64,000 nt of DNA from Spirochaetia bacterium (lineage in GTDB: Bacteria; Spirochaetota; Spirochaetia; UBA9216). The notes under the pieces are model-generated. The model ran no database searches and was not told where the DNA came from. It saw only the letters and a program-made list of their open reading frames with translations. Both the position numbers and the translations under genes were made by a program. The stretch spans positions 1,600,001 through 1,664,000 of the forward strand of contig OY776510.1 of NCBI GenBank assembly GCA_963675665.1, in the 5' to 3' direction. This document shows, piece by piece, positions 1-64,000 of the stretch (position 1 is its first letter; the number at the start of each line of letters is the position of its first letter).

Positions 1-1085
1 GTGTAGGCGGCGTGGAAGCCTACAGGCAGGACCTGGAAATTCCGGATAAGTACGGACTAAGCCAGTGTATAGGAGATATTATCGGGCCGGGCGGTATGTT
101 CAGGTTTCTGCGGGCTTATCCGGAGCTGCTTAGAATATGCAAAGACATGGAAGACCTTTGTCCCGATGCGTATTTTTTCAATTATACCAACCCTATGGCA
201 CCGCTGTGCCTTGCGCTTCACAAATCTACAAGCATAAAGGTATTCGGTTTCTGTCACAATGTTCAGAGCACAGCACAGCAGCTTTCGAACTATCTGCAGG
301 TTGACGAATCAAGAATTTCATACTGGGCTGCCGGAATTAACCATATGGACTGGTTTCTTGAATATAAAGTCGACGGCAAGGATGCTTATCCGAAACTGTT
401 TGAAATATCGCAGAATGATGAAGATATAATCAAGCTTGCCGATTATGAGCAGGATTACAAGAGTATGGGGGTAAGGCTTGTTGACCTCGTAAGATTCAAG
501 ATTATGCATAATTTCGGAAGATATCCGTCGGAATCTCCTTTTCACATGTCCGAGTATGTTCCTTACTTTAGAAAAAATGAGAAGATGATTGAGGATTTTC
601 AGGTTACCAACAGATGGTGGTTTGCCCATGAATGTGCAGCTGATGAGTACTTTGAGGAGTTGAAAGGAATGCTTGAGTCGGGGCAGGATATCCCATGTGA
701 GAAAACATTTGAATATGCACCGGAAATTATTCATGCAAATATAACCGGAAAACCTTTCAGGTCAAATCTTAATGTTATGAATACAGGGCTTATATCGAAC
801 CTTCCGGAAAACAGTGTAGTAGAGGTTCCGTGTTATTCGGATACTGAAGGTATTCATCCGTGTTATGTAGGCGAACTTCCCTATGCTCTTGCTGCGTTAA
901 ACCTGACAAATGTTAATATGCATATAGGAATGGCTGAAGCTGCAATAAGCAAGAAAAAACAGAGGATTTATGATGCGGTTAAGATGGATCCGCTGACAGC
1001 TGCCAAACTGACGCTTGATCAGATTGATGATATGGTTGCGGAATTGATAGAGGCCAATGCTGAATACCTTACCGATTTTGAATAG
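1..1085 (+). CDS. GH4 family NAD+-dependent glycosidase (alpha-galactosidase/alpha-glucosidase, MelA-like), 5'-truncated by the window edge
   Basis: The frame is open from the window start (VGGVEA...). GH4 motifs: GD..GPGG.FR.LR, NYTNPM, G(F)CH, AGINH..W, VEVPC, DPL. Confidence 0.88.
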   Translation, partial: VGGVEAYRQDLEIPDKYGLSQCIGDIIGPGGMFRFLRAYPELLRICKDMEDLCPDAYFFNYTNPMAPLCLALHKSTSIKVFGFCHNVQSTAQQLSNYLQVDESRISYWAAGINHMDWFLEYKVDGKDAYPKLFEISQNDEDIIKLADYEQDYKSMGVRLVDLVRFKIMHNFGRYPSESPFHMSEYVPYFRKNEKMIEDFQVTNRWWFAHECAADEYFEELKGMLESGQDIPCEKTFEYAPEIIHANITGKPFRSNLNVMNTGLISNLPENSVVEVPCYSDTEGIHPCYVGELPYALAALNLTNVNMHIGMAEAAISKKKQRIYDAVKMDPLTAAKLTLDQIDDMVAELIEANAEYLTDFE

Positions 1086-1126
1086 AGCCTGACAGTTGAA
1101 GCAGGAAATATAAACGAATGATCCAT

Positions 1127-1152
1127 GCAAGCTGTCCGAAAGGGCAGCTTGC
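1127..1152 (+). terminator. Stem-loop between the GH4 and M24 genes (terminator or mRNA stabiliser)
   Basis: gcaagctgtcc-GAAA-gggcagcttgc, followed by a T-rich stretch. Confidence 0.5.
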
Positions 1153-1181
1153 TGTTTAAGATTTGATTTAGGAGTCGCCGC

Positions 1182-2279
1182 ATGACTGATGAAATAAGAT
1201 TCAAGGAAAAACAGCTTAGGGAATATATGGCTGAAAAAAAGCTCGACGGGATTTTATTTTCCACCAGAGAGTTTTTTTCATGGATAACGGGAGGTTCGGT
1301 AGATTATATAATAGAAACAACCGAGATAGGTGTTGTTGATCTGCTTATTACCCGGGAAGGAAAATACTGTATAGCCAGCAAGATTGAACGGTTCAGAATA
1401 ATGGAAGAAGAGCTTGCCGGGCTTGATTATGAGGTTCTTGAATTCAACTGGTGGGAGTCGGACAATAAAAGCATAGTGGCCGAAGTCATGCATGGTAAAC
1501 GGTTCGGCGCCGATACGGATTTTCCCGGGGGAATTAATGTGTATGAAGAACTGAAGCCCCTGAGATATTCGCTCAGGCCTGAAGAGGTTGAAAGATTCAG
1601 GAAATCTTCATTTGAGTGTGCAGTAGCGCTGGAAGAAACCTGCAGATCGATCAGGGTCGGAATGACGGAATTCGAGATTTGCGGTACGCTAATGAAAAAT
1701 GCCATGGATTTTGGTATTGAACCTGCTGTTGCACTTGTGGCGTCGGATGAAAGAATTTCGAAATACCGGCACCCGATACCGAAAGGAAAAAAGATAGAAA
1801 AATATGTTCTGGTTGTTATATGCGGCAGAAGGGAAGGGTTGATAACAAGCTGTTCAAGGTTTGTTCACTTTGGAGAACCTCCCGCAGAAATAAGGGAAAA
1901 ACACTCAAAAATTATTAGGGTTGATGCTGAATATATTACAAATACGATACCGGGAAGAAAGGTTTCAGACGTATTTAAATTTGCAATGAATAAGTATAAA
2001 GAAATTGGTTATGAAGACCAGTGGCAATTCCTGCATCAGGGAGGTCCGGCAGGATATTCCATACGGGATTATCACGGAACACCCTGCGTGGAAGGTTCTG
2101 TGATGCCCAATCAGGCTTTTGCATGGAACCCTTCTGTGCCGGGAACCAAGTCGGAGGATACAATCATAGCTACGGAAAACGGGCCGGAAATTATTTCTGC
2201 AACAGGGAAATGGCCTGTAGTTGAAGTTACTGCCGGGAACGGTATAAAGGTGGACCGACCGGATATCCTTGTAATGTAA
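1182..2279 (+). CDS. M24 (pita-bread fold) Xaa-Pro peptidase/creatinase-like protein
   Basis: Creatinase-type N-terminal domain; RHP, HQGG, WNPS and KSEDT motifs; SD aggag upstream. Confidence 0.8.
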   Translation: MTDEIRFKEKQLREYMAEKKLDGILFSTREFFSWITGGSVDYIIETTEIGVVDLLITREGKYCIASKIERFRIMEEELAGLDYEVLEFNWWESDNKSIVAEVMHGKRFGADTDFPGGINVYEELKPLRYSLRPEEVERFRKSSFECAVALEETCRSIRVGMTEFEICGTLMKNAMDFGIEPAVALVASDERISKYRHPIPKGKKIEKYVLVVICGRREGLITSCSRFVHFGEPPAEIREKHSKIIRVDAEYITNTIPGRKVSDVFKFAMNKYKEIGYEDQWQFLHQGGPAGYSIRDYHGTPCVEGSVMPNQAFAWNPSVPGTKSEDTIIATENGPEIISATGKWPVVEVTAGNGIKVDRPDILVM

Positions 2280-2315
2280 GAATTATTCCTGCTCTGGCTT
2301 GTTGGATGGGGGCTG

Positions 2316-4640
2316 TCATCTCAACAAGCTTTTGCTGATAGCCGCTCCTGAATCGAGAAATAATTCCTCACCATAAAGCAGTATCGAAATATCTCCGGAA
2401 GAGTTGTTTTTTATTTCGATATCCGATTGTCCTACACTGATTGTCAGCGTATGTCCAAGATGAAAGAGCTTAAAACTATATGATGTCCAGGCTACCGGAA
2501 TTGCAGGACTTAGACTTAATCTGGTTCTGTCATATCTCAAGCCTCCGAATCCCATTACAATGGCCATCCAGCTGCCGCTCATGCTTGTAATATGGCAGCC
2601 GTCCCTGGCGTCATTGTTATAATCATCCAAATCCAGTCTTGCGGTTCTTAAGTACATTTCATAGGCTTTTTCAGAGTAACCTAACCTGGAGGCTATAATT
2701 GAGTGAACACATGGTGAAAGTGAAGATTCATGTACGGTTCTCGGTTCATAATAATCAAAATTGTTCCTTATCGTCTCCTGATCAAATTCATTTTCAAATA
2801 AAAACATTCCCTGTAAAACATCCGCTTGTTTAATAAAGGGTGAACGCAGGATTCTGTCCCAGGACCAGTTCTGATTAATCGGCATTTCATCAGACGAGAG
2901 ATCAGAAACGGTAAGGTTTTCTTTATCAAGGTAACCATCCTGCTGCAAAAAGATTTTACGATCGTTATCATAGGGCAGATATAACTGTTCACTGACTTTC
3001 CTGAAATTATTGAGTTCATCAGAATCCAATTTTAATCTCAAAGCAACAGCTTTATATGCAGCCGGATTCTTTTTCTTCAGCTCGACGCAGACCGAATGCG
3101 TATAGGAAAGGCACCATGATGCTATTTTATTTGTATACCAGTTGTTGTTTACATTATTCTCATATTCATTGGGCCCTGTAACTCCGAGTATTACATATTT
3201 GCCTTTAACCTCTGAAAAACTTGCCCGCTGAACCCAGAACCTGGAAATACCCGCCAGAACATCTATTCCGTAATCTTCAAGATATCTCTCGTCACCGGTA
3301 CAGTTTACATAATTGAAGACAGCATAAGCTATTGCCCCGTTACGGTGAATCTCCTCGAACGTTATTTCCCATTCATTGTGACATTCCTCGCCGTTCATCG
3401 TAACCATGGGATATAACGCTGCCCCGTCGGTAAAACCCAGTTTCCCGGCATTTTCAATAGCCTTTTCAAGATGATTATATCTGTACATAAGAAGGTTTCG
3501 GGCAATGCTCTGCTCCGAGGTGCCGAGATAGAACGGAAGACAAAAGGCTTCAGTGTCCCAATATGTAGAACCGCCGTACTTTTCTCCGGTAAATCCTTTG
3601 GGGCCGATATTCAACCTTGCATCCTTTCCCGTATAGGTCTGGTTCAACTGAAAAATATTGAATCTGATGCCCTGCTGGGCTGCAACTTCTCCGTCAATTA
3701 CCAGATCAGAATGGCTCCATATATCAAGCCATTTCTGACTGTGTTCTGTTGCCAGTTCCCGAAAGCTTTTTCCGGCATTTTTTGCAAGCAGCTGCTTTCC
3801 AAGCTGCTTAAGTTCTTTTTTGGGATGGTCTCTTGTCGTCATGCAGGAGACATATTTTTCCAGACGGAATATTTCTCCGGCTTTAATCTCAAGTTCAAAA
3901 CTTCTTGAAACAAAGCCCGCCTCAACATGATCTTTGATGCCTGCATAAAAGTCAGCCGAAGGTTCTTGACCATTGATTGATAAACGATGAGAAGCAGTTA
4001 CAAACAGAGAATATTCTGTCTTCCTTGTTGTTAATGAAACCATCATATATTGTTTATCAGTATCCTGAAAATTATGCTCCCAAAAGAACTCATCATAGTT
4101 TGCATCTTCGTTCTGAACATTGCCGTCCAAAACCGAGTTTATCTGAAGTAAAGCATTCCTTTCAGGGCAGCTGATTGAATAGCTCAAAGCGCCCAATTCC
4201 GCCTGAGACAGGCTAACAAAGCGGCAGGCATCTACAGTCACAGTGGTGCCGTCCGGAAGGCGGGTCTTGAAACTTCTGTTTAATATCCCGTTCTGCATAT
4301 CCAGATCACGCTTGAATTCAATAATCCCGGTCTTCGCAAGATCGAGAATTTGTCCGTTTATCTTTATCTCAAGACCTGTCCAGTTTACAGAGTTGAGGAC
4401 CTTCGCAAAGTATTCCGGATAACCGTTCTTCCACCATCCGACCCTGGTTTTGTCGGGATAATAAATTCCGGCCATATATGTTCCCTGAAGACTGTCTCCG
4501 CTGTAGCTTTCTTCAAAATTACCCCTCATCCCCATATGTCCGTTGCCAATGCTGAAAATGGATTCGGAGATCCGGTTATTCTCGGGATGAAATCCATTTT
4601 CAATAATATGCCATGGATCTTTTTCCAAATAAGTCTTCAT
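2316..4640 (-). CDS. GH65 maltose phosphorylase (774 aa; true start MKTYLEKDPW at 4640)
   Basis: ESIFSIGNG.MG.RG, KGFTGEKYGG.TYWDTE, EWEITFEEIHRN, GPNEYENN, IKQADV and HESSLSP motifs; lies downstream of a maltose ABC system. Confidence 0.92.
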   Translation of the reverse strand: MKTYLEKDPWHIIENGFHPENNRISESIFSIGNGHMGMRGNFEESYSGDSLQGTYMAGIYYPDKTRVGWWKNGYPEYFAKVLNSVNWTGLEIKINGQILDLAKTGIIEFKRDLDMQNGILNRSFKTRLPDGTTVTVDACRFVSLSQAELGALSYSISCPERNALLQINSVLDGNVQNEDANYDEFFWEHNFQDTDKQYMMVSLTTRKTEYSLFVTASHRLSINGQEPSADFYAGIKDHVEAGFVSRSFELEIKAGEIFRLEKYVSCMTTRDHPKKELKQLGKQLLAKNAGKSFRELATEHSQKWLDIWSHSDLVIDGEVAAQQGIRFNIFQLNQTYTGKDARLNIGPKGFTGEKYGGSTYWDTEAFCLPFYLGTSEQSIARNLLMYRYNHLEKAIENAGKLGFTDGAALYPMVTMNGEECHNEWEITFEEIHRNGAIAYAVFNYVNCTGDERYLEDYGIDVLAGISRFWVQRASFSEVKGKYVILGVTGPNEYENNVNNNWYTNKIASWCLSYTHSVCVELKKKNPAAYKAVALRLKLDSDELNNFRKVSEQLYLPYDNDRKIFLQQDGYLDKENLTVSDLSSDEMPINQNWSWDRILRSPFIKQADVLQGMFLFENEFDQETIRNNFDYYEPRTVHESSLSPCVHSIIASRLGYSEKAYEMYLRTARLDLDDYNNDARDGCHITSMSGSWMAIVMGFGGLRYDRTRLSLSPAIPVAWTSYSFKLFHLGHTLTISVGQSDIEIKNNSSGDISILLYGEELFLDSGAAISKSLLR

Positions 4641-4648
4641 GCCGATAT

Positions 4649-5506
4649 CTATCCTTTTACTGAGCCGGCGACCATCCCTTTGATAATTTTTTTCTGGGCC
4701 AGCAGAAACAGAATTATTACAGGAATCATTGCCATCAGAATAGCGGTTAAAATTAAATCCCATTGTTTTACATAAGCGCCGGCAAAATTGGCTACGGCAA
4801 GGGGCAAAGTCTGAATCCTGTTCCCCTTCCCCAGTATCAGCAGCGGTAGAAGGAAATCGTTCCATATCCAGATTCCGTGAAGGATGCAAATCGTAGCATG
4901 AACCGGGGTTAACAGTGGAAATATTATCTTAAAAAATACTGCCGGTTTGGAACAGCCGTCAATAATTGCGGCTTCTTCAAGTTCATAAGGAATGCCCTTT
5001 ATAAAACCATGATATACAAAAACCGAAAGCGAAAGACCGAAGCCAAGATACGCAAAGATAATTCCGGCATATGAACGCAGCAGCTTGATGCCGGTAACCT
5101 CATAGATTACCCTGAACCAGGAAATTAATGGGAACATGACAATCTGAAACGGAATTACCATGGCAGCAACAAATACAAGAAAGATGATTTTACTGGATTT
5201 TGTTTTTGTTCTAACCAAAACCCATGCTGCCATTGACGGAAAAATTGTAACGGTAACCAACGAGACCGCCGTGATCAGGATTGATGAAAAAAATGACGAC
5301 CCATACCTTATATTTTCACTTACCAGTATGGTTTTCATGTTTGTCAGAATCTGTCCCCAGTGTTCAGGGAGCTTCATCGGATATTGTGTGACGCTGAAGG
5401 AATCCTTTGCTGAATTTATGAAAACAATAATGAACGGATAGAGAAAAAGGACCAGTAAAACAAGCATCAGAGCTTCTATAAGATATAATCCGATTTTTTT
5501 GTTCAC
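4649..5506 (-). CDS. Carbohydrate ABC transporter permease (MalG-like)
   Basis: EAA loop (ELEEAAIIDGCS), WNDFL motif, 6 TM segments. Confidence 0.92.
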   Translation of the reverse strand: MNKKIGLYLIEALMLVLLVLFLYPFIIVFINSAKDSFSVTQYPMKLPEHWGQILTNMKTILVSENIRYGSSFFSSILITAVSLVTVTIFPSMAAWVLVRTKTKSSKIIFLVFVAAMVIPFQIVMFPLISWFRVIYEVTGIKLLRSYAGIIFAYLGFGLSLSVFVYHGFIKGIPYELEEAAIIDGCSKPAVFFKIIFPLLTPVHATICILHGIWIWNDFLLPLLILGKGNRIQTLPLAVANFAGAYVKQWDLILTAILMAMIPVIILFLLAQKKIIKGMVAGSVKG

Positions 5507-6423
5507 AGCTCAATCTCCTTCTTTTTATTGATACTGACCTGTATCATTGTCACTATCACCAAAACGATAAAAAATATTACAGCCCGGGCCTGACCTGCAG
5601 CAAGATTATTGGAAACAAAGGCTGTACGATATATATTCATTGCCAGAAGTTCGGTTCCATAGATGGGTTTATCCATGAATAAAGTAGCCGGTCCTCCGGC
5701 AGTCAGCGAATAGTTGACATCAAACTGTTTAAACGAATTAACCAGAGTCAAAAACATTGTGATCGTAAATGCCTGCGAAATCATGGGCATTGTAATATTT
5801 CGGAATCTCTGCCAGCCGTTGACGCCGTCAATCTTTGCGGCTTCATAAAGTGATGCAGGGACTGCTTCAATGGCTGCCACGTAGATCATCATTATGTAGC
5901 CCGCATACTGCCATGTTGAGACAATTACCAGGGCGATTATTGATGTTTTGACCTTGCTGAGCAACAGATTTTCGGGATTTTGAAGAAAGCTGAAAGCAGG
6001 AATCATCTTCCCTATAGCCGGCACAGCATTATTGAAAATAAACTGCCAGAGAAATCCGAGTATTAAACCTCCGATAAGATAGGGAATAAAAAACCCCACG
6101 CGATGAATGTTTTTCAGTTTGAGTTTGCTGGTAACAACCAGCGCAAGCGCTACAGCGACAATATTGATAATAATGACGTTTATAACGGTAAATATTGTTG
6201 TGATAAGAAATGAATACAGGAAAGCGGGATCTGAAAAACTCTCTGTGAAATTTTTCAATCCGATAAATTTAACATCAGCTCCTGCCCTTGCTGTGGCATT
6301 CCAGTCGGTTAACGAATAGAAAGCACCGATAAAAAATGGAATAACGATAATTATTATAAATGCCAGTAGTACAGGAGCAAGAAACAACCAGAATGTAAGA
6401 TCGTTTCCGTTTAATTTTTTCAT
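5503..6423 (-). CDS. Carbohydrate ABC transporter permease (MalF-like)
   Basis: LYEAAKIDG..WQRFRNITMP motif, hydrophobic TM segments. Confidence 0.92.
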   Translation of the reverse strand: MKKLNGNDLTFWLFLAPVLLAFIIIIVIPFFIGAFYSLTDWNATARAGADVKFIGLKNFTESFSDPAFLYSFLITTIFTVINVIIINIVAVALALVVTSKLKLKNIHRVGFFIPYLIGGLILGFLWQFIFNNAVPAIGKMIPAFSFLQNPENLLLSKVKTSIIALVIVSTWQYAGYIMMIYVAAIEAVPASLYEAAKIDGVNGWQRFRNITMPMISQAFTITMFLTLVNSFKQFDVNYSLTAGGPATLFMDKPIYGTELLAMNIYRTAFVSNNLAAGQARAVIFFIVLVIVTMIQVSINKKKEIEL

Positions 6424-6455
6424 ATACTTCCCCTCCGGATTTCCTCCTGAAGAAT

Positions 6456-6484
6456 AAAAAGGAGCCCGGTTCGGACTGGGCTCC
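6456..6484 (-). terminator. Intrinsic terminator/stabilising hairpin after the solute-binding gene
   Basis: Minus strand: ggagcccagt-ccga-accgggctcc followed by TTTTT. Confidence 0.7.
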
Positions 6485-6520
6485 TCATACTGACAGGCTC
6501 AGGAATCCTCAAGTGTCTTT

Positions 6521-7780
6521 TTATTTTAGGCTCTCGAACGCTGCAGTCATAAACTGTATAAACTGGGCCTTTGTTATAGAACCGTTTGCGAACTGATTAT
6601 AGATAGGTGCAAGTGTCTGGTCCCTGAAGTCATTGGTGAAATAATACTGGTTCCAGGAATAAACCTTGCCTGCCGCAGCCCACTGCTGAACAGATTTGGA
6701 AAGCTGTCCGGAAGGATTGAGGGATATATTTGAGTATGCAGGAATCATGCCCGCCTTATTGACCATATAATCATTGCCTTCTGAAGTGAACACAAGATCA
6801 TTCAGGAATTTCTTTGCAGCTTCAATGTTTTTGGAATCCTTGTTTATGACATAGAAAGAAGGTGCTGCGACAAAAATACCGTCAGTTGGCGTAGACATTG
6901 AACCGTGGGGTGCAAAGGCCATCTTGAAAGTAGCATTGGCTGCCGCCATATTCGGATCTGTCCAGTTTCCCTGATGCAGGAAAGCTGCCTTGCCTGTAGC
7001 AAAAGCTCCTACCTGTGCATCATAATTCCCGGTTGTCAGTACAGTTTTGTCTGCATAAGTGAACAGAAGCTCTACCCAATCCGCATAGTCTTTCAGTCTC
7101 TTTGCATCAACTTTTCCTGCAAGCAGATCGTTTACAACAGAGAGATCTCCATATTTAAGACCGTTAGACAGAAGAGAATTGAAATTATGGTGGGCAGTGA
7201 CCCATCCCATGTCAGCGCTTGCAGCCATTGAGATAACGGAGTCTATTCCCAGTTCGGCTTTCATCGAATCAATCTTTGAACAGGCGCTCTTGTAGGCGGA
7301 GATCGTTGTCAGGGAGGCGGGATCAACACCGGCTTTGGCAAGAATATCCACATTATAGGCCATTCCCCAGCCTTCTACGGCAACAGGAAAACCATAAACC
7401 TTGCCGCCGTTTTTAAAAGCGACGGATGTCTTTTCCGCCCATTTCTCATTTGAAAGATCAAGGATTATTGATTCCCATTCTTTATAATCTTCAACACCTG
7501 CTATTACAAAAATATCAGGCATTTCACCTGCTGCATAATCCGCGCGCAACTGCTGTCCGAGATCGGCCCCGGTTGATCCTCCGACGGATTTAATTGTAAT
7601 TTTGACTCCGGAATTCCCGGTCCAGACCTTGCCGTATGCCTGCAGTGCGGCGTCAATCTCCGGTTTGTTCTGCATCAATGTGATAGGGCTGTTGTCCCCA
7701 CCTGATTCCTGGGTTCCGCCTGTAAAAGACAGGCCGGCAGTCAGCGTCAATAACAATAGTACTATTAGTGCTTTTTTCAT
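6521..7780 (-). CDS. Maltose/maltodextrin-type ABC solute-binding protein
   Basis: Signal peptide MKKALIVLLLL..., SBP family 1 features (PDIF, QGNW). Start placed at 7780, behind SD aaggag. Confidence 0.88.
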   Translation of the reverse strand: MKKALIVLLLLTLTAGLSFTGGTQESGGDNSPITLMQNKPEIDAALQAYGKVWTGNSGVKITIKSVGGSTGADLGQQLRADYAAGEMPDIFVIAGVEDYKEWESIILDLSNEKWAEKTSVAFKNGGKVYGFPVAVEGWGMAYNVDILAKAGVDPASLTTISAYKSACSKIDSMKAELGIDSVISMAASADMGWVTAHHNFNSLLSNGLKYGDLSVVNDLLAGKVDAKRLKDYADWVELLFTYADKTVLTTGNYDAQVGAFATGKAAFLHQGNWTDPNMAAANATFKMAFAPHGSMSTPTDGIFVAAPSFYVINKDSKNIEAAKKFLNDLVFTSEGNDYMVNKAGMIPAYSNISLNPSGQLSKSVQQWAAAGKVYSWNQYYFTNDFRDQTLAPIYNQFANGSITKAQFIQFMTAAFESLK

Positions 7781-7808
7781 TTTTGAACACTCCTTCATTA
7801 TTAATTAG

Positions 7809-7824
7809 TGAAAGCGTTTGCGCA
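7809..7824. promoter_or_regulatory. LacI/MalR-type operator 1
   Basis: tgaaagcgtttgcgca, a CG-centred LacI-type palindrome just upstream of the binding-protein gene. Confidence 0.65.
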
Positions 7825-7935
7825 TCACTCATTAATTTATAGCATCGTTTGTGCTATAGGTCAAGAAATTGTTCGATAAAATGCCTTAAAATCCTTTTTA
7901 ATGGCAATATTTGTATATTATTTTCAATATCAAAG

Positions 7936-7947
7936 GCAAGCGTTTGC
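7936..7947. promoter_or_regulatory. LacI/MalR-type operator 2
   Basis: gcaagcgtttgc, sharing the aagcgtttgc core with operator 1, in the divergent intergenic region. Confidence 0.65.
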
Positions 7948-8028
7948 ACTTTAATGTTGAATCTATAAAAGAATAATTGCACAAACAGACTATTCTGTAT
8001 AAAATCATACTTCATAGGGGGTATATAA

Positions 8029-9042
8029 TTGAAATCCAATATTAAAGATGTAGCAAAACTTGCGGGAGTTTCCCCCTCTACCGTTTCACGGGTAATCCAT
8101 AATAATACAAGGATAAGCGAAAATACAAAAATAAGAGTAAGAGAAGCAATGGAGGAGCTTGGATATATACCGAATGCCGCTGCCAGTTCGCTGGCCGGGC
8201 ATACTCCGAAAACCCTGGGGCTGGTACTGCCTAATAATCCCGGAGAACTTTTCAAAAATCCGTTTTTTATCAATGCCATGCGCGGAATCTCAGTTTACGC
8301 TCAGCAGCAGGGGTATTTTCTGTTATACTCATTCTCCAGCGACGAGGAAGACGAGATTCAATTTATCAGGAATTACATAAACAGCGGATGGATCTCGGGT
8401 GTAGTGCTTCTTACAGCAAGAAAGAACGACAGATGCGTTGAATATCTTAGGCAGTCGGAGTTTCCGTTTGTGCTGATAGGACACGCTGAAGATCCGATTA
8501 ATACCAACTGGGTAGATAACGACAATTTTCAGGCAATGTACCAGGTAGTTAATTACCTTATTGAAAAAGGTCACCGGAAAATCGGTTTTGTCGGGGGGCC
8601 TGAAACATTCAGGGTTACACAGGACCGATATAACGGTTATCTTCAGGCACTTAACAGCAGGGGCTTTGTACCTGATGAAGAACTGATATTTATGGGAGAT
8701 GATTTTAGTGAGGGTTCCGGTATAAAAGGCGCTGAAAAAATTCTTAAAAACACGTTGCCGGATGCCATAGCTACTACTGACGACCAATTGGCGTTCGGTG
8801 TATTGGGGTTTCTTGAAGCCAACCGGATAGAAGGACTCGCCGTAACCGGTTTTAATAATACAGTCAGGAGCATGTATCAAAAACCGACGCTGACATCCGT
8901 TGATATAAATCCGGAACTGTTGGGTGAGCGTGCCGCGGAACTTCTTATCAACCTTCTTGAATCAGACAAATCAAAACGAAAAGATATTGTTCCGAATCAT
9001 TACCTTGTTCCAGCGAAGCTGATTCCGCGCGAGACGGCCTGA
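8029..9042 (+). CDS. LacI family repressor (MalR-like)
   Basis: IKDVAKLAGVSPSTVSRV HTH, NPFF, DNDN; divergent from the maltose operon. Confidence 0.92.
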   Translation: MKSNIKDVAKLAGVSPSTVSRVIHNNTRISENTKIRVREAMEELGYIPNAAASSLAGHTPKTLGLVLPNNPGELFKNPFFINAMRGISVYAQQQGYFLLYSFSSDEEDEIQFIRNYINSGWISGVVLLTARKNDRCVEYLRQSEFPFVLIGHAEDPINTNWVDNDNFQAMYQVVNYLIEKGHRKIGFVGGPETFRVTQDRYNGYLQALNSRGFVPDEELIFMGDDFSEGSGIKGAEKILKNTLPDAIATTDDQLAFGVLGFLEANRIEGLAVTGFNNTVRSMYQKPTLTSVDINPELLGERAAELLINLLESDKSKRKDIVPNHYLVPAKLIPRETA

Positions 9043-9122
9043 TGTAAATGTTGTTCCGGCCACGGCGGCTGAGGCAGTAATTATGCTGTTAAATAGAAGA
9101 GATTGTTCCTTTCTTTAGAATA

Positions 9123-10157
9123 TCAGTGTTGATTAAAATCCTTAACACTGTTTCTTGTTATAAGCTTTCCACCGATGAGGGTTTTTCGCGGCGGGGGGCT
9201 TGATTCTCTGCCGCATTTCAGCAGAAGCATATCGAAGGCTGTCTGGCCGATTTCCTTTTTTGATACATTTATTGTAGTTAATCCCGGAGAAACCATCGAG
9301 GACATGGGAAGGTTGTCGAAAGCGGCAATCGAAACATCATCCGGAATTGAATATCCGGCTTCCTGCAGTGCGCGCATGCAGCCCATCGCAATGATGTCGT
9401 TTATCGCAAAGAACACAGTCGGAAGTTCGGGTTTAGCCTGCAGGAAATTTTTGAAATCAGAATAGGCGTTCTCAAATGTGGAGTCGACATCAATTATATA
9501 TTTTTCATTAACATCCAGTCCGACGCTGTCCATCACCTGGCGGAACGCTTTCTCCCGCAATTGAAAATTTCTTGTATTGACGCTGCTTTTTATCAGGCCA
9601 ATTTTTTTATGTCCAAATTGGATGAAATGGTTGATAAGCTTGTATACTGCGTCGGTATTGTTCATATCTACAAAATCAGCAGAAATATAATCAAGAAATG
9701 TGTCTACAAAAACAATATCCTTTCCGGTTTTTAAAAAGGCCCTGATGTCTTCTTCGCTGAGTTCGGTTCCGAGTATGAGGTATCCGGTTATCTGGGGCGA
9801 TTCGATGATTTTTGTTATTATTGAATCGAGCGGAGTTTCTGAACCGTAGGCTTCGACTTCAAGCACAGTGCCGCTTTCGGATGCAATTGACGTAATGCCC
9901 TCAACGTAAGCATCGATAAAGTAATTATGGTTTTTGTTTATTGTATGACCATGCCGGGAAATCTTGAGAAAACGAACAATCACGTCCGTATCGGGTGATA
10001 CTATTCTGGAAAGCGGTTCATAACCGAGTTCCCTTGCTACATCCATAACCCGGCTGCGGGTTTCAGCGCTTACGCCGGGTTTATTGTTAATTGCCAACGA
10101 TACTGCTGCTGACGAGACCCCTGCTTTATCGGCAATATCCTTAATGGTTATTTTCAT
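9123..10157 (-). CDS. LacI family transcriptional regulator
   Basis: TIKDIADKAGVSSAAVSLAIN HTH; IPDDVSIAAFDN. Confidence 0.9.
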   Translation of the reverse strand: MKITIKDIADKAGVSSAAVSLAINNKPGVSAETRSRVMDVARELGYEPLSRIVSPDTDVIVRFLKISRHGHTINKNHNYFIDAYVEGITSIASESGTVLEVEAYGSETPLDSIITKIIESPQITGYLILGTELSEEDIRAFLKTGKDIVFVDTFLDYISADFVDMNNTDAVYKLINHFIQFGHKKIGLIKSSVNTRNFQLREKAFRQVMDSVGLDVNEKYIIDVDSTFENAYSDFKNFLQAKPELPTVFFAINDIIAMGCMRALQEAGYSIPDDVSIAAFDNLPMSSMVSPGLTTINVSKKEIGQTAFDMLLLKCGRESSPPPRKTLIGGKLITRNSVKDFNQH

Positions 10158-10386
10158 AAAAAATCCTGAATAGTAAAATTGAACTTAATTTTAACTTAAC
10201 TTTCAGTATATTACAACTAAAAAAATGAGAGCAGAAGACATTATTTTTAATTAATAAAATGGAAAAAGCCCCAAAAATTAGAAGTAAAAGGAAGAATGCG
10301 TTATATATTGATATATATTTAACTAAATAATATCTAAAAAGCTCTAAAAAGAGAACTAAACACAAGCTAAATATTTAGAATAATCC

Positions 10387-10421
10387 TTGACAACAGAAAG
10401 ATGTAAAGTTAAGATAACTTT
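10387..10421 (+). promoter_or_regulatory. Sigma70 promoter with an overlapping palindromic operator
   Basis: TTGACA(10387)-17 nt-TAAGAT(10410). Palindrome aaagtta-aga-taacttt at 10405-10421; a related site ttaacttaacttt lies at 10191-10203 near the regulator gene. Confidence 0.65.
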
Positions 10422-10469
10422 GTGTCCTCATTCCTGAGGAATTAAAAAAAACAATTTAGGAGGTCGATC

Positions 10470-11510
10470 ATGAAAAAGATCGTAGCAATGCTTTTAGCAT
10501 TAATTGTCGTCGGCGGAATGGTAGTCGCGGGCGGACAGCAGGAAAGCGCTGCAGCTGGTGATGATCAGCTGGAAATCGTAATGGTTGTAAAACTGGAAGG
10601 TGTAGCATGGTTTGACAACATGAGACTCGGAATTGAAAGATTTAATGCCGAGCATCCGGATGTAAATTGTTATCAGATCGGTGCCGATACAGCCGATCCG
10701 GCCGCACAGGTAGCACTTGTAAACGACCTTATCGCAAAAGGTGTTGACGCAATCCTTGTAGTCCCTAATGACCCGGAATCGCTTGTTCCTGTATTCAAGA
10801 AGGCGAATGATGCCGGTATTCTTACCTTTACGCATGAAGCATCAAACCAGAAACAGATTAGTTTTGATGTTGAAGCTTTTGACAACGCGGCATACGGACG
10901 TCATATGATGGATGTTATGGCTACATGGATGGGAAAAGAAGGCGTCTGGCAGCCTTTTGTAGGTCATCTTACATCACCTACACACAACCAGTGGGTCGAC
11001 GGTGAAGTTGAACAGGCCAAGAAAATGTACCCTAAACTCAAAATGGCAACACAGAGAGTTGAAGAGCAGGAAAACCAGCAGATTGCATACGAAAAATCAC
11101 TTGAGCTTCTTAAAACTTATCCTAACCTGAAAGCTCTTATGGGGTCGGCAATGAGTACTGTTCCGGGAGCCGCCGCTGCAATAGAAGAAAAAGGTCTTAT
11201 CGGTAAGGTTGCTGCATTCGGTACATGTCTGCCGTCAGTTGCCGGCGATTACCTTGAAAGCGGTGCCGCCAAATCAATTCATTTCTGGGTTCCTGCTGAT
11301 GCCGGTTATGTAACGGCAATGGCTGCCTATAAAACTCTAAAGGGTGAAGAAATTACAGACGGAACCGATATGGGTGCTCAGGGTTATAATAAAATAACCG
11401 TTAAGAAAAACGAGTTCGGTTATCCTGTTATCTATGGACAGGCCTGGGTTGATGTCAACAAAGACAATCTTGATGACTGGAAAGATGCCAGCGGAAAGTA
11501 TAAACTTTAG
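10470..11510 (+). CDS. Monosaccharide ABC solute-binding protein (LsrB/RhaS-like)
   Basis: Signal peptide; VVK..G..WF, DP.AQV..VNDLIA.GVDAI.VVPND; SD aggagg. Confidence 0.88.
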   Translation: MKKIVAMLLALIVVGGMVVAGGQQESAAAGDDQLEIVMVVKLEGVAWFDNMRLGIERFNAEHPDVNCYQIGADTADPAAQVALVNDLIAKGVDAILVVPNDPESLVPVFKKANDAGILTFTHEASNQKQISFDVEAFDNAAYGRHMMDVMATWMGKEGVWQPFVGHLTSPTHNQWVDGEVEQAKKMYPKLKMATQRVEEQENQQIAYEKSLELLKTYPNLKALMGSAMSTVPGAAAAIEEKGLIGKVAAFGTCLPSVAGDYLESGAAKSIHFWVPADAGYVTAMAAYKTLKGEEITDGTDMGAQGYNKITVKKNEFGYPVIYGQAWVDVNKDNLDDWKDASGKYKL

Positions 11511-11527
11511 ATTGAACTAAGTTCTTC

Positions 11528-11561
11528 GGAAGGAAGGCTTGGCCCTTCCTTCCTTTTTTTT
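11528..11561 (+). terminator. Hairpin plus T-tract after the solute-binding gene
   Basis: ggaaggaagg-cttggc-ccttccttcc-T8. Confidence 0.75.
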
Positions 11562-11571
11562 AGGAGAAAAT

Positions 11572-13098
11572 ATGGCTGAAGTATTTCTTGAAGCTAAAGG
11601 GGTAAGCAAAACATTCGTCGGGGTTAAGGCTTTGGATAATGTTGATCTTACCATTGGCAAAGGAGAAATCCATTGCCTTATAGGTGAGAATGGCTCCGGA
11701 AAATCCACTCTGATAAAAATTATCGGCGGTGTATACAGGGCAGACAGCGGAAGCATTGAAATAGAAGGAAAAGAGCTTCATGAACACGGTATGCAGGCAA
11801 TTGAATCGATCCGCGCCGGAGTGCAGATTATTTATCAGGACCTTTCGCTGTTTCCAAACCTGACCGTTGCTGAAAATATTTCAATCAATCAAATGCTTGA
11901 AAGCAATCAGCAGACTGTTAACTGGAAAAATGTCCAGGAAGAAGCCCAAAAGGCGTTAAATGAGATCGGCGAGAAAATTGATCTTAATGAAAGGGTTGAA
12001 AACCTGTCAATGGCAAAAAAACAGATTATTGCCATTTCAAGAGCCCTTACGCAGAATGCAAAACTAATAATAATGGATGAGGCTACCTCTGCAATTACAA
12101 AAGAGGAAGTTGATCATCTTTTTTCAATAATATTAAAATTGAAAGAAAGGGGAATATCAATCCTGTTCGTCAGTCACAAGCTGAGCGAGGTTTTTGAAAT
12201 CTCGGAAAACATAACCATCCTCAAGGATGGTAAGCAGATAGGTGTCTATCCTACATCTGAACTCGATAATGATAAGCTTGTTTACCTTATGACTGGACGG
12301 GAACTGGAATATTCTCCATACATATATAAAAAGGAAATGGCAGAAGAAATTCCTTTGCTGTCTGTTGAGAATCTGAATAAAGAACGGCAATTTCATGATA
12401 TCAATTTTTCCCTGCAAAAGGGAGAAATTCTCGGAATAACCGGGCTGATTGGATCCGGACGAACAGAGGTTGCTCAGGCCCTTTTTGGACTGAACCGGCC
12501 GGACAGCGGAACTGTACGAATGAAGGGCAAGGCGCTTGAAATAAAGAGTCCTGAAGATGCGATTCGTCATGGACTGGCGCTTTTACCGGAAGACAGGCAT
12601 AATCAGGGCCTTTTTGAAGAACAATCGATAGGTGATAATATTGTAATAACTATTTTAAAATCGCTGCTGGCGAAACTCAGTTTGCTGAGTCCGGTTAAGC
12701 GCAAAGACGCCGGCAACAGATGGATTGAGAAGCTTGCGATTAAAACTCCCACAGGAGATAATCCGGTTAACAGCCTTTCGGGTGGAAACCAGCAGCGGGT
12801 TGTACTTGCCAAATGGCTGGCAACTGAACCTGAGGTTTTTATTCTGGACGGGCCCACTATCGGAATAGATATAGGCTCAAAACACACGATACATGAAATT
12901 ATCCGGGATCTTGCCGGAAAGGGAATGGGAATTATCATGATTTCCGATGAGATTCAGGAGATTCTTGATAACTGTAACCGTGTTTTGCTTATGTCGAACG
13001 GCAGAATGATAAAAGAGGTTGAAGATTCAACCACAACAACGGCAGAGGAGCTGTTTGATATAGTGACAAGATCATATGAAGGGGAGGTAGGCGCATGA
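11572..13098 (+). CDS. Sugar ABC transporter ATP-binding protein (RbsA-like, tandem ABC domains)
   Basis: Walker A GENGSGKST, SLSGGNQQ. Start MAEVF lies after SD aggag. Confidence 0.93.
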   Translation: MAEVFLEAKGVSKTFVGVKALDNVDLTIGKGEIHCLIGENGSGKSTLIKIIGGVYRADSGSIEIEGKELHEHGMQAIESIRAGVQIIYQDLSLFPNLTVAENISINQMLESNQQTVNWKNVQEEAQKALNEIGEKIDLNERVENLSMAKKQIIAISRALTQNAKLIIMDEATSAITKEEVDHLFSIILKLKERGISILFVSHKLSEVFEISENITILKDGKQIGVYPTSELDNDKLVYLMTGRELEYSPYIYKKEMAEEIPLLSVENLNKERQFHDINFSLQKGEILGITGLIGSGRTEVAQALFGLNRPDSGTVRMKGKALEIKSPEDAIRHGLALLPEDRHNQGLFEEQSIGDNIVITILKSLLAKLSLLSPVKRKDAGNRWIEKLAIKTPTGDNPVNSLSGGNQQRVVLAKWLATEPEVFILDGPTIGIDIGSKHTIHEIIRDLAGKGMGIIMISDEIQEILDNCNRVLLMSNGRMIKEVEDSTTTTAEELFDIVTRSYEGEVGA

Positions 13099-14105
13099 CC
13101 GTGAAATCACTGATGAAGAAAAATGAAACCTATCTTCTATTAATAGTAATTGTTTTTTCTATTGTTATTAACATTATTAATCCGGTGTTTCTGACTTTTG
13201 AAAATATTTTCGATCTTCTGCGTAGCAGTTCAGGGACAGCTGTTCTGGCTATCGGAGTATTCGTAGTTCTTTTGTCCGGAGGTATAGATGTTTCCTGTAC
13301 TGCAATTGCCATATGCGGTCAGTACATAGCAGTTAATTTTCTGATTGCAAGCGGTGTTGACAATATTTTTGTTGCTTTTCTGATCTCGATAGGTATAGGA
13401 CTGGCTCTTGGGGCAATAAATGCTGTATTTATATCGATATTTAACCTTCCTACGCTGATTACTACCCTAGGCACAAGCAGCCTTTTTCACGGAGCGCTTT
13501 TAGAGTGGGTGGGAACAAAAGCTGTAAATGTCGGAAACATACCGGACAGTATCAAAACATTCGGGAAAATGAATATTCTTACATTTACCAGACCCGACGG
13601 GACAGAATACGGATTATCTGTTTTTTTCCTGATTTTGGTGATAGTTGTCGTTCTTACCTGGTTTATACTTAAATATACAATGATAGGACGGGGTATTTAT
13701 GCAATAGGCGGAAACCGCGAGGCGGCCAAAAGGACTGGTTACAACATCCGTAAAATCCAGTTTTTCACATATATGTACGCAGGCCTGCTTGCAGGTGTAA
13801 TGGGCGTGATGCATCTTTCGCTGATTCGTTACAGTAATCCGAACTATATTGTAGGGTCGGAGCTGAGCGTGATAGCGGCAGTTGTTCTCGGCGGAACAAG
13901 GATAAGCGGTGGAACCGGAACTATAACCGGGACCCTGATTGGAGTTGCTCTTATTACAATCCTTGAGAAAAATCTTGTTCTTATCGGGTTGTCGTCCTAC
14001 TGGCAGCAGTTTTTTATCGGTGTAATAATTATTCTCGGTGTTACAATCACATATGCACAGAACAAGATTAGCGGTCGGCGAAAATTGTCGATTGACAGTG
14101 TTTAG
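13095..14105 (+). CDS. Sugar ABC permease (RbsC-like)
   Basis: GGIDVS, GRGIYAIGGN, IAAVVLGG motifs. Confidence 0.92.
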   Translation: MTVKSLMKKNETYLLLIVIVFSIVINIINPVFLTFENIFDLLRSSSGTAVLAIGVFVVLLSGGIDVSCTAIAICGQYIAVNFLIASGVDNIFVAFLISIGIGLALGAINAVFISIFNLPTLITTLGTSSLFHGALLEWVGTKAVNVGNIPDSIKTFGKMNILTFTRPDGTEYGLSVFFLILVIVVVLTWFILKYTMIGRGIYAIGGNREAAKRTGYNIRKIQFFTYMYAGLLAGVMGVMHLSLIRYSNPNYIVGSELSVIAAVVLGGTRISGGTGTITGTLIGVALITILEKNLVLIGLSSYWQQFFIGVIIILGVTITYAQNKISGRRKLSIDSV

Positions 14106-14120
14106 TGTGGAGAGGGTAAA

Positions 14121-15140
14121 GTGAAAATTAATATTAAGAGTTCGAAAAACTTAACGCTTTTTATAATAATGATGGTGATTTTTGCAGTGTTGTCTATCGC
14201 AATGCCGAGCAAGTTCCTTACCGGAATAAATCTGCAGTCAATGGCTTCACAATTTCCCGAATTCGGACTACTTGCTCTTGCCATGATGATGGCGATGATT
14301 ACAGGCGGAATTGATCTTTCGGTTGTCTCCATATCGAATTTTACCGGTGTCATTGCCGCATTGATTCTTTCCGGTTCGGTTGAATCGTCAACACCGGCCG
14401 GTGTAGCAATTCTTTTTGCTGTTGTTGCCGTTGTCGCAATATCGGTAATCTGCGGTATGGTAAACGGCATGCTTATAGCGCTGATAGGCGTTCCTCCGAT
14501 TCTTGCAACTCTTGGAACCCAGGGCCTTTTTCTGGGTTTGGCGATAGTAATAACCGAAGGGCATAGCATAAGCGGGTTTCCTGAGGTGTTTATGGGGCTT
14601 GGGAGCGGGAATCTTCTCGGGCTTCCGGTACCTTTTGTAATTTTTGTCGTAATAGCGTTTCTTGTAAGTGTTTTATTGGGAAGGACACGCCAGGGATTTA
14701 ATATGTATATGGTTGGTTCGAATCCGACAGTTGCTAAATTTTCGGGTGTAAACAACACCAGGGTGCTGATAAATACATATATCCTTACGGCAATACTCGC
14801 AGGTCTGGCATCACTTATAATGATTTCAAGGGCAAATTCAATGCGTCCGGGTTACGGAACCGCATATCTGTTGCAGGCCATCCTTGTAGCAGTTCTGGGC
14901 GGGACGGATCCTGACGGTGGATTCGGAACAGTTAAAGGTCTGGTGATGGGTATAGTGATACTGCAGATTACACAGAGCGGATTAAATATCATGTCGTTCA
15001 GCCCGTTCTTTAAAAAGTTCATTTGGGGGTTTGCTCTTCTTATGATTATGGTAATTAATTTTCTGCTTCACAGGTACAATGAACGCAGACGAGTTATGGA
15101 GATGAATAAAATTAAAGCTGCAGCACAGGCCGCAGGCTAG
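14121..15140 (+). CDS. Sugar ABC permease (RbsC/LsrD-like)
   Basis: GGIDLS, PILATLGT, VGSNP motifs. Confidence 0.92.
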   Translation: MKINIKSSKNLTLFIIMMVIFAVLSIAMPSKFLTGINLQSMASQFPEFGLLALAMMMAMITGGIDLSVVSISNFTGVIAALILSGSVESSTPAGVAILFAVVAVVAISVICGMVNGMLIALIGVPPILATLGTQGLFLGLAIVITEGHSISGFPEVFMGLGSGNLLGLPVPFVIFVVIAFLVSVLLGRTRQGFNMYMVGSNPTVAKFSGVNNTRVLINTYILTAILAGLASLIMISRANSMRPGYGTAYLLQAILVAVLGGTDPDGGFGTVKGLVMGIVILQITQSGLNIMSFSPFFKKFIWGFALLMIMVINFLLHRYNERRRVMEMNKIKAAAQAAG

Positions 15141-15149
15141 GGAGGAATA

Positions 15150-16154
15150 ATGAAAAAGTTCTTAAACAAACCGGAAAAATTTGTTGATGAGATGATAGAA
15201 GGGATAATGGCGGCGCATTCTGACAAGTTGAAATATGTCAATGATGATTTACGCTGTGTCTGTACAGCCACCGGCAGAGAAGGAAAGGTCGGCATAGCGA
15301 CCGGGGGCGGATCAGGGCATCTTCCGCTGTTTCTGGGATATGTGGGCGACGGAATGCTTGACGGTTGTTCGGTAGGCGGAGTCTTTCAGTCGCCAAGCGC
15401 CGAGCAGATGTTTGAGGTTACAAAAGAAATAGACAGGGGTGCAGGCGTTTTATATATATACGGAAATTACGGCGGCGATATCATGAACTTCGATATGGCG
15501 GCGGAAATGGCAGATATGGAAGATATCAAAGTGCTGCAGGTAGTAGCCGGAGAGGATGTGGCATCGTCAAAGAAGGGCGAGGAACACAAGCGCCGCGGCG
15601 TTGCCGGGATATTTTTTGTGTACAAGATTGCAGGCGCCTGTGCGGATGATCTGAAATCTCTTGAAGAGGTGAAACGTGTTGCTGATAAAGTTTGTGCCAA
15701 CGTCAGGACCATGGGAGTAGCGCTGAGCCCCTGTATAGTGCCCGAGGTGGGCAAACCGTCTTTTCAGATTGAGGATGGAGAGATGGAAATCGGCATGGGA
15801 ATTCACGGGGAACCCGGCATTGAGAAGGGGCCGCTTAAACCCGCAGATGAAGTGGTCGAGACAATGCTGAATGCAATCCTGGTGGATCTTCCTTATGAAA
15901 GAGGGGCTGAAGTAGCGGTACTTATGAACGGGCTCGGAGCAACCCCGAAAGAAGAACTGTATGTGATGTATAGAAAGGTTGCTGAAATACTCAAGGCAAA
16001 AGGGATCTCGGTGTTCCATGTATATGCCGGTGAGTTTGCCACCTCTATGGAAATGGCGGGCGCATCGATATCGCTTCTGAAACTTGATGACGAACTGAAA
16101 AAGTATCTTTCAAGACCTGCATATACACCGTTTTTTGAACAGGTTCAGCTCTAA
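15150..16154 (+). CDS. dhaK: Dihydroxyacetone kinase family subunit K
   Basis: GGGSGH.P, NY.GD.MNF, RRGVAG, GMGIHGEPG. Confidence 0.92.
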   Translation: MKKFLNKPEKFVDEMIEGIMAAHSDKLKYVNDDLRCVCTATGREGKVGIATGGGSGHLPLFLGYVGDGMLDGCSVGGVFQSPSAEQMFEVTKEIDRGAGVLYIYGNYGGDIMNFDMAAEMADMEDIKVLQVVAGEDVASSKKGEEHKRRGVAGIFFVYKIAGACADDLKSLEEVKRVADKVCANVRTMGVALSPCIVPEVGKPSFQIEDGEMEIGMGIHGEPGIEKGPLKPADEVVETMLNAILVDLPYERGAEVAVLMNGLGATPKEELYVMYRKVAEILKAKGISVFHVYAGEFATSMEMAGASISLLKLDDELKKYLSRPAYTPFFEQVQL

Positions 16155-16164
16155 GGGGTAACGG

Positions 16165-16803
16165 ATGGAGACTCTTTCGATCGACAATGTAAAAGATTTT
16201 CTGACGAAGATGAATGAAGTTGCCGCATCAAACAAGGATTACCTTATTGAGCTGGACAGCAAAATGGGCGATGGTGATTTAGGGCTTACCATGGCGGCGG
16301 TTTTTGCAGCGCTTGACGATTTTGCGAGCAGTTATGAAGATGAGGATATAGGGGGGCTTCTGATGAAAGGCGGTATGGCCATGGCGAAAGCGGCGCCGTC
16401 GACAATGGGAACTCTGATGGCTACCGGGTTTATGCGCGGCGGAAAGGCTGTTAAAGGTTCAACCGGGCTTGGAGTGTCAGAGATTGCGGCGTTCTGGAAA
16501 GCCTTTGTTGAAGGAATTATGGACCGCGGCAAGTCGAAACCGGGAGAAAAAACCATTATTGATGCGCTATACCCCGCCGCGGAATCTTTTGAAGCGTCAG
16601 CAGCTGCCGGCGAGGCTCTCCCTGTAGCTTCGGCAAAGGCCAAAACAGCTGCCGAACATGGTCGGGACAGTACTGTCGGAATTGTTGCCCAGCACGGAAG
16701 GGCAGCCTATTATCAGGAGAAATCAAAAGAGATTCAGGACCCGGGAGCAACTATGGGTGCAATCCTGGTCGGAACATTTGTTGATTTTATTACGGAATTA
16801 TAG
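16165..16803 (+). CDS. dhaL: Dihydroxyacetone kinase family subunit L
   Basis: LDSKMGDGDLG, GEKTIIDAL, GRAAY, DPGA. Confidence 0.92.
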   Translation: METLSIDNVKDFLTKMNEVAASNKDYLIELDSKMGDGDLGLTMAAVFAALDDFASSYEDEDIGGLLMKGGMAMAKAAPSTMGTLMATGFMRGGKAVKGSTGLGVSEIAAFWKAFVEGIMDRGKSKPGEKTIIDALYPAAESFEASAAAGEALPVASAKAKTAAEHGRDSTVGIVAQHGRAAYYQEKSKEIQDPGATMGAILVGTFVDFITEL

Positions 16804-16811
16804 GGAACGGT

Positions 16812-17315
16812 ATGGAAAAAAGAACTGTAAAACTGACTGAAATGACTGCGGAAAATTTTGCGGATTACGGATTGTGGATAACCGATACAGCGCATTCGCC
16901 GGACGCCGACTGCGCTGAGCTGAAGTTCTGGAACAGGCTCGGCGTTATGAATCACAAGGGCAATACCTCTATATCGATTGTTCAGACATACGGAAAAAAC
17001 GGGCTTGTTGAAGAGACGCTTGAACAGCATAAAACAACCGGAGAGGCGCTGCTTCCGACTGAAGATATCTATATAGTAGCAGCGCTCTCAGAAACGGACG
17101 TTCCCGATAAACCTGATCTGAATACAGTAAAAGCTTTTATGGTAAAAAAGGGCGAGGCTGTTATCATGCATCCCGGTATATGGCACCACGCTCCGCTGAC
17201 CAGGGCTGAAAAAGCCAACACATTTGTCGCTTTTTACGAGAATACTCCTGATGAGGATTTTTTGGCTTATGAGTTGAAGGATGAGTTCGGTTGCTGGTTT
17301 GAAGTTGAGGTTTAA
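16812..17315 (+). CDS. Ureidoglycolate lyase (AllA)-like cupin protein
   Basis: (E)NFADYG, LEQH..T.EA..P, PGIWHHAP. Confidence 0.75.
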   Translation: MEKRTVKLTEMTAENFADYGLWITDTAHSPDADCAELKFWNRLGVMNHKGNTSISIVQTYGKNGLVEETLEQHKTTGEALLPTEDIYIVAALSETDVPDKPDLNTVKAFMVKKGEAVIMHPGIWHHAPLTRAEKANTFVAFYENTPDEDFLAYELKDEFGCWFEVEV

Positions 17316-17316
17316 C

Positions 17317-17414
17317 CCATTCGGTTTAAGCCTAGTGTTCTAAACCGAATGGAATAAGTGATTTTTTAATATTTAATTGAATAAGTCTATCCGGCAAACA
17401 CCGAGTAGGCTTAT
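17317..17414. terminator. Hairpins between convergent operons
   Basis: ccattcggttta...taaaccgaatgg (17317-17352) and aataagtcta...taggcttatt (~17380-17414). Confidence 0.55.
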
Positions 17415-17440
17415 TAGAAAGTAAAACTGTATTTAATGTC

Positions 17441-18850
17441 CTAAATCGGAAGCCCGACTATCTTTCCGGGATTCAAAATATTATCCGGATCAAACGTTTT
17501 CTTTATTCCTTTAAACAGAGTTATTGTTTCATCTCCGAGCGATTCCTTCAGGTATGCGCTCTTGGCGTGGCCTATCCCGTGCTCGCCGGATATCTGGCCG
17601 CCGTATTCGCCGGAGGCTTCGTAAAGCTTTTCCATAATCGATTCGCATTTGGATTTCCAGCTAATGTTGTCCAGATTGTCCTTGCACAGGTATATATGAA
17701 GGTTGCCGTCCCCGGCGTGTCCGAAGCTCCTGATTCTTACTCCGTGTTCATTTTCAAGGGTATCTACATAGCTCATGAACTTTCCGAGGTTTGTCCGGGG
17801 AACTACAACGTCGCATTCGTCCATTTCGGGGGTGGAGGTTTTTATCGCCTCGAGAAATGCCCCCCGTGCTTTCCAGATAGATTCCTGCCGTTCCTCGGTG
17901 TCTGAGATGAACACATCAAGCGCCCCGTTTGCAAGGCATACCTCTGCCGCGTCCCGATAAATACTGTTGAGTTCCGCCCTTGTGTTTCCGTCGTAGGTAA
18001 GAAGAAGATATGCATTAGCTGACTTGTCCGGAAAATGGTGCCCAAGGTACTCTTCAGCCGCCTCGATAACCTGTTTCTGCATGAACTCCACGGCTGTCGG
18101 TACGTGCTTCGACTGAAGTATCTTGGGAACGGTTGAAAAACACTGGTCAAGCCTGTCGAACGGAATTAGAAGCGAGAGAGCGGCAGGGGGCAGCGGGATA
18201 AGCTTTAGGACTATCCGGGTAATCACTGCCAGGGTGCCTTCCGAGCCTATGAGGATGTCCCTTATACTATAGCCAGAACTGTTCTTTGCAATCTTGCCTC
18301 CGATTTCAATTATCTTGCCGTCCGGAAGCACGGCCGTCATGCCCCTGACGTAATCTCGGGTAACCCCGTACTTTATTGCGCGCATGCCCCCGGCGTTCGT
18401 CATCACATTCCCGCCTATGGTTGCTGACTTTTCGCCCGGGTCGGGTGGGTACATCATGTCGCGGTCAATTGCCTCTTTTGCCAGCGTCATCAGAAGAACT
18501 CCGGGTTCCACTGTGACCGTGTAGTTGTCATGATCGAACTCGATAATGCTGTCCATTTTGGCAAGCGAAAGAAGGATTCCGCCGTAAAGCGCAACCGCCC
18601 CGCCGCATAAGCCCGTTCCGGAACCCCGCGGGGTTACAGGGATGTGTCTTTCATGGGCAAGTTTCATCACGGCTGAGACCTGCTCCGTCGACATGGCTTC
18701 AACAACCACATCAGGCTCAAATACGCCGTAGAGAATCATTTCGTCATGGGTAAAGTCTTCATGGATATCGGAGCCTGTAAGGACGTGCTCTTCACCGCAT
18801 ATTTCAATAAGACGTTTTATGTCCGCTTTGGTGGGTTTGTTATACTGCAT
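17441..18850 (-). CDS. lctD: FAD-dependent 2-hydroxyacid (D-lactate) dehydrogenase, GlcD/LctD family
   Basis: PRGSGTGL.GG, PDPG...TIGGN..TNAGG, GSEGTL, HAGDGNLH, SGEHGIG; lies in an operon with etfBA and larA. Confidence 0.85.
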   Translation of the reverse strand: MQYNKPTKADIKRLIEICGEEHVLTGSDIHEDFTHDEMILYGVFEPDVVVEAMSTEQVSAVMKLAHERHIPVTPRGSGTGLCGGAVALYGGILLSLAKMDSIIEFDHDNYTVTVEPGVLLMTLAKEAIDRDMMYPPDPGEKSATIGGNVMTNAGGMRAIKYGVTRDYVRGMTAVLPDGKIIEIGGKIAKNSSGYSIRDILIGSEGTLAVITRIVLKLIPLPPAALSLLIPFDRLDQCFSTVPKILQSKHVPTAVEFMQKQVIEAAEEYLGHHFPDKSANAYLLLTYDGNTRAELNSIYRDAAEVCLANGALDVFISDTEERQESIWKARGAFLEAIKTSTPEMDECDVVVPRTNLGKFMSYVDTLENEHGVRIRSFGHAGDGNLHIYLCKDNLDNISWKSKCESIMEKLYEASGEYGGQISGEHGIGHAKSAYLKESLGDETITLFKGIKKTFDPDNILNPGKIVGLPI

Positions 18851-20030
18851 ATGAAACGGCTCCTTTTATTTTATTGATCAGCGACGGCACTACATCGTAA
18901 ATGTTCCCGATAATTCCGCAGTGCGAGATCTTCATAATCGGCGCCGCGCCGTCCGTGTTGATTGCTACGATCTTTTCGGCCGCGTCCATGCATGCTGTAA
19001 ACTGTATTGCCCCGGAAACCCCGCAGGCGATAAGCAGTTTGGGTTTTACTGTACGGCCCGACAGACCGATCTGTCTAGTGTAATCGCACCAGCCCTTTTC
19101 AACAAGCGGCCGGGTGCAGGCGTATTCGCCGCCGACAAGGGCTGCAAGTTCCTTGATCATTTCAAGGTCTTCAACCTTTTTTACACCCTGTCCGGCAACA
19201 ACAAGCGCGTCGGCCTCGGTGATTGAGGGCTCGGCCTGTTTTTTAACGATGCTTATTACCTCTATGGCTGATGCCGCAAGCCTGTCGGTTACGGCGCGAT
19301 AAGTGAGTTTTCCGTGGGGTTGGCGCTTTTCGGCGCGGTCCATTACTTTGTAGCGTACGGTTGCAAACTGAGGTCTTGTGCGGGGGGTGATAATCTGCGC
19401 CATGATGTTGCCGCCGAAGGCTGGTCTTATCTGTACAAGGTCGGTATTTTTCTTGATTTCAAGCGATGTGCAGTCGGCTGTAAGACCGGTTCGGAACCTT
19501 GTTGCCGTGCGGGGCGCAAGCGAACGTCCAATCGATGTCCCGCCGATGAGAACCACCGAAGGTTTTATCTCTTTTATCAGATCTTCAAGAACTGATGCGT
19601 ACGAATCGACCCTGAACTCTCTGAGGCGTTCGTCGTCGTATATGAAAACCTCGTCGACACCGTAATCAAGAAGCTTTGAAGGCATAGCGCTGGTATTACT
19701 GCCTATAATAACCGCGGAAACAGGCATTTTTGTCTGTTCGGCAAGTTTCTCGGCCTTTCCGATAAGCTCGATTGCCACGGGGTGCATTTTACCCTCGACG
19801 TATTCCACAAATACTAGATAACCCTGCCATTCGCTTTTATCTATCCCTGTTTTGATCTCGCTTATGAATATGGCGTTTTCAGGGCACTGTTTGATGCAGA
19901 GCCTGCACATTTTACAGGCTTCGTTAACGGTTATACCGTCGTAGTGCATTACAAGGGCGTCAAACGGGCAGCAGTCTACGCAAACGCCGCACATTGTGCA
20001 GCTGTTTTTATCTATTAGAAGTTCAGCCAT
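18840..20030 (-). CDS. etfA: Electron transfer flavoprotein alpha subunit with an N-terminal ferredoxin domain (LctC-like)
   Basis: CxxCxxCxxxCP motifs; GLTADCT, RPAFGGN, QIGLSGRTVKP, GVSGAIQF. Confidence 0.93.
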   Translation of the reverse strand: MAELLIDKNSCTMCGVCVDCCPFDALVMHYDGITVNEACKMCRLCIKQCPENAIFISEIKTGIDKSEWQGYLVFVEYVEGKMHPVAIELIGKAEKLAEQTKMPVSAVIIGSNTSAMPSKLLDYGVDEVFIYDDERLREFRVDSYASVLEDLIKEIKPSVVLIGGTSIGRSLAPRTATRFRTGLTADCTSLEIKKNTDLVQIRPAFGGNIMAQIITPRTRPQFATVRYKVMDRAEKRQPHGKLTYRAVTDRLAASAIEVISIVKKQAEPSITEADALVVAGQGVKKVEDLEMIKELAALVGGEYACTRPLVEKGWCDYTRQIGLSGRTVKPKLLIACGVSGAIQFTACMDAAEKIVAINTDGAAPIMKISHCGIIGNIYDVVPSLINKIKGAVSYAV

Positions 20031-20830
20031 CAGATTACTCCTTTAAGGAATTTATCGGATTTAAGCATTTCGAAAAGCAGCTGAGGGGCATCAACGGTGT
20101 CGTTGTTCCAGATGACCTGCTCGACATCCGCCTCGGGTTGGAAGATTCTTTCCACCTGGGTGGGAGAACCGGACAGCCCGTAGTCTTTTTCGGAATTGTC
20201 GGGCAGATCGGCAAGGCGGAGCTTTTTCACCTGCCAATTGTTAGATTTTTTCATGTTAAGGTACGACGGAAGTCTAGGAGTGTTGATATCCTTGTCTACT
20301 GTGATCAGGCACGGAAATCGAAGCCTTACGACTTCGAGGCTCTCGGCCATATTCTGCTCGACTACTATAGTTTCAGCGTCGGCTTCAACAATCCTGCTTA
20401 CCCAGGTCACATGGGGTATTGAAAGGTGTTCGGCAATTGCTGGACCTACCTGGGCGGTGTCGCCGTCGGTGGTCTGCTTTCCGCAGATTATCAGATCGAA
20501 ACCGCCGGTGCTCCTGATGCCTGAGGCAAGGGCCCTTGACGTGGCAAGCACGTCGGCGCCCGAGAATTTGATATCTGTCATAAGAAGCCCGCCATCGGCA
20601 CCCATCATGAATGCTTCCCTGATGACCGCCTCGGCCTGCGGCGGGCCCATGGTGATAACGGCAATCTCGCCGCCGTATGTTTTTTTAAGACGCAGCGCCG
20701 TTTCCAGGGCATAGAGGTCGTAGGGGTTCATCTTGCTCGTAACACCTGAGCGTTTAAGAACGCCTGTTTCCGGATCGATATCGACCGAAGTGGTTCCCGG
20801 AACCTGTTTTATACATACGATGATTTTCAT
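20030..20830 (-). CDS. etfB: Electron transfer flavoprotein beta subunit (LctB-like)
   Basis: MKIIVCIKQVP, MNPYD, GADVLAT, GKQTTDGDTAQVGP, GSPT. Confidence 0.94.
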   Translation of the reverse strand: MKIIVCIKQVPGTTSVDIDPETGVLKRSGVTSKMNPYDLYALETALRLKKTYGGEIAVITMGPPQAEAVIREAFMMGADGGLLMTDIKFSGADVLATSRALASGIRSTGGFDLIICGKQTTDGDTAQVGPAIAEHLSIPHVTWVSRIVEADAETIVVEQNMAESLEVVRLRFPCLITVDKDINTPRLPSYLNMKKSNNWQVKKLRLADLPDNSEKDYGLSGSPTQVERIFQPEADVEQVIWNNDTVDAPQLLFEMLKSDKFLKGVI

Positions 20831-22116
20831 TGTATTGTTCCTTCATTGATTATTACCCCGACGCCATCGGGGATTAATGTTATCTTCTCTTCACTGCCGA
20901 GTATTCCGTCGGCAAGCGAAAGCGCCTGTTCAAATGTTTCTGCGTGCAGCATGTGCATGTCCTTTATCATCTGCGGGTCCGCGTGGCTGCTCACGATTAT
21001 TGCCCTGCTGCATTTTTTCAGGATCCTTGCGAGAATCTGGGCTTCCCACTGGTCGGGCAGCGATTCTTCCGGCGGAATTGAGCTTATTTTTTCCCAGACC
21101 TCACCGGGTGAGGCCGAGTCTTTGAACCAGTTGTAAAAGCCCTCGCCTCCGTGTCCGTTGCAGCATGATGAAATCATGATTATTACCCCGCCCTCTGGTA
21201 TGCAGCTTTCGGCGGCGGTCATGCCCTTGACTGTCTGGTAGATGTTCTGATCAAGCGGGTAACCGCCGTTTGATGTTACGGCAATCGGCGATGCAACGGC
21301 GTTCACCCTGGCGCGCTCGCCGAGGATTCCGCAGCCTTTCAGGTGGGCGTCGACAGGGTGTCCCGCAAAAGCCTCAGTGATCTTCTTGTTCTCATCGAGA
21401 ACAACATTAAGAATAAATGCAAGCCCGGCTTTTTCGGATGCGAAAAGCATGTCGGTGTGTAGCGGGTTGCCGTCAAGGCTGCCGGTACGTGCTCGGGGGT
21501 GGGCAATAAATTGGGCGTTATGGTTATACATTATTGTGCGTTCCGAGCAGATTCCCGGAAGAATACTCTTGCGACCGCCCGAAAATCCAGCGAAAAAATG
21601 GGGCTCGATGAAACCTTCAGCGACTATAAGGTCGGCCCAGTCTACAAGCCTGTTGATATGAAGTTCGCCTCCCGACGGTAATACGCCTTTGAAAACCATC
21701 TCGGAAGAGGCAAAGGCATCATGCACGATTATGTTCTCTTCGCTGCAGATCTCTTCTCCGAATTTGTCGGCAAGCTCCTCTGCAGTTGTCGCCCTGTGAA
21801 AGCCCGTTGCAATCAGGATTTTAATTTCGGCATCCGGATTGCCCTCGCGTATATGTCGGAGGATAACAGGCATTGTTATCCTGCTCGGCACCGGGCGCGT
21901 GTGATCGCTTGTAATTACGAGGACATTTTTCCTGTCTGATGCGAGAGCCGACAGAAGGGGAGAGTTGACCGGGCTTGAAAGCGCCCTTTCAACTTCGGTT
22001 TCTTCGGGTCCGGTGTTACGGCTGCCTTCATGAGCAGGTTCAAGGACCGCTTTCAGCCGCCAGTCCGGTATATCCGCAGAAATACTGTCTTTATAATAGG
22101 GAATCTTTATTTTCAC
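20827..22116 (-). CDS. larA: Nickel-pincer-dependent lactate racemase
   Basis: SDHTRPVP, ATGFHR, EPHFFAGFSGGRK, GGYPLDQN.YQ.VKG, PDQW. Confidence 0.9.
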   Translation of the reverse strand: MKIKIPYYKDSISADIPDWRLKAVLEPAHEGSRNTGPEETEVERALSSPVNSPLLSALASDRKNVLVITSDHTRPVPSRITMPVILRHIREGNPDAEIKILIATGFHRATTAEELADKFGEEICSEENIIVHDAFASSEMVFKGVLPSGGELHINRLVDWADLIVAEGFIEPHFFAGFSGGRKSILPGICSERTIMYNHNAQFIAHPRARTGSLDGNPLHTDMLFASEKAGLAFILNVVLDENKKITEAFAGHPVDAHLKGCGILGERARVNAVASPIAVTSNGGYPLDQNIYQTVKGMTAAESCIPEGGVIIMISSCCNGHGGEGFYNWFKDSASPGEVWEKISSIPPEESLPDQWEAQILARILKKCSRAIIVSSHADPQMIKDMHMLHAETFEQALSLADGILGSEEKITLIPDGVGVIINEGTIQ

Positions 22117-22829
22117 GCTGACTCCTCCCCTGCTGAAATATTGATCATGTACTGCCTTACGCCTTCGAGGTGTCCTCGCAGAGCTTTGCCGGCTTCTTCC
22201 GGCTGACGGTTCATTACCGCTGCAAGGATTTTACCGTGGTCCTCAAGCCATCGGCCGGTTATTTCCCCATTCTCGGCCAGCCGGCTGCGGCTTGTATGGA
22301 TTGAGGTATTGACCAGGTACGAAAGAACTTCGCCGGCAAGCTCGAAAATCCTGTTGCCGGTAGCAGAGAATATTGTCATATGAAAATCGATATCAGCCCT
22401 TTCGGCAACGGCCGGGTCTGAGCTTTTCATGTTTTCAAGCGCTGCTGCCATCTTTTCAAGCGTTTCAGGTTTGCCGTGTTTTGCCGCTGTTTTTACCGCG
22501 CTCTCTTCGAGCATCAGTCTGAAATCCATCAGCTCGCCCATGATGTCCATGTTTCTGAAAAACAGCGGTGCTATAGTGCTCAGAAAGGGGATAATCTGGA
22601 AATCCTGCACGTAGGTGCCGCCTCCGTGCCTTACCTCGAGCAGTCCGATTATTTCAAGTGTGCGGAATGCCTCCCTGATCGACGCCCTGCTGGTGGAAAG
22701 TTTTTCGGCGAGAAGCCTTTCGCCGGGCAGCTTGTCGCCGTTTTTCAGCTCACCCGAAATTATCAGGTCGATAATCTGTTCGATTATCTGTTTGTAGGTT
22801 TTCTGTTTTGCAAGTTTTGTAAAATCCAT
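22113..22829 (-). CDS. GntR/FadR family regulator (LldR/LctA-like)
   Basis: GDKLP.ER.LA..L..SR.S.REA..LE..G, FCD domain DIDFH. Confidence 0.9.
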   Translation of the reverse strand: MDFTKLAKQKTYKQIIEQIIDLIISGELKNGDKLPGERLLAEKLSTSRASIREAFRTLEIIGLLEVRHGGGTYVQDFQIIPFLSTIAPLFFRNMDIMGELMDFRLMLEESAVKTAAKHGKPETLEKMAAALENMKSSDPAVAERADIDFHMTIFSATGNRIFELAGEVLSYLVNTSIHTSRSRLAENGEITGRWLEDHGKILAAVMNRQPEEAGKALRGHLEGVRQYMINISAGEESA

Positions 22830-22840
22830 ATCTTCTCCAT

Positions 22841-22901
22841 ACTGGTAAGAGGTCAGACCAGTTACGTTTTAATCATAATACACCGGAGTGAAAGTTGTCA
22901 A
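22841..22901 (-). promoter_or_regulatory. Sigma70 promoter and FadR/LldR-type operator of the lactate operon
   Basis: Minus strand TTGACA(22901-22896)-18 nt-TATGAT. Inverted repeat actggt-aagaggtcag-accagt (22841-22862) contains GGTCAGACCA, resembling the TGGT-N3-ACCA box. Confidence 0.65.
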
Positions 22902-23114
22902 TGACGAACTGAATAATTTTGGTGACTGATAGCTTATGCAGTCCGCAGTACAGTTGTTTGAACGCTTATCTCCTGCAAGATGTGTAGTTCCCCATAGCAG
23001 CCTTCCTTTCTTCAATTATTCTTAAAACCGAGTATAAGTTCTGAATAATTATCGATTATTTCCCTTTAAAGTATTGTTTATTAATCCGCCAGTATGTAGA
23101 TTTGAATCAGGATT

Positions 23115-24347
23115 ATGAACAGACCGACATATTTGAATATACTAATGGCAGCTACTTTTCTATTCAGCCTGGCAACCGGAATGGTGAGTTTCGCTATCGT
23201 TTTTTATGTGAAGCAGCGCTTTAACGCGGACCATACCATGATAGGCCTGATTTCTTCAGGGCAGACCCTTTTCTATATTGTGGGGGTTCTGGGATTTTCT
23301 CTCAACAAAAATACTCATCCGAGGTATTTTCTCGGTTTTTCCGCCATGAGCATGGTGGTGTTTTTATCAGTCTACCTGATTTTCCCCTACTGGCGTCTTA
23401 CCCTGCTTTGCGGAAGTCTTTACGGACTCGGCATGGCGCTCTTCTGGCCCCGTATCTCAGGTTGGGTATCATGGGGGCTCGAGGGAAAGAATCTGAGTAA
23501 AACCATGTCACAGTATAATTTCTCATGGTCAACCGGGGGTATCATTTCTCCGGCACTCGGCGGATTACTTACTGAAATCAATATCGTTATTCCCTTTACG
23601 GCTTCAATTGTTCTGCTGCTGCTTATAGGTGTTCTTCTTGCAGTATTCTCCCGTGTTTACCCTGAAATGAAAAAGGGGCAGGCTGAAATCCGCAAAGCAA
23701 GAGAGAAGTCTTATAAAGATGGGGAGGTCCCTGCCGACACGGACCCAGATATCGGCACAACCCGGATGACGCCTCTGAGGTTTCCCGCACGCCTGGGAGT
23801 CGTTTCAACCTATATTCTGACCGGTTTTATAATCTTTATTTTCACGGCGTATATGCGGGAAAGCCTGGATTACAGGGAAGGCCTGATAGGATTCTTTCTG
23901 CTGTTCAGACTTTTCTTTGCAACCCTGGGCTTTATTGTCTGGGGAAAGTGGAAGGGATGGCATTTCAAGCCCGGTCTGATTCTTTTAAACCAGGTTGTTA
24001 CAATTGTTTTACTGATTCTTCTGGCAAGATCCGGAACCACCCTGCCGCTGCTGATCTTTTTCGGTATTTACGGATTTAATTTCAGCTTCACCTATACAAT
24101 CGGACAGTTTTACGGCGCTACCGGAAGTACAAACAGGGAGCGCAGTATGGCTATCCATGAGGGTGTGATTAATATCGGTATTATTATCGGGACCTTTTTC
24201 GGCGGAATATTAAGCGACAGAATCGGAATGCCGGTAACACTGTCTGTTTTTACTATAATCTGCGCAGTTTTACTGGTCGTCCAGTTCATACTCCTGGTAT
24301 ATTTCAAAAAAACCGGCCGGCTGGTTTTTGCGAATAAACTGTTCTGA
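23115..24347 (+). CDS. MFS transporter
   Basis: About 12 hydrophobic segments, central hydrophilic loop, GG.LSDR.G motif. Confidence 0.85.
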   Translation: MNRPTYLNILMAATFLFSLATGMVSFAIVFYVKQRFNADHTMIGLISSGQTLFYIVGVLGFSLNKNTHPRYFLGFSAMSMVVFLSVYLIFPYWRLTLLCGSLYGLGMALFWPRISGWVSWGLEGKNLSKTMSQYNFSWSTGGIISPALGGLLTEINIVIPFTASIVLLLLIGVLLAVFSRVYPEMKKGQAEIRKAREKSYKDGEVPADTDPDIGTTRMTPLRFPARLGVVSTYILTGFIIFIFTAYMRESLDYREGLIGFFLLFRLFFATLGFIVWGKWKGWHFKPGLILLNQVVTIVLLILLARSGTTLPLLIFFGIYGFNFSFTYTIGQFYGATGSTNRERSMAIHEGVINIGIIIGTFFGGILSDRIGMPVTLSVFTIICAVLLVVQFILLVYFKKTGRLVFANKLF

Positions 24348-24388
24348 GAATTTAACGTATGGTATCTCCCCACCCGGCCGTCTGATAC

Positions 24389-24405
24389 TGTCTTATTTTG
24401 CTACA
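24389..24405. promoter_or_regulatory. Putative enhancer (UAS) for the sigma54 activator, site A
   Basis: tgtcttattttgctaca (reverse complement tgtagcaaaataagaca), 16/17 identical to the site at 32315; about 160 bp upstream of a sigma54 promoter. Confidence 0.7.
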
Positions 24406-24564
24406 CTTCGCATTTCCTAGGCTTTATACAGCCGCCATAAGGCTCCGTATTATTAAGAAATTTTTTGGGTAAAGAGCCGAAGAACCGGTTATAATCATCA
24501 GTAATCAGCCTTAAAACGGGTTTTCCGGCAAAAAAACAGGCTGCAGGAATGTTAAAAATCCTTA

Positions 24565-24580
24565 TGGCATGGTTGTTGCA
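24565..24580 (+). promoter_or_regulatory. Sigma54 (-24/-12) promoter
   Basis: TGGCAT-ggttg-TTGCA. Confidence 0.8.
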
Positions 24581-24630
24581 TTATACAGTTAGGGCTTTTA
24601 CATAACTATTAATGCAGATAAGGAGCAATA

Positions 24631-26130
24631 ATGAAAAAGACACTTAAGTATCATCCGGAAGATAATGTCCTTGTAACACTCGACGGGCTTGTGACCGGCG
24701 ACAGTATTTCCATTAACGGCGAGGCCGCGGATTTTACAATAATTGATTCACTTCCGATGGGGCATAAGATTGCAGCGGTAAACATTCCTTCCGGGGGAAT
24801 TATAAAAAAATACGGGCAGCCAATCGGCATCGCCGGAAAAGACATAAAGGCGGGTGAGCACGTTCACGTGCATAACGTCACCGACCTTATTTCCGACTGG
24901 CGGAATTACCACCAGCATAACTATGACCCTGCTACAGTAAAGGAAATATCCGATGAGTACCTGATTAAAGACCTTCCGAAGCTGTACGGGTACAGGCGGA
25001 AAAACGGGATGGTCGGTTTCAGAAACTATGTTCTTGTAATTTCAACCGCTGTCTGCGCAAACCAGCCTGTTGAAGAGCTCGGCATCAAATACAGGGATAT
25101 TATAACGGTCCCGAACCCCTCCGGATGCGTGATACTTCCGAACGAGGTTGAGCGGATAAAGGCTGTGATTCTCGGCCTTGCCGGGAACCCGAACGTGGGC
25201 GCGGTAATTTTTAACGGTCTCGGCTGCGAAAGTGTGGAAGCCGAATGGTTTTATGATCAGGTTAAAGATGAAAAGCCTGCCGCCTTTGTACGGGCCCAGA
25301 CTGAAGGATCCTGTGAAAATGCTTACGATAAGCTCGAAAAAATCGCGCTTGCCATGAAGGCTGAACTTGATTCTCAGCCTCGTGAAGAGGTGTCGGTCGC
25401 GGATATAAGGCTCGGAACCAAATGCGGGGCCTCCGACTGGACAACCGCAGCCGTTTCAAACCCGGCAATCGGCTACGCATCGGACCTTGTCGTCAAAAAC
25501 GGTGGGATCTCGCTTTTAGGCGAGACGGTAGGCTGGTTCGGCGGCGAGGAGATATTCATCAGGCAGGCCAGAAACAGGGAAACAGCGGATAAAATCATTA
25601 CCCTGATGGGAAATATCTACGACCGGGCGCTCTCGGTCGGAAAGCGGATCGAGGAGGGCAACCCGGCACCTGGCAACATAGCCGGCGGGATTTCGACCCT
25701 GAACGAAAAAGCCCTGGGCAATGTGAAAAAGGGCGGAACCGCGCCTGTCGAGGGCGTGCTGGATGTGGGGCAGTACCCGGACGGCAAAGGCCTTTTTGTA
25801 TGCGACAACCCCGGGCTTGATCCGATATCGCTTCTGGGCCTGACATGCTCGTCAGCCAATATACTTCTCTACAGCACCGGCCGCGGGACACCCGTTGGTA
25901 CTCCGGTTGCGCCTTCGATAAAACTGACCGGCTCGCCCGATGCGGTGGCACTGTTCAGCGCACATATGGATGTGGAGCTTACTTCGGTGCTTACCGGTGA
26001 AATGACCATTGCCGATGCCGGGTGGAAACTGTTCAACGAGATTATTGACGTGGCCAACGGCAGGCAGACCATTGCAGAGAAGGGCCGTCACCGTGAGTTT
26101 GCCTTCCCGCTTGTAATGGGACCGCTGTAA
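24631..26130 (+). CDS. UxaA/GarD/SuyAB family lyase/dehydratase with a fused SAF domain
   Basis: DNV, GHKIA, KYG..IG, GEHVH.HN, G.RNY, NPNVG, GLGCE, KCGASD, PGN..GGI.T..EK.LG..KGG, TGRG.P.G. Confidence 0.88.
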   Translation: MKKTLKYHPEDNVLVTLDGLVTGDSISINGEAADFTIIDSLPMGHKIAAVNIPSGGIIKKYGQPIGIAGKDIKAGEHVHVHNVTDLISDWRNYHQHNYDPATVKEISDEYLIKDLPKLYGYRRKNGMVGFRNYVLVISTAVCANQPVEELGIKYRDIITVPNPSGCVILPNEVERIKAVILGLAGNPNVGAVIFNGLGCESVEAEWFYDQVKDEKPAAFVRAQTEGSCENAYDKLEKIALAMKAELDSQPREEVSVADIRLGTKCGASDWTTAAVSNPAIGYASDLVVKNGGISLLGETVGWFGGEEIFIRQARNRETADKIITLMGNIYDRALSVGKRIEEGNPAPGNIAGGISTLNEKALGNVKKGGTAPVEGVLDVGQYPDGKGLFVCDNPGLDPISLLGLTCSSANILLYSTGRGTPVGTPVAPSIKLTGSPDAVALFSAHMDVELTSVLTGEMTIADAGWKLFNEIIDVANGRQTIAEKGRHREFAFPLVMGPL

Positions 26131-26148
26131 TAGTTTGATACTATTGCG

Positions 26149-26179
26149 TCAAAGGTGTAGCAATTTGTTACACCTTTGA
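26149..26179. promoter_or_regulatory. Perfect inverted repeat containing UAS site B (may also act as a terminator)
   Basis: tcaaaggtgta-gcaatttgt-tacacctttga; contains tgtagcaatttgttaca at 26156-26172. Confidence 0.65.
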
Positions 26180-26300
26180 TTTCTCTCTTACCCGTACCGT
26201 CCTGTTCCGGCTAACAGAATTTCCTGATTTACCCGTCTGTTCGTAAAATATTGACTGCAGACAGCAGATATCCGGCTGATCAAACCGGTTCCCGTCCTAT

Positions 26301-26316
26301 TGGCATATTTATTGCA
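26301..26316 (+). promoter_or_regulatory. Sigma54 (-24/-12) promoter
   Basis: TGGCAT-attta-TTGCA. Confidence 0.8.
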
Positions 26317-26360
26317 TTATTCACCTGTAACTGATTTTTAACTGATATCAAGGAGGTCTT

Positions 26361-26942
26361 ATGGAAACGGCTGTTGAAATAAGATGGCACGGCCGCGGAG
26401 GGCAGGGAGCCAAGACAGCTTCGCTTCTGCTTGCCGATGTTGCCTTTAATACCGGGAAATGGGTTCAGGGTTTTCCCGAATACGGTCCCGAACGGATGGG
26501 CGCCCCGATTACGGCTTACAACAGAATCTCGGACCGTAAGAATACGGTTCATTCCAATATCTATGAACCCGACTATGTTGTGGTTGTCGATGAAACCCTG
26601 CTGACAACGGTGGATGTCGCCACAGGGCTGAAGAAAGGCGGTGTGCTGCTGATTAATACAGAGGCTGAGCCTTCCGAAATACGGAAGAAGATTCCGGGGT
26701 ATACCGGCCGGCTTGCCGTAATTGATGCGAGAAGGGTTTCGGAAGAATGCCTGGGAAAATATTTTCCCAATACGCCGATGCTCGGCGCCCTGGTAAGGGT
26801 AAGCGGAATAATGGATGAGCAGAATTTCCTTTCCCAAATGGAAAATTCGTTCAGTCATAAATTCTCGTCAAAACCTGAGATGATCAGGGGGAATATGGAA
26901 GCCCTGAAGAAAGCCCTCAAGGAGGTTTCGGAAGATGTATAA
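26361..26942 (+). CDS. porC: Pyruvate/2-oxoacid:ferredoxin oxidoreductase gamma subunit
   Basis: EIRWHGRGGQGAKTA, FPEYGPERMGAP, PNTPMLGA. Confidence 0.93.
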   Translation: METAVEIRWHGRGGQGAKTASLLLADVAFNTGKWVQGFPEYGPERMGAPITAYNRISDRKNTVHSNIYEPDYVVVVDETLLTTVDVATGLKKGGVLLINTEAEPSEIRKKIPGYTGRLAVIDARRVSEECLGKYFPNTPMLGALVRVSGIMDEQNFLSQMENSFSHKFSSKPEMIRGNMEALKKALKEVSEDV

Positions 26943-27240
26943 GGAAATTGATAAGAATGTCGGATGGAAGGACATAACCCCGGGCGGCACGGTATATACG
27001 GCCGGCAACTCGGTTGAGTTTCTTACCGGGGACTGGCGGACAATGAAGCCTGTTTTTATAAAAGAGAACTGCCGCGACTGTTTTCTGTGCATCCCGGTAT
27101 GCCCGGACAGTTCGATTTATATTGCCGGCGGAAGGCGGTCTGATTTTGACTACGGTCACTGCAAGGGCTGCGGCGTATGCGCAAAGGTATGCCCGTTCGG
27201 CGCAATAGAAATGGAAAAGGAACAGGGAGGGGCGGTATGA
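26935..27240 (+). CDS. porD: Pyruvate/2-oxoacid:ferredoxin oxidoreductase delta subunit (2x[4Fe-4S])
   Basis: TGDWR..KP, CxxCxxCxxxCP twice, CKGCGVCA..CP. Confidence 0.93.
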   Translation: MYKEIDKNVGWKDITPGGTVYTAGNSVEFLTGDWRTMKPVFIKENCRDCFLCIPVCPDSSIYIAGGRRSDFDYGHCKGCGVCAKVCPFGAIEMEKEQGGAV

Positions 27241-28418
27241 GTATAAAAGAGCGGATGTCGGGAAACGAGGCGGTTGCGGTTGCTTTGAGGCAGATAAACC
27301 CGGATGTGTTTCCGGCATTTCCGATTACACCATCTACAGAGATTCCGCAGTACTTTTCGGGTTATATTGCGGAAGGCAGGGCCGATACCGTGTTTGTGCC
27401 GGTGGAATCCGAACACAGTTCGATGTCGGCCTGTATCGGTGCGGAAGCTGCAGGTGCCCGTACAATGACGGCCACCTCGTCCTGCGGGCTTGCTCTGATG
27501 GCCGAGATGCTCTACGTTGCATCCTCTCTGCGGCTGCCGGTGGTAATGGCCTGCGTAAACAGGGCGCTTACAGGGCCGATAAATATAAATGCGGATCACA
27601 GCGACTCGATGGGAGTCCGGGATTCCGGATGGATTCAGCTCTACAGTGAGAATAACCAGGAGGCCTATGATAATTTTATCCAGGCTGTCAGGATAGGAGA
27701 GCACCGCGACGTGATGCTGCCTGTGATGGTCTGCCAGGACGGTTTTATTACCAGTCATGCAGTTGAAAATATTGAACTGAACGATGATGAAACCGTCAGA
27801 AGTTTTGCAGGCAAGTATGAACCCGAACATTACCTGCTGAACCCGAAAGAGCAGATTGCACTCGGCCCCTATGATACGGCTAATTTTTATATAGAACACA
27901 AACGGCTGCAGGCCCAGGCAATGATTAATGCAAAGGAAGTAATAAGGCAGGTGGCGGCTGAGTATGAAAGACTGACCGGCCGCCAATACGGTTTTTTTGA
28001 AGAGTACCGAATGAAGGACGCCGAAACAGCGGTTGTACTTATAAACTCGTCGGCCGGAACTGCCAAAGCAGCTGTTGATTCCCTGCGGGACCGCGGCGTA
28101 AAGGCCGGGCTTGTCAAAATACGGATGTTCAGGCCTTTTCCTGCAGAAGAGATCGCGGCTGTCCTGTCCGGGGTCAGCGCCGTAGCCGTTATGGATAAAT
28201 CCGAAGGATTTTCGGCCACAGGCGGGCCGCTGTTTCATGAAATCCGCTCGGCTCTTTACGGTAAGAATAAAATACCCGCGGTTATCAACTACATCTACGG
28301 TCTCGGCGGGCGCGATTTAACGACCGATCATGTTGAATCCGTTTTTTCCGAACTGGAGAAAATTGCGGCCGGCGGCAGTGCCGGTGAAACTTACAGATAT
28401 CTCGGTGTCAGGGAATAG
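27237..28418 (+). CDS. porA: Pyruvate/2-oxoacid:ferredoxin oxidoreductase alpha subunit
   Basis: GNEAVA, FPITPSTEI, ESEHS, NRAL; start MSIKER overlaps the porD stop (ATGA). Confidence 0.93.
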   Translation: MSIKERMSGNEAVAVALRQINPDVFPAFPITPSTEIPQYFSGYIAEGRADTVFVPVESEHSSMSACIGAEAAGARTMTATSSCGLALMAEMLYVASSLRLPVVMACVNRALTGPININADHSDSMGVRDSGWIQLYSENNQEAYDNFIQAVRIGEHRDVMLPVMVCQDGFITSHAVENIELNDDETVRSFAGKYEPEHYLLNPKEQIALGPYDTANFYIEHKRLQAQAMINAKEVIRQVAAEYERLTGRQYGFFEEYRMKDAETAVVLINSSAGTAKAAVDSLRDRGVKAGLVKIRMFRPFPAEEIAAVLSGVSAVAVMDKSEGFSATGGPLFHEIRSALYGKNKIPAVINYIYGLGGRDLTTDHVESVFSELEKIAAGGSAGETYRYLGVRE

Positions 28419-28429
28419 GAGGTCCGGAT

Positions 28430-29359
28430 ATGGCGTATAATTTCAAGGAAGTAATGGCGAAGGAAGATCGCCTTGCCGGCGGGCACAGGATGTGCGCAGG
28501 CTGCGGCGCCCCTGTAGCCGTGCGGGGGGTTCTCAGGGCCCTGAAGCCTGAAGACCGTGCGGTAATATCCAATGCCACCGGCTGTCTCGAAGTCTCGACC
28601 TTCATGTATCCGTATACATCATGGAAGGATTCCTATATTCACTCGGCTTTTGAGAATGCCGGGGCAACAATCAGCGGTGTCGAGGCTGCCTATGATGCGC
28701 TGAAAAAAAGAGGCGGGCTTTCAGGAACAACAAAGTTTATCGCCTTCGGGGGCGACGGAGGATCATACGATATAGGTTTTCAGTCCCTGTCCGGCGCAAT
28801 GGAACGCGGTCACGATATGGTCTATGTCTGCTATGACAACGGCGCTTACATGAACACCGGCATCCAGCGGTCCTCGGCGACTCCGCGCTTTGCCGATACC
28901 ACAACTACGCCTGTCGGGGAATACTCAACCGGGAAAGCACAGAACCGAAAAGACCTGTCCGAGATAATGGCGGCCCACCGGATACCCTATGTAGGCCAGA
29001 CGACATTTCTGAAGAATTTCAAGGACCTGCATGAGAAGTCCGAAAAGGCAATTTATACGCACGGAGCCGCATTCCTGAACATCCTTGCCCCCTGCCCGCG
29101 CGGCTGGCGCTACCCGTCGGAAGACCTGATGGAGCTCTGCCGGCTTGCTGCCGATACCTGTTACTGGCCTCTTTTTGAAGTGGAGGAGGGCCGGTGGAGA
29201 CTGAATTACGTTCCGAAAAAGAAGCTGCCGATTGAGGATTTTCTGAAGGTGCAGGGAAGGTTCAGACATCTTTTCAAACCGGAAAACGAGCACCTTATAG
29301 CCGTCTTTCAGGCTGAGGTTGATGCCAGATGGAACAGCCTGAACGAACGCTGCTCATAG
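28430..29359 (+). CDS. porB: Pyruvate/2-oxoacid:ferredoxin oxidoreductase beta subunit (TPP-binding)
   Basis: GHRMCAGCG, TGCLEV, GGDG..YDIG, YDN..YMNTG.QRS, PCP.GW. Confidence 0.93.
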   Translation: MAYNFKEVMAKEDRLAGGHRMCAGCGAPVAVRGVLRALKPEDRAVISNATGCLEVSTFMYPYTSWKDSYIHSAFENAGATISGVEAAYDALKKRGGLSGTTKFIAFGGDGGSYDIGFQSLSGAMERGHDMVYVCYDNGAYMNTGIQRSSATPRFADTTTTPVGEYSTGKAQNRKDLSEIMAAHRIPYVGQTTFLKNFKDLHEKSEKAIYTHGAAFLNILAPCPRGWRYPSEDLMELCRLAADTCYWPLFEVEEGRWRLNYVPKKKLPIEDFLKVQGRFRHLFKPENEHLIAVFQAEVDARWNSLNERCS

Positions 29360-29447
29360 GCGGATTCCTGAAAGAACCTCTATAAATATACTGTTTTTAT
29401 TGCCGCAGGTAATATAAAATAGTGATTATACAGTTTCCGGAGGAAAA

Positions 29448-31349
29448 ATGGGCGATATCGGGATAATAGTGAACAACACAAGCATAAGAGACATGGCTCT
29501 GAATGTCGTAAAAAAGAGCCCCCTGTCAATATCGGTTGTTCTGGCCCGTTCCTTCGAAGACAGCGTCAACCAGGCTGTTGAAATGCAGAGCCGGGGCTTC
29601 AGGGTACTTATATCAAGGGGCGGGCACAGCGCCAGGATCCGTGAAGCCGGGCTGAATATCCCGATTATCGACATCCCTTTTATGGGAAATAATATAGCCG
29701 CGCTTCTGATTAAAGCCAAAAAAGTTTACGGGGAGTTCGCGGTTGTCGGAAATGAACTGCTGATAAACACGGCCCGGGAGCTCGGGGAAGCCATAGGATC
29801 AGGAATCCATTACTTCAGGGTAAAGGAATGGAAGGATTATGAGACCATGACCAACCAGGCCAGGCTCATGAATCTTGAAGCCATTGTAGGCGGGTACGAC
29901 GCAACAAGCTTCGCTGAAAAAATCGGGCTCAGAAGCTTCTGTATTGAGACGCGTGAGTTCGAAATAAATACGGCTGTGCAGGAAGCCGAGAAAATCCTGT
30001 CGATTCTGGACAAGGAACGCAGGTGGAACGAATTGTTCCGCACCATTCTTGATTCAATAAGGGAAGGTATTGTCTCAACCGCTTCGGACGGGACGGTAAC
30101 CCATCTGAACCAGACGGCAAGAAAACTTCTCGGCGTGGACGGCCGGCTGATGCTGGGCAAGCCGGTCGGAATCAGGTGGCTTCGCGATCAGATTGAAGAT
30201 ACCCTTAAACGGGGAGTAAAGAGCTACGATAACCTGTATGAATCCGATAACTCATACACCGGAAGCGTGCTGCCGATAAAAGTAGGCGAGCAGATCAGCG
30301 GGTCGGTTGTTGTCCTTCAGGAAATAGAGTATGTACAGCAGGTGGAACGGAGCATAAGAAGGAAGCTTTCCCAGAAAGGTTTTATAGCAAAAACAACCTT
30401 TGACCTTGTTCTGGGAAAAAGCTCGATCCTTCAGGCGAATATAAAAAAGGCGAAGCAGTACAGCCTTGTTGATTCGACAATTCTGATAAGGGGTGAAAGC
30501 GGAACCGGCAAGGAGATGTTCGCCCAGAGTATTCATAACTTCAGCCTGAGAAGGGAAGAAGCCTTTGTTGCAATCAACTGCGCTACAATTCCGCCGAATC
30601 TTCTGGAATCGGAGTTTTTCGGTTATGTCGACGGCGCCTTTACCGGTGCAAAAAAAGGCGGTAAGGCCGGACTGTTTGAGCTGGCCCATAACGGTACAAT
30701 TTTTCTCGATGAAATAGGCGAGATAGCCGTCGATATGCAGGCCAGGCTTCTCAGGGTCCTTGAAGAAAGGCAGATCCGCCGTGTAGGCGGCGACAAGGTT
30801 ATCCCTGTCAATATAAGGGTCATAGCGGCCACGAACAAGGACCTTGCCCGGATGGTCAAAGAGGGGAATTTCCGTGAAGACCTTTATTACCGGCTGAATG
30901 TCCTCTCGTTAAACCTGCCTCCGCTGAGGGAGAGAAGAGCCGACATCCCGATAATGCTGAATTACTTTGCGGATTTCTTCACCCATTCCCATAACAAGCA
31001 TCCTATCGTTTTTTCGGAAGAGGGTATGGAGTTGCTGGCGGGTTATGAATGGCCCGGAAACATAAGGGAACTGAAAAATATTGTAGAGAGGCTGGTGATC
31101 ACCGCCCAGGACGAATCCGTGGGGAAAATGGATGTTATGAGCGTTCTCGGAGATGTTTCCGGTATACTGCCTGTCAGGAGTATCGACAGCGGTACGGAAT
31201 CCCTGCTGGAATCAAACGAGAAAGAGCTTATTACTTTCATCCTGAAAGAAACCGGCGGAAATAAAACGGAAGCCGCTAAAAAGCTGGGTATAAGCCGGGC
31301 AACGCTGCACCGGAAACTGAAAGAGATGAACATCGATCGGAAATCATGA
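29448..31349 (+). CDS. Sigma54-dependent activator, PrpR-like (PrpR_N-PAS-AAA+-HTH)
   Basis: ISRGG N-terminal domain, PAS, GESGTGKE, GAFTGA, FLDEIGE, WPGNIREL, Fis-type HTH. Confidence 0.93.
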   Translation: MGDIGIIVNNTSIRDMALNVVKKSPLSISVVLARSFEDSVNQAVEMQSRGFRVLISRGGHSARIREAGLNIPIIDIPFMGNNIAALLIKAKKVYGEFAVVGNELLINTARELGEAIGSGIHYFRVKEWKDYETMTNQARLMNLEAIVGGYDATSFAEKIGLRSFCIETREFEINTAVQEAEKILSILDKERRWNELFRTILDSIREGIVSTASDGTVTHLNQTARKLLGVDGRLMLGKPVGIRWLRDQIEDTLKRGVKSYDNLYESDNSYTGSVLPIKVGEQISGSVVVLQEIEYVQQVERSIRRKLSQKGFIAKTTFDLVLGKSSILQANIKKAKQYSLVDSTILIRGESGTGKEMFAQSIHNFSLRREEAFVAINCATIPPNLLESEFFGYVDGAFTGAKKGGKAGLFELAHNGTIFLDEIGEIAVDMQARLLRVLEERQIRRVGGDKVIPVNIRVIAATNKDLARMVKEGNFREDLYYRLNVLSLNLPPLRERRADIPIMLNYFADFFTHSHNKHPIVFSEEGMELLAGYEWPGNIRELKNIVERLVITAQDESVGKMDVMSVLGDVSGILPVRSIDSGTESLLESNEKELITFILKETGGNKTEAAKKLGISRATLHRKLKEMNIDRKS

Positions 31350-32281
31350 CAGTCTTCTTTGATGCTGTTTCGAACGATGTGGTGTATGAGCTCCTGTTGA
31401 AGGGCTGTTCCGGTAAAATAACCGGGGTTTTCAGCTCCTCCGCGTACTGCCTGCTTGAAAACGGCAAGATACTTTTATTCCATGAAGACAGATACGGTAT
31501 AATTCCTTTCGGCATCGGGCTTGCGGACATGGGTTCTTTCCTGTCCTGGGCGGGGGTATTGCCAGGTGCCTCTTTCCGCTGCGGAAACCTGATTTTTGAT
31601 TTCCCCGGTTCCGGCCGGAAGACAGTTCTCAGGCTCAGCAGGCGGAACCCTGCAGCTTTTTCCGAAGAACCGCTGCAGCCCTCCGGCGAAATAAGGCAAA
31701 GAGTACTGAAAGCCGAAGCGGTGCTGAAATCGGTAAAGCCGGACTGCTTCGGTATAATAAACACGCTTCTGAAAACCGGTGAAGGTATAGCCACCGGCGG
31801 AGAGTCCGAAGTCTGCAGGCTGATGCGTACGGATGTGTTTGATTCACTCCTGCAGGGAATTGCCGCTGATGCATCAGGAGAAATTGAGGCTGCGCTCTGC
31901 AGGCTCGCAGGTCTCGGCTACGGGCTGACCCCGACAATGGATGATATTCTGACCGGTCTTGCATATATGTTCAGGTTTATGGAGCGTAAAACGGGAAGAC
32001 TTCCCTCCGGTGCCGGTTCTTTTCTTGAATTGCTGACTGCTGAAAAAATATACGGACGCACCTCGGTAATAAGCAGCGCCTATTTCCGCTCTGCCGCATC
32101 GGGAGGGATCTTTTCGCTGTTTGAAGATGCCGCCGCCGCAATGGCTTCAGCCCCGGAAACAGGAAGATCGAATGAGGCGGTAAAGTTCCTGCTGGCGGTA
32201 GGAAGCGAATCGGGAGCGAATATCCTGGCAGGGCTTCTTATGGGCCTGCTGTTTATCACTGGACTTCCTGTAATTTCATAG
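31346..32281 (+). CDS. DUF2877 protein (YahE/YlbF/AllH-like)
   Basis: LAGLGYGLTPTMDDILTG, RT..IS..Y, L..G..SG...L.G motifs; neighbours fdrA and DUF1116. Confidence 0.8.
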   Translation: MTVFFDAVSNDVVYELLLKGCSGKITGVFSSSAYCLLENGKILLFHEDRYGIIPFGIGLADMGSFLSWAGVLPGASFRCGNLIFDFPGSGRKTVLRLSRRNPAAFSEEPLQPSGEIRQRVLKAEAVLKSVKPDCFGIINTLLKTGEGIATGGESEVCRLMRTDVFDSLLQGIAADASGEIEAALCRLAGLGYGLTPTMDDILTGLAYMFRFMERKTGRLPSGAGSFLELLTAEKIYGRTSVISSAYFRSAASGGIFSLFEDAAAAMASAPETGRSNEAVKFLLAVGSESGANILAGLLMGLLFITGLPVIS

Positions 32282-32284
32282 TGT

Positions 32285-32331
32285 TGTATCATAATCTTAC
32301 ATATTGCGACACTTTGTAGCAAAATGAGACA
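32285..32331. promoter_or_regulatory. Tandem UAS sites C1/C2 for the sigma54 activator
   Basis: tgtatcataatcttaca (32285-32301) and tgtagcaaaatgagaca (32315-32331), both TGT-N11-ACA, 30 bp apart. Confidence 0.7.
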
Positions 32332-32458
32332 CAATAATAACATAATCGTTTACTAAAAGCCGTTCTCTCGGCGCCGGACAGCCCTTTTTTCGGGCAAAAC
32401 ACTCCGAAACCGGCTGATTTTTCGCTGAAATGACGAATATACCGCATTCTCCGGTAAT

Positions 32459-32474
32459 TGGCACAATTTCTGCA
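32459..32474 (+). promoter_or_regulatory. Sigma54 (-24/-12) promoter
   Basis: TGGCAC-aattt-CTGCA. Confidence 0.8.
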
Positions 32475-32500
32475 ATAAGTATAGCCGAGGAGGAAGCTTT

Positions 32501-33361
32501 ATGGTTAACAGCTCGCAAATTCAACAGCTCAAAGACTCCGCGAGAATTATGCGTGAGAACATACTGAGATTATCGACCAAGACTCTTATCCATATCGGAG
32601 GAGATCTCTCGATGGCTGATATGCTTACAGCTCTTTATCTTTACAAGATAAAAAAGGATACATCGAACCATAAATGGCCTGAAAGAGACAGGTTTGTTCT
32701 GAGTAAGGGCCATGGTGCGGGTTGCCTCTATGTGGCAATGGCAATGGCCGGGTACGGGGATCTTGACGAGATTTATGATACATACGGTCAGCTGCACAGC
32801 CGTTACGGGATGCATCCCTGCAAGAACCAGAATCCCGGAATGGAGGTTTCGTCGGGCTCGCTGGGGCACGGAACGGCTCTATGCTCCGGAATGGCAATGG
32901 CCGCCAAACGAAGGGGCGACAGTCACTATGTTTTTACATTGATGGGCGACGGGGAATGTTATGAAGGGTCTGTATGGGAAGGGGCAACGCTTGCTTCTCA
33001 TTACAAACTCGGAAATCTCGTGGCGCTGATCGACAGGAACAAGTGCAGTCTCAATGCCCACACCGAAGACGAAACCCAGGGCGTCAAGCTTGAACCCTTT
33101 GCGGACAAGTGGAAGGCCTTCGGGTGGAATGTTATGGAGATAGACGGTCATGACATGGAACAGATAATCGGGGCTCTTGATTCGCTTCCGGACCCCTATT
33201 CGGATATCCCGACCGTAATAATTGCTCATACAGTTAAAGGAAAAGGTGTTTCTTTTCTTGAAGACCAGGTTAACTGGCATCATGGAGTGCTCAACGAGGA
33301 GCAGCTTGCACAGGCTCTGGAGGAGCTTCGGGTTGAAGAACCGGTAAAGGGGGGGATGTAA
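32501..33361 (+). CDS. Split transketolase, N-terminal (TPP-binding) subunit
   Basis: HIGG.LS, RDRFVLSKGH, GSLGHG, GDGE..EG..WE, DGHD, T.KGKG. Confidence 0.92.
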   Translation: MVNSSQIQQLKDSARIMRENILRLSTKTLIHIGGDLSMADMLTALYLYKIKKDTSNHKWPERDRFVLSKGHGAGCLYVAMAMAGYGDLDEIYDTYGQLHSRYGMHPCKNQNPGMEVSSGSLGHGTALCSGMAMAAKRRGDSHYVFTLMGDGECYEGSVWEGATLASHYKLGNLVALIDRNKCSLNAHTEDETQGVKLEPFADKWKAFGWNVMEIDGHDMEQIIGALDSLPDPYSDIPTVIIAHTVKGKGVSFLEDQVNWHHGVLNEEQLAQALEELRVEEPVKGGM

Positions 33362-33365
33362 TTCC

Positions 33366-34313
33366 ATGGAAACTTATGCTTTCAAAGAAGAATTGAGATC
33401 AGCACGGCCTATGCTTGATGAAGCGATGCAGGAATACGTCGTTAAGAACAGGGAATTCTGCCTGGTTTCTCCGGATGTATCCAGGGCCGGCATGCCCGAG
33501 TTTATCCGGAAATTCCCGGAACATCATTTCAATGTCGGAATAGCTGAACAGGCGTCAATAGATTTTGCCGCCGGTATGGCTCTCGAAGGCCGGCTGCCTT
33601 TTGTGTACGGAATGTCGGTGTTTATGAGTATGCGCTCATGCGAGAATATCAGGACGAATGTATGCTACCAGCGCGCCAATGTGAAGATAATCGGAAACAA
33701 CACCGGGCTGGCGGGCGGCGGAGGTTCAACCCATTATGCAATGGAAGACCTGGGAATTGTCAGGAATTTCCCGGGGATAACCCTGATTGCGCCCGGAGAT
33801 CCGGACCAGGCGGTAAAGGCTTTTTATGCGTCCGTCGAGCACCAGGGCCCGGTTTACATACGTCTTGCAAACGGACGGAATGAGCCGGCGGTATACAGGG
33901 AAGATTACGAATTTAAAATCGGTCGAGGTATTACCGTCAAGGAAGGTTCCGATGCGGCAATAATCGCCTGCGGAATCATGGTTTCCTACGCGGTAGAAGC
34001 CGCCCGGCTGCTTGCCGAAGAAGGAATATCCGTAACGGTTGTAGATATGCATACACTCAAGCCGCTTGATAAGGAACTGGTTTACTCGGTGGCTGAAAAG
34101 ACCGGCAGGATTGTAACGCTCGAGGATCATTCAGTAATCGGCGGACTCGGAAGCGCGGTTGCCGAGGCTCTGGCTGAATCCGGAGTTTCCTGCAGGTTTA
34201 AACGTCTCGGTATTCCTAACACCTTTCCGGGTTTCGGCTCTTTTGAAGACCTTCAGGACGAGCATGGTTACGGCATCTCCGCTGTAATCAGTCAGATAAA
34301 GAAGATGCTGTAG
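33366..34313 (+). CDS. Split transketolase, C-terminal subunit
   Basis: NVGIAEQ, G.TH.A.ED, GPVYIRL, TLKPLD, EDH..IGGLG. Confidence 0.92.
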   Translation: METYAFKEELRSARPMLDEAMQEYVVKNREFCLVSPDVSRAGMPEFIRKFPEHHFNVGIAEQASIDFAAGMALEGRLPFVYGMSVFMSMRSCENIRTNVCYQRANVKIIGNNTGLAGGGGSTHYAMEDLGIVRNFPGITLIAPGDPDQAVKAFYASVEHQGPVYIRLANGRNEPAVYREDYEFKIGRGITVKEGSDAAIIACGIMVSYAVEAARLLAEEGISVTVVDMHTLKPLDKELVYSVAEKTGRIVTLEDHSVIGGLGSAVAEALAESGVSCRFKRLGIPNTFPGFGSFEDLQDEHGYGISAVISQIKKML

Positions 34314-34331
34314 AAAGGGGAGAAGCATATT

Positions 34332-35885
34332 TTGATACGGACTATTATTCAGCAAAACAGATATATGGACTCCATCTTTCTTATGAACGCCACCAGGGAC
34401 GTGATGAACATCGAAGGTGTGAAAAACGCGGTACTGGTAATGGGCACGGAGATGAACAAGACTGTACTGGATGAATTCGGCGGTCTGACCGAAGAAGCTG
34501 TCCGTGCGTCGGCCAATGACCTTGTCGTTGCCGTGGATATTTCCGGCGAAGATGTTTTAAGCAGGGCCAATGATGTTCTCAAAGGTCTGCAGGTAGAGTC
34601 CCGCGGTTCCGGCGGGGCTGCAGCGGAATATGCCACGCTGAATATGGCTTCCGAAGCCGTACCGGATGCAAGCCTGGCCGTAATATCGGTGCCGGGTGAA
34701 TTCGCGGGGCAGGAGGCAAAAGACGCCCTGATGAAGGGTATGAACGTATTCATCTTCAGCGACAATGTTCCGGTTGAAGAAGAGGTCGAACTTAAAAAGC
34801 TTGCGGAAGAAAAGGACCTGTGGGTCATGGGCCCCGGCTGCGGAACGGCAATTATCGATAATATTTCGCTCGGAGTGGTCAGCAAGGTCAGAAAAGGCGG
34901 AATCGGTATCGTCGGCGCCAGCGGCAGCGGCATTCATGAAATAGCAATCCTGATTCACCGTTACGGGCTCGGAATTTCGCAGGCAATAGGCACAGGCGGC
35001 AAGGATATCTCCGGGCAGGTCGGCGGCTCGACAATGATCAGGGGATTGAGGTTTCTTGAGAAGGACCCTGAAACTGAAGTGATTGTTCTTGTATCAAAAC
35101 CCCCGCATCCTGAAACTATTAAAAAGGTACTGGCTGAGGTCGCGTCCTGTCGCAAGCCTGTCGTGATTTTTTTCCTCGGGGGGGACCCTGAAGACATCAT
35201 AAAAGCCGGGGCTGTATGTGCCGCCTCTCTTGAAGATGCGGCGGAAACTGCCGCGGCCATAGCCGGCGGCGGCAGGGCGGGCAACCCGGCGTACCTTGAA
35301 AACTGCAGGGCGGAACTGAAAGGTCTTGCCGGGGCTGAGAAAGCGAAGCTCGGATCGGAACAGAAATACCTTCGGGCCGTCTTCTGCGGGGGCACGCACA
35401 GTGAAGAGTCAGTGCTTCTGCTTCAGGACATGGTGCCGGATCTTCATTCCAACCTTGTTTTCGGAAAGGCCGGGAAACTGCCGGACAGAAATAAAAGTGT
35501 AGGTAATACCCTTGTCGATATGGGCGACGAGGAGTTCACCAGGGGCAAACCGCATCCTGTAATGGACCCGGCTATTCTCAACGAAAGGCTGATGCAGGAA
35601 GGGGCAGATCCCGGTACCGGAGTCATTCTGTTCGACCTGCTTTACGGGCACGGTATTCACAGGGACCCTGTCGGGACTATTGAAGATACCCTCAGGAAAA
35701 TCAGGGAGAAGACGGAACAGGAAGGCCGGTATATCAGCATTATAGCTTCGCTCTGCGGGACGGACCTGGACATTCAGAATGTAGAAAACCAGCGCAAGAG
35801 GCTCGAAGAACTCGGTGTAATCATAATGCCGAGCAATGCAAAGGCTTCAATTTTAAGCGGTATGATCATTGCCGGAGGAGCTTGA
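34332..35885 (+). CDS. fdrA: FdrA family acyl-CoA synthetase-like protein
   Basis: Y.DS..LM, V.MGT..NK, ISVPG, FSDNV, MGP(G)CGT, GASGSG, IGTGG.D, SKPP, GGT, D.GD..FT.GKPHP.MDP. Confidence 0.88.
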   Translation: MIRTIIQQNRYMDSIFLMNATRDVMNIEGVKNAVLVMGTEMNKTVLDEFGGLTEEAVRASANDLVVAVDISGEDVLSRANDVLKGLQVESRGSGGAAAEYATLNMASEAVPDASLAVISVPGEFAGQEAKDALMKGMNVFIFSDNVPVEEEVELKKLAEEKDLWVMGPGCGTAIIDNISLGVVSKVRKGGIGIVGASGSGIHEIAILIHRYGLGISQAIGTGGKDISGQVGGSTMIRGLRFLEKDPETEVIVLVSKPPHPETIKKVLAEVASCRKPVVIFFLGGDPEDIIKAGAVCAASLEDAAETAAAIAGGGRAGNPAYLENCRAELKGLAGAEKAKLGSEQKYLRAVFCGGTHSEESVLLLQDMVPDLHSNLVFGKAGKLPDRNKSVGNTLVDMGDEEFTRGKPHPVMDPAILNERLMQEGADPGTGVILFDLLYGHGIHRDPVGTIEDTLRKIREKTEQEGRYISIIASLCGTDLDIQNVENQRKRLEELGVIIMPSNAKASILSGMIIAGGA

Positions 35886-35888
35886 GGG

Positions 35889-36047
35889 ATGAGTAATAAT
35901 TTTTTCAACAGGAACATGGTCGTGATAAATATCGGGTTGAAATCTTTCGGCGAAGGAATACGTGAGCAGAATGTCAAGGTTGCGCAGGTTTCATGGAGAC
36001 CTGGTGTAAGCAAAGAAATAAGAAAGCTGCTGGGAAAGGTGTTGTAG
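35889..36047 (+). CDS. Small FdrA-domain protein (52 aa), absent from the ORF track
   Basis: Hand translation: MSNNFFNRNMVVINIGLKSFGEGIREQNVKVAQVSWRPGVSKEIRKLLGKVL. The VINIGL..F...W.P motif matches the FdrA C-terminal/YahG N-terminal module, and the ORF fills the fdrA-DUF1116 gap. Confidence 0.8.
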   Translation: MSNNFFNRNMVVINIGLKSFGEGIREQNVKVAQVSWRPGVSKEIRKLLGKVL

Positions 36048-36051
36048 GAAT

Positions 36052-37308
36052 ATGGCTGATATCAGGGAAAAGATCAATAAAGCTAACGCGGAAGCGCTCG
36101 AAAGTCTTCTCAAAGCGGAACCCCACTGGACCGGGATTAGGAAGGTAATCGATGCAGTTCCCGGAATGAAGCCGAACTATATTCTTTATTCGGGACCTCC
36201 GATAGAATTCGGAGATATGCTTCCTGTTCAGCAGAAGGGCATAATAAGCGGCGCGCTTCATGCCGGTCTTGCCGAGGAGCCGGATGAAGCAAGGCGGATG
36301 ATCGAAAACGGCGAGATTGAACCGCATTCGGCAAACGACTTTTACTGCGTCGGGGCCGGAGCCGGGATAATAACACCTAATATGGTGGTAAATATCTGCA
36401 CGGACGAAACAACAGGGCTGGAAGGCTACTGTATTCCGTTCGAAGGAAGAAACGGACTGGGAGCCTGGGGAAATTTTGATCCTGAGATTGAGAAGAATCT
36501 TATAGAAATAGAGGATTATTTTGCTCCCGCTGTTGATAAGGCACTTTCCGAAGGCGGAAGCATCAATGTTAAAAGCATCATAGCCAAAGGCATGCAGATG
36601 GGAGACGAAAGCCACACCAGGCAGATTGCATGCAGCCTTATTCTTATCGGAGAAATTGTTCCGAGGCTCTGGAAAGCCGGCCTTGATACTGAAACCGTCA
36701 ACAGGGTAACGGAAATGTTTCTGGGTACGGAAAGATGGTTTCACCCGCTCGGAATGGCCGGTTCGATGGCCTCAATCAGAAGCATAAAAGGGCTGGATTA
36801 CTGCACAATCGTCACCGCTATTGCACAGAACGGGGTTCTTACCGGTATCAAGGTTGCCGGTACCGGCGAGAAGTGGTACCTGGCTCCTGCTCCGGGGATG
36901 GACGGCCAGTTCTTTTCTTCAAAATGGGGACCTGAAAAGGCTGTTCCGTATATGGGCGACAGTACCGTAACGGAAGTCATGGGTATGGGAGCTTTTGCTG
37001 CCGCGGCCGCTCCGAATGTTCTGAGACTCCGCGGCGGCGGGTACCGGGAAGCAATTGCCCAGACCGAGGAACTTAAGAAAATCTGCGTGGGTGTAAATCG
37101 TAACTATCCGATACCCCTGCTTGATTTCACAGGCCCCGGGATAGGTATCGATATCAGAAAGGTAATTGATACAGGTATAACGCCTATATGTCACGGGGGA
37201 ATAATTTCCGCAGACGGCGGTCAGATCGGCGCAGGGGCGGCAAGGTTTCCGATGGAAGCCTATACCGAAGCGCTTACCGGATTTATTGAATATTACGGAA
37301 TTGAATAG
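36052..37308 (+). CDS. DUF1116 protein (YlbE/YahG/AllG-like)
   Basis: I..AN..A, GPPI, QMGDE.H.R, NG...GI, MGDS...E..G.G, P.GIDIRKV..TG..P, GQIGAG. Confidence 0.85.
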   Translation: MADIREKINKANAEALESLLKAEPHWTGIRKVIDAVPGMKPNYILYSGPPIEFGDMLPVQQKGIISGALHAGLAEEPDEARRMIENGEIEPHSANDFYCVGAGAGIITPNMVVNICTDETTGLEGYCIPFEGRNGLGAWGNFDPEIEKNLIEIEDYFAPAVDKALSEGGSINVKSIIAKGMQMGDESHTRQIACSLILIGEIVPRLWKAGLDTETVNRVTEMFLGTERWFHPLGMAGSMASIRSIKGLDYCTIVTAIAQNGVLTGIKVAGTGEKWYLAPAPGMDGQFFSSKWGPEKAVPYMGDSTVTEVMGMGAFAAAAAPNVLRLRGGGYREAIAQTEELKKICVGVNRNYPIPLLDFTGPGIGIDIRKVIDTGITPICHGGIISADGGQIGAGAARFPMEAYTEALTGFIEYYGIE

Positions 37309-37327
37309 TTTTATCTATGGAGAGAAT

Positions 37328-38986
37328 ATGAGCGAGCAGAGCATTGTGTACAGTGACGTTCTCGTAATCGGCGGCGGGTTTGCCGGTCTGCGCGCGGCTG
37401 CGGCTGCGGTAAGAAAGGGGGCTGAAGTCGCATTAATCGAAAAGGGCCCGCGGGCCACCCCTGATATCATGGGTTTCAATGTCGCGGTTGAAAAAAACGA
37501 CAGCGTCGAGATTTATGAAGAGGATCTAAGGAAAAGCGCGTACAGAATCAGCAATGAAATACTGGAAACAATACTGGTGAACAATGCTTCCGGGGAAATG
37601 GAATTTCTAGAAAGCATCGGGTTCGTTTTCGACAGAAAGCCGGACGGTGATTACGATGTGCTGCATACACTTGGAAGCAAGCACCCGAGGCTGGTCCATT
37701 ACAAAGCCCTTACTGGGATAAATGCTTCAAAGTGTATGAAGAACGACTGTATCAAACGGGGCGTGGGTTTTCACCGGGGCATCTTTATTTTCAGCCTGCT
37801 CGAATCGGGCGGAAGAGTGACAGGGGCCGCAGGCATTAACCGGGAAAACGGTAAGGTTGTGTATTTTATCGCCAAGGCTGTTGTTCTTGCCACCGGGGGC
37901 TGCGGATCGGTTTATGAAAATACCACCTATCCCCGCGGAATAAACGGAGACGGTGTGGCCATGGTGTACCGGGCGGGCGGTGAAGTTATTGATATGGAGT
38001 TCCAGCAGTTTGAACCCTGCGCATTTATTCACCCTGAAGGGCTGAAGGGCAAGGTGATTCCTACTACCCTGCTCCGGAAGGGAGCTGAGCTGCGTAACGG
38101 TCTGAACGAGGACTTTATGCAGAATTACGGTCTTGAACGCAATTCCGTTCAGAAATACGGCCTGGCGCGGGCAATGGTTAATGAAGTCAGGGAAGGCCGG
38201 GGAACACCGCACGGCGGAATTTATTACGATGTTTCAATGATGCCCCGGAAAATGGTCGTCGAAGACCACGCTATTTTCTATGATCCTGCCGTGATCGTCG
38301 GCATCGATCTGACTAAGGTCCCGGCTGAAGTCATGCCTGCGGCCCATACATCACTGGGCGGCGTAAGGATTAATGACAGATGCGAAACAACTCTCAAGGG
38401 GCTTTTTGCCGCCGGAGAGGTTGCCGGGGGATTTTACGGGGCAAACAGGATCGGCGGGAGCGCCGGGATAGAAACCCTGGTTTTCGGGCATATCGCCGGA
38501 GAAAATGCGGCTGATTCTGCATCAGGGCGTTCTTATCCGGGTGAAAAAGAGGTCGCCGGCTGCACGGCAGAAACGGGATTATCGGGAATTAATACGGAAA
38601 CCGGTAACGGGAAAGCGGAAAACACTATAAGAGAAATCATTTCCGAATTGAGAAGAATCATGTCGCTGAAAGTCGGAATAGTAAGGAATGAAAGCGATCT
38701 GAAAAGTGCGGAAGCCGATGTGAATAAACTTTCAGACAGGCTCGCCGGTATTGAAACAACAGGTTTTAAAGACGCAATTCTCAGGAAGGAATGCAGCAAC
38801 ATGCTTGATATTTCAGAAATGATGATCGGTTCATCGCTTATCCGCAGAGAGAGCCGGGGCGTCTTTTTCCGTGAAGATTTTCCCTGTATAGACGACAGCC
38901 TGTGGCTGGGAAATATCAGCATCAGAAAATCGGGGAATAAGATGAAATTAGGGTTCACACCCAAAAAGATTGAGGCTGAGGTCTGA
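37328..38986 (+). CDS. FAD-binding protein of the SdhA/FrdA/NadB superfamily (divergent)
   Basis: DVLVIGGGFAGL, AKAVVLATGG, DMEF.QF.P, H...GG, GLFAAGE, GANR.GG, RRESRG..R.DFP. Start at MSEQ after SD ggag. Confidence 0.85.
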   Translation: MSEQSIVYSDVLVIGGGFAGLRAAAAAVRKGAEVALIEKGPRATPDIMGFNVAVEKNDSVEIYEEDLRKSAYRISNEILETILVNNASGEMEFLESIGFVFDRKPDGDYDVLHTLGSKHPRLVHYKALTGINASKCMKNDCIKRGVGFHRGIFIFSLLESGGRVTGAAGINRENGKVVYFIAKAVVLATGGCGSVYENTTYPRGINGDGVAMVYRAGGEVIDMEFQQFEPCAFIHPEGLKGKVIPTTLLRKGAELRNGLNEDFMQNYGLERNSVQKYGLARAMVNEVREGRGTPHGGIYYDVSMMPRKMVVEDHAIFYDPAVIVGIDLTKVPAEVMPAAHTSLGGVRINDRCETTLKGLFAAGEVAGGFYGANRIGGSAGIETLVFGHIAGENAADSASGRSYPGEKEVAGCTAETGLSGINTETGNGKAENTIREIISELRRIMSLKVGIVRNESDLKSAEADVNKLSDRLAGIETTGFKDAILRKECSNMLDISEMMIGSSLIRRESRGVFFREDFPCIDDSLWLGNISIRKSGNKMKLGFTPKKIEAEV

Positions 38987-39025
38987 ACCCGGAAGCGGTC
39001 GGGAGCAGTTGAGGAGGAATATTTT

Positions 39026-40246
39026 ATGAAGGTATTGATCTGTAATGTCGGAAGTACATCGCTCAAATTTAAACTCTATGAGATGCCGGATGAGAATATT
39101 CTTGTGGACGCAAAAATCGAGCGGGTCGGCAGTACCGAGAATGCAATCTACGAGTACTGCAACCGAAGGGACGGGCAGGAGCTCCGGAAGGAGGGCAAAT
39201 CCGTTCCCAGGTACAGCGACGGAATAAACATGTTCCTGGCAAGCCTGCTGGATCCTTCATTAGGGGTTCTAGAATCGATTGATGAAATAGGTGTAATAGG
39301 TTTCAAGACGGTTCTTGCCAAGGATTTTTACGGGGTCCATGAACTGAGCAACGAGGTTCTCGAGGGGATGGAGGAATATCTTTTTGTGGCTCCGGCCCAT
39401 AACGGTCCCTACCTCGAGGCAATCAGGATGTTCAGAACCCTGCTTCCGAATATCATGCTTTTCGGGGTCTTTGAAACGGCATTTCATGAAACCATCCCCA
39501 TCGAGCGCAGGTTATATTCGCTTCCGTACGACTGGTACACCAAATACGGAATAATGCGGATGGGATACCACGGGGCTTCCCACAGTTATATATCAAGAAC
39601 GGTAACCGGCAATGAAGGAGGCACCGGCAGGCTGATCTGCTGCCATCTCGGCGGAAGCAGCTCCGTCTGCGCCGTGCTTAACGGTGAAAGCGTCGACAAC
39701 AGTTTCGGTTTTTCCCTGCAGACAGGGATTCCCCATGCCAGCCGCGCGGGAGATCTTGATTCGTATATTGTTCCCTTCCTGATGAATAACGGGATGGAGC
39801 TGGAAGAAATTATATACGGCATAAGTAAAAACGGAGGGCTTCTTGGGCTGTCGGGTGTCGACAAGGATATGCGTGAAATCCTTAATGCCGCGCGGGAAGG
39901 TAATTCCCGCGCCGGGCTTGCAGTAGATGTGTTCGTCTGCAGCATTGTGAGGTATATAGGAAGCTTCTACGCCGAGCTCGGAGGACTGGACCACCTGGTA
40001 TTTACCGGCGGAATCGGCGAGAATTCGCCGGAAATCAGGGAGCGGATATGCAGCGGCCTTGAGCATATGGGTATTGTTCTTGACCCGGAACTCAACAGTT
40101 CCGCCTGCGGTGCCGCAGTTGTTTCCGGCAGCGGTTCCGCCGTGAAGATCCAGGTTATTCCGACAAATGAAGAGATTGATATTGCCCGAAAATCATACGA
40201 TTTACTGGTTAAAAAAGGTGTCGGAGCCGGGGAGGTTAAAAGCTGA
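39026..40246 (+). CDS. Acetate/propionate kinase family protein (divergent)
   Basis: N.GSTSLK, AP.HN, F(E)TAFH, G.HG.SH, CHLG, GGLLGLSG, FTGGIGEN, TNEE. Confidence 0.88.
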   Translation: MKVLICNVGSTSLKFKLYEMPDENILVDAKIERVGSTENAIYEYCNRRDGQELRKEGKSVPRYSDGINMFLASLLDPSLGVLESIDEIGVIGFKTVLAKDFYGVHELSNEVLEGMEEYLFVAPAHNGPYLEAIRMFRTLLPNIMLFGVFETAFHETIPIERRLYSLPYDWYTKYGIMRMGYHGASHSYISRTVTGNEGGTGRLICCHLGGSSSVCAVLNGESVDNSFGFSLQTGIPHASRAGDLDSYIVPFLMNNGMELEEIIYGISKNGGLLGLSGVDKDMREILNAAREGNSRAGLAVDVFVCSIVRYIGSFYAELGGLDHLVFTGGIGENSPEIRERICSGLEHMGIVLDPELNSSACGAAVVSGSGSAVKIQVIPTNEEIDIARKSYDLLVKKGVGAGEVKS

Positions 40247-40247
40247 T

Positions 40248-42179
40248 ATGAGTATGTTTCCTGATGCCAATATACTGGACGTTAATCTTTCGACCGGGGA
40301 AATACAGAAGAATACGCTGGACGGGGAAACCTACCGTCTCTACCCGGGCGGCTGCGCACTTGCAAGCTACCTGATCCTGAACAGCGGCATGCCGCCTGCT
40401 GCCGACCCGCTTTCTGATGAGGCGGTGATGGTTTTTGCCGTTTCACCGACAGTAGGGCTTCCTTTCTCAGGGAATTCCAGAATGACCGTTGCGGCAAAAA
40501 GCCCGCTTACGGGAACGCTGGGCCTGTCCGAAAGCGGCGGGTTTTTCCCCGCCCGGATGGCCGCAAACGGCTGGGATGCCATGGTTTTCAGGGGCAGGTC
40601 CGCCGGACCGGTTTACCTTTATATTGACGGTGATTCTGCCGAGCTGTGTGATGCATCAGGGTTCTGGGGTAAAACAACCCTGGAAACCGAACAGTATCTG
40701 AAAGAAACAACAGGCGATAAAAGCCTTGAAATTGCCGAAATAGGACCGGCAGGTGAAAATCTGGTACGTTATGCTTCGATAATGACGCTTGCGACCCGGG
40801 CAAACGGAAGAAACGGTATGGGTGCCGTGATGGGGTCGAAGAAACTGAAGGCGGTAGTACTGAAAAAGCGCAAGCCGAAACAGCCGTTTGATAAAGAGGC
40901 TTTCAGAAACGCTTTCACGGCGTCTGTCTGGGCCAGGATTGAGAATAATGCAGCGACAAAAAACCTCGGTATAAACGGCACCAATTCAGGCCTGAAGGCT
41001 ACCAGCGATGCCGGGTTCCTGATGACAAGAAACGGTCAGACCTGCACCTTCGGTGAAAAAGCGGAAAAAATTACCGGCAACCTCATGACCGGGACTATCC
41101 TTGAAAAGCGTGATACCTGCTACGGATGCTCAATCAGGTGCAAACGGGCAATCTCGATACCCGAAAGGGGCGTGATCCCGGAATACGGAGGCCCGGAATA
41201 TGAATCGGTAGCCACTCTCGGCGCGTTCTGCGATGTTGATGATCTGGGTGATATATGCGTGGCCAACCAGCTGTGCAATATGTACGGCATGGATACCATT
41301 TCGCTCGGTGCAACAATAGCGTTTGCAATGGAATGCTATGAAGAGGGAATTATCGATGAAGAGACTACAGGCGGAACAGCGCTTCATTTCGGAAACGGAA
41401 AGATCTTCGAAGAGCTGATTAAACAGATTGCTTACCGATCGACACCTTTCGGAAACCTGATGGCCGAAGGCAGCGGGAGGCTGATCGAAGTTTTCGGAAA
41501 GGAAAGCGCCGGGTTTTTCATGGGCGTCAAGAAACAGGAATTCCCTGCGCATATGCCGATGTACAAGCACGGGCTGGCGCTTCACTATGCGGTAAATCCG
41601 TACGGCGCCGATCACGCGTCATGCACTCATGACCAGCTTCTTATCGGGCCTTCCGACAGCGAAGGAAGAATGCGGATGGCGTCCCTCGGGTTGTGGAAGG
41701 GGAACGAAAACTGTTTCGGAATAGATGATGAAAAGGTAAGGATGGTGGTAATAGGTGAGCGTTTCTATACGGTCATGAATATCTTCGGTCTCTGTGTTCT
41801 TGCCTGGGGCCCCGGGTGGCAGCTTTACGGTCCTTCTGACCTGATAAATGTCCTTAAATACGGCCTGGGTTTTGAAACTTCCGTTGCCGACCTTATGCTC
41901 TGTGCGGAACGGCAGATAGCGATGATGAGAGTTTTCAATTACCTAGCCGGGTTTCGGCCGGATGTTGATGACATGCTTCCTCCGCGGGTTTATGAGCCGC
42001 TCCCCGAGGGGTTGAATAAAGGGGTTTTTCTGAATCCTGATGAAGTGGAAAAAGGCCGGCAGCTCTATTACGGAATGACGGGTACCGACCCGGAAACAGG
42101 CTGTCCGGACGACACTACTGTAAAAAAACTGTCGCTTCAGTGGCTTAAGGAGAAAATATCCTGTGAATGTTGCAGTTAA
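40248..42179 (+). CDS. Tungsten-dependent aldehyde:ferredoxin oxidoreductase family protein
   Basis: KSPLTG, SGG.F, IGPAGEN, GR.G.GAVMGSKKLKA, CxxCxxxC, GPEYES, LCN.YG.DTIS, D.LP.R. Confidence 0.92.
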   Translation: MSMFPDANILDVNLSTGEIQKNTLDGETYRLYPGGCALASYLILNSGMPPAADPLSDEAVMVFAVSPTVGLPFSGNSRMTVAAKSPLTGTLGLSESGGFFPARMAANGWDAMVFRGRSAGPVYLYIDGDSAELCDASGFWGKTTLETEQYLKETTGDKSLEIAEIGPAGENLVRYASIMTLATRANGRNGMGAVMGSKKLKAVVLKKRKPKQPFDKEAFRNAFTASVWARIENNAATKNLGINGTNSGLKATSDAGFLMTRNGQTCTFGEKAEKITGNLMTGTILEKRDTCYGCSIRCKRAISIPERGVIPEYGGPEYESVATLGAFCDVDDLGDICVANQLCNMYGMDTISLGATIAFAMECYEEGIIDEETTGGTALHFGNGKIFEELIKQIAYRSTPFGNLMAEGSGRLIEVFGKESAGFFMGVKKQEFPAHMPMYKHGLALHYAVNPYGADHASCTHDQLLIGPSDSEGRMRMASLGLWKGNENCFGIDDEKVRMVVIGERFYTVMNIFGLCVLAWGPGWQLYGPSDLINVLKYGLGFETSVADLMLCAERQIAMMRVFNYLAGFRPDVDDMLPPRVYEPLPEGLNKGVFLNPDEVEKGRQLYYGMTGTDPETGCPDDTTVKKLSLQWLKEKISCECCS

Positions 42180-42363
42180 CGGTAAAAATATGCTGTTGGC
42201 CGACAACAGCAGTCTCCCGTCTCTGATTGAGAGTATGGGGTTTCAGGACAACAGCTCGGCAGTATGGATTAACGGCAGGAAACTGCAGTTCCGGGAATAC
42301 AGTGAAACTGTTCTCCGGGGCGGAGACAATGTAAAAATTATGCAGATTGTAATAGGCGGGTGA
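42163..42363 (+). CDS. ThiS/MoaD-like sulfur carrier protein
   Basis: 66 aa ubiquitin-like; VNG, GD.V.I, C-terminal GG. Confidence 0.88.
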   Translation: MNVAVNGKNMLLADNSSLPSLIESMGFQDNSSAVWINGRKLQFREYSETVLRGGDNVKIMQIVIGG

Positions 42364-42434
42364 TTTTTGAGGTTTTTAAAGGAGAGGCAATTTTAAAAAT
42401 GAGAAATTTTTGAAATTGCTACATTAGATTTATG

Positions 42435-42497
42435 TGGAGTATTTTTGACATTTAGTTATAGACTAAACATTTATATTATTTTGTCAAAAATACTCCA
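42435..42497. repeat. Perfect 16-bp inverted repeat with an inner palindrome
   Basis: tggagtatttttgaca ... tgtcaaaaatactcca; inner tttagt-tatag-actaaa. Confidence 0.8.
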
Positions 42498-42548
42498 AAG
42501 GACTCTTTCAAAACAAACCGAGTTTTGAAAGAGCCTCAGGAGGATGTT

Positions 42549-43034
42549 TTGGTCAGATTTGTAGATAAAATAATGCGGGTTGTCGAAGTCATAATGATTG
42601 CCCTTCTTACGGCGGCCGTCCTTGTGATAGTGGCGCAGATCTTCTGGCGCTATGTGTTAAGGGCGCCGCTCGGGTGGACCGAGCAGGTGGCAAGAACAGG
42701 TTTTATCTGGCTCGTCATGCTGGGTATCCCTGCTATGTTCAACAGAAATATAAAAATGTCTTTCGATATTATTCTCAATAAAATTCCGGGCAGGGCAAAT
42801 ACTGTCATCCAGTTTGCTCTTCTTCTTGTGGGACTGTCCTTCTGCGTATTCTATTTTACTGCAGGACTTCAGCTCTGCATGAGGACCGGCGGACGGATGG
42901 TTCCCGGTATGCCTATTCCGCTGAACCTGCTGTACAGTGCACAGCCTGCCGGGTCAGCGCTGCTGTTCATCGTATTTTTAAAACAGACGGTTCTTCTGTT
43001 TCATGAAACAGCAACTGAAGTGAGGAGCATATAA
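42549..43034 (+). CDS. dctQ: TRAP transporter small permease
   Basis: RYVL..PL.WTE..AR...IW motif, 4 TM; TTG start after SD caggagg. Confidence 0.88.
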   Translation: MVRFVDKIMRVVEVIMIALLTAAVLVIVAQIFWRYVLRAPLGWTEQVARTGFIWLVMLGIPAMFNRNIKMSFDIILNKIPGRANTVIQFALLLVGLSFCVFYFTAGLQLCMRTGGRMVPGMPIPLNLLYSAQPAGSALLFIVFLKQTVLLFHETATEVRSI

Positions 43035-44308
43035 TGGTAGCTGTAATACTTATTGTTTTTTTCAGCTTATTGCTGATGGGAACTCCTATTATCATTTCGA
43101 TGGGCGGCACAAGCATGATGTGGCTGCTGACCCACACCTCTGTTCCCAACCTTGTTATAGCCCAGAAGATGTTTACGGCAACCGACAGTTTTGCACTGAT
43201 GGCTGTTCCGTTCTTCATGCTTGCCGGCCAGATAATGGAACGCACGGGCATAACCGAAGACATCGTTAAATTCGCGAAAAGCGCTGTCGGCCATATACAG
43301 GGCGGGCTGGCGCATACTTCCATTGCTTCTGGAATCCTGATGGCGGGGATCTCCGGCTCGTCCAACGCGGACGCTTCAGCGCTCGGGGCTATTCTGCTGA
43401 AGGGAATGAAGAAGGGCGGTTATGAAGACGGCTGGTCGGTGGCAATTGTTTCAGCCGCGGCAAGCCTCGGGCCGATAATTCCGCCGAGTATTATCATGAT
43501 ACTCTACGGAAACGCTGCGGGGCTCAATATAGGCAAGCTGTTTATGGGCGGAATAATTCCGGGGCTTATTCTCGGTCTCGGCTACATGGTTGTCAGCTAT
43601 TTCTATGCTAAAAGCAAGGGAATGCCGCTGCAGCCCTTTGCAGGTTTCAAAAATATCTGGATCAGCTTCACCAGGGCTATCTGGGCTCTTTTCATGCCAA
43701 TCATTATTCTCGGCGGTATTCTTCTAGGAGTTTTTACTGCAACCGAAGCAGGTGTAACCGCTATAGTCTACGGACTGATATACGGACTGGTCAGAAAGAA
43801 GATGAGTCCTAAGCAGATTTTCGAAGCTGTACGTGATGCGGCAATATCATCAGCGGGACCAATCGGCATTATAGCGATATCCAGTATTTTCAGCTACATC
43901 CTTGCCCGCGAGGGAATCACGACCATGATTTCAAACTTCTGCCTGTTGCACATTTCGTCACCACAGCTGATGCTGATGTTTGTTGCAATAGTCTGTGTGG
44001 TTGCTGGCTGCTTTATAGACGGGGTTGCAACAATGCTTCTGCTTACGCCGATCTTCCTGCCAATCGTTCAGGGCATGGGAATCGATGTTCAGCAGTTCTC
44101 AATAATATTCATGGTGGCTGTCATGTCCGGAGGTTTGACTCCCCCGGTCGGAAGTATTCTGTTTGTCGTCACATCAATAGACAACACACCGTTCAGCAAG
44201 GTAGTAAAACCGATACTTCCCTTTGTTTCTATTGTTGCGGTTGTAATGCTGCTGATGATTTTTATTCCGGGTTTAACAACCCTGGTTCCCGGCCTGTTCG
44301 GGTACTGA
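43034..44308 (+). CDS. dctM: TRAP transporter large permease
   Basis: A.PFF.LAG, GISGS..AD, IIPPS, GVFTATEA, TPPVG. Confidence 0.93.
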   Translation: MVAVILIVFFSLLLMGTPIIISMGGTSMMWLLTHTSVPNLVIAQKMFTATDSFALMAVPFFMLAGQIMERTGITEDIVKFAKSAVGHIQGGLAHTSIASGILMAGISGSSNADASALGAILLKGMKKGGYEDGWSVAIVSAAASLGPIIPPSIIMILYGNAAGLNIGKLFMGGIIPGLILGLGYMVVSYFYAKSKGMPLQPFAGFKNIWISFTRAIWALFMPIIILGGILLGVFTATEAGVTAIVYGLIYGLVRKKMSPKQIFEAVRDAAISSAGPIGIIAISSIFSYILAREGITTMISNFCLLHISSPQLMLMFVAIVCVVAGCFIDGVATMLLLTPIFLPIVQGMGIDVQQFSIIFMVAVMSGGLTPPVGSILFVVTSIDNTPFSKVVKPILPFVSIVAVVMLLMIFIPGLTTLVPGLFGY

Positions 44309-44378
44309 TGATATGGTAATTAACCGTGTGCGCAGCGGTTATTATATTTTTCGGATTATATTTTTCAGGAGGAAAAAG

Positions 44379-45422
44379 ATGAAGAGATTTGGACTTATGG
44401 TACTTGTGTTACTATGCGTCGGAGGGTTGACTGTTTATGCAAATGGAGCGGCAGAAGAGACAAAAGCAGCTTCAGGCGGTGATGCTCTTGCTGATCAGGA
44501 GCCGATTACAATAGTATTTGCTACTCCGAACGGGGCTAATAACATTGAATCCATCTATTCGCAGAAATGGATGGAGCTGGTAAAGGAAAGAAGCGAAGGC
44601 AAGATTGATTTTCAGTATACAAACGGCGGAGCTCTCGGGTCCTATGCCGAGCTGCTGGAAGGTATTGAATACGGCGTTTACGATATGTCCATTACCGATG
44701 TAAGTTACATCCAGAATTACGTTCCGGAATCAGTAGTACTGACCCTGCCGTTTATCTTTGATAATTACGATCATGCCGCAAAAGTATTTACAGGTGATAT
44801 CGGCAAGTGGTATGCGGATCTTGTTTCAGAGCAGACCAACATTAAGGTTCTTAACTATTATTTCTGCGGGTTCCGTTATATCTGTTCAAAAAAGCCTATC
44901 AAATCGCTTGATGATTGCGAGAATGAACTTATCCGTTCACCGCAGATTCAGGTTTATAATGATCTTCTCGGGCTGATGGGATTCAGCTATGTTACAATGG
45001 CCTGGTCGGAAGCATATACTGCAATGTCTACAGGCGTTATTAATGCAGTGGAGGTTCCCCTGCAGAACATCTATGAAGCCGGTTTTTATGAACTCGGCAA
45101 TAATATTACCGGAACAAGACATCTGCTTTCAGTTAACAATGTAGTAGCGAATGAACAGTTCTGGGATGAACTCCCGGCAGTCTATAAAGATATAATGGTT
45201 GAAGCGCTTGATGAGGTTACATCTGATGAATATGTAGCTGTAGCCAATAATGAATCTGATTATATTAACAAACTTAAAGATGAAGGTTGTGCATTCCATG
45301 AATTTGATCAGGCAGCTAAGAAACAGCTTAATGATACATTTTCTAATTACTGGCTTGATAAAGTGTCCGTCCTTGGAAATGATGTAGTTTCTGTTCTTGA
45401 TGATATTGTTTCTCTGAAATAA
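44379..45422 (+). CDS. dctP: TRAP transporter solute-binding protein
   Basis: Signal peptide MKRFGL..., G.LG, LPF.F, GFR, conserved Arg (IRSP), E.YTA..TG. Confidence 0.9.
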   Translation: MKRFGLMVLVLLCVGGLTVYANGAAEETKAASGGDALADQEPITIVFATPNGANNIESIYSQKWMELVKERSEGKIDFQYTNGGALGSYAELLEGIEYGVYDMSITDVSYIQNYVPESVVLTLPFIFDNYDHAAKVFTGDIGKWYADLVSEQTNIKVLNYYFCGFRYICSKKPIKSLDDCENELIRSPQIQVYNDLLGLMGFSYVTMAWSEAYTAMSTGVINAVEVPLQNIYEAGFYELGNNITGTRHLLSVNNVVANEQFWDELPAVYKDIMVEALDEVTSDEYVAVANNESDYINKLKDEGCAFHEFDQAAKKQLNDTFSNYWLDKVSVLGNDVVSVLDDIVSLK

Positions 45423-45443
45423 TTATATTTGCCTGTGTTTTGT

Positions 45444-45479
45444 CTGATTTGCCGGAAGATAAGGCTTCCGGTAAATCGG
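45444..45479 (+). terminator. Hairpin after dctP (stabiliser/attenuator)
   Basis: ctgatttgccggaag-ataagg-cttccggtaaatcgg. Confidence 0.55.
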
Positions 45480-45524
45480 GCAGATCATGTCCGGTATCAT
45501 TGTTGACTAAGGAGGAATGATAAA

Positions 45525-46484
45525 ATGAAAATTGAAGCATCGCGTTCGGCGTTTTCATCCTGCAACGATCGTTTCATGAAAAACTACAAGAAGGATATAC
45601 CGTTTGAAGAGCAGTGCCGGATTCTGAAAGAAATTGACTATGTTGATGCTATTCCTGTTACTTATACCAGGGAGACCGATCCTGAAAAGCTTAAGGCATA
45701 CCTTGCGGACCAAGGCCTGAGGGCGGGAACGGTCGTTCCGAATACTTACTCTGACATCAACTATGCCAACGGAACCCTGACCAACCGCGATAAAAAGATC
45801 CGGACCGGGATTACAGCATTCTGTGCCGAAGCACTGGACTTCTGTGAAGCCGTCGGCGGTGTTGATGTGATGCTGTGGCTTGGTCACGACGGGTACGATT
45901 ACCCTTTTGAAGATGACTACAGTATGAGGTGGGACTGGCTTGTAGAGAACCTGCATACAGTTGCATCCCGCAGAAACGATGTAAAAGTCGCTATTGAATA
46001 TAAACCGGCGGATCCGAGGATTTACCAGTATATCTCGAGTGCCGCAAAGGCCCTTGTGCTTTGCAACGAGGTCGGACTCGACAATCTCGGGGTCATTCTG
46101 GATTACGGGCATGCTTTGGTAGCAGGCGAATGCCCTGCTGAGAGCGTCGACCTTCTTGCCAGACATAAAAGGCTTTTTCATATTCATCTTAGCGATAATT
46201 ATTCAAAAACCGACGACGATATGATAATGGGAAGCGTAAGCCTGTGGCAGACCTTGGACTTCCTTTATCACCTACAGAAGGCCGGTTACGACGGGTGGTA
46301 TGTAATGGATATCTGGCCGCCTCGGATGGACGGTGTTGCAGCAACCCGGACCTTTGTAAATATAGCAAGGGGATTGTGGGAAATAGCAGGTTCGCTGCCG
46401 CGGGATCTTATACGGCAATACCAGGAAGAAAATAATGTTCCGGCAATTTTTGATCTTCTCGGAAATCATGTGCTGAAAATATAA
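45525..46484 (+). CDS. Xylose-isomerase-like TIM-barrel sugar isomerase
   Basis: G.LT..D..R, WLG.DG.DYPF, EYKP..PR, D.GH, HIHL.DN...DDD, D.WP metal-ligand motifs. Confidence 0.82.
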   Translation: MKIEASRSAFSSCNDRFMKNYKKDIPFEEQCRILKEIDYVDAIPVTYTRETDPEKLKAYLADQGLRAGTVVPNTYSDINYANGTLTNRDKKIRTGITAFCAEALDFCEAVGGVDVMLWLGHDGYDYPFEDDYSMRWDWLVENLHTVASRRNDVKVAIEYKPADPRIYQYISSAAKALVLCNEVGLDNLGVILDYGHALVAGECPAESVDLLARHKRLFHIHLSDNYSKTDDDMIMGSVSLWQTLDFLYHLQKAGYDGWYVMDIWPPRMDGVAATRTFVNIARGLWEIAGSLPRDLIRQYQEENNVPAIFDLLGNHVLKI

Positions 46485-46501
46485 TTAAGGAATGATATTT
46501 T

Positions 46502-46816
46502 ATGGAAAGATTTGTCTGGAAAGGCCGTGTGCAGTCCGGAAAGCTCAGTGAATATATAAAAAAACATGATGAGATCTGGTCCGAAATGGTAGACCTGATG
46601 CACAGGGCCGGAATGCGTAATTATTCGATCTGGAATAATGATCTGGAACTGATAGGGTATTATGAATTTGACGGCCCGGAAAAGAAACAGCAGGTCTATC
46701 GCGAACACCGGGATGTTCTCGATAAATGGACCGCCCATATGGGCGGAATAATGGAGATGGACAGGGACGCAAATGGAAGCGTCCTGGTTTATAAACAGGT
46801 TTTTTTAATGGAATAG
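46502..46816 (+). CDS. L-rhamnose mutarotase family protein
   Basis: EY.K.HD.IW.E...AG..NYSI, W...M, VF. Confidence 0.85.
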   Translation: MERFVWKGRVQSGKLSEYIKKHDEIWSEMVDLMHRAGMRNYSIWNNDLELIGYYEFDGPEKKQQVYREHRDVLDKWTAHMGGIMEMDRDANGSVLVYKQVFLME

Positions 46817-46828
46817 GAAGCAGTTGTT

Positions 46829-47314
46829 ATGAATAAGGACGTTCAGAAGCTTTTCCCAAGGCTGGCGCAGGTAGGCGTGGTTGTAAGGGACCTTGAGGCT
46901 TCAATAAAAGAATACGAAAAGATTCTCGGAATTAAACCCCACCGCGTAATCGAACAGTCGCCTACCGGTAACGGGAAAAAATATTACTACGGAAAGGAAT
47001 CGAATTTCTTCCAGAAAGTAGCCCTTTACCAGCTTGGCGATATTGAATTCGAATTACTGCAGCCGTTCGGAAGCGATTCGGTACTGAAAGATTACCTTGA
47101 AAAGTACGGAGAGGGTATCCATCATATCGCGTTTGACACAGGCGATTTTAAAGGCGTATGCACTCATTTTGAGGAAAACGGGATACCTCTGGCCCAGACC
47201 GGTCCGACATCACGCCATCCGGCCCTTAAGTGGGCTTTCTTTGATACCGTTAAGGAATTAGGGACTACTATCGAAGTCTTTAATGCGCTTGAAGTTTCTA
47301 GGCTTGAAGAATAA
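46829..47314 (+). CDS. VOC/glyoxalase family protein (methylmalonyl-CoA epimerase-like)
   Basis: QVGVVV.D, ELLQP, YL...GEG.HHIAF, DT...G..IE. Confidence 0.85.
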   Translation: MNKDVQKLFPRLAQVGVVVRDLEASIKEYEKILGIKPHRVIEQSPTGNGKKYYYGKESNFFQKVALYQLGDIEFELLQPFGSDSVLKDYLEKYGEGIHHIAFDTGDFKGVCTHFEENGIPLAQTGPTSRHPALKWAFFDTVKELGTTIEVFNALEVSRLEE

Positions 47315-47376
47315 TAATCATTAATCCAGATCTTCCCGATTTATATCTGCCGACTTAGTGATAAGGAGAAATTATT

Positions 47377-48825
47377 ATGAAGATGTATATAGGCGGTTCT
47401 GAAAGAAATTCGTCAGACGGAAAAACAATAGAAGTTATAAATCCTGCAACAAACGAGGTGATTGATACTGTACCATCCGCAACCGGAGAAGATATTAATG
47501 AAATTCTTGATAATGCGAAAAAGGGAGAAACGGTTTGGGCTGCTGTGCCGCTGCATGAAAGAATAAAAATCATGCAGAGATTTGTTGATCTTGTGATGTG
47601 GGAAGATAACCGTAAAGAAATGGCGCTTATAATGTCACGAGAAATGGGAAAGCCTTATAATGAGTCTTACGGAGACTTCATGATCCTGAGGAATCATATA
47701 GAAGGATTTATATCAGCTGCGCGGAACAATCTGACGGGAAATACTCTTCCAATCGGGGGGGGAGCCGGGAAGGAATGGGATTTTGACGTTACCATCCGTC
47801 AGCCCATAGGAACTATCGTCTGTATCATAGCATTTAATGCTCCGCTGACTCTTTTTGCAAAGAAGGTTGCCCCCGCTCTGCTCACGGGAAACTGTGCAAT
47901 AGTAAAACCTGCTACAGATGATCCGCTGACAGTTCTTATGCTAAGCAGACTCATACTCGAAGCAGGTGTTCCGGGGAATGCATATCAGTGTATAACCGGA
48001 CGTGGAGAGGTTACCGGAGATCTGCTGGTCGGCGATAAGCGTATTGCAGGAGTTGACTTCACGGGGAGTACTGATGTAGGCATAAGAATAGGTGAGCTTT
48101 GCGGACGGAATCTTAAATTTCAGAGTCTTGAAATGGGAGGGAATGCGCCGCTTATTATCTGCGCTGATGCAGATGTTGATTATGCAGTTAATGAAGCCTC
48201 CGCCGGAAGAGGCGGGTACCTGAGCGGACAGATATGTTCTGTTGGGAAAAGGTTCATTGTTCATAAATCAATTCATGATCAGTTTGTAAAAACTCTGGTT
48301 GCAAAACTCGGTACTGTAAAGGTCGGCGATCCGATGGACCTTGATACGCAAATGGGAACATTAATAAGCGAAAAGGCTGCAAAAAGGGTTGAGGATCAGG
48401 TTAATCTTACAATTAAACAGGGAGCGACGCTTGTTCTGGGAAATAAACGAGACGGAGCATTTTACGGTCCAACAGTTCTTGATAAAGTAGACAGGACTAT
48501 GGATATCGTCCATGATATGGAAGTTTTTGGACCAGTATTCCCTATTATCACATTTGATACTATGGAAGAGGCTGTTGAGATTGCAAACGATACGAAATAT
48601 GGATTAGGGGCCGGTATTATTACCAATGATTTAAGCTTGGGAATGAAGGTTGCGTTACAGCTTGAATCCGGAAATGTGGTTGTAAACGGACAAACTTTTT
48701 ACCGCAACCTGCTCACACCTTTCGGAGGGGCCAAGGAAAGCGGAGTTGGGCGGGAGGGCCAGACTGCCACCCTGCTTGCAATGACGGAAATAAAGAATAT
48801 CGTCTTTAAGAACATATTAAGATAA
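47377..48825 (+). CDS. NAD(P)-dependent aldehyde dehydrogenase
   Basis: FN.P, KPA, FTGS, LEMGGN.P, GQIC, EVFGP, PFGG.K.SG.GREG. Confidence 0.93.
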   Translation: MKMYIGGSERNSSDGKTIEVINPATNEVIDTVPSATGEDINEILDNAKKGETVWAAVPLHERIKIMQRFVDLVMWEDNRKEMALIMSREMGKPYNESYGDFMILRNHIEGFISAARNNLTGNTLPIGGGAGKEWDFDVTIRQPIGTIVCIIAFNAPLTLFAKKVAPALLTGNCAIVKPATDDPLTVLMLSRLILEAGVPGNAYQCITGRGEVTGDLLVGDKRIAGVDFTGSTDVGIRIGELCGRNLKFQSLEMGGNAPLIICADADVDYAVNEASAGRGGYLSGQICSVGKRFIVHKSIHDQFVKTLVAKLGTVKVGDPMDLDTQMGTLISEKAAKRVEDQVNLTIKQGATLVLGNKRDGAFYGPTVLDKVDRTMDIVHDMEVFGPVFPIITFDTMEEAVEIANDTKYGLGAGIITNDLSLGMKVALQLESGNVVVNGQTFYRNLLTPFGGAKESGVGREGQTATLLAMTEIKNIVFKNILR

Positions 48826-48921
48826 CTGTCATTTTGGAATTTAAAGTTTCATAAAGTATTTGTTTAGAATCAGCGAAAAGAGATCTTGGATCCCTGTTTG
48901 GCTGTTGATTTTGATGATTAA

Positions 48922-50421
48922 TCACAACAGCCCTTTCGTTGATTCATACAACTCCCGGAACCTTCCGTATTTTTCATCATAAAAACCGAATAAACTGCCG
49001 TCTGGAACTATCTCGTCGGCAACCCCGACCCATTTCCCGGATTCCTCAGAGCCTGAATAATAACCGCTTCCGACGGCGGCAAGAAAAGCGTCGCCATAGC
49101 AGGCCCCGAGCGTTTTATCCGGCAGCTGCTGCCGCAGTCCGGTTATATCGCATATGATTTGCATAAGCTGCCGGCTGTCTGCGGCTCCGCCGATTGCTAC
49201 AATTCGTCCGGCAACAGCGCCCTCTGCCCTCATTGCTTCAATATTGTGTTTGATGCCGAAACCGACGGCTTCCTGCAGCGCACGGAAAATATCGCCGGGC
49301 TGGGTCTGAAGGCTGAGGCCGAAGATGAGCCCTTTTGCATCAGGGGCATTAAGCGGTGTTCGTTCGCCGGCGAAATAGGGCAGAACAGTAAGCCCGCTCG
49401 CCCCGGGGGATGATTTTGCGGCAAGTTTTTCCCATTCAGCCATTGTTCTGCCGGGAAATGTATCGTTGAACCATTTGAACATGCTGCCTACAGTCGCCAT
49501 GCCGCCTGTCAGGACCGAGCTTCCGGCATCAATAAAGTTGGATGTCCAGAAAGTTTTAACGGGGTTCAACTTTTCGGTCCGCATAATGAAAAAGTTGCTG
49601 CTGCCGTACATCATCATCATGTCGCCCGGTTTGCATACGCCGGAACCGACAGCCTCTGCTGCGGCGTCGGAGGTCCCCGTAACGACCGGGGTTCCGGCTG
49701 GAATCCCGGTAAGTTCAGCAGCGGTGGAGGTCACGGTTCCGGCTATTTCACTGCTCCAGAGCAGTTCAGGCAGCCATGCCGGGTTTATGAGTTCCGTGTT
49801 TTGAAGGCTGTTAAGAGAGAAATCCCATCTTTTTTCGCGTATGTTGAAAACCGGCGCGTAGCCGATTGCGTTATAGATATCCAGCGTATAGCGTCCGGTC
49901 AGTTTGTAAACAATATAGCCTGTTGCAGTCAGGATTTTTTCGGTTTTTTTCCAGATCTCAGGCTCATTTTTCTTAATCCACCTGACCTTCGGCAGGCATG
50001 CCTGTGATGAAAGGTTTTGGCCTGTCATATTGAATATATTATCAATTCCGACAGATTCTTCGATTTCTGTTATTTCGGTCGCCGCGCGTGTATCAATTCC
50101 GTACATTATGCCGGGCCTTAACGGTAATCCCTCCCTGTCGACCGGAAGTACACATGGCGCTATGGTACTTACCCCGACGGCTTTGATACTTTCAGGCGGA
50201 AGATTGTGATCGGTTTTCAGTTTTATCACAAGTTTACGGCTGAGAAAGACGAAATCTCCCCACCATACGGTCTCCGCATCCTGTTCATAGAACCCGGGGT
50301 GCGGCATTTCCATGCTGTGGGGAACGGTTTCTTCGGCCATAACAGTTCCGTGAGTATCAACAATAACGCCTTTTGATGAGCCTGTACCGATATCAATTCC
50401 AATAAAGCATTCTTTCACCAT
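48922..50421 (-). CDS. FGGY family carbohydrate kinase
   Basis: IGIDIGT...K, EQDA, D.RA, LPYF.GER.P, GG, GDA.LA..G.G. Confidence 0.92.
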   Translation of the reverse strand: MVKECFIGIDIGTGSSKGVIVDTHGTVMAEETVPHSMEMPHPGFYEQDAETVWWGDFVFLSRKLVIKLKTDHNLPPESIKAVGVSTIAPCVLPVDREGLPLRPGIMYGIDTRAATEITEIEESVGIDNIFNMTGQNLSSQACLPKVRWIKKNEPEIWKKTEKILTATGYIVYKLTGRYTLDIYNAIGYAPVFNIREKRWDFSLNSLQNTELINPAWLPELLWSSEIAGTVTSTAAELTGIPAGTPVVTGTSDAAAEAVGSGVCKPGDMMMMYGSSNFFIMRTEKLNPVKTFWTSNFIDAGSSVLTGGMATVGSMFKWFNDTFPGRTMAEWEKLAAKSSPGASGLTVLPYFAGERTPLNAPDAKGLIFGLSLQTQPGDIFRALQEAVGFGIKHNIEAMRAEGAVAGRIVAIGGAADSRQLMQIICDITGLRQQLPDKTLGACYGDAFLAAVGSGYYSGSEESGKWVGVADEIVPDGSLFGFYDEKYGRFRELYESTKGLL

Positions 50422-50443
50422 TATCTCCTTGTATGGGTTCGAC

Positions 50444-51511
50444 TTACAGATAGATCTTTCCGCCCTCGACGACTATTTCACCGTCGACAGTCACTGCTCC
50501 TTCCGTTCTTATGTCCTTTACAATATCCCAGTGAATTGCAGATTTATTAAGTCCGCCGCATTCGGGATAGGCACGTCCCAATGCGGTATGAACTGTTCCG
50601 CCGATTTTTTCATCAAGCAGAATATCGTTGCAGAAACGATCAATCTGATAATTTGTACCGATTGCAAATTCGCCGATCAGCGATGCTCCGGAATCTTTAT
50701 GGATTATCGACTGAAAGAACTCCTGTTCGGTTTCTGAAGATGCTTCAACAAGGCGGCCGTCTTTCCAGCTGAGCCTGATGCCGTTTACAAGCCGGCCGCC
50801 CAGTACTCCGGGGTTCTCAAAGCTGATTGTGCCGTTTAAAGTGGAAGTAACGGGAGCAGTGGCAATTTCTCCGTCGGGAAGGTTGTTTGTTCCTGCAAAA
50901 GACATCCATTTGCGGTTTTCAATTGAGAATGACAGGTCGGTTTTCCACCCGGTTATCCTTACCTGTTTTCCATTCTCAAGCCTGCGGCACCATTTTTCCC
51001 ATTTTATATTTTCCTTTTCCCAGTCTATAAAGCAGGCGTTGAAGAACATATCCATGATTGCTTCACTGGATGTCATTGCCTGCTGTGCAAATGCATCATT
51101 CGGGACCCTGATAAGGCACCAGCGGGTTTTTTCCCATCTTGCTGATGAGACAATGCCCATTGCATTCTGGTTTGATGCAAGCTTGTCGGCAGGAATATCC
51201 TGAAGTTCATAGAGGTTGTGAGCTCCGCGCAGGCCTATATAGACGTCGGCCCATTCCATTCCGTACATTTCAATCTCGGGGACCCAGTTTATTTGTTCAG
51301 AATTACCGTGTTCTAGCACTGAGCGGCGGAGAAGTTCCGATTTCATCTGGATTTGCGGAAATGCCCCCGCCTTAACGGTCGCTTCATATACCGATTGCGC
51401 AAGCGGCCATGTTTCAACCTCAACCATTGCAATCATTACTTTTTCGCCGGGCTGTACTTTTGTCGAGTAATTTACAAGAATATCTCCAAGCTGTTTCCAG
51501 CGTTTATCCAT
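50444..51511 (-). CDS. M29 family (aminopeptidase T/AmpS-like) metalloprotein
   Basis: LV.YS..VQPGE, NLPDGE, GEFAIG, DEKIGGT.H.ALG, SAIHWD. Confidence 0.85.
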   Translation of the reverse strand: MDKRWKQLGDILVNYSTKVQPGEKVMIAMVEVETWPLAQSVYEATVKAGAFPQIQMKSELLRRSVLEHGNSEQINWVPEIEMYGMEWADVYIGLRGAHNLYELQDIPADKLASNQNAMGIVSSARWEKTRWCLIRVPNDAFAQQAMTSSEAIMDMFFNACFIDWEKENIKWEKWCRRLENGKQVRITGWKTDLSFSIENRKWMSFAGTNNLPDGEIATAPVTSTLNGTISFENPGVLGGRLVNGIRLSWKDGRLVEASSETEQEFFQSIIHKDSGASLIGEFAIGTNYQIDRFCNDILLDEKIGGTVHTALGRAYPECGGLNKSAIHWDIVKDIRTEGAVTVDGEIVVEGGKIYL

Positions 51512-51523
51512 GGTCTTCCTCCT

Positions 51524-52327
51524 CTACCTGAGTGTTTTAACCTTGTCCATGAATTCCTTAACACGTCTCTCATCCACTTCGTTATAGAATTCCCCGTCCC
51601 GTTTGAATGTTGTTGCGGTAACAGTTCCGTCTGCAATAGCCAGCTGTTCTTCAACGTTTGAAAGCCTGACCCCCGTGTTGGCAAAAACCGGGGTGTCCGG
51701 TATTGCGTCTTTTACCTTTTTCAGTACGGAAGCGTCGGTTTCCGCTCCGGCGGTAAGCCCGGAAACGCATATTGCATCGGGCAGGTGGTTGAATACGGTT
51801 GAGCGGGCTATATCGGCAATGTCGCGTTCAGCCAGGTATTTTGCTGCTTCGGGTACTATGTTGAACAGCAGTTTTACGTGTTCTCCTCCGATTTTATACT
51901 GGTGCCGGATTACCTCGCCGCAATTTGTGTTCCACAGGCCGAAATCGCTGGCATAGACGCCGGAGAAGATTTCCCGGACAAAAAGCCCGTCCACAGCCAC
52001 AGCCAGATCTATTGAAGCTTTTGGGTCCCAAAGGACATTGACTCCATAGGGGATTTTAAGTTCGCACTTCAGTTCGCCTATTATTCTCGCCATTGTCGTG
52101 TAAGTTATCGGTTCAACTTCGGTCAGGTACGGAAGGCTGAATTCGTTTGAAAACATAATGCCGTCTACACCTCCGTTCTGAAGCGCGACAAGATCCTGTC
52201 GGGCCATTTCGATAACCCAGTCAATTCCCTTTTCCCTGTTCCATCCCGGGTCGCCCGGAAGCGCCTGAAGATGGCACATCGCTATTACCGGTTTGTTTAC
52301 ATTAAATACTTCTTTAAGCCAGTTCAT
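51524..52327 (-). CDS. BtpA/SgcQ family TIM-barrel protein
   Basis: KP.IAM.HL..LPG.P, GGVDG..FSNE.S.PY, GVNVL.D, P.FANTG; start MNWLK after SD aggag. Confidence 0.9.
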   Translation of the reverse strand: MNWLKEVFNVNKPVIAMCHLQALPGDPGWNREKGIDWVIEMARQDLVALQNGGVDGIMFSNEFSLPYLTEVEPITYTTMARIIGELKCELKIPYGVNVLWDPKASIDLAVAVDGLFVREIFSGVYASDFGLWNTNCGEVIRHQYKIGGEHVKLLFNIVPEAAKYLAERDIADIARSTVFNHLPDAICVSGLTAGAETDASVLKKVKDAIPDTPVFANTGVRLSNVEEQLAIADGTVTATTFKRDGEFYNEVDERRVKEFMDKVKTLR

Positions 52328-52347
52328 AATTTCTCCTATAAAAAGTT

Positions 52348-52889
52348 TCCGCATGGATTGGCGGGTCTGTGATATGAAGTTTGCAGGTGAAAGCCGGCAA
52401 ACTTCAAAATGAAAAAGTACACGGAAGTACTTTTATCATAAATCCTCCTGAAATAATTCCCGCCATGGATTGGCGGGTCTGTGATATGAAGTTTGCAGGT
52501 GAAAGCCGGCAAACTTCAAAATGAGAAAGTACACGGAAGTACTTTTATCATAAATCCTCCTGAAATAATTCCCGCCATGGATTGGCGGGTCTGTGATATG
52601 AAGTTTGCAGGTGAAAGCCGGCAAACTTCAAAATGAAAAAGTACACGGAAGTACTTTTATCATAAATCCTCCTGAAATAATTCCCGCCATGGATTGGCGG
52701 GTCTGTGATATGAAGTTTGCAGGTGAAAGCCGGCAAACTTCAAAATGAAAAAAGTACACGGAAGTACTTTTATCATAAATCCTCCTGAAATAATTCCCGC
52801 CATGGATTGGCGGGTCTGTGATATGAAGTTTGCAGGTGAAAACCGGCAAACTTCAAAATGAAAAAAGTACATGGAAGTACTTTTTTCAT
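52348..52889. repeat. Tandem array of a 112-bp unit (about 4.8 copies), each with three hairpins
   Basis: catggattggcggg recurs at 52352, 52464, 52576, 52688 and 52801 (periods 112,112,112,113). The copies are near-identical and have no unique spacers. Confidence 0.97.
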
Positions 52890-53650
52890 TCTATGTCTAT
52901 TTTTACGCCGCTGTTCTGCAGCGACTGTTTCACTTTTAAATTCGGTTCGCTGTTAGTGACAAGTATGTCTATCTCGTCGGGGGTGCAGACAAGCGAAAAC
53001 GCCGTTTTTTCAAGCTTGTCGGAGTCCATTAATGCGATTGTTTTTTTTGAGTGGGAGATAATAAGTTTCTTTATTTCGGCATCTTCGATAATGTATTCGG
53101 TAAATCCGGCATCAGGGCTGAAAGCAGCCGTCGACATGAAAAATTTATCAAAGTATAGGTTTTCGAAGGTCCTGCGGGTGATATCTCCTACAAGAGAGCC
53201 TTCGGTTTTTCGGACAATTCCTCCTGCGAGGATGGTTTCAATGCCGGGATTCGACAGGAATTTTCCCGCTATATGAATGCTCGGTGTAACAATTGTAAGG
53301 TTTCTGAACGACTGAAGCTCTTCAGCAAAAACCAGGGCTGTAGTTCCAGAATCTATAGCTATGGTATCGCCTTCTTCAACATACTCCGCGGCCTTCCTGC
53401 CGATAAGGCGTTTTTTATCCGAAGAAATATTTTTTCGTACACTGAAGGGCGGTTCGTAACTTCTGCTGACTTCCTTGACAGCGCCGCCGTGGGTCCTTTT
53501 CAGAAAGCCTTCGTTTTCCAGTTCCGACAGGTCTCTTCTTATCGTCATTTCGGATACGAATAAAGCGGCAGCAAGCTCGCTGACAAGAACTGATCCGCTG
53601 TTTTTTACAGTGTTTCTGATGTATTGTTTGCGCTTGTCCGATACGCTCAA
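52886..53650 (-). CDS. DeoR/GlpR family regulator
   Basis: VSEMTIRRDL..LE..G...RTHGGA, IDSGTT. Confidence 0.93.
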   Translation of the reverse strand: MSVSDKRKQYIRNTVKNSGSVLVSELAAALFVSEMTIRRDLSELENEGFLKRTHGGAVKEVSRSYEPPFSVRKNISSDKKRLIGRKAAEYVEEGDTIAIDSGTTALVFAEELQSFRNLTIVTPSIHIAGKFLSNPGIETILAGGIVRKTEGSLVGDITRRTFENLYFDKFFMSTAAFSPDAGFTEYIIEDAEIKKLIISHSKKTIALMDSDKLEKTAFSLVCTPDEIDILVTNSEPNLKVKQSLQNSGVKIDIE

Positions 53651-53757
53651 AATTATCTCCTGTGTTAGAAAATGATAGAATGAACATCAAATATGTTAAA
53701 ATAAACTATAACTAACATTTCGGTTATAGTCAACTGAAATTATTGATACGATTTGGT

Positions 53758-53806
53758 TTGACAGCAAAAGTGAATGGTGTTATAGTTGGTTGAATAGAAC
53801 AACTAA
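53758..53806 (+). promoter_or_regulatory. Sigma70 promoter overlapped by an XylR/ROK-type operator
   Basis: TTGACA(53758)-17 nt-TATAGT(53781); palindrome tagttg-gttgaatagaa-caacta (53783-53805). Confidence 0.7.
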
Positions 53807-53823
53807 CCATAACGAGGTATTTT

Positions 53824-54966
53824 GTGAACCTTATGAAGCGCTCCTCCAATATATCAACAATACGCCGTGTTCTCAGAACTGTCTGGCTGAATGAAGGCAT
53901 AAGCAGAATTGAGATAGCAGGAAAGCTCGGCATGGATAAATCGACAATTACCAATATTGTTTCAGGATTAATGGAGCAGGGTATTATCACGGAAATTGAA
54001 GAGGGCATTTCAGGTCCGCAGGGCGGACGAAAGCGTATCAAGCTTAAAATCAGAAACAGTTGCAGCGTGGTTATGGGCATTGAAGTCCAGCCGGAATACT
54101 GCAATGTATGCTGCATTAATCCCGCAGGCGAGATAATCATATATAAAAGATTCCCTGCTGATATAACAGCATTCAGTTTCCGTGATGTATTCTCCGGAAT
54201 TGTAGGAGATGTCAGAAGCAAGCTTGCCGGGCTTCGGCTGCCGCTTTCCGGCATCGGCCTGGGGATCTCGGGAATTGTAAACCCGGCAAAGGGTGTGATA
54301 TGCGAATCTATCCCCCTCGGGGTAACCGAAGAGTATGCAATTCTTGACGAACTGTCGTCTATGGTTGATGTGCCGGTATTTATGGATAACGACGGTAATT
54401 GCTGCTGTTGGGGAGAACTTATTTTCAACAAGTCCGAGGATCTGCAGGATTTTATTTACTGCCTGGTTGAATTCAGGGAACATCATTCGGTTAAAGCCGA
54501 ATACGGTGGAATTGCCGTCGGGATGGGCGTTGTAATCGGCGGAAGGGTTCATTACGGCAGAAACAACAGTGCGGGAGAATTCAGAAGTATATTTGCGGAA
54601 CATGATCAGCACAGACAATTCTCCATAGACCGTGATAAGGAATTTGAGGTCAAAGATGATCCGCAGTTATTCAAAAAATTTTCGGTTGAACTGAGCAGGA
54701 ATATCGCTTTAATGGTAAATACCTTTGCCATGTCCGATTGTTTTATCGGGGGAGATTTGCGGGCCTGCGGAGACTCATTTACGACTGTTTTAAAGAATGA
54801 AATCAAACATAACTGGAATTATCCCGGTGAGCCTTTATGCAGGGTGAGAAGTTCATCACTTGGAGATAAAGCCGTTGCCTACGGGGCTGCGGCAATGATA
54901 GTTGACAGGATGTTTTCCGTTCCCGGACCGGAGGAAACGCCTGAAATACTTTTCGGCGTACAGTAA
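53824..54966 (+). CDS. ROK family repressor (XylR/NagC-like)
   Basis: SR..IA...G....T...IV..L...G HTH, GGR, G.GISG.V, PV..DND.N, G.N..AGE. Confidence 0.9.
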   Translation: MNLMKRSSNISTIRRVLRTVWLNEGISRIEIAGKLGMDKSTITNIVSGLMEQGIITEIEEGISGPQGGRKRIKLKIRNSCSVVMGIEVQPEYCNVCCINPAGEIIIYKRFPADITAFSFRDVFSGIVGDVRSKLAGLRLPLSGIGLGISGIVNPAKGVICESIPLGVTEEYAILDELSSMVDVPVFMDNDGNCCCWGELIFNKSEDLQDFIYCLVEFREHHSVKAEYGGIAVGMGVVIGGRVHYGRNNSAGEFRSIFAEHDQHRQFSIDRDKEFEVKDDPQLFKKFSVELSRNIALMVNTFAMSDCFIGGDLRACGDSFTTVLKNEIKHNWNYPGEPLCRVRSSSLGDKAVAYGAAAMIVDRMFSVPGPEETPEILFGVQ

Positions 54967-54983
54967 ATCAGGAGGGTGCGCAA

Positions 54984-55634
54984 ATGGAGCGATTTACGTA
55001 TAAAAATCAGTTTTTCTCTGAAACGGTGATAAACATTTACAAGGATCTCCTTGTTTCTGAAGTATGTACTGATTCCCGCAGAGTTGATGCCCTGGTCGGA
55101 GATTCCGCTGAAACAATGAAATTTCTAAAGAACCCGGATGCCGCGGTTTCCGGATCTATTGAGGATGTTGCGTTATGGACTGCTGTTATTGCCTATGCCG
55201 CACAGCGAACAAATGGTTTTGATAAAGCAGGCCTTTTTTACAGCGCTGCACTTAACGCAGGATATCAGCTGTCCGAAAGGCTCAAAAAATCGGGAGAAAT
55301 CAATTCCGATGTTCTGCCTTCGCTGTGTTACTGGGCATTTGCCGAACTGTTCCGTCTTTCGGGAGATAATATCTGGCTTGAGTACTGCTGCCTGTTTGAG
55401 GAGAAAATATTTGTCTCAGGCGAAGATTTCTGTCTGGATGACCAGGTTTCATATATTGCCGATTTCAGGGCTGCCGCAGTATGGGCTTTGTACAGGGCAG
55501 GAAATGCCGAGTATTACCGAAATCTTCTGTTAAAAGCATCAGCTCAGGCTGTAATTACTACTGATCAGAATATCGCCGCCGGACATCCGTATGAAATAAT
55601 CATCTACGGCGCGGCAGCTGAATACGGAGAATAA
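54984..55634 (+). CDS. Hypothetical protein (alpha-helical)
   Basis: 216-aa ORF with SD aggagg, tightly packed between the ROK and GH94 genes; no family recognised. Confidence 0.65.
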   Translation: MERFTYKNQFFSETVINIYKDLLVSEVCTDSRRVDALVGDSAETMKFLKNPDAAVSGSIEDVALWTAVIAYAAQRTNGFDKAGLFYSAALNAGYQLSERLKKSGEINSDVLPSLCYWAFAELFRLSGDNIWLEYCCLFEEKIFVSGEDFCLDDQVSYIADFRAAAVWALYRAGNAEYYRNLLLKASAQAVITTDQNIAAGHPYEIIIYGAAAEYGE

Positions 55635-55635
55635 A

Positions 55636-58056
55636 ATGAAATACGGATATTTTGATGATAGCAAAAAGGAATATGTGATTACAAATCCGCAAACCCCGTC
55701 ACCGTGGATAAATTATTTCGGAACCGGCAGTTTCTTTTCCCTTTTTTCAAATACGGGCGGAGGTTACTGTTTCTACCGGGACGCGCTTCTGCGCCGTTTA
55801 ACCAGGTATCGCTATAATGATATCCCGGCCGATATGAACGGCAGGTGTTTTTATATCAGGGAAGACGCCGATATATGGTCTCCGTGTTGGAAACCGGTTA
55901 TGGAAGAGTTGGACAGTTATGAGTGCAGGCATGGAATGGGCTACTCACGTATCATCTCTTCACGGAAAGGGGTTGAATCGGAAGCCTCTTTTTTTGTACC
56001 GCCCGGGCTGAACTGTGAAGTGCACAGGATTAGGATTAAAAACAACAGCCGGAAAGAAAGGCGGATCAGTTTCTATTCATTTATTGAATTCTGTCTCTGG
56101 AATGCTCATGATGACATGACCAATTTCCAGCGTAATCTGAATGTGGGAGAAGTTGAGGTAGACGGCGGAACAATATACCATACCACCGAATACAGGGAAC
56201 GGCGTAATCATTACGCCTTTTACAGCCTTAACCGCACACCCGACGGTTTCGATACCGACCGGGATACTTTTATCGGGACAAACCGCGGGCCCGGCAGACC
56301 GGCGGCAGTTGAAGCTGGTCAAAGCTTCGGAAGCCTGGCAACCGGTTGGTATCCCTGCGCATCGCATCGAGTGGATCTGTGTCTTCAGCCGGGTGAATCA
56401 GAAAGCCTGATATTTGTTCTGGGTTACGCAGAGAATGATGAGAACAGCAAATGGGTGGACGGACGGCTGAACAAGGCCCCGGCCGAACAGCTGATTAATC
56501 ATTTTCAGACCGACAGGGATGTTGATTCGGCTCTTCGGGAGCTGGCAACGTACTGGGACCGGAAACTGGGGCATTTCCGGGTAACAACCGGTATCGAGAA
56601 GTTTGATCGTATGATGAATATCTGGAACCAGTATCAGTGCATGGTGACTTATAATTTGTCGCGAAGCGCCTCGATGTATGAATCAGGAATCGGCCGCGGC
56701 ATCGGTTTTCGCGACACCAACCAGGATTTGCTGGGCATTATGCATATGGATCCCGAAAAAGCGCGGCAAAGACTTAGCGATGTAGCGTCCATTCAGTTTG
56801 CCGCCGGGGGTTCCTTTCATCAGTATCAGCCGCTTACCAGAAAGGGCAATGATGCAGTCGGCGGCGATTTTAATGATGATCCGCTGTGGCTGATAATTGC
56901 AGTCTGCGCCTATGTGAAGGAAACCGGAGATTTTTCAATTCTACAGGAGCAGGTGCCTTTTGCCGGTGCAGACGGTTTCCCGGATCCCGCCACGGATAAC
57001 GCAGTAATGGCGGACCATCTGAAGGCGGCATTTCATTTTGTAAACGAAAACCGCGGTCCGCACGGACTTCCGCTCATCGGTCGGGCCGACTGGAATGATT
57101 GTTTGAATCTGAATTGCTTTTCAACCAACCCGGACGAATCGTTTCAGACGGTTGTAAACAGTGATTCGGGTACTGCAGAATCGGTTCTGATAGCGGCAAT
57201 GCTGGTATATGCTGCAAAGGATTATGCCGAATTATGTCGTCGCGCAGGCGGGGCCCTGAAAGATGAGGCTGTATATACAGAAAACGCGGCGGCAGAAATG
57301 AAAGATATAATAATCAGGAAAGCCTGGGACGGGGATTGGTTTCTGCGAGCCTTTGATGCCGAAGGGCGAAAAGTCGGAAGCAGTGAAAACGCCGAAGGAA
57401 GGATTTTTATTGAGCCGCAGGGCTTTTGTTCAATGGCGGGCATCGGCGCAGAGCTTGGATATCCTCAAAAAGCTCTTGATTCTGTAGGGACCCACCTGGC
57501 CCATGAATACGGTATTAATCTATTGTCGCCCGCTTTCAGGTCCTACGATTTATCAAAAGGCGAGATTACCTCATATCCGCCGGGTTATAAGGAAAACGGC
57601 GGTATTTTCTGCCATAATAATCCCTGGGTAATTATAGGCGAAGCAGTATCGGGGCGGGGAGAAAGGGCTTTTAGCTATTATAAGAAAATTGCCCCGGCAT
57701 TTATAGAAGATATCAGTGAGCTGCACCGGGCCGAACCCTATGTTTACGCACAGATGATTGCAGGCAGCGAATCAAAGACCCCCGGCCAGGCAAAAAACTC
57801 CTGGCTAACCGGAACTGCAGCCTGGAATTTTATAGCAGCATCTCAATGGATACTTGGTATCAGGCCCGCGTTTGACGGCTTGATTATCGAACCCTGTCTG
57901 CCTTCTGACATCAGGCATATTGAGGCGGTCCGGTATTTTCGGGGGACTCGATGTGAAATAATCATAGAGAACCCGGACGGACACACTAAAGGAAAGGTCA
58001 TGCATGTACCGCTTGCGGATATCCGGAAGAACAATAAAATTTATTATTCCATGTAA
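55636..58056 (+). CDS. GH94 glycoside phosphorylase (cellobiose phosphorylase-like)
   Basis: MKYGYFDD..KEYVI..P.TP.PWINY, SRSAS..ESG.GRG.GFRD.NQD, GRADWNDCL, YPPGYKENGG.F.H, KNSWLTGTA.W. Confidence 0.92.
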   Translation: MKYGYFDDSKKEYVITNPQTPSPWINYFGTGSFFSLFSNTGGGYCFYRDALLRRLTRYRYNDIPADMNGRCFYIREDADIWSPCWKPVMEELDSYECRHGMGYSRIISSRKGVESEASFFVPPGLNCEVHRIRIKNNSRKERRISFYSFIEFCLWNAHDDMTNFQRNLNVGEVEVDGGTIYHTTEYRERRNHYAFYSLNRTPDGFDTDRDTFIGTNRGPGRPAAVEAGQSFGSLATGWYPCASHRVDLCLQPGESESLIFVLGYAENDENSKWVDGRLNKAPAEQLINHFQTDRDVDSALRELATYWDRKLGHFRVTTGIEKFDRMMNIWNQYQCMVTYNLSRSASMYESGIGRGIGFRDTNQDLLGIMHMDPEKARQRLSDVASIQFAAGGSFHQYQPLTRKGNDAVGGDFNDDPLWLIIAVCAYVKETGDFSILQEQVPFAGADGFPDPATDNAVMADHLKAAFHFVNENRGPHGLPLIGRADWNDCLNLNCFSTNPDESFQTVVNSDSGTAESVLIAAMLVYAAKDYAELCRRAGGALKDEAVYTENAAAEMKDIIIRKAWDGDWFLRAFDAEGRKVGSSENAEGRIFIEPQGFCSMAGIGAELGYPQKALDSVGTHLAHEYGINLLSPAFRSYDLSKGEITSYPPGYKENGGIFCHNNPWVIIGEAVSGRGERAFSYYKKIAPAFIEDISELHRAEPYVYAQMIAGSESKTPGQAKNSWLTGTAAWNFIAASQWILGIRPAFDGLIIEPCLPSDIRHIEAVRYFRGTRCEIIIENPDGHTKGKVMHVPLADIRKNNKIYYSM

Positions 58057-58124
58057 TTCCGTGATCTGCTTGATCTCGGCCGTTGTTATAATCTAAAATT
58101 GGTTCTTTGAGATGGAGGAGACAG

Positions 58125-59306
58125 GTGGATTTTACTGAAAAACTGGCTGAACGAACAAATATCATGGGGGTAAGCGCGATAAGAGAAATCCTGAAAGTAG
58201 TAGGTAAACCCGGAATGGTTTCGCTTGCCGGAGGAATTCCAAGCCCGGACAGTTTTCCGATGGAAAGAATCAGGGAACTGACCGACCGGGTTTTTTCCAA
58301 ATACGGATCTTCCGCTTTTCAGTATGATCTCAGCGAAGGATTTATCCCGCTCCGCGAGGCGATGGTGGGGTACCTTGACCAGCGAGGTATATCTGTTACT
58401 GCTGAACAGGTTCTTATTCAAAGCGGTTCCCAGGGAGTGCTTGATGCGCTCTGCAAGGTTCTTATTACCAAAGGCGATAAAATTGCAGTCGAGGCCCCTA
58501 CCTACCTGGGCGCAATCCAGGCTTTTAAACCTTATGAGCCGGAATTTATCCGAATGGATATGGATGAGGACGGCCTTATTCCCGACTCCCTTGAAGAAGT
58601 GCTGAAAAATCATAAAATTAAATTTGTCTATACAGTACCGACTTTTCAGAATCCGACAGGCAGAAGCATCAGCCTTGAACGAAGAAAACGTATTGCGGAG
58701 ATTATTGTTAAATACGGCGCCCTGCTTGTTGAAGACGACCCCTACAGTAATCTGCGTTATCAGGGACAGGCGCTTCCGGCAATTAAAACCATGGCGCCCG
58801 ATAATGTCGTGTATATCACAACCCTGTCAAAGGTCCTGGCTCCCGGTTTGCGGATAGGAGTTGTTGTAGCGCCTGAGCTGATTTCAAACTGGCTGGTTAT
58901 CGTCAAACAGGGAGTGGATCTTCATACCTCAACTTTTTCACAGGCAATAGCCGCAGAATACGTTTCAGGCGGTTACATTAACGAGCAGCTGCCCAAGATT
59001 ATTGAACTGTACCGGCCCAAACATGCAGCAATGCTTAACGCACTGGAAAAATACTTTCCTGCAGGGTTCAGCTTTTCAAGGCCGGAAGGCGGTATGTTTA
59101 TCTGGGCTGAAGGGCCTTCTCACCTGGATCTTGTAGAGGCATACTGGAAGGCAGTGGAAAATAATGTTGCCTATGTACCGGGAAAATATTTTTATACAGA
59201 AGATTCCGAAGGGCATTCCACAATGAGACTCAATTTTACCATGGCGGAAGTTCCTGCAATTGAAGCTGCAATTGAAAAACTGGGCGGGGTATTGAAAACT
59301 CTTTAG
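58125..59306 (+). CDS. PLP-dependent class I aminotransferase (LysN/ARO8-like)
   Basis: SAIREILK, SLAGG.P, FQNPTG, EDDPY, SK.LAPGLR.G, GGMF.W; GTG start after SD ggagg. Confidence 0.9.
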   Translation: MDFTEKLAERTNIMGVSAIREILKVVGKPGMVSLAGGIPSPDSFPMERIRELTDRVFSKYGSSAFQYDLSEGFIPLREAMVGYLDQRGISVTAEQVLIQSGSQGVLDALCKVLITKGDKIAVEAPTYLGAIQAFKPYEPEFIRMDMDEDGLIPDSLEEVLKNHKIKFVYTVPTFQNPTGRSISLERRKRIAEIIVKYGALLVEDDPYSNLRYQGQALPAIKTMAPDNVVYITTLSKVLAPGLRIGVVVAPELISNWLVIVKQGVDLHTSTFSQAIAAEYVSGGYINEQLPKIIELYRPKHAAMLNALEKYFPAGFSFSRPEGGMFIWAEGPSHLDLVEAYWKAVENNVAYVPGKYFYTEDSEGHSTMRLNFTMAEVPAIEAAIEKLGGVLKTL

Positions 59307-59338
59307 GAGCTTTTTATTTTCTGATCGTCAATTCAGTC

Positions 59339-59403
59339 CTGTTTGTAAATTATGTGAATATTAAAATAACATAGTTTACAAACGGTATATTTAGTCTTAC
59401 AAT
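59339..59403 (+). promoter_or_regulatory. Inverted repeat overlapping a putative sigma70 promoter of the rpe operon
   Basis: ctgtttgtaaattatgt...acatagtttacaaacgg (15/17 match); TTTACA(59375)-17 nt-TACAAT(59398). Confidence 0.55.
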
Positions 59404-59409
59404 TTACAC

Positions 59410-60063
59410 ATGATAGAATTATGCGGCTCACTGCTGGCGGCTAATCATGTCCGTTTGGCCGGGGACCTTAAAACAGCTGAAAAATCCGGAATTACCAGAT
59501 TTCATATCGATGTATGCGACGGGCATTATACTCCGCATTTAGCCTTCGGCGATCAGGTGGTCCGTGATCTGAGGCTTGAAACCGATTCGGTGCTTGAAGC
59601 GCACCTGGCAGTGCATAATATGCCCTCCATCAGCGAACCTTTCCTTGAAAGCGGAATAGATATACTTACAATACAGTATGAAAGCTGCGAACTCCCTTCC
59701 CGGCTGATGAAAAGAATCCGGAAGGCCGGAGTCAGTCCCGGAATCTGTTTTATTCCTGCCACCCGGTTTGAAGAAACCGAGTTTTTTCTGGATGAAGCGG
59801 ATTTTGTTAATATTCTTGGCGTCGATCCGGGGATTGGAGGGCAGGAATTTTCTTACAAGATTCTTAAAAAAATAGAACTCACAGCAGATTTTATAAGCCG
59901 AAATAATCTCAACACAAAAATATCAGTAGACGGCGGTGTTAATATTGAAACCATGAACGCTATAATTGATGCCGGCGCTGATATTCTGACTTTCGGAAGT
60001 GCGGTATTCAGCGGTAATATTGAAGATAATATAATGCAGATCAGAAGGAGAATTGCAGTATGA
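59410..60063 (+). CDS. rpe: Ribulose-phosphate 3-epimerase family protein
   Basis: S.LAA, HIDV.DGH, HL, V.PG.GGQ.F, VDGGVN, AGAD...GSA.F. Confidence 0.88.
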   Translation: MIELCGSLLAANHVRLAGDLKTAEKSGITRFHIDVCDGHYTPHLAFGDQVVRDLRLETDSVLEAHLAVHNMPSISEPFLESGIDILTIQYESCELPSRLMKRIRKAGVSPGICFIPATRFEETEFFLDEADFVNILGVDPGIGGQEFSYKILKKIELTADFISRNNLNTKISVDGGVNIETMNAIIDAGADILTFGSAVFSGNIEDNIMQIRRRIAV

Positions 60064-61601
60064 GCAGGTATGTATTGGGTATAGACGCAGGTACGGAAAG
60101 CATTCGTGCCGGAATATATGATGAAAAGGGCAAGTGTATCAGTTTCGGAGTGAGTGAAAACAAAAATATTCACCGCCACCCGGGGTGGGGTGAACAGAGT
60201 GTTGAACAGTGGGATAAATCACTTATCGAATCCATCCGCGAAGCTGTCGCAAAATCAGGAATCGATCCGGAACAGATAGAGGGCATCGGTCTTGACGGAA
60301 CAAGCTGTACTGTAGTCTGCCTTGATAAAAACGGCAAGTCTCTCCGTGATGCTGTGATGTGGATGGATATACGAGCCTCGGCAGAAGCGGATGAAATAGC
60401 AGCCTGCGGCGATCCTGCCCTGAAATACGTCGGATTCAGCAAGGTTTCGGCTGAATGGTTTCCATGTAAAACCCTGTGGATAAAGCGCAATGAACCTGAA
60501 TTATATGCTGATGCGGAAACAATTTTTGAGCATACCGACTGGCTTGCCTATAGATTGACCGGTGAAAAAACTGCAAACATCAACACGGTGTCTGTAAGAT
60601 GGTTTTATAACAAAAAAGAAGGCGGTTTTCCAAAATCTCTGTATGAAAAAATCGGGCTGTCGGATATTTTCAGCAAGCTGCCGGAGCGTGTTGTTGAAAT
60701 CGGGGAAGTTGTCGGCGGGCTGTCTGCAAAAGCGGCCGCCGAAACCGGGCTTAAGGAAGGAATCCCTGTGGCCGGCGGCGGTGCCGATGCGTACATAGGG
60801 GTTATCGGCGTCAACGCGCTAAAACCGGGAAAATTGGCGCTTATAACCGGGTCTTCGCAGCTTCATATCGGTTTGACCGATACCGAGCTGCATGCTCTGG
60901 GAATTTTCGGGACTTTTCCGGGCGCAATTATTCCCGGCGCCGAAGTTGTTGAAGCCGGCCAGATTTCCACCGGTTCCATTATTAAATGGTTTATTACCAA
61001 TTTCCTGGGATCAGAGATAAAGGAAGAAGCCGAACGCCGCGGAGTTTCTGTTTATGATGTTCTTAACGAACAGGCGGCAAAGCTGCCTCCCGGCTCCGAG
61101 GGCTTGGTAGTGCTTGAGCACTGGCAGGGCAACCGTACTCCGTGGGTTGATGCAAACAGCCGCGGCGTTATTCGCGGTTTAACATTAAAACATACTCCCG
61201 CCCATATTTTCAGGGCGATTATGGAAGGCGTTGTATACGGTACCCAGGTAATTCTTCAGAAGATGGAAGAAGGCGGGGTTTATATTGACGAAATAATTAC
61301 CTGCGGCGGCGCAACGCAGAGCGATCTGTGGATGCAGATTCATGCCGATGTTACCGGCAAGCCGTTTACTATTCCCGAAGAGCAGCAGGCGGTATCGCTT
61401 GGTTCAGCTATTGCTGCAGCCGTCGGCGCCGGGATATATCCTGACCTGCAGGCCGGGGCGGATGCGATGGTACGGATTGCAAAGATTGTAAAGCCTGATC
61501 CGGCAAACACGGAGAAATACCGTGAATACGTAAGGCAGTATGAAGCCACCTACGAAAATCTGAAGGATGAATCAGCCAGATTGGTTAAGAGTCTTGAGTA
61601 A
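60060..61601 (+). CDS. FGGY family pentulose/ribulokinase-like kinase
   Basis: GIDAGTES.RA, DGT.CT.V, WMD.RA, S.EW, GNRTP, GGAT.S..W.Q.HADV. Confidence 0.9.
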   Translation: MSRYVLGIDAGTESIRAGIYDEKGKCISFGVSENKNIHRHPGWGEQSVEQWDKSLIESIREAVAKSGIDPEQIEGIGLDGTSCTVVCLDKNGKSLRDAVMWMDIRASAEADEIAACGDPALKYVGFSKVSAEWFPCKTLWIKRNEPELYADAETIFEHTDWLAYRLTGEKTANINTVSVRWFYNKKEGGFPKSLYEKIGLSDIFSKLPERVVEIGEVVGGLSAKAAAETGLKEGIPVAGGGADAYIGVIGVNALKPGKLALITGSSQLHIGLTDTELHALGIFGTFPGAIIPGAEVVEAGQISTGSIIKWFITNFLGSEIKEEAERRGVSVYDVLNEQAAKLPPGSEGLVVLEHWQGNRTPWVDANSRGVIRGLTLKHTPAHIFRAIMEGVVYGTQVILQKMEEGGVYIDEIITCGGATQSDLWMQIHADVTGKPFTIPEEQQAVSLGSAIAAAVGAGIYPDLQAGADAMVRIAKIVKPDPANTEKYREYVRQYEATYENLKDESARLVKSLE

Positions 61602-61622
61602 CCTTCAGGAGCAGCATATCTG

Positions 61623-62576
61623 ATGAACGACTCCGAGTACAACCGGTATTCTGTTCTGGCTGAAATAGCAGAGCTTTATTTCCTGAAAGGGATGCAGCAG
61701 GCGGCTATTGCCGATAAAATGAAAATATCCCGTTCTCTTGTGTCGCGGATGATAACCGAAGCGCAGGAGAAGGGTATTGTTTCGATAACTATAAATCATT
61801 TTTTCAAACGATCTGAAAAACATGAGAAGGAACTGGGCAGGCGTTTCGGTTTACAGAATTCACGTGTTTTGATTCTGCCCAACAGCATGAAAGAAGACGA
61901 AATAAAAAAGCAGCTCGGGCGGTTTGCCGCTGATCAGATATACGGCAAAATTAAACGCGGCTGGAATATCGGGTTCACATTCGGAACAACTCTGAAAGAG
62001 ATAGTAGACGCTCTGTCTGTGAAGCCGCCCCGGCAGGTGACATTTTTACAGTTGACGGGTTCTCTCGGGGCGGCTGAAGCTGCATTTGACTCACATGAGC
62101 TGGTTCATCTGCTGTCTTCAGCCTGGAACTGTGAGGGCGTGTTCCTTCATGCGCCGCTGATAGTTAACAGCACCGAAGTAAGGCATCATTTATACGGAAG
62201 TCGAAGCAATATCCGAAATGCAGAGCTTTGCAGGAAACTTGATATTGCAGTAGTCGGTTTAAGCTCGTATGAGAATGCATATTCATCGGCGCTTTACAGC
62301 GGCGGACATATAGGCGCCGAAGACATGCTGATGATGAGAAAAGCCGGAATAATCGGAGATGTCGGTTCATACAGTATTAATGAAGACGGCAGGCTTGTTG
62401 ATATTCAAACTCTGACCCGGATGATTGGGTTTGATGAAGATGAATGGAAGAATATAAAAAACAGGTACGGGATTGCGGCAGGAGATCATAAGCTGAATAT
62501 TATCAGGGCTGCCTTGAAGGGCGGCTGGCTTACCGGGTTGATCACCGATGAACAGACTGCTGACAATCTTCTTTAA
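61623..62576 (+). CDS. SorC/LsrR family sugar-binding regulator
   Basis: A.LYF..G..Q..IA....SR..VSR....A...GIV.I; K...I.AAL.GG....LITDE.TA. Confidence 0.9.
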   Translation: MNDSEYNRYSVLAEIAELYFLKGMQQAAIADKMKISRSLVSRMITEAQEKGIVSITINHFFKRSEKHEKELGRRFGLQNSRVLILPNSMKEDEIKKQLGRFAADQIYGKIKRGWNIGFTFGTTLKEIVDALSVKPPRQVTFLQLTGSLGAAEAAFDSHELVHLLSSAWNCEGVFLHAPLIVNSTEVRHHLYGSRSNIRNAELCRKLDIAVVGLSSYENAYSSALYSGGHIGAEDMLMMRKAGIIGDVGSYSINEDGRLVDIQTLTRMIGFDEDEWKNIKNRYGIAAGDHKLNIIRAALKGGWLTGLITDEQTADNLL

Positions 62577-62617
62577 TTTCATGTTATACTTATAAAAACA
62601 TTTCGGAAGGAGTTGTT

Positions 62618-63511
62618 ATGAGTAAAAAGATCGCTGTGATGGGTGCAGGAATAATGGCTACCGGTATCGGCAAAACACTTTTGTCTGCGGGTTATTCTGT
62701 CAGCTGCTATAACAGGACTAAAGAGCATTCCTCTGCTCTTATTCAGTCCGGCGCTGAATATTTTGATTCTCCGGCCGGAGCCGCCGCAGGTGCGGAGTTT
62801 ATTGTCAGCATGGTATGGGATAAAAAGGCTTTTGACCATGTAATGCTTGGCCCCGGAGGTCTGTATGAGAACGCTGCAAAAGACCAGATTTTTATAGATA
62901 TGAGTACCCAGCTGCCGGAAGCGGCAATTGAAGCGGCTGAAGCTTTCAGAAAAAAGGGTGCACATTTTATCGATGCTCCCGTTCACGGAACCAAAGGCGA
63001 AGCAAATTCAGGTGGGCTCTGGATAATGGCCGGCGGCGACCGGGCAGTATATGAGCGGGCAACCGAGGTTTTTAAAATAATCGGAGAAACTTACCACTAT
63101 ATGGGTGGAAACGGCAAAGGATACGCTTCCAAGCTCTGCGGAAACCATCTCGTTTCCACAATTGTTGCGGCGGTATGCGAATCCATGGTTCTTGCGTCCA
63201 AAGCAGGGATCGAACCGAATGAAATACTGAAAGTCTGGATGGAATCAGATTTCAGATCTCCGGTTGTGGACGGAGTCGGCAATTCAATTATCAGCAGGGA
63301 TTTCGATGTTTCATTTCACCTGCGGACTATGGTCAAGGACACAGAGCTTATCCGTAATTTTTCCGAATCGATTAATGTTCCGGTACTGCTTTCCAACATT
63401 GTTCATGAAGTGAACAAAATAGGACTGAATATGGGTGTTGGAGATGAGAACGCATCGGCAGTTGTGAAGGTTTTTGAGCATATGGCCGGCGCAGAAATTG
63501 GAAAAAAGTAA
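62618..63511 (+). CDS. NAD(P)-dependent beta-hydroxyacid dehydrogenase (GarR/MmsB family)
   Basis: G.GIM, YNRT, IDMST, DAPV.G, GG, catalytic K..N (KLCGN), F.L..M.KD. Confidence 0.9.
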   Translation: MSKKIAVMGAGIMATGIGKTLLSAGYSVSCYNRTKEHSSALIQSGAEYFDSPAGAAAGAEFIVSMVWDKKAFDHVMLGPGGLYENAAKDQIFIDMSTQLPEAAIEAAEAFRKKGAHFIDAPVHGTKGEANSGGLWIMAGGDRAVYERATEVFKIIGETYHYMGGNGKGYASKLCGNHLVSTIVAAVCESMVLASKAGIEPNEILKVWMESDFRSPVVDGVGNSIISRDFDVSFHLRTMVKDTELIRNFSESINVPVLLSNIVHEVNKIGLNMGVGDENASAVVKVFEHMAGAEIGKK

Positions 63512-63545
63512 CTCATGCAAAAAGCTGAGATAAGGAGCATATAAT

Positions 63546-64000
63546 TTGAAAGAAGGAAAACTCCTTTATTATTTTTTCCCGGTGATGATTGCAGCTTTTG
63601 CGGGTGCAGCCTTTATTGTTGACGGGTCGGGAGCATTTTTCAGGTTCCTTGGTCTTCAGCTGCAGCCCGCAAGACTGATTAGCGATTTTATAATGACCGG
63701 CGGCACAGGCGCGGCATTGCTGAACTCCGCCGTTGTCGGTTTAATCGGGTTTATTCTGATCATCGTAACCGGGACAACCCTGTCCGGACCGACCTTTGCT
63801 GCTGTGTTCACAATGATGGGGTTCGGTCTTTTCGGTAAAACGCCGCTGAATATTCTTCCGATAATCTGCGGTGTTTTTCTCTCTTCGCGTTTTGCCCTGA
63901 AAAGCTTCAGGGAATATATCATTATAGCCCTGTTCGGAACAGCACTGGGCCCTCTTGTGAGCGCTATTGCTTTTGAAATGGGGCTGACCGGAGGTCCGGC
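63546..64000 (+). CDS. DUF1576-like membrane protein, 3'-truncated by the window edge (absent from the ORF track)
   Basis: Hand translation from TTG after SD aaggag: ...LISDFIMTGGTGAALLN...GPTFAAVFTMMGFGLFGKTPLNILPIICG...ALFGTALGPLV; frame open to the window end. Confidence 0.75.
   Translation, partial: MKEGKLLYYFFPVMIAAFAGAAFIVDGSGAFFRFLGLQLQPARLISDFIMTGGTGAALLNSAVVGLIGFILIIVTGTTLSGPTFAAVFTMMGFGLFGKTPLNILPIICGVFLSSRFALKSFREYIIIALFGTALGPLVSAIAFEMGLTGGP

Follow-up and report, generated by a model that had tools for sequence, protein, structure and literature searches.

A Tandem Array of Five TD-2-Family Units between a DeoR-Family Regulator Gene and a BtpA-Family Gene of a Spirochaete

Results and Discussion

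The window analyzed in this study, a stretch of 64,000 nucleotides from the genome of a Spirochaetia bacterium, harbors a tandem array of five three-hairpin units located between a DeoR-family regulator gene and a BtpA-family gene. The array unit belongs to the TD-2 family (Rfam accession RF03162) and, being already catalogued, does not represent a new family. The array itself is a real feature, in which a known but uncharacterized family occurs in a new arrangement and a new host. Family membership, hairpins with covariation, conserved loop motifs, and, in related genomes, clustering and mobile-looking composites were observed. The explanation favored here, with a confidence slightly better than even, is that the array arose by local tandem amplification of a REP/BIME- or MITE-like TD-2 member and would act in the operon mRNA as the reverse complement of that element. 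TD-2 has been represented in Rfam since its description in 2007, with a reported range of one species. The results presented here extend this range to other Treponema species and a Spirochaetales MAG, and indicate that TD-2 undergoes tandem amplification and that, in one clade, it is carried within a bounded element whose ends are inverted.

Extent of the Array and Differences between Its Units

One single tandem array was detected in the whole window by Tandem Repeats Finder (positions 52352-52889, period 112, 4.8 copies, 98% matches, score 1030), which bears out the 112-bp array noticed when the DNA was inspected without database searches (hereafter, the sequence-only reading). A repeat search gave start-to-start spacings of 112, 112, 113, and 113 nt. 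All units are TD-2-type copies on the plus strand. Unit 1 (52343-52448), on the btpA side, features a degenerate 5' arm of hairpin 1, unit 2 (52455-52560) carries an A>G change in stem 3, and these are followed by unit 3 (52567-52672) and unit 4 (52679-52785), the latter being 113 nt long because of one extra A. Unit 5 (52792-52898), on the deoR side, represents the best TD-2 match, and its stem 3 is perfect and includes the deoR stop codon TGA (52886-52888, minus strand), as the sequence-only reading had claimed. Two further details of that reading, namely a gcc>acc change turning a U-G pair of unit 5 into U-A, and the A>G change creating a G-U pair in unit 2, are likewise present in the sequence. 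Altogether, the copy-specific variants comprise one indel, four substitutions, and the degenerate first hairpin of unit 1, the edge units being the most divergent, and they argue against a simple assembly duplication.

The linkers between the units are 19 nt long (52440-52458, 52552-52570, 52664-52682, and 52777-52795). On the plus strand, they consist of CCUCC followed by TGAAATAAT, and on the minus strand, of AGGAGG and ATG preceded by a U-rich tract. A simple duplication of the whole spacer was rejected because, in a hand alignment, the internal linkers differed from the btpA-proximal linker by about one-third (identity of only about two-thirds), whereas the units are 98% alike. In the 112-nt units, the minus-strand AGGAGG and ATG (52437-52449, three equivalent linkers) open an ORF of 11 codons; the ORF of the 113-nt unit comprises 37 codons, and its ATGA end overlaps the ATG of the next unit.

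It is hardly conceivable that the array is an assembly duplication or that it encodes small peptides behind each AGGAGG-ATG of the minus strand. Each internal unit does offer a Shine-Dalgarno sequence and an ATG followed by an 11-codon ORF on this strand, but the 1-nt indel of the 113-nt unit results in a 37-codon frame, and the small-peptide reading was rejected because the frame is not conserved between units. A collapsed or expanded assembly is opposed by the copy-specific variants and also by tandem or clustered copies in other, independently assembled genomes.

In agreement with the sequence-only reading, a CRISPR array was rejected as well: the units abut without unique spacers, and no Cas domain was found by Pfam among the 54 ORFs of the window. 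ToxI-like arrays consist of tandem repeats of approximately 36 nt directly upstream of an endoribonuclease toxin gene. A type III toxin-antitoxin RNA array of this kind was discarded, as the unit measures 112 nt and the downstream gene belongs to the BtpA family. A distant blastn search of plasmid and phage sequence collections with two units returned no match.

Assignment to the TD-2 Family and Predicted Folding

All five units matched the Rfam TD-2 RNA, which belongs to clan CL00124 together with TD-1, in full length and on the plus strand. The scores for units 5, 4, 3, 2, and 1 were 60.4, 51.7, 43.8, 41.4, and 36.6 bits, respectively, so that the TD-2 gathering score of 48.7 bits was passed by two of the five units (5 and 4); units 3, 2, and 1 stayed below this cut-off yet were aligned full-length with E values of 7e-5 to 2e-3, the alignment of unit 1 covering 52349-52444. 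No other Rfam family reached its gathering threshold in the window, and TD-1 gave no match on the operon (minus) strand at E values up to 10. The sequence-only reading, which had named an Rfam search as a check, had recognized no known family.

In the accessible text of the original description, TD-2 was reported from Treponema denticola only, with 36 copies, alongside 28 copies of TD-1, seven of which overlap TD-2 in reverse complement; both motifs were noted for their good covariation and for hairpins that are disjoint, and no function was assigned (Weinberg et al. 2007, PMC1950547). The window units share with the TD-2 motif the three disjoint hairpins, their order, and conserved loop and stem positions, and their covariation agrees with the Rfam model. 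They differ from it in a longer hairpin 2 with a GAAA loop, in the presence of a conserved linker, in the antisense location between operon genes, and in the host, the G+C content being 42-51% here. Moreover, the available portion of the TD-2 paper, dealing with T. denticola, makes no mention of tandem arrays (PMC1950547), whereas the window contains five head-to-tail copies.

ViennaRNA folded a single unit into three hairpins, coinciding with the three stems per unit drawn by the sequence-only reading. Unit 5 (52797-52894, plus strand) reached -44.6 kcal/mol compared to a shuffle mean of -18.5 kcal/mol (z -8.2), none of 200 shuffles being as good, and units 4 and 1, likewise compared with shuffles, folded in the same way. 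For the whole array, values of -223.3 kcal/mol (z -14.3) and -210.2 kcal/mol (z -13.9) were obtained for the plus and the minus strand, respectively. Both strands folded into a chain of these same hairpins, with the plus strand being better by 13 kcal/mol; for units 1 to 4, the plus strand was energetically better by 2-4 kcal/mol.

A scan for sigma-70-type promoters found none in the array for a plus-strand transcript. Each internal unit is preceded, 7 nt ahead of its hairpin 1, by an extended -10-like TGAAATAAT (52448-52458 and equivalent linkers, plus strand), and unit 1 by TATAAA at 52337-52342 on the same strand. These -10-like boxes remained unflagged by the scan because they are without a -35 element.

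Relatives in Other Spirochaetes, Covariation, and Strand Preference

A genome scan with a loose degenerate pattern returned at least 119 loci, of which 105 of those listed were chance matches outside the spirochaetes; neither T. denticola nor the source genome of the window was among the listed loci. The 14 spirochaete loci among those listed originate from Treponema (11), Treponemataceae (1), and Spirochaetales (2). In 12 of these 14 listed loci, Rfam identified TD-2, with 17 matches, 13 of them above the gathering score. The relatives obtained in this way among the loci listed are T. vincentii OMZ 806, T. putidum, six Treponema MAGs, and one Spirochaetales MAG.

Seventeen of these copies served to build a covariance model (R1), its training sequences matching by construction. 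Strong R1 matches were restricted to the listed spirochaete loci and the window, where units 1 to 5 scored 58.3, 66.2, 68.6, 76.0, and 77.7 bits, and the plus strand received 58-78 bits versus 12-30 bits for the minus strand. In the 105 listed non-spirochaete loci, R1 produced two hits only, with E values of approximately 0.8, and with search filters switched off, no copy beyond the array locus was found in the 64-kb window. Based on the R1 and Rfam matches among the loci listed, TD-2 is distributed more widely than T. denticola and appears to be confined to spirochaetes.

In an alignment of 22 copies that was fitted to the model and hence leans towards structure, 89.9% of the cells were paired and 23 of the 30 pairs changed on both sides, a level that none of 500 shuffles reached; slid-alignment controls gave 40-49% paired cells. 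The window copies lie one column off in hairpins 1 and 2 of the MAFFT alignments A1-A3, which is inherited by the model-based alignment A5, and because of this misplacement, the window rows contribute spurious unpaired cells to the covariation and strand counts. G-U versus A-C counts for the plus (TD-2) strand were 21 versus 9 overall and, with the window excluded, 13 versus 4; the energy difference between the strands averaged -1.1 kcal/mol, with the TD-2 strand being favored by 12 copies, the other strand by 8, and 2 copies being tied; the window rows are partly misaligned in the alignment underlying these values. Together, they suggest a weak preference for the plus strand across the TD-2 family. 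The sequence-only reading had proposed a structured RNA that folds best antisense to the operon. The orientation of this proposal was right, as TD-2 matches the plus strand with 36.6-60.4 bits and this strand folds better by 13 kcal/mol; the remainder of the proposal is weakened by the faint family-wide energy and G-U asymmetry and by the lack of a plus-strand promoter in the scan.

The Window Subtype and Its Genomic Surroundings

Among the matches listed, the nearest copies to the window units were two copies (1240-1344 and 2478-2606) in a Spirochaetales MAG (locus L027), where positions 415-3908 comprise, in this order, genes for DeoR, an Ldh_2-family protein, and malic enzyme, with one antisense TD-2-like copy after each of the first two genes. 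As in the window, both copies are antisense and situated between co-directional genes. At all three independent sites of this subtype, read on the operon strand, the first hairpin has the upstream stop codon at its base, and behind the last hairpin come a U-rich tract, a Shine-Dalgarno sequence, and then the subsequent start codon. The equivalent hairpin of L027 possesses a U7 tail and was also flagged as terminator-like. The element blocks of the two genomes are almost identical, whereas the DeoR proteins share only 30% identity.

The position of the element directly after a DeoR-family gene in both the window and L027 would fit a unit bound by DeoR, a recombinase, or a transposase as its operator or recognition site, in double- or single-stranded DNA instead of RNA. 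Invariant loops with covarying stems, moreover, resemble the hairpins recognized by REP-associated transposases. Recognition at the DNA level is nevertheless considered very unlikely, in view of the identity of only 30% between the two DeoR proteins, the unrelated genes adjoining other TD-2 copies (TetR, ABC transporter, and aminotransferase), and the window being without a transposase among its 54 ORFs (Pfam).

In all four Treponema loci with a judgeable orientation (L043, L053, L060, and L066), the TD-2 strand is sense and therefore opposite to the window, the ORFs of the Treponema loci being self-called and only some of them Pfam-backed. Orientation was uninformative for L010 and L044, with convergent or divergent genes, and for five loci with flanks of only 300 nt. 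The sense orientation in Treponema and the bias of G-U pairs and folding energy to the plus strand are points that seem to speak against an action of the array on the operon strand.

Conserved Loops and Their Resemblance to CsrA-Binding Sites

The loop of hairpin 3 contains GGA in 21 of 21 copies, preceded by ACA in 19 of 21, and the loop of hairpin 1 contains GGA in 19 of the 20 full-length copies (by inspection). Since the stems covary and the loops are fixed, these data point to a sequence-specific recognition of the TD-2 loops, and a purely structural role would leave the invariant GGA loops unexplained, which counts against the attenuator described below. The loops thus appear to be under sequence constraint and resemble CsrA sites. 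In the CsrA consensus determined by SELEX, ACA and GGA are fully conserved, with GGA located in hairpin loops, as far as the available part of that work describes (PMC4347634). In 5 of 21 copies, the 12-mer of hairpin 3 is identical to this consensus (RUACARGGAUGU); it agrees with the consensus at 11 of 12 positions in five more, and at 10 of 12 in eight, all window units included.

Owing to this resemblance of hairpin 3 to the SELEX site, a transcribed plus strand could represent a CsrA-binding RNA, its two A-N-GGA loops per unit adding up to ten sites in the five-unit array. Such an RNA would titrate CsrA in the manner of CsrB or RsmZ, and copies residing in UTRs would recruit CsrA in cis. 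Multiple GGA motifs in hairpin loops, as in CsrB/Rsm-type RNAs, were indeed found (two per unit, ten in the array), and the covarying stems with fixed loops, the G-U pairs and folding energy favoring the plus strand, and the extended -10-like TGAAATAAT in each linker of that strand are consistent with this interpretation. T. denticola possesses csrA, arranged in a fliW-csrA cluster according to the accessible text of the corresponding paper (PMC9481697).

Several observations, however, render a CsrA-binding RNA unlikely. No plus-strand promoter was found by the scan, transcripts starting from the -10-like box would begin within hairpin 1, no conserved promoter was seen in the 90 nt preceding 18 copies, and no clear terminator was found for a plus-strand RNA. 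The window units reach only 10 of the 12 consensus positions, and all copies of the window subtype are antisense to genes. The fixed loops would be accounted for just as well if a transposase recognized the DNA. In spirochaetes, CsrA is thought to be antagonized by the protein FliW (PMC9481697). A literature search retrieved no paper tying TD-2 to CsrA, and in its available portion, the 2007 report brings up CsrB only regarding the MAEB motif (PMC1950547). TD-2 shares with CsrB and RsmZ the many A-N-GGA hairpin loops, with hairpin 3 equal or nearly equal to the SELEX site and the binding being putative; it differs in that no dedicated promoter or terminator was found and in occurring as many dispersed copies, whereas CsrB and RsmZ are encoded by one or two genes. 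If CsrA did bind and the plus strand were transcribed, the array would be a CsrB-like sponge with ten sites in a spirochaete, a lineage for which only the protein antagonist FliW is known, and the dispersed TD-2 copies in UTRs would constitute a CsrA regulon borne by a mobile element.

Repetitive and Mobile Behavior of TD-2

In T. vincentii (locus L043), three TD-2 copies occur within 340 nt, two of them direct and one inverted (2482-2577, minus; 2587-2694, minus; and 2719-2812, plus). Inverted pairs are present in loci L108 and L082, and the five copies of the window are all direct. One MAG was represented by at least three TD-2 loci among the matches listed (L010, L066, and L117). In L117, a partial TD-2 (383-470, minus strand), consisting of half of hairpin 2 and of hairpin 3, is located directly upstream of a full copy; judged from its sequence, a partial tandem duplication is therefore also present in a Treponema MAG.

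Bounded composites were recognized in T. vincentii OMZ 806 (L043, 2404-2904, approximately 500 bp) and in two Treponema MAGs (L082, 206-513, and L084, 204-512, approximately 310 bp). They feature terminal inverted repeats of 16-17 nt with TD-2 modules inside, the pairwise homology between the three loci ends exactly at these inverted repeats, and the flanks are unrelated. Such boundaries look like the signature of a mobile, MITE-like element. No target-site duplication was evident at the three composites. The composite element holds TD-2 modules in both orientations. Judged by terminal inverted repeats and discrete ends, the composite of the T. vincentii group would qualify as a MITE, and the window array would not, since inverted ends of the T. 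vincentii type had no match in the window within three mismatches. A transposase domain was not found among the 54 window ORFs by Pfam.

Tandem amplification and the bounded element of one clade suggest that TD-2 probably represents a repetitive or mobile element rather than an sRNA gene. As the window holds one locus in 64 kb, without a transposase or inverted ends, we infer the repetitive nature of its units from the relatives. Among the three interpretations offered by the sequence-only reading (a structured RNA antisense to the operon, a REP/BIME-like element, and a copy-number-variable attenuator), the REP/BIME-like element is the best supported; this standing is due to the behavior of the family, i.e., its copies per genome in T. 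denticola, its clusters, and its bounded composite.

TD-2 appears to resemble REP/BIME elements and MITEs in being composed of multi-copy extragenic palindromic modules. Common to TD-2 and REP/BIME elements are clusters that are both direct and inverted, as well as sites between operon genes, just after stop codons; the likeness to MITEs lies in the bounded composite with inverted ends and is limited to the T. vincentii group. Unlike a REP, which is one hairpin of approximately 35 nt, the TD-2 unit comprises three hairpins in approximately 100 nt, and, unlike REP elements and MITEs, TD-2 was seen without an associated transposase and without an evident target-site duplication, the window array also being without inverted ends. 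REP elements have been linked, as an idea, to stop codons and trans-translation; literature searches on REP elements with stop codons and trans-translation and on REP elements of Treponema yielded nothing usable. A further likeness concerns the MAEB motif of Burkholderia, in which, according to the accessible part of its report, 2-12 copies of a hairpin element with linkers that are conserved precede metabolic genes (PMC1950547). MAEB differs from TD-2 in its unrelated sequence, its single hairpin, and its occurrence in another phylum.

Operon Context and Predicted Attenuation

The genes surrounding the array are all encoded on the minus strand in the order deoR, array, btpA, M29 peptidase-family gene, and FGGY kinase gene. 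The DeoR-family regulator gene upstream of the array (52886-53650) was identified by the Pfam domains DeoRC (2.9e-45) and HTH_DeoR (4.6e-17), and the first gene after the array (51524-52327) by the domain BtpA (1.4e-90). The M29 peptidase-family gene (50444-51511; Peptidase_M29, 4.8e-61) and the FGGY sugar kinase gene (48922-50421; FGGY_N and FGGY_C) follow, the gaps among these three genes being 12 and 22 nt. Sigma-70-like promoter sites were predicted upstream of deoR on the minus strand (53733-53705 and 53699-53672), and none inside the array or before btpA, the scan covering promoters of the sigma-70 type only. From this arrangement, we infer that the deoR promoter drives transcription of the array within a deoR-btpA-M29-FGGY mRNA, as the reverse complement of TD-2.

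On the operon strand, the reverse complement of hairpin 1 forms terminator-like hairpins in four units (52459-52477, 52571-52589, 52683-52701, and 52796-52814, minus strand), each followed by AAUUAUUUCA. Six terminator-like sites were found between 51400 and 54000 versus 2.9 expected from shuffles, and four of the six are located inside the array on the minus strand. In these four units, a 7-bp GC hairpin of -13.5 kcal/mol is combined with a U-rich tail. The U-tracts behind the hairpins are interrupted (AAUUAUUU), so that termination may be weak. The hairpin nearest to btpA (unit 1, minus strand) reached -5.9 kcal/mol only, no better than shuffles, and the AGGAG and ATG of btpA come after this degenerate hairpin.

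According to the amplified-element explanation favored in this study, transcription from the deoR promoter would yield a deoR-btpA-M29-FGGY mRNA carrying the reverse complement of TD-2, in which the first hairpin would begin at the deoR stop codon, four units would each provide a 7-bp GC hairpin with a U-rich tail, and the hairpin closest to the btpA ribosome-binding site would be degenerate. Approximately 14 stable hairpins, four of them terminator-like, would thus separate the regulator from the enzyme genes. With this number of hairpins in the mRNA, partial termination or protection from decay, scaled by copy number, would be the likeliest effect. By partial termination, a barrier to mRNA decay, or both, the ratio of regulator to enzymes would be set by the number of units. 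The four units with a terminator-like hairpin suggest a copy-number-dependent attenuator, a putative function that is plausible. Slippage or unequal recombination among the units probably gave rise to the amplification and continues to alter it; the amplification would be recent, and unequal exchange would keep the units alike. Such a copy-number-variable string of hairpins between regulator and enzyme genes would be a simple and mutable expression dial.

The array may also be nearly neutral. Its amplification would then be that of a selfish or neutral repeat tolerated in a long spacer, with btpA being expressed from its own unrecognized promoter and with no regulatory consequence. The behavior of the TD-2 family as a mobile or repetitive element, the near-identical units implying a recent expansion, and the restriction of the promoter scan to the sigma-70 type fit this interpretation. 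It is nevertheless regarded as rather doubtful, given that the same geometry of stop codon and Shine-Dalgarno sequence recurs at three sites in two genomes with DeoR proteins only 30% identical, and that an mRNA with fourteen stable hairpins would probably be affected by them.

Two further features of the window were noticed outside the operon. An ORF of 216 aa (54984-55634, plus strand), located between genes for a ROK-family regulator and a GH94 phosphorylase, had no Pfam match at E values up to 0.001. Between positions 16000 and 44000, the G+C content rises from approximately 42-44% to 49-51%, and the genes of this block encode lactate racemase, ETF, 2-oxoacid:ferredoxin oxidoreductase, a sigma-54 activator, AllG/AllH-like proteins, acetate kinase, and aldehyde:ferredoxin oxidoreductase.
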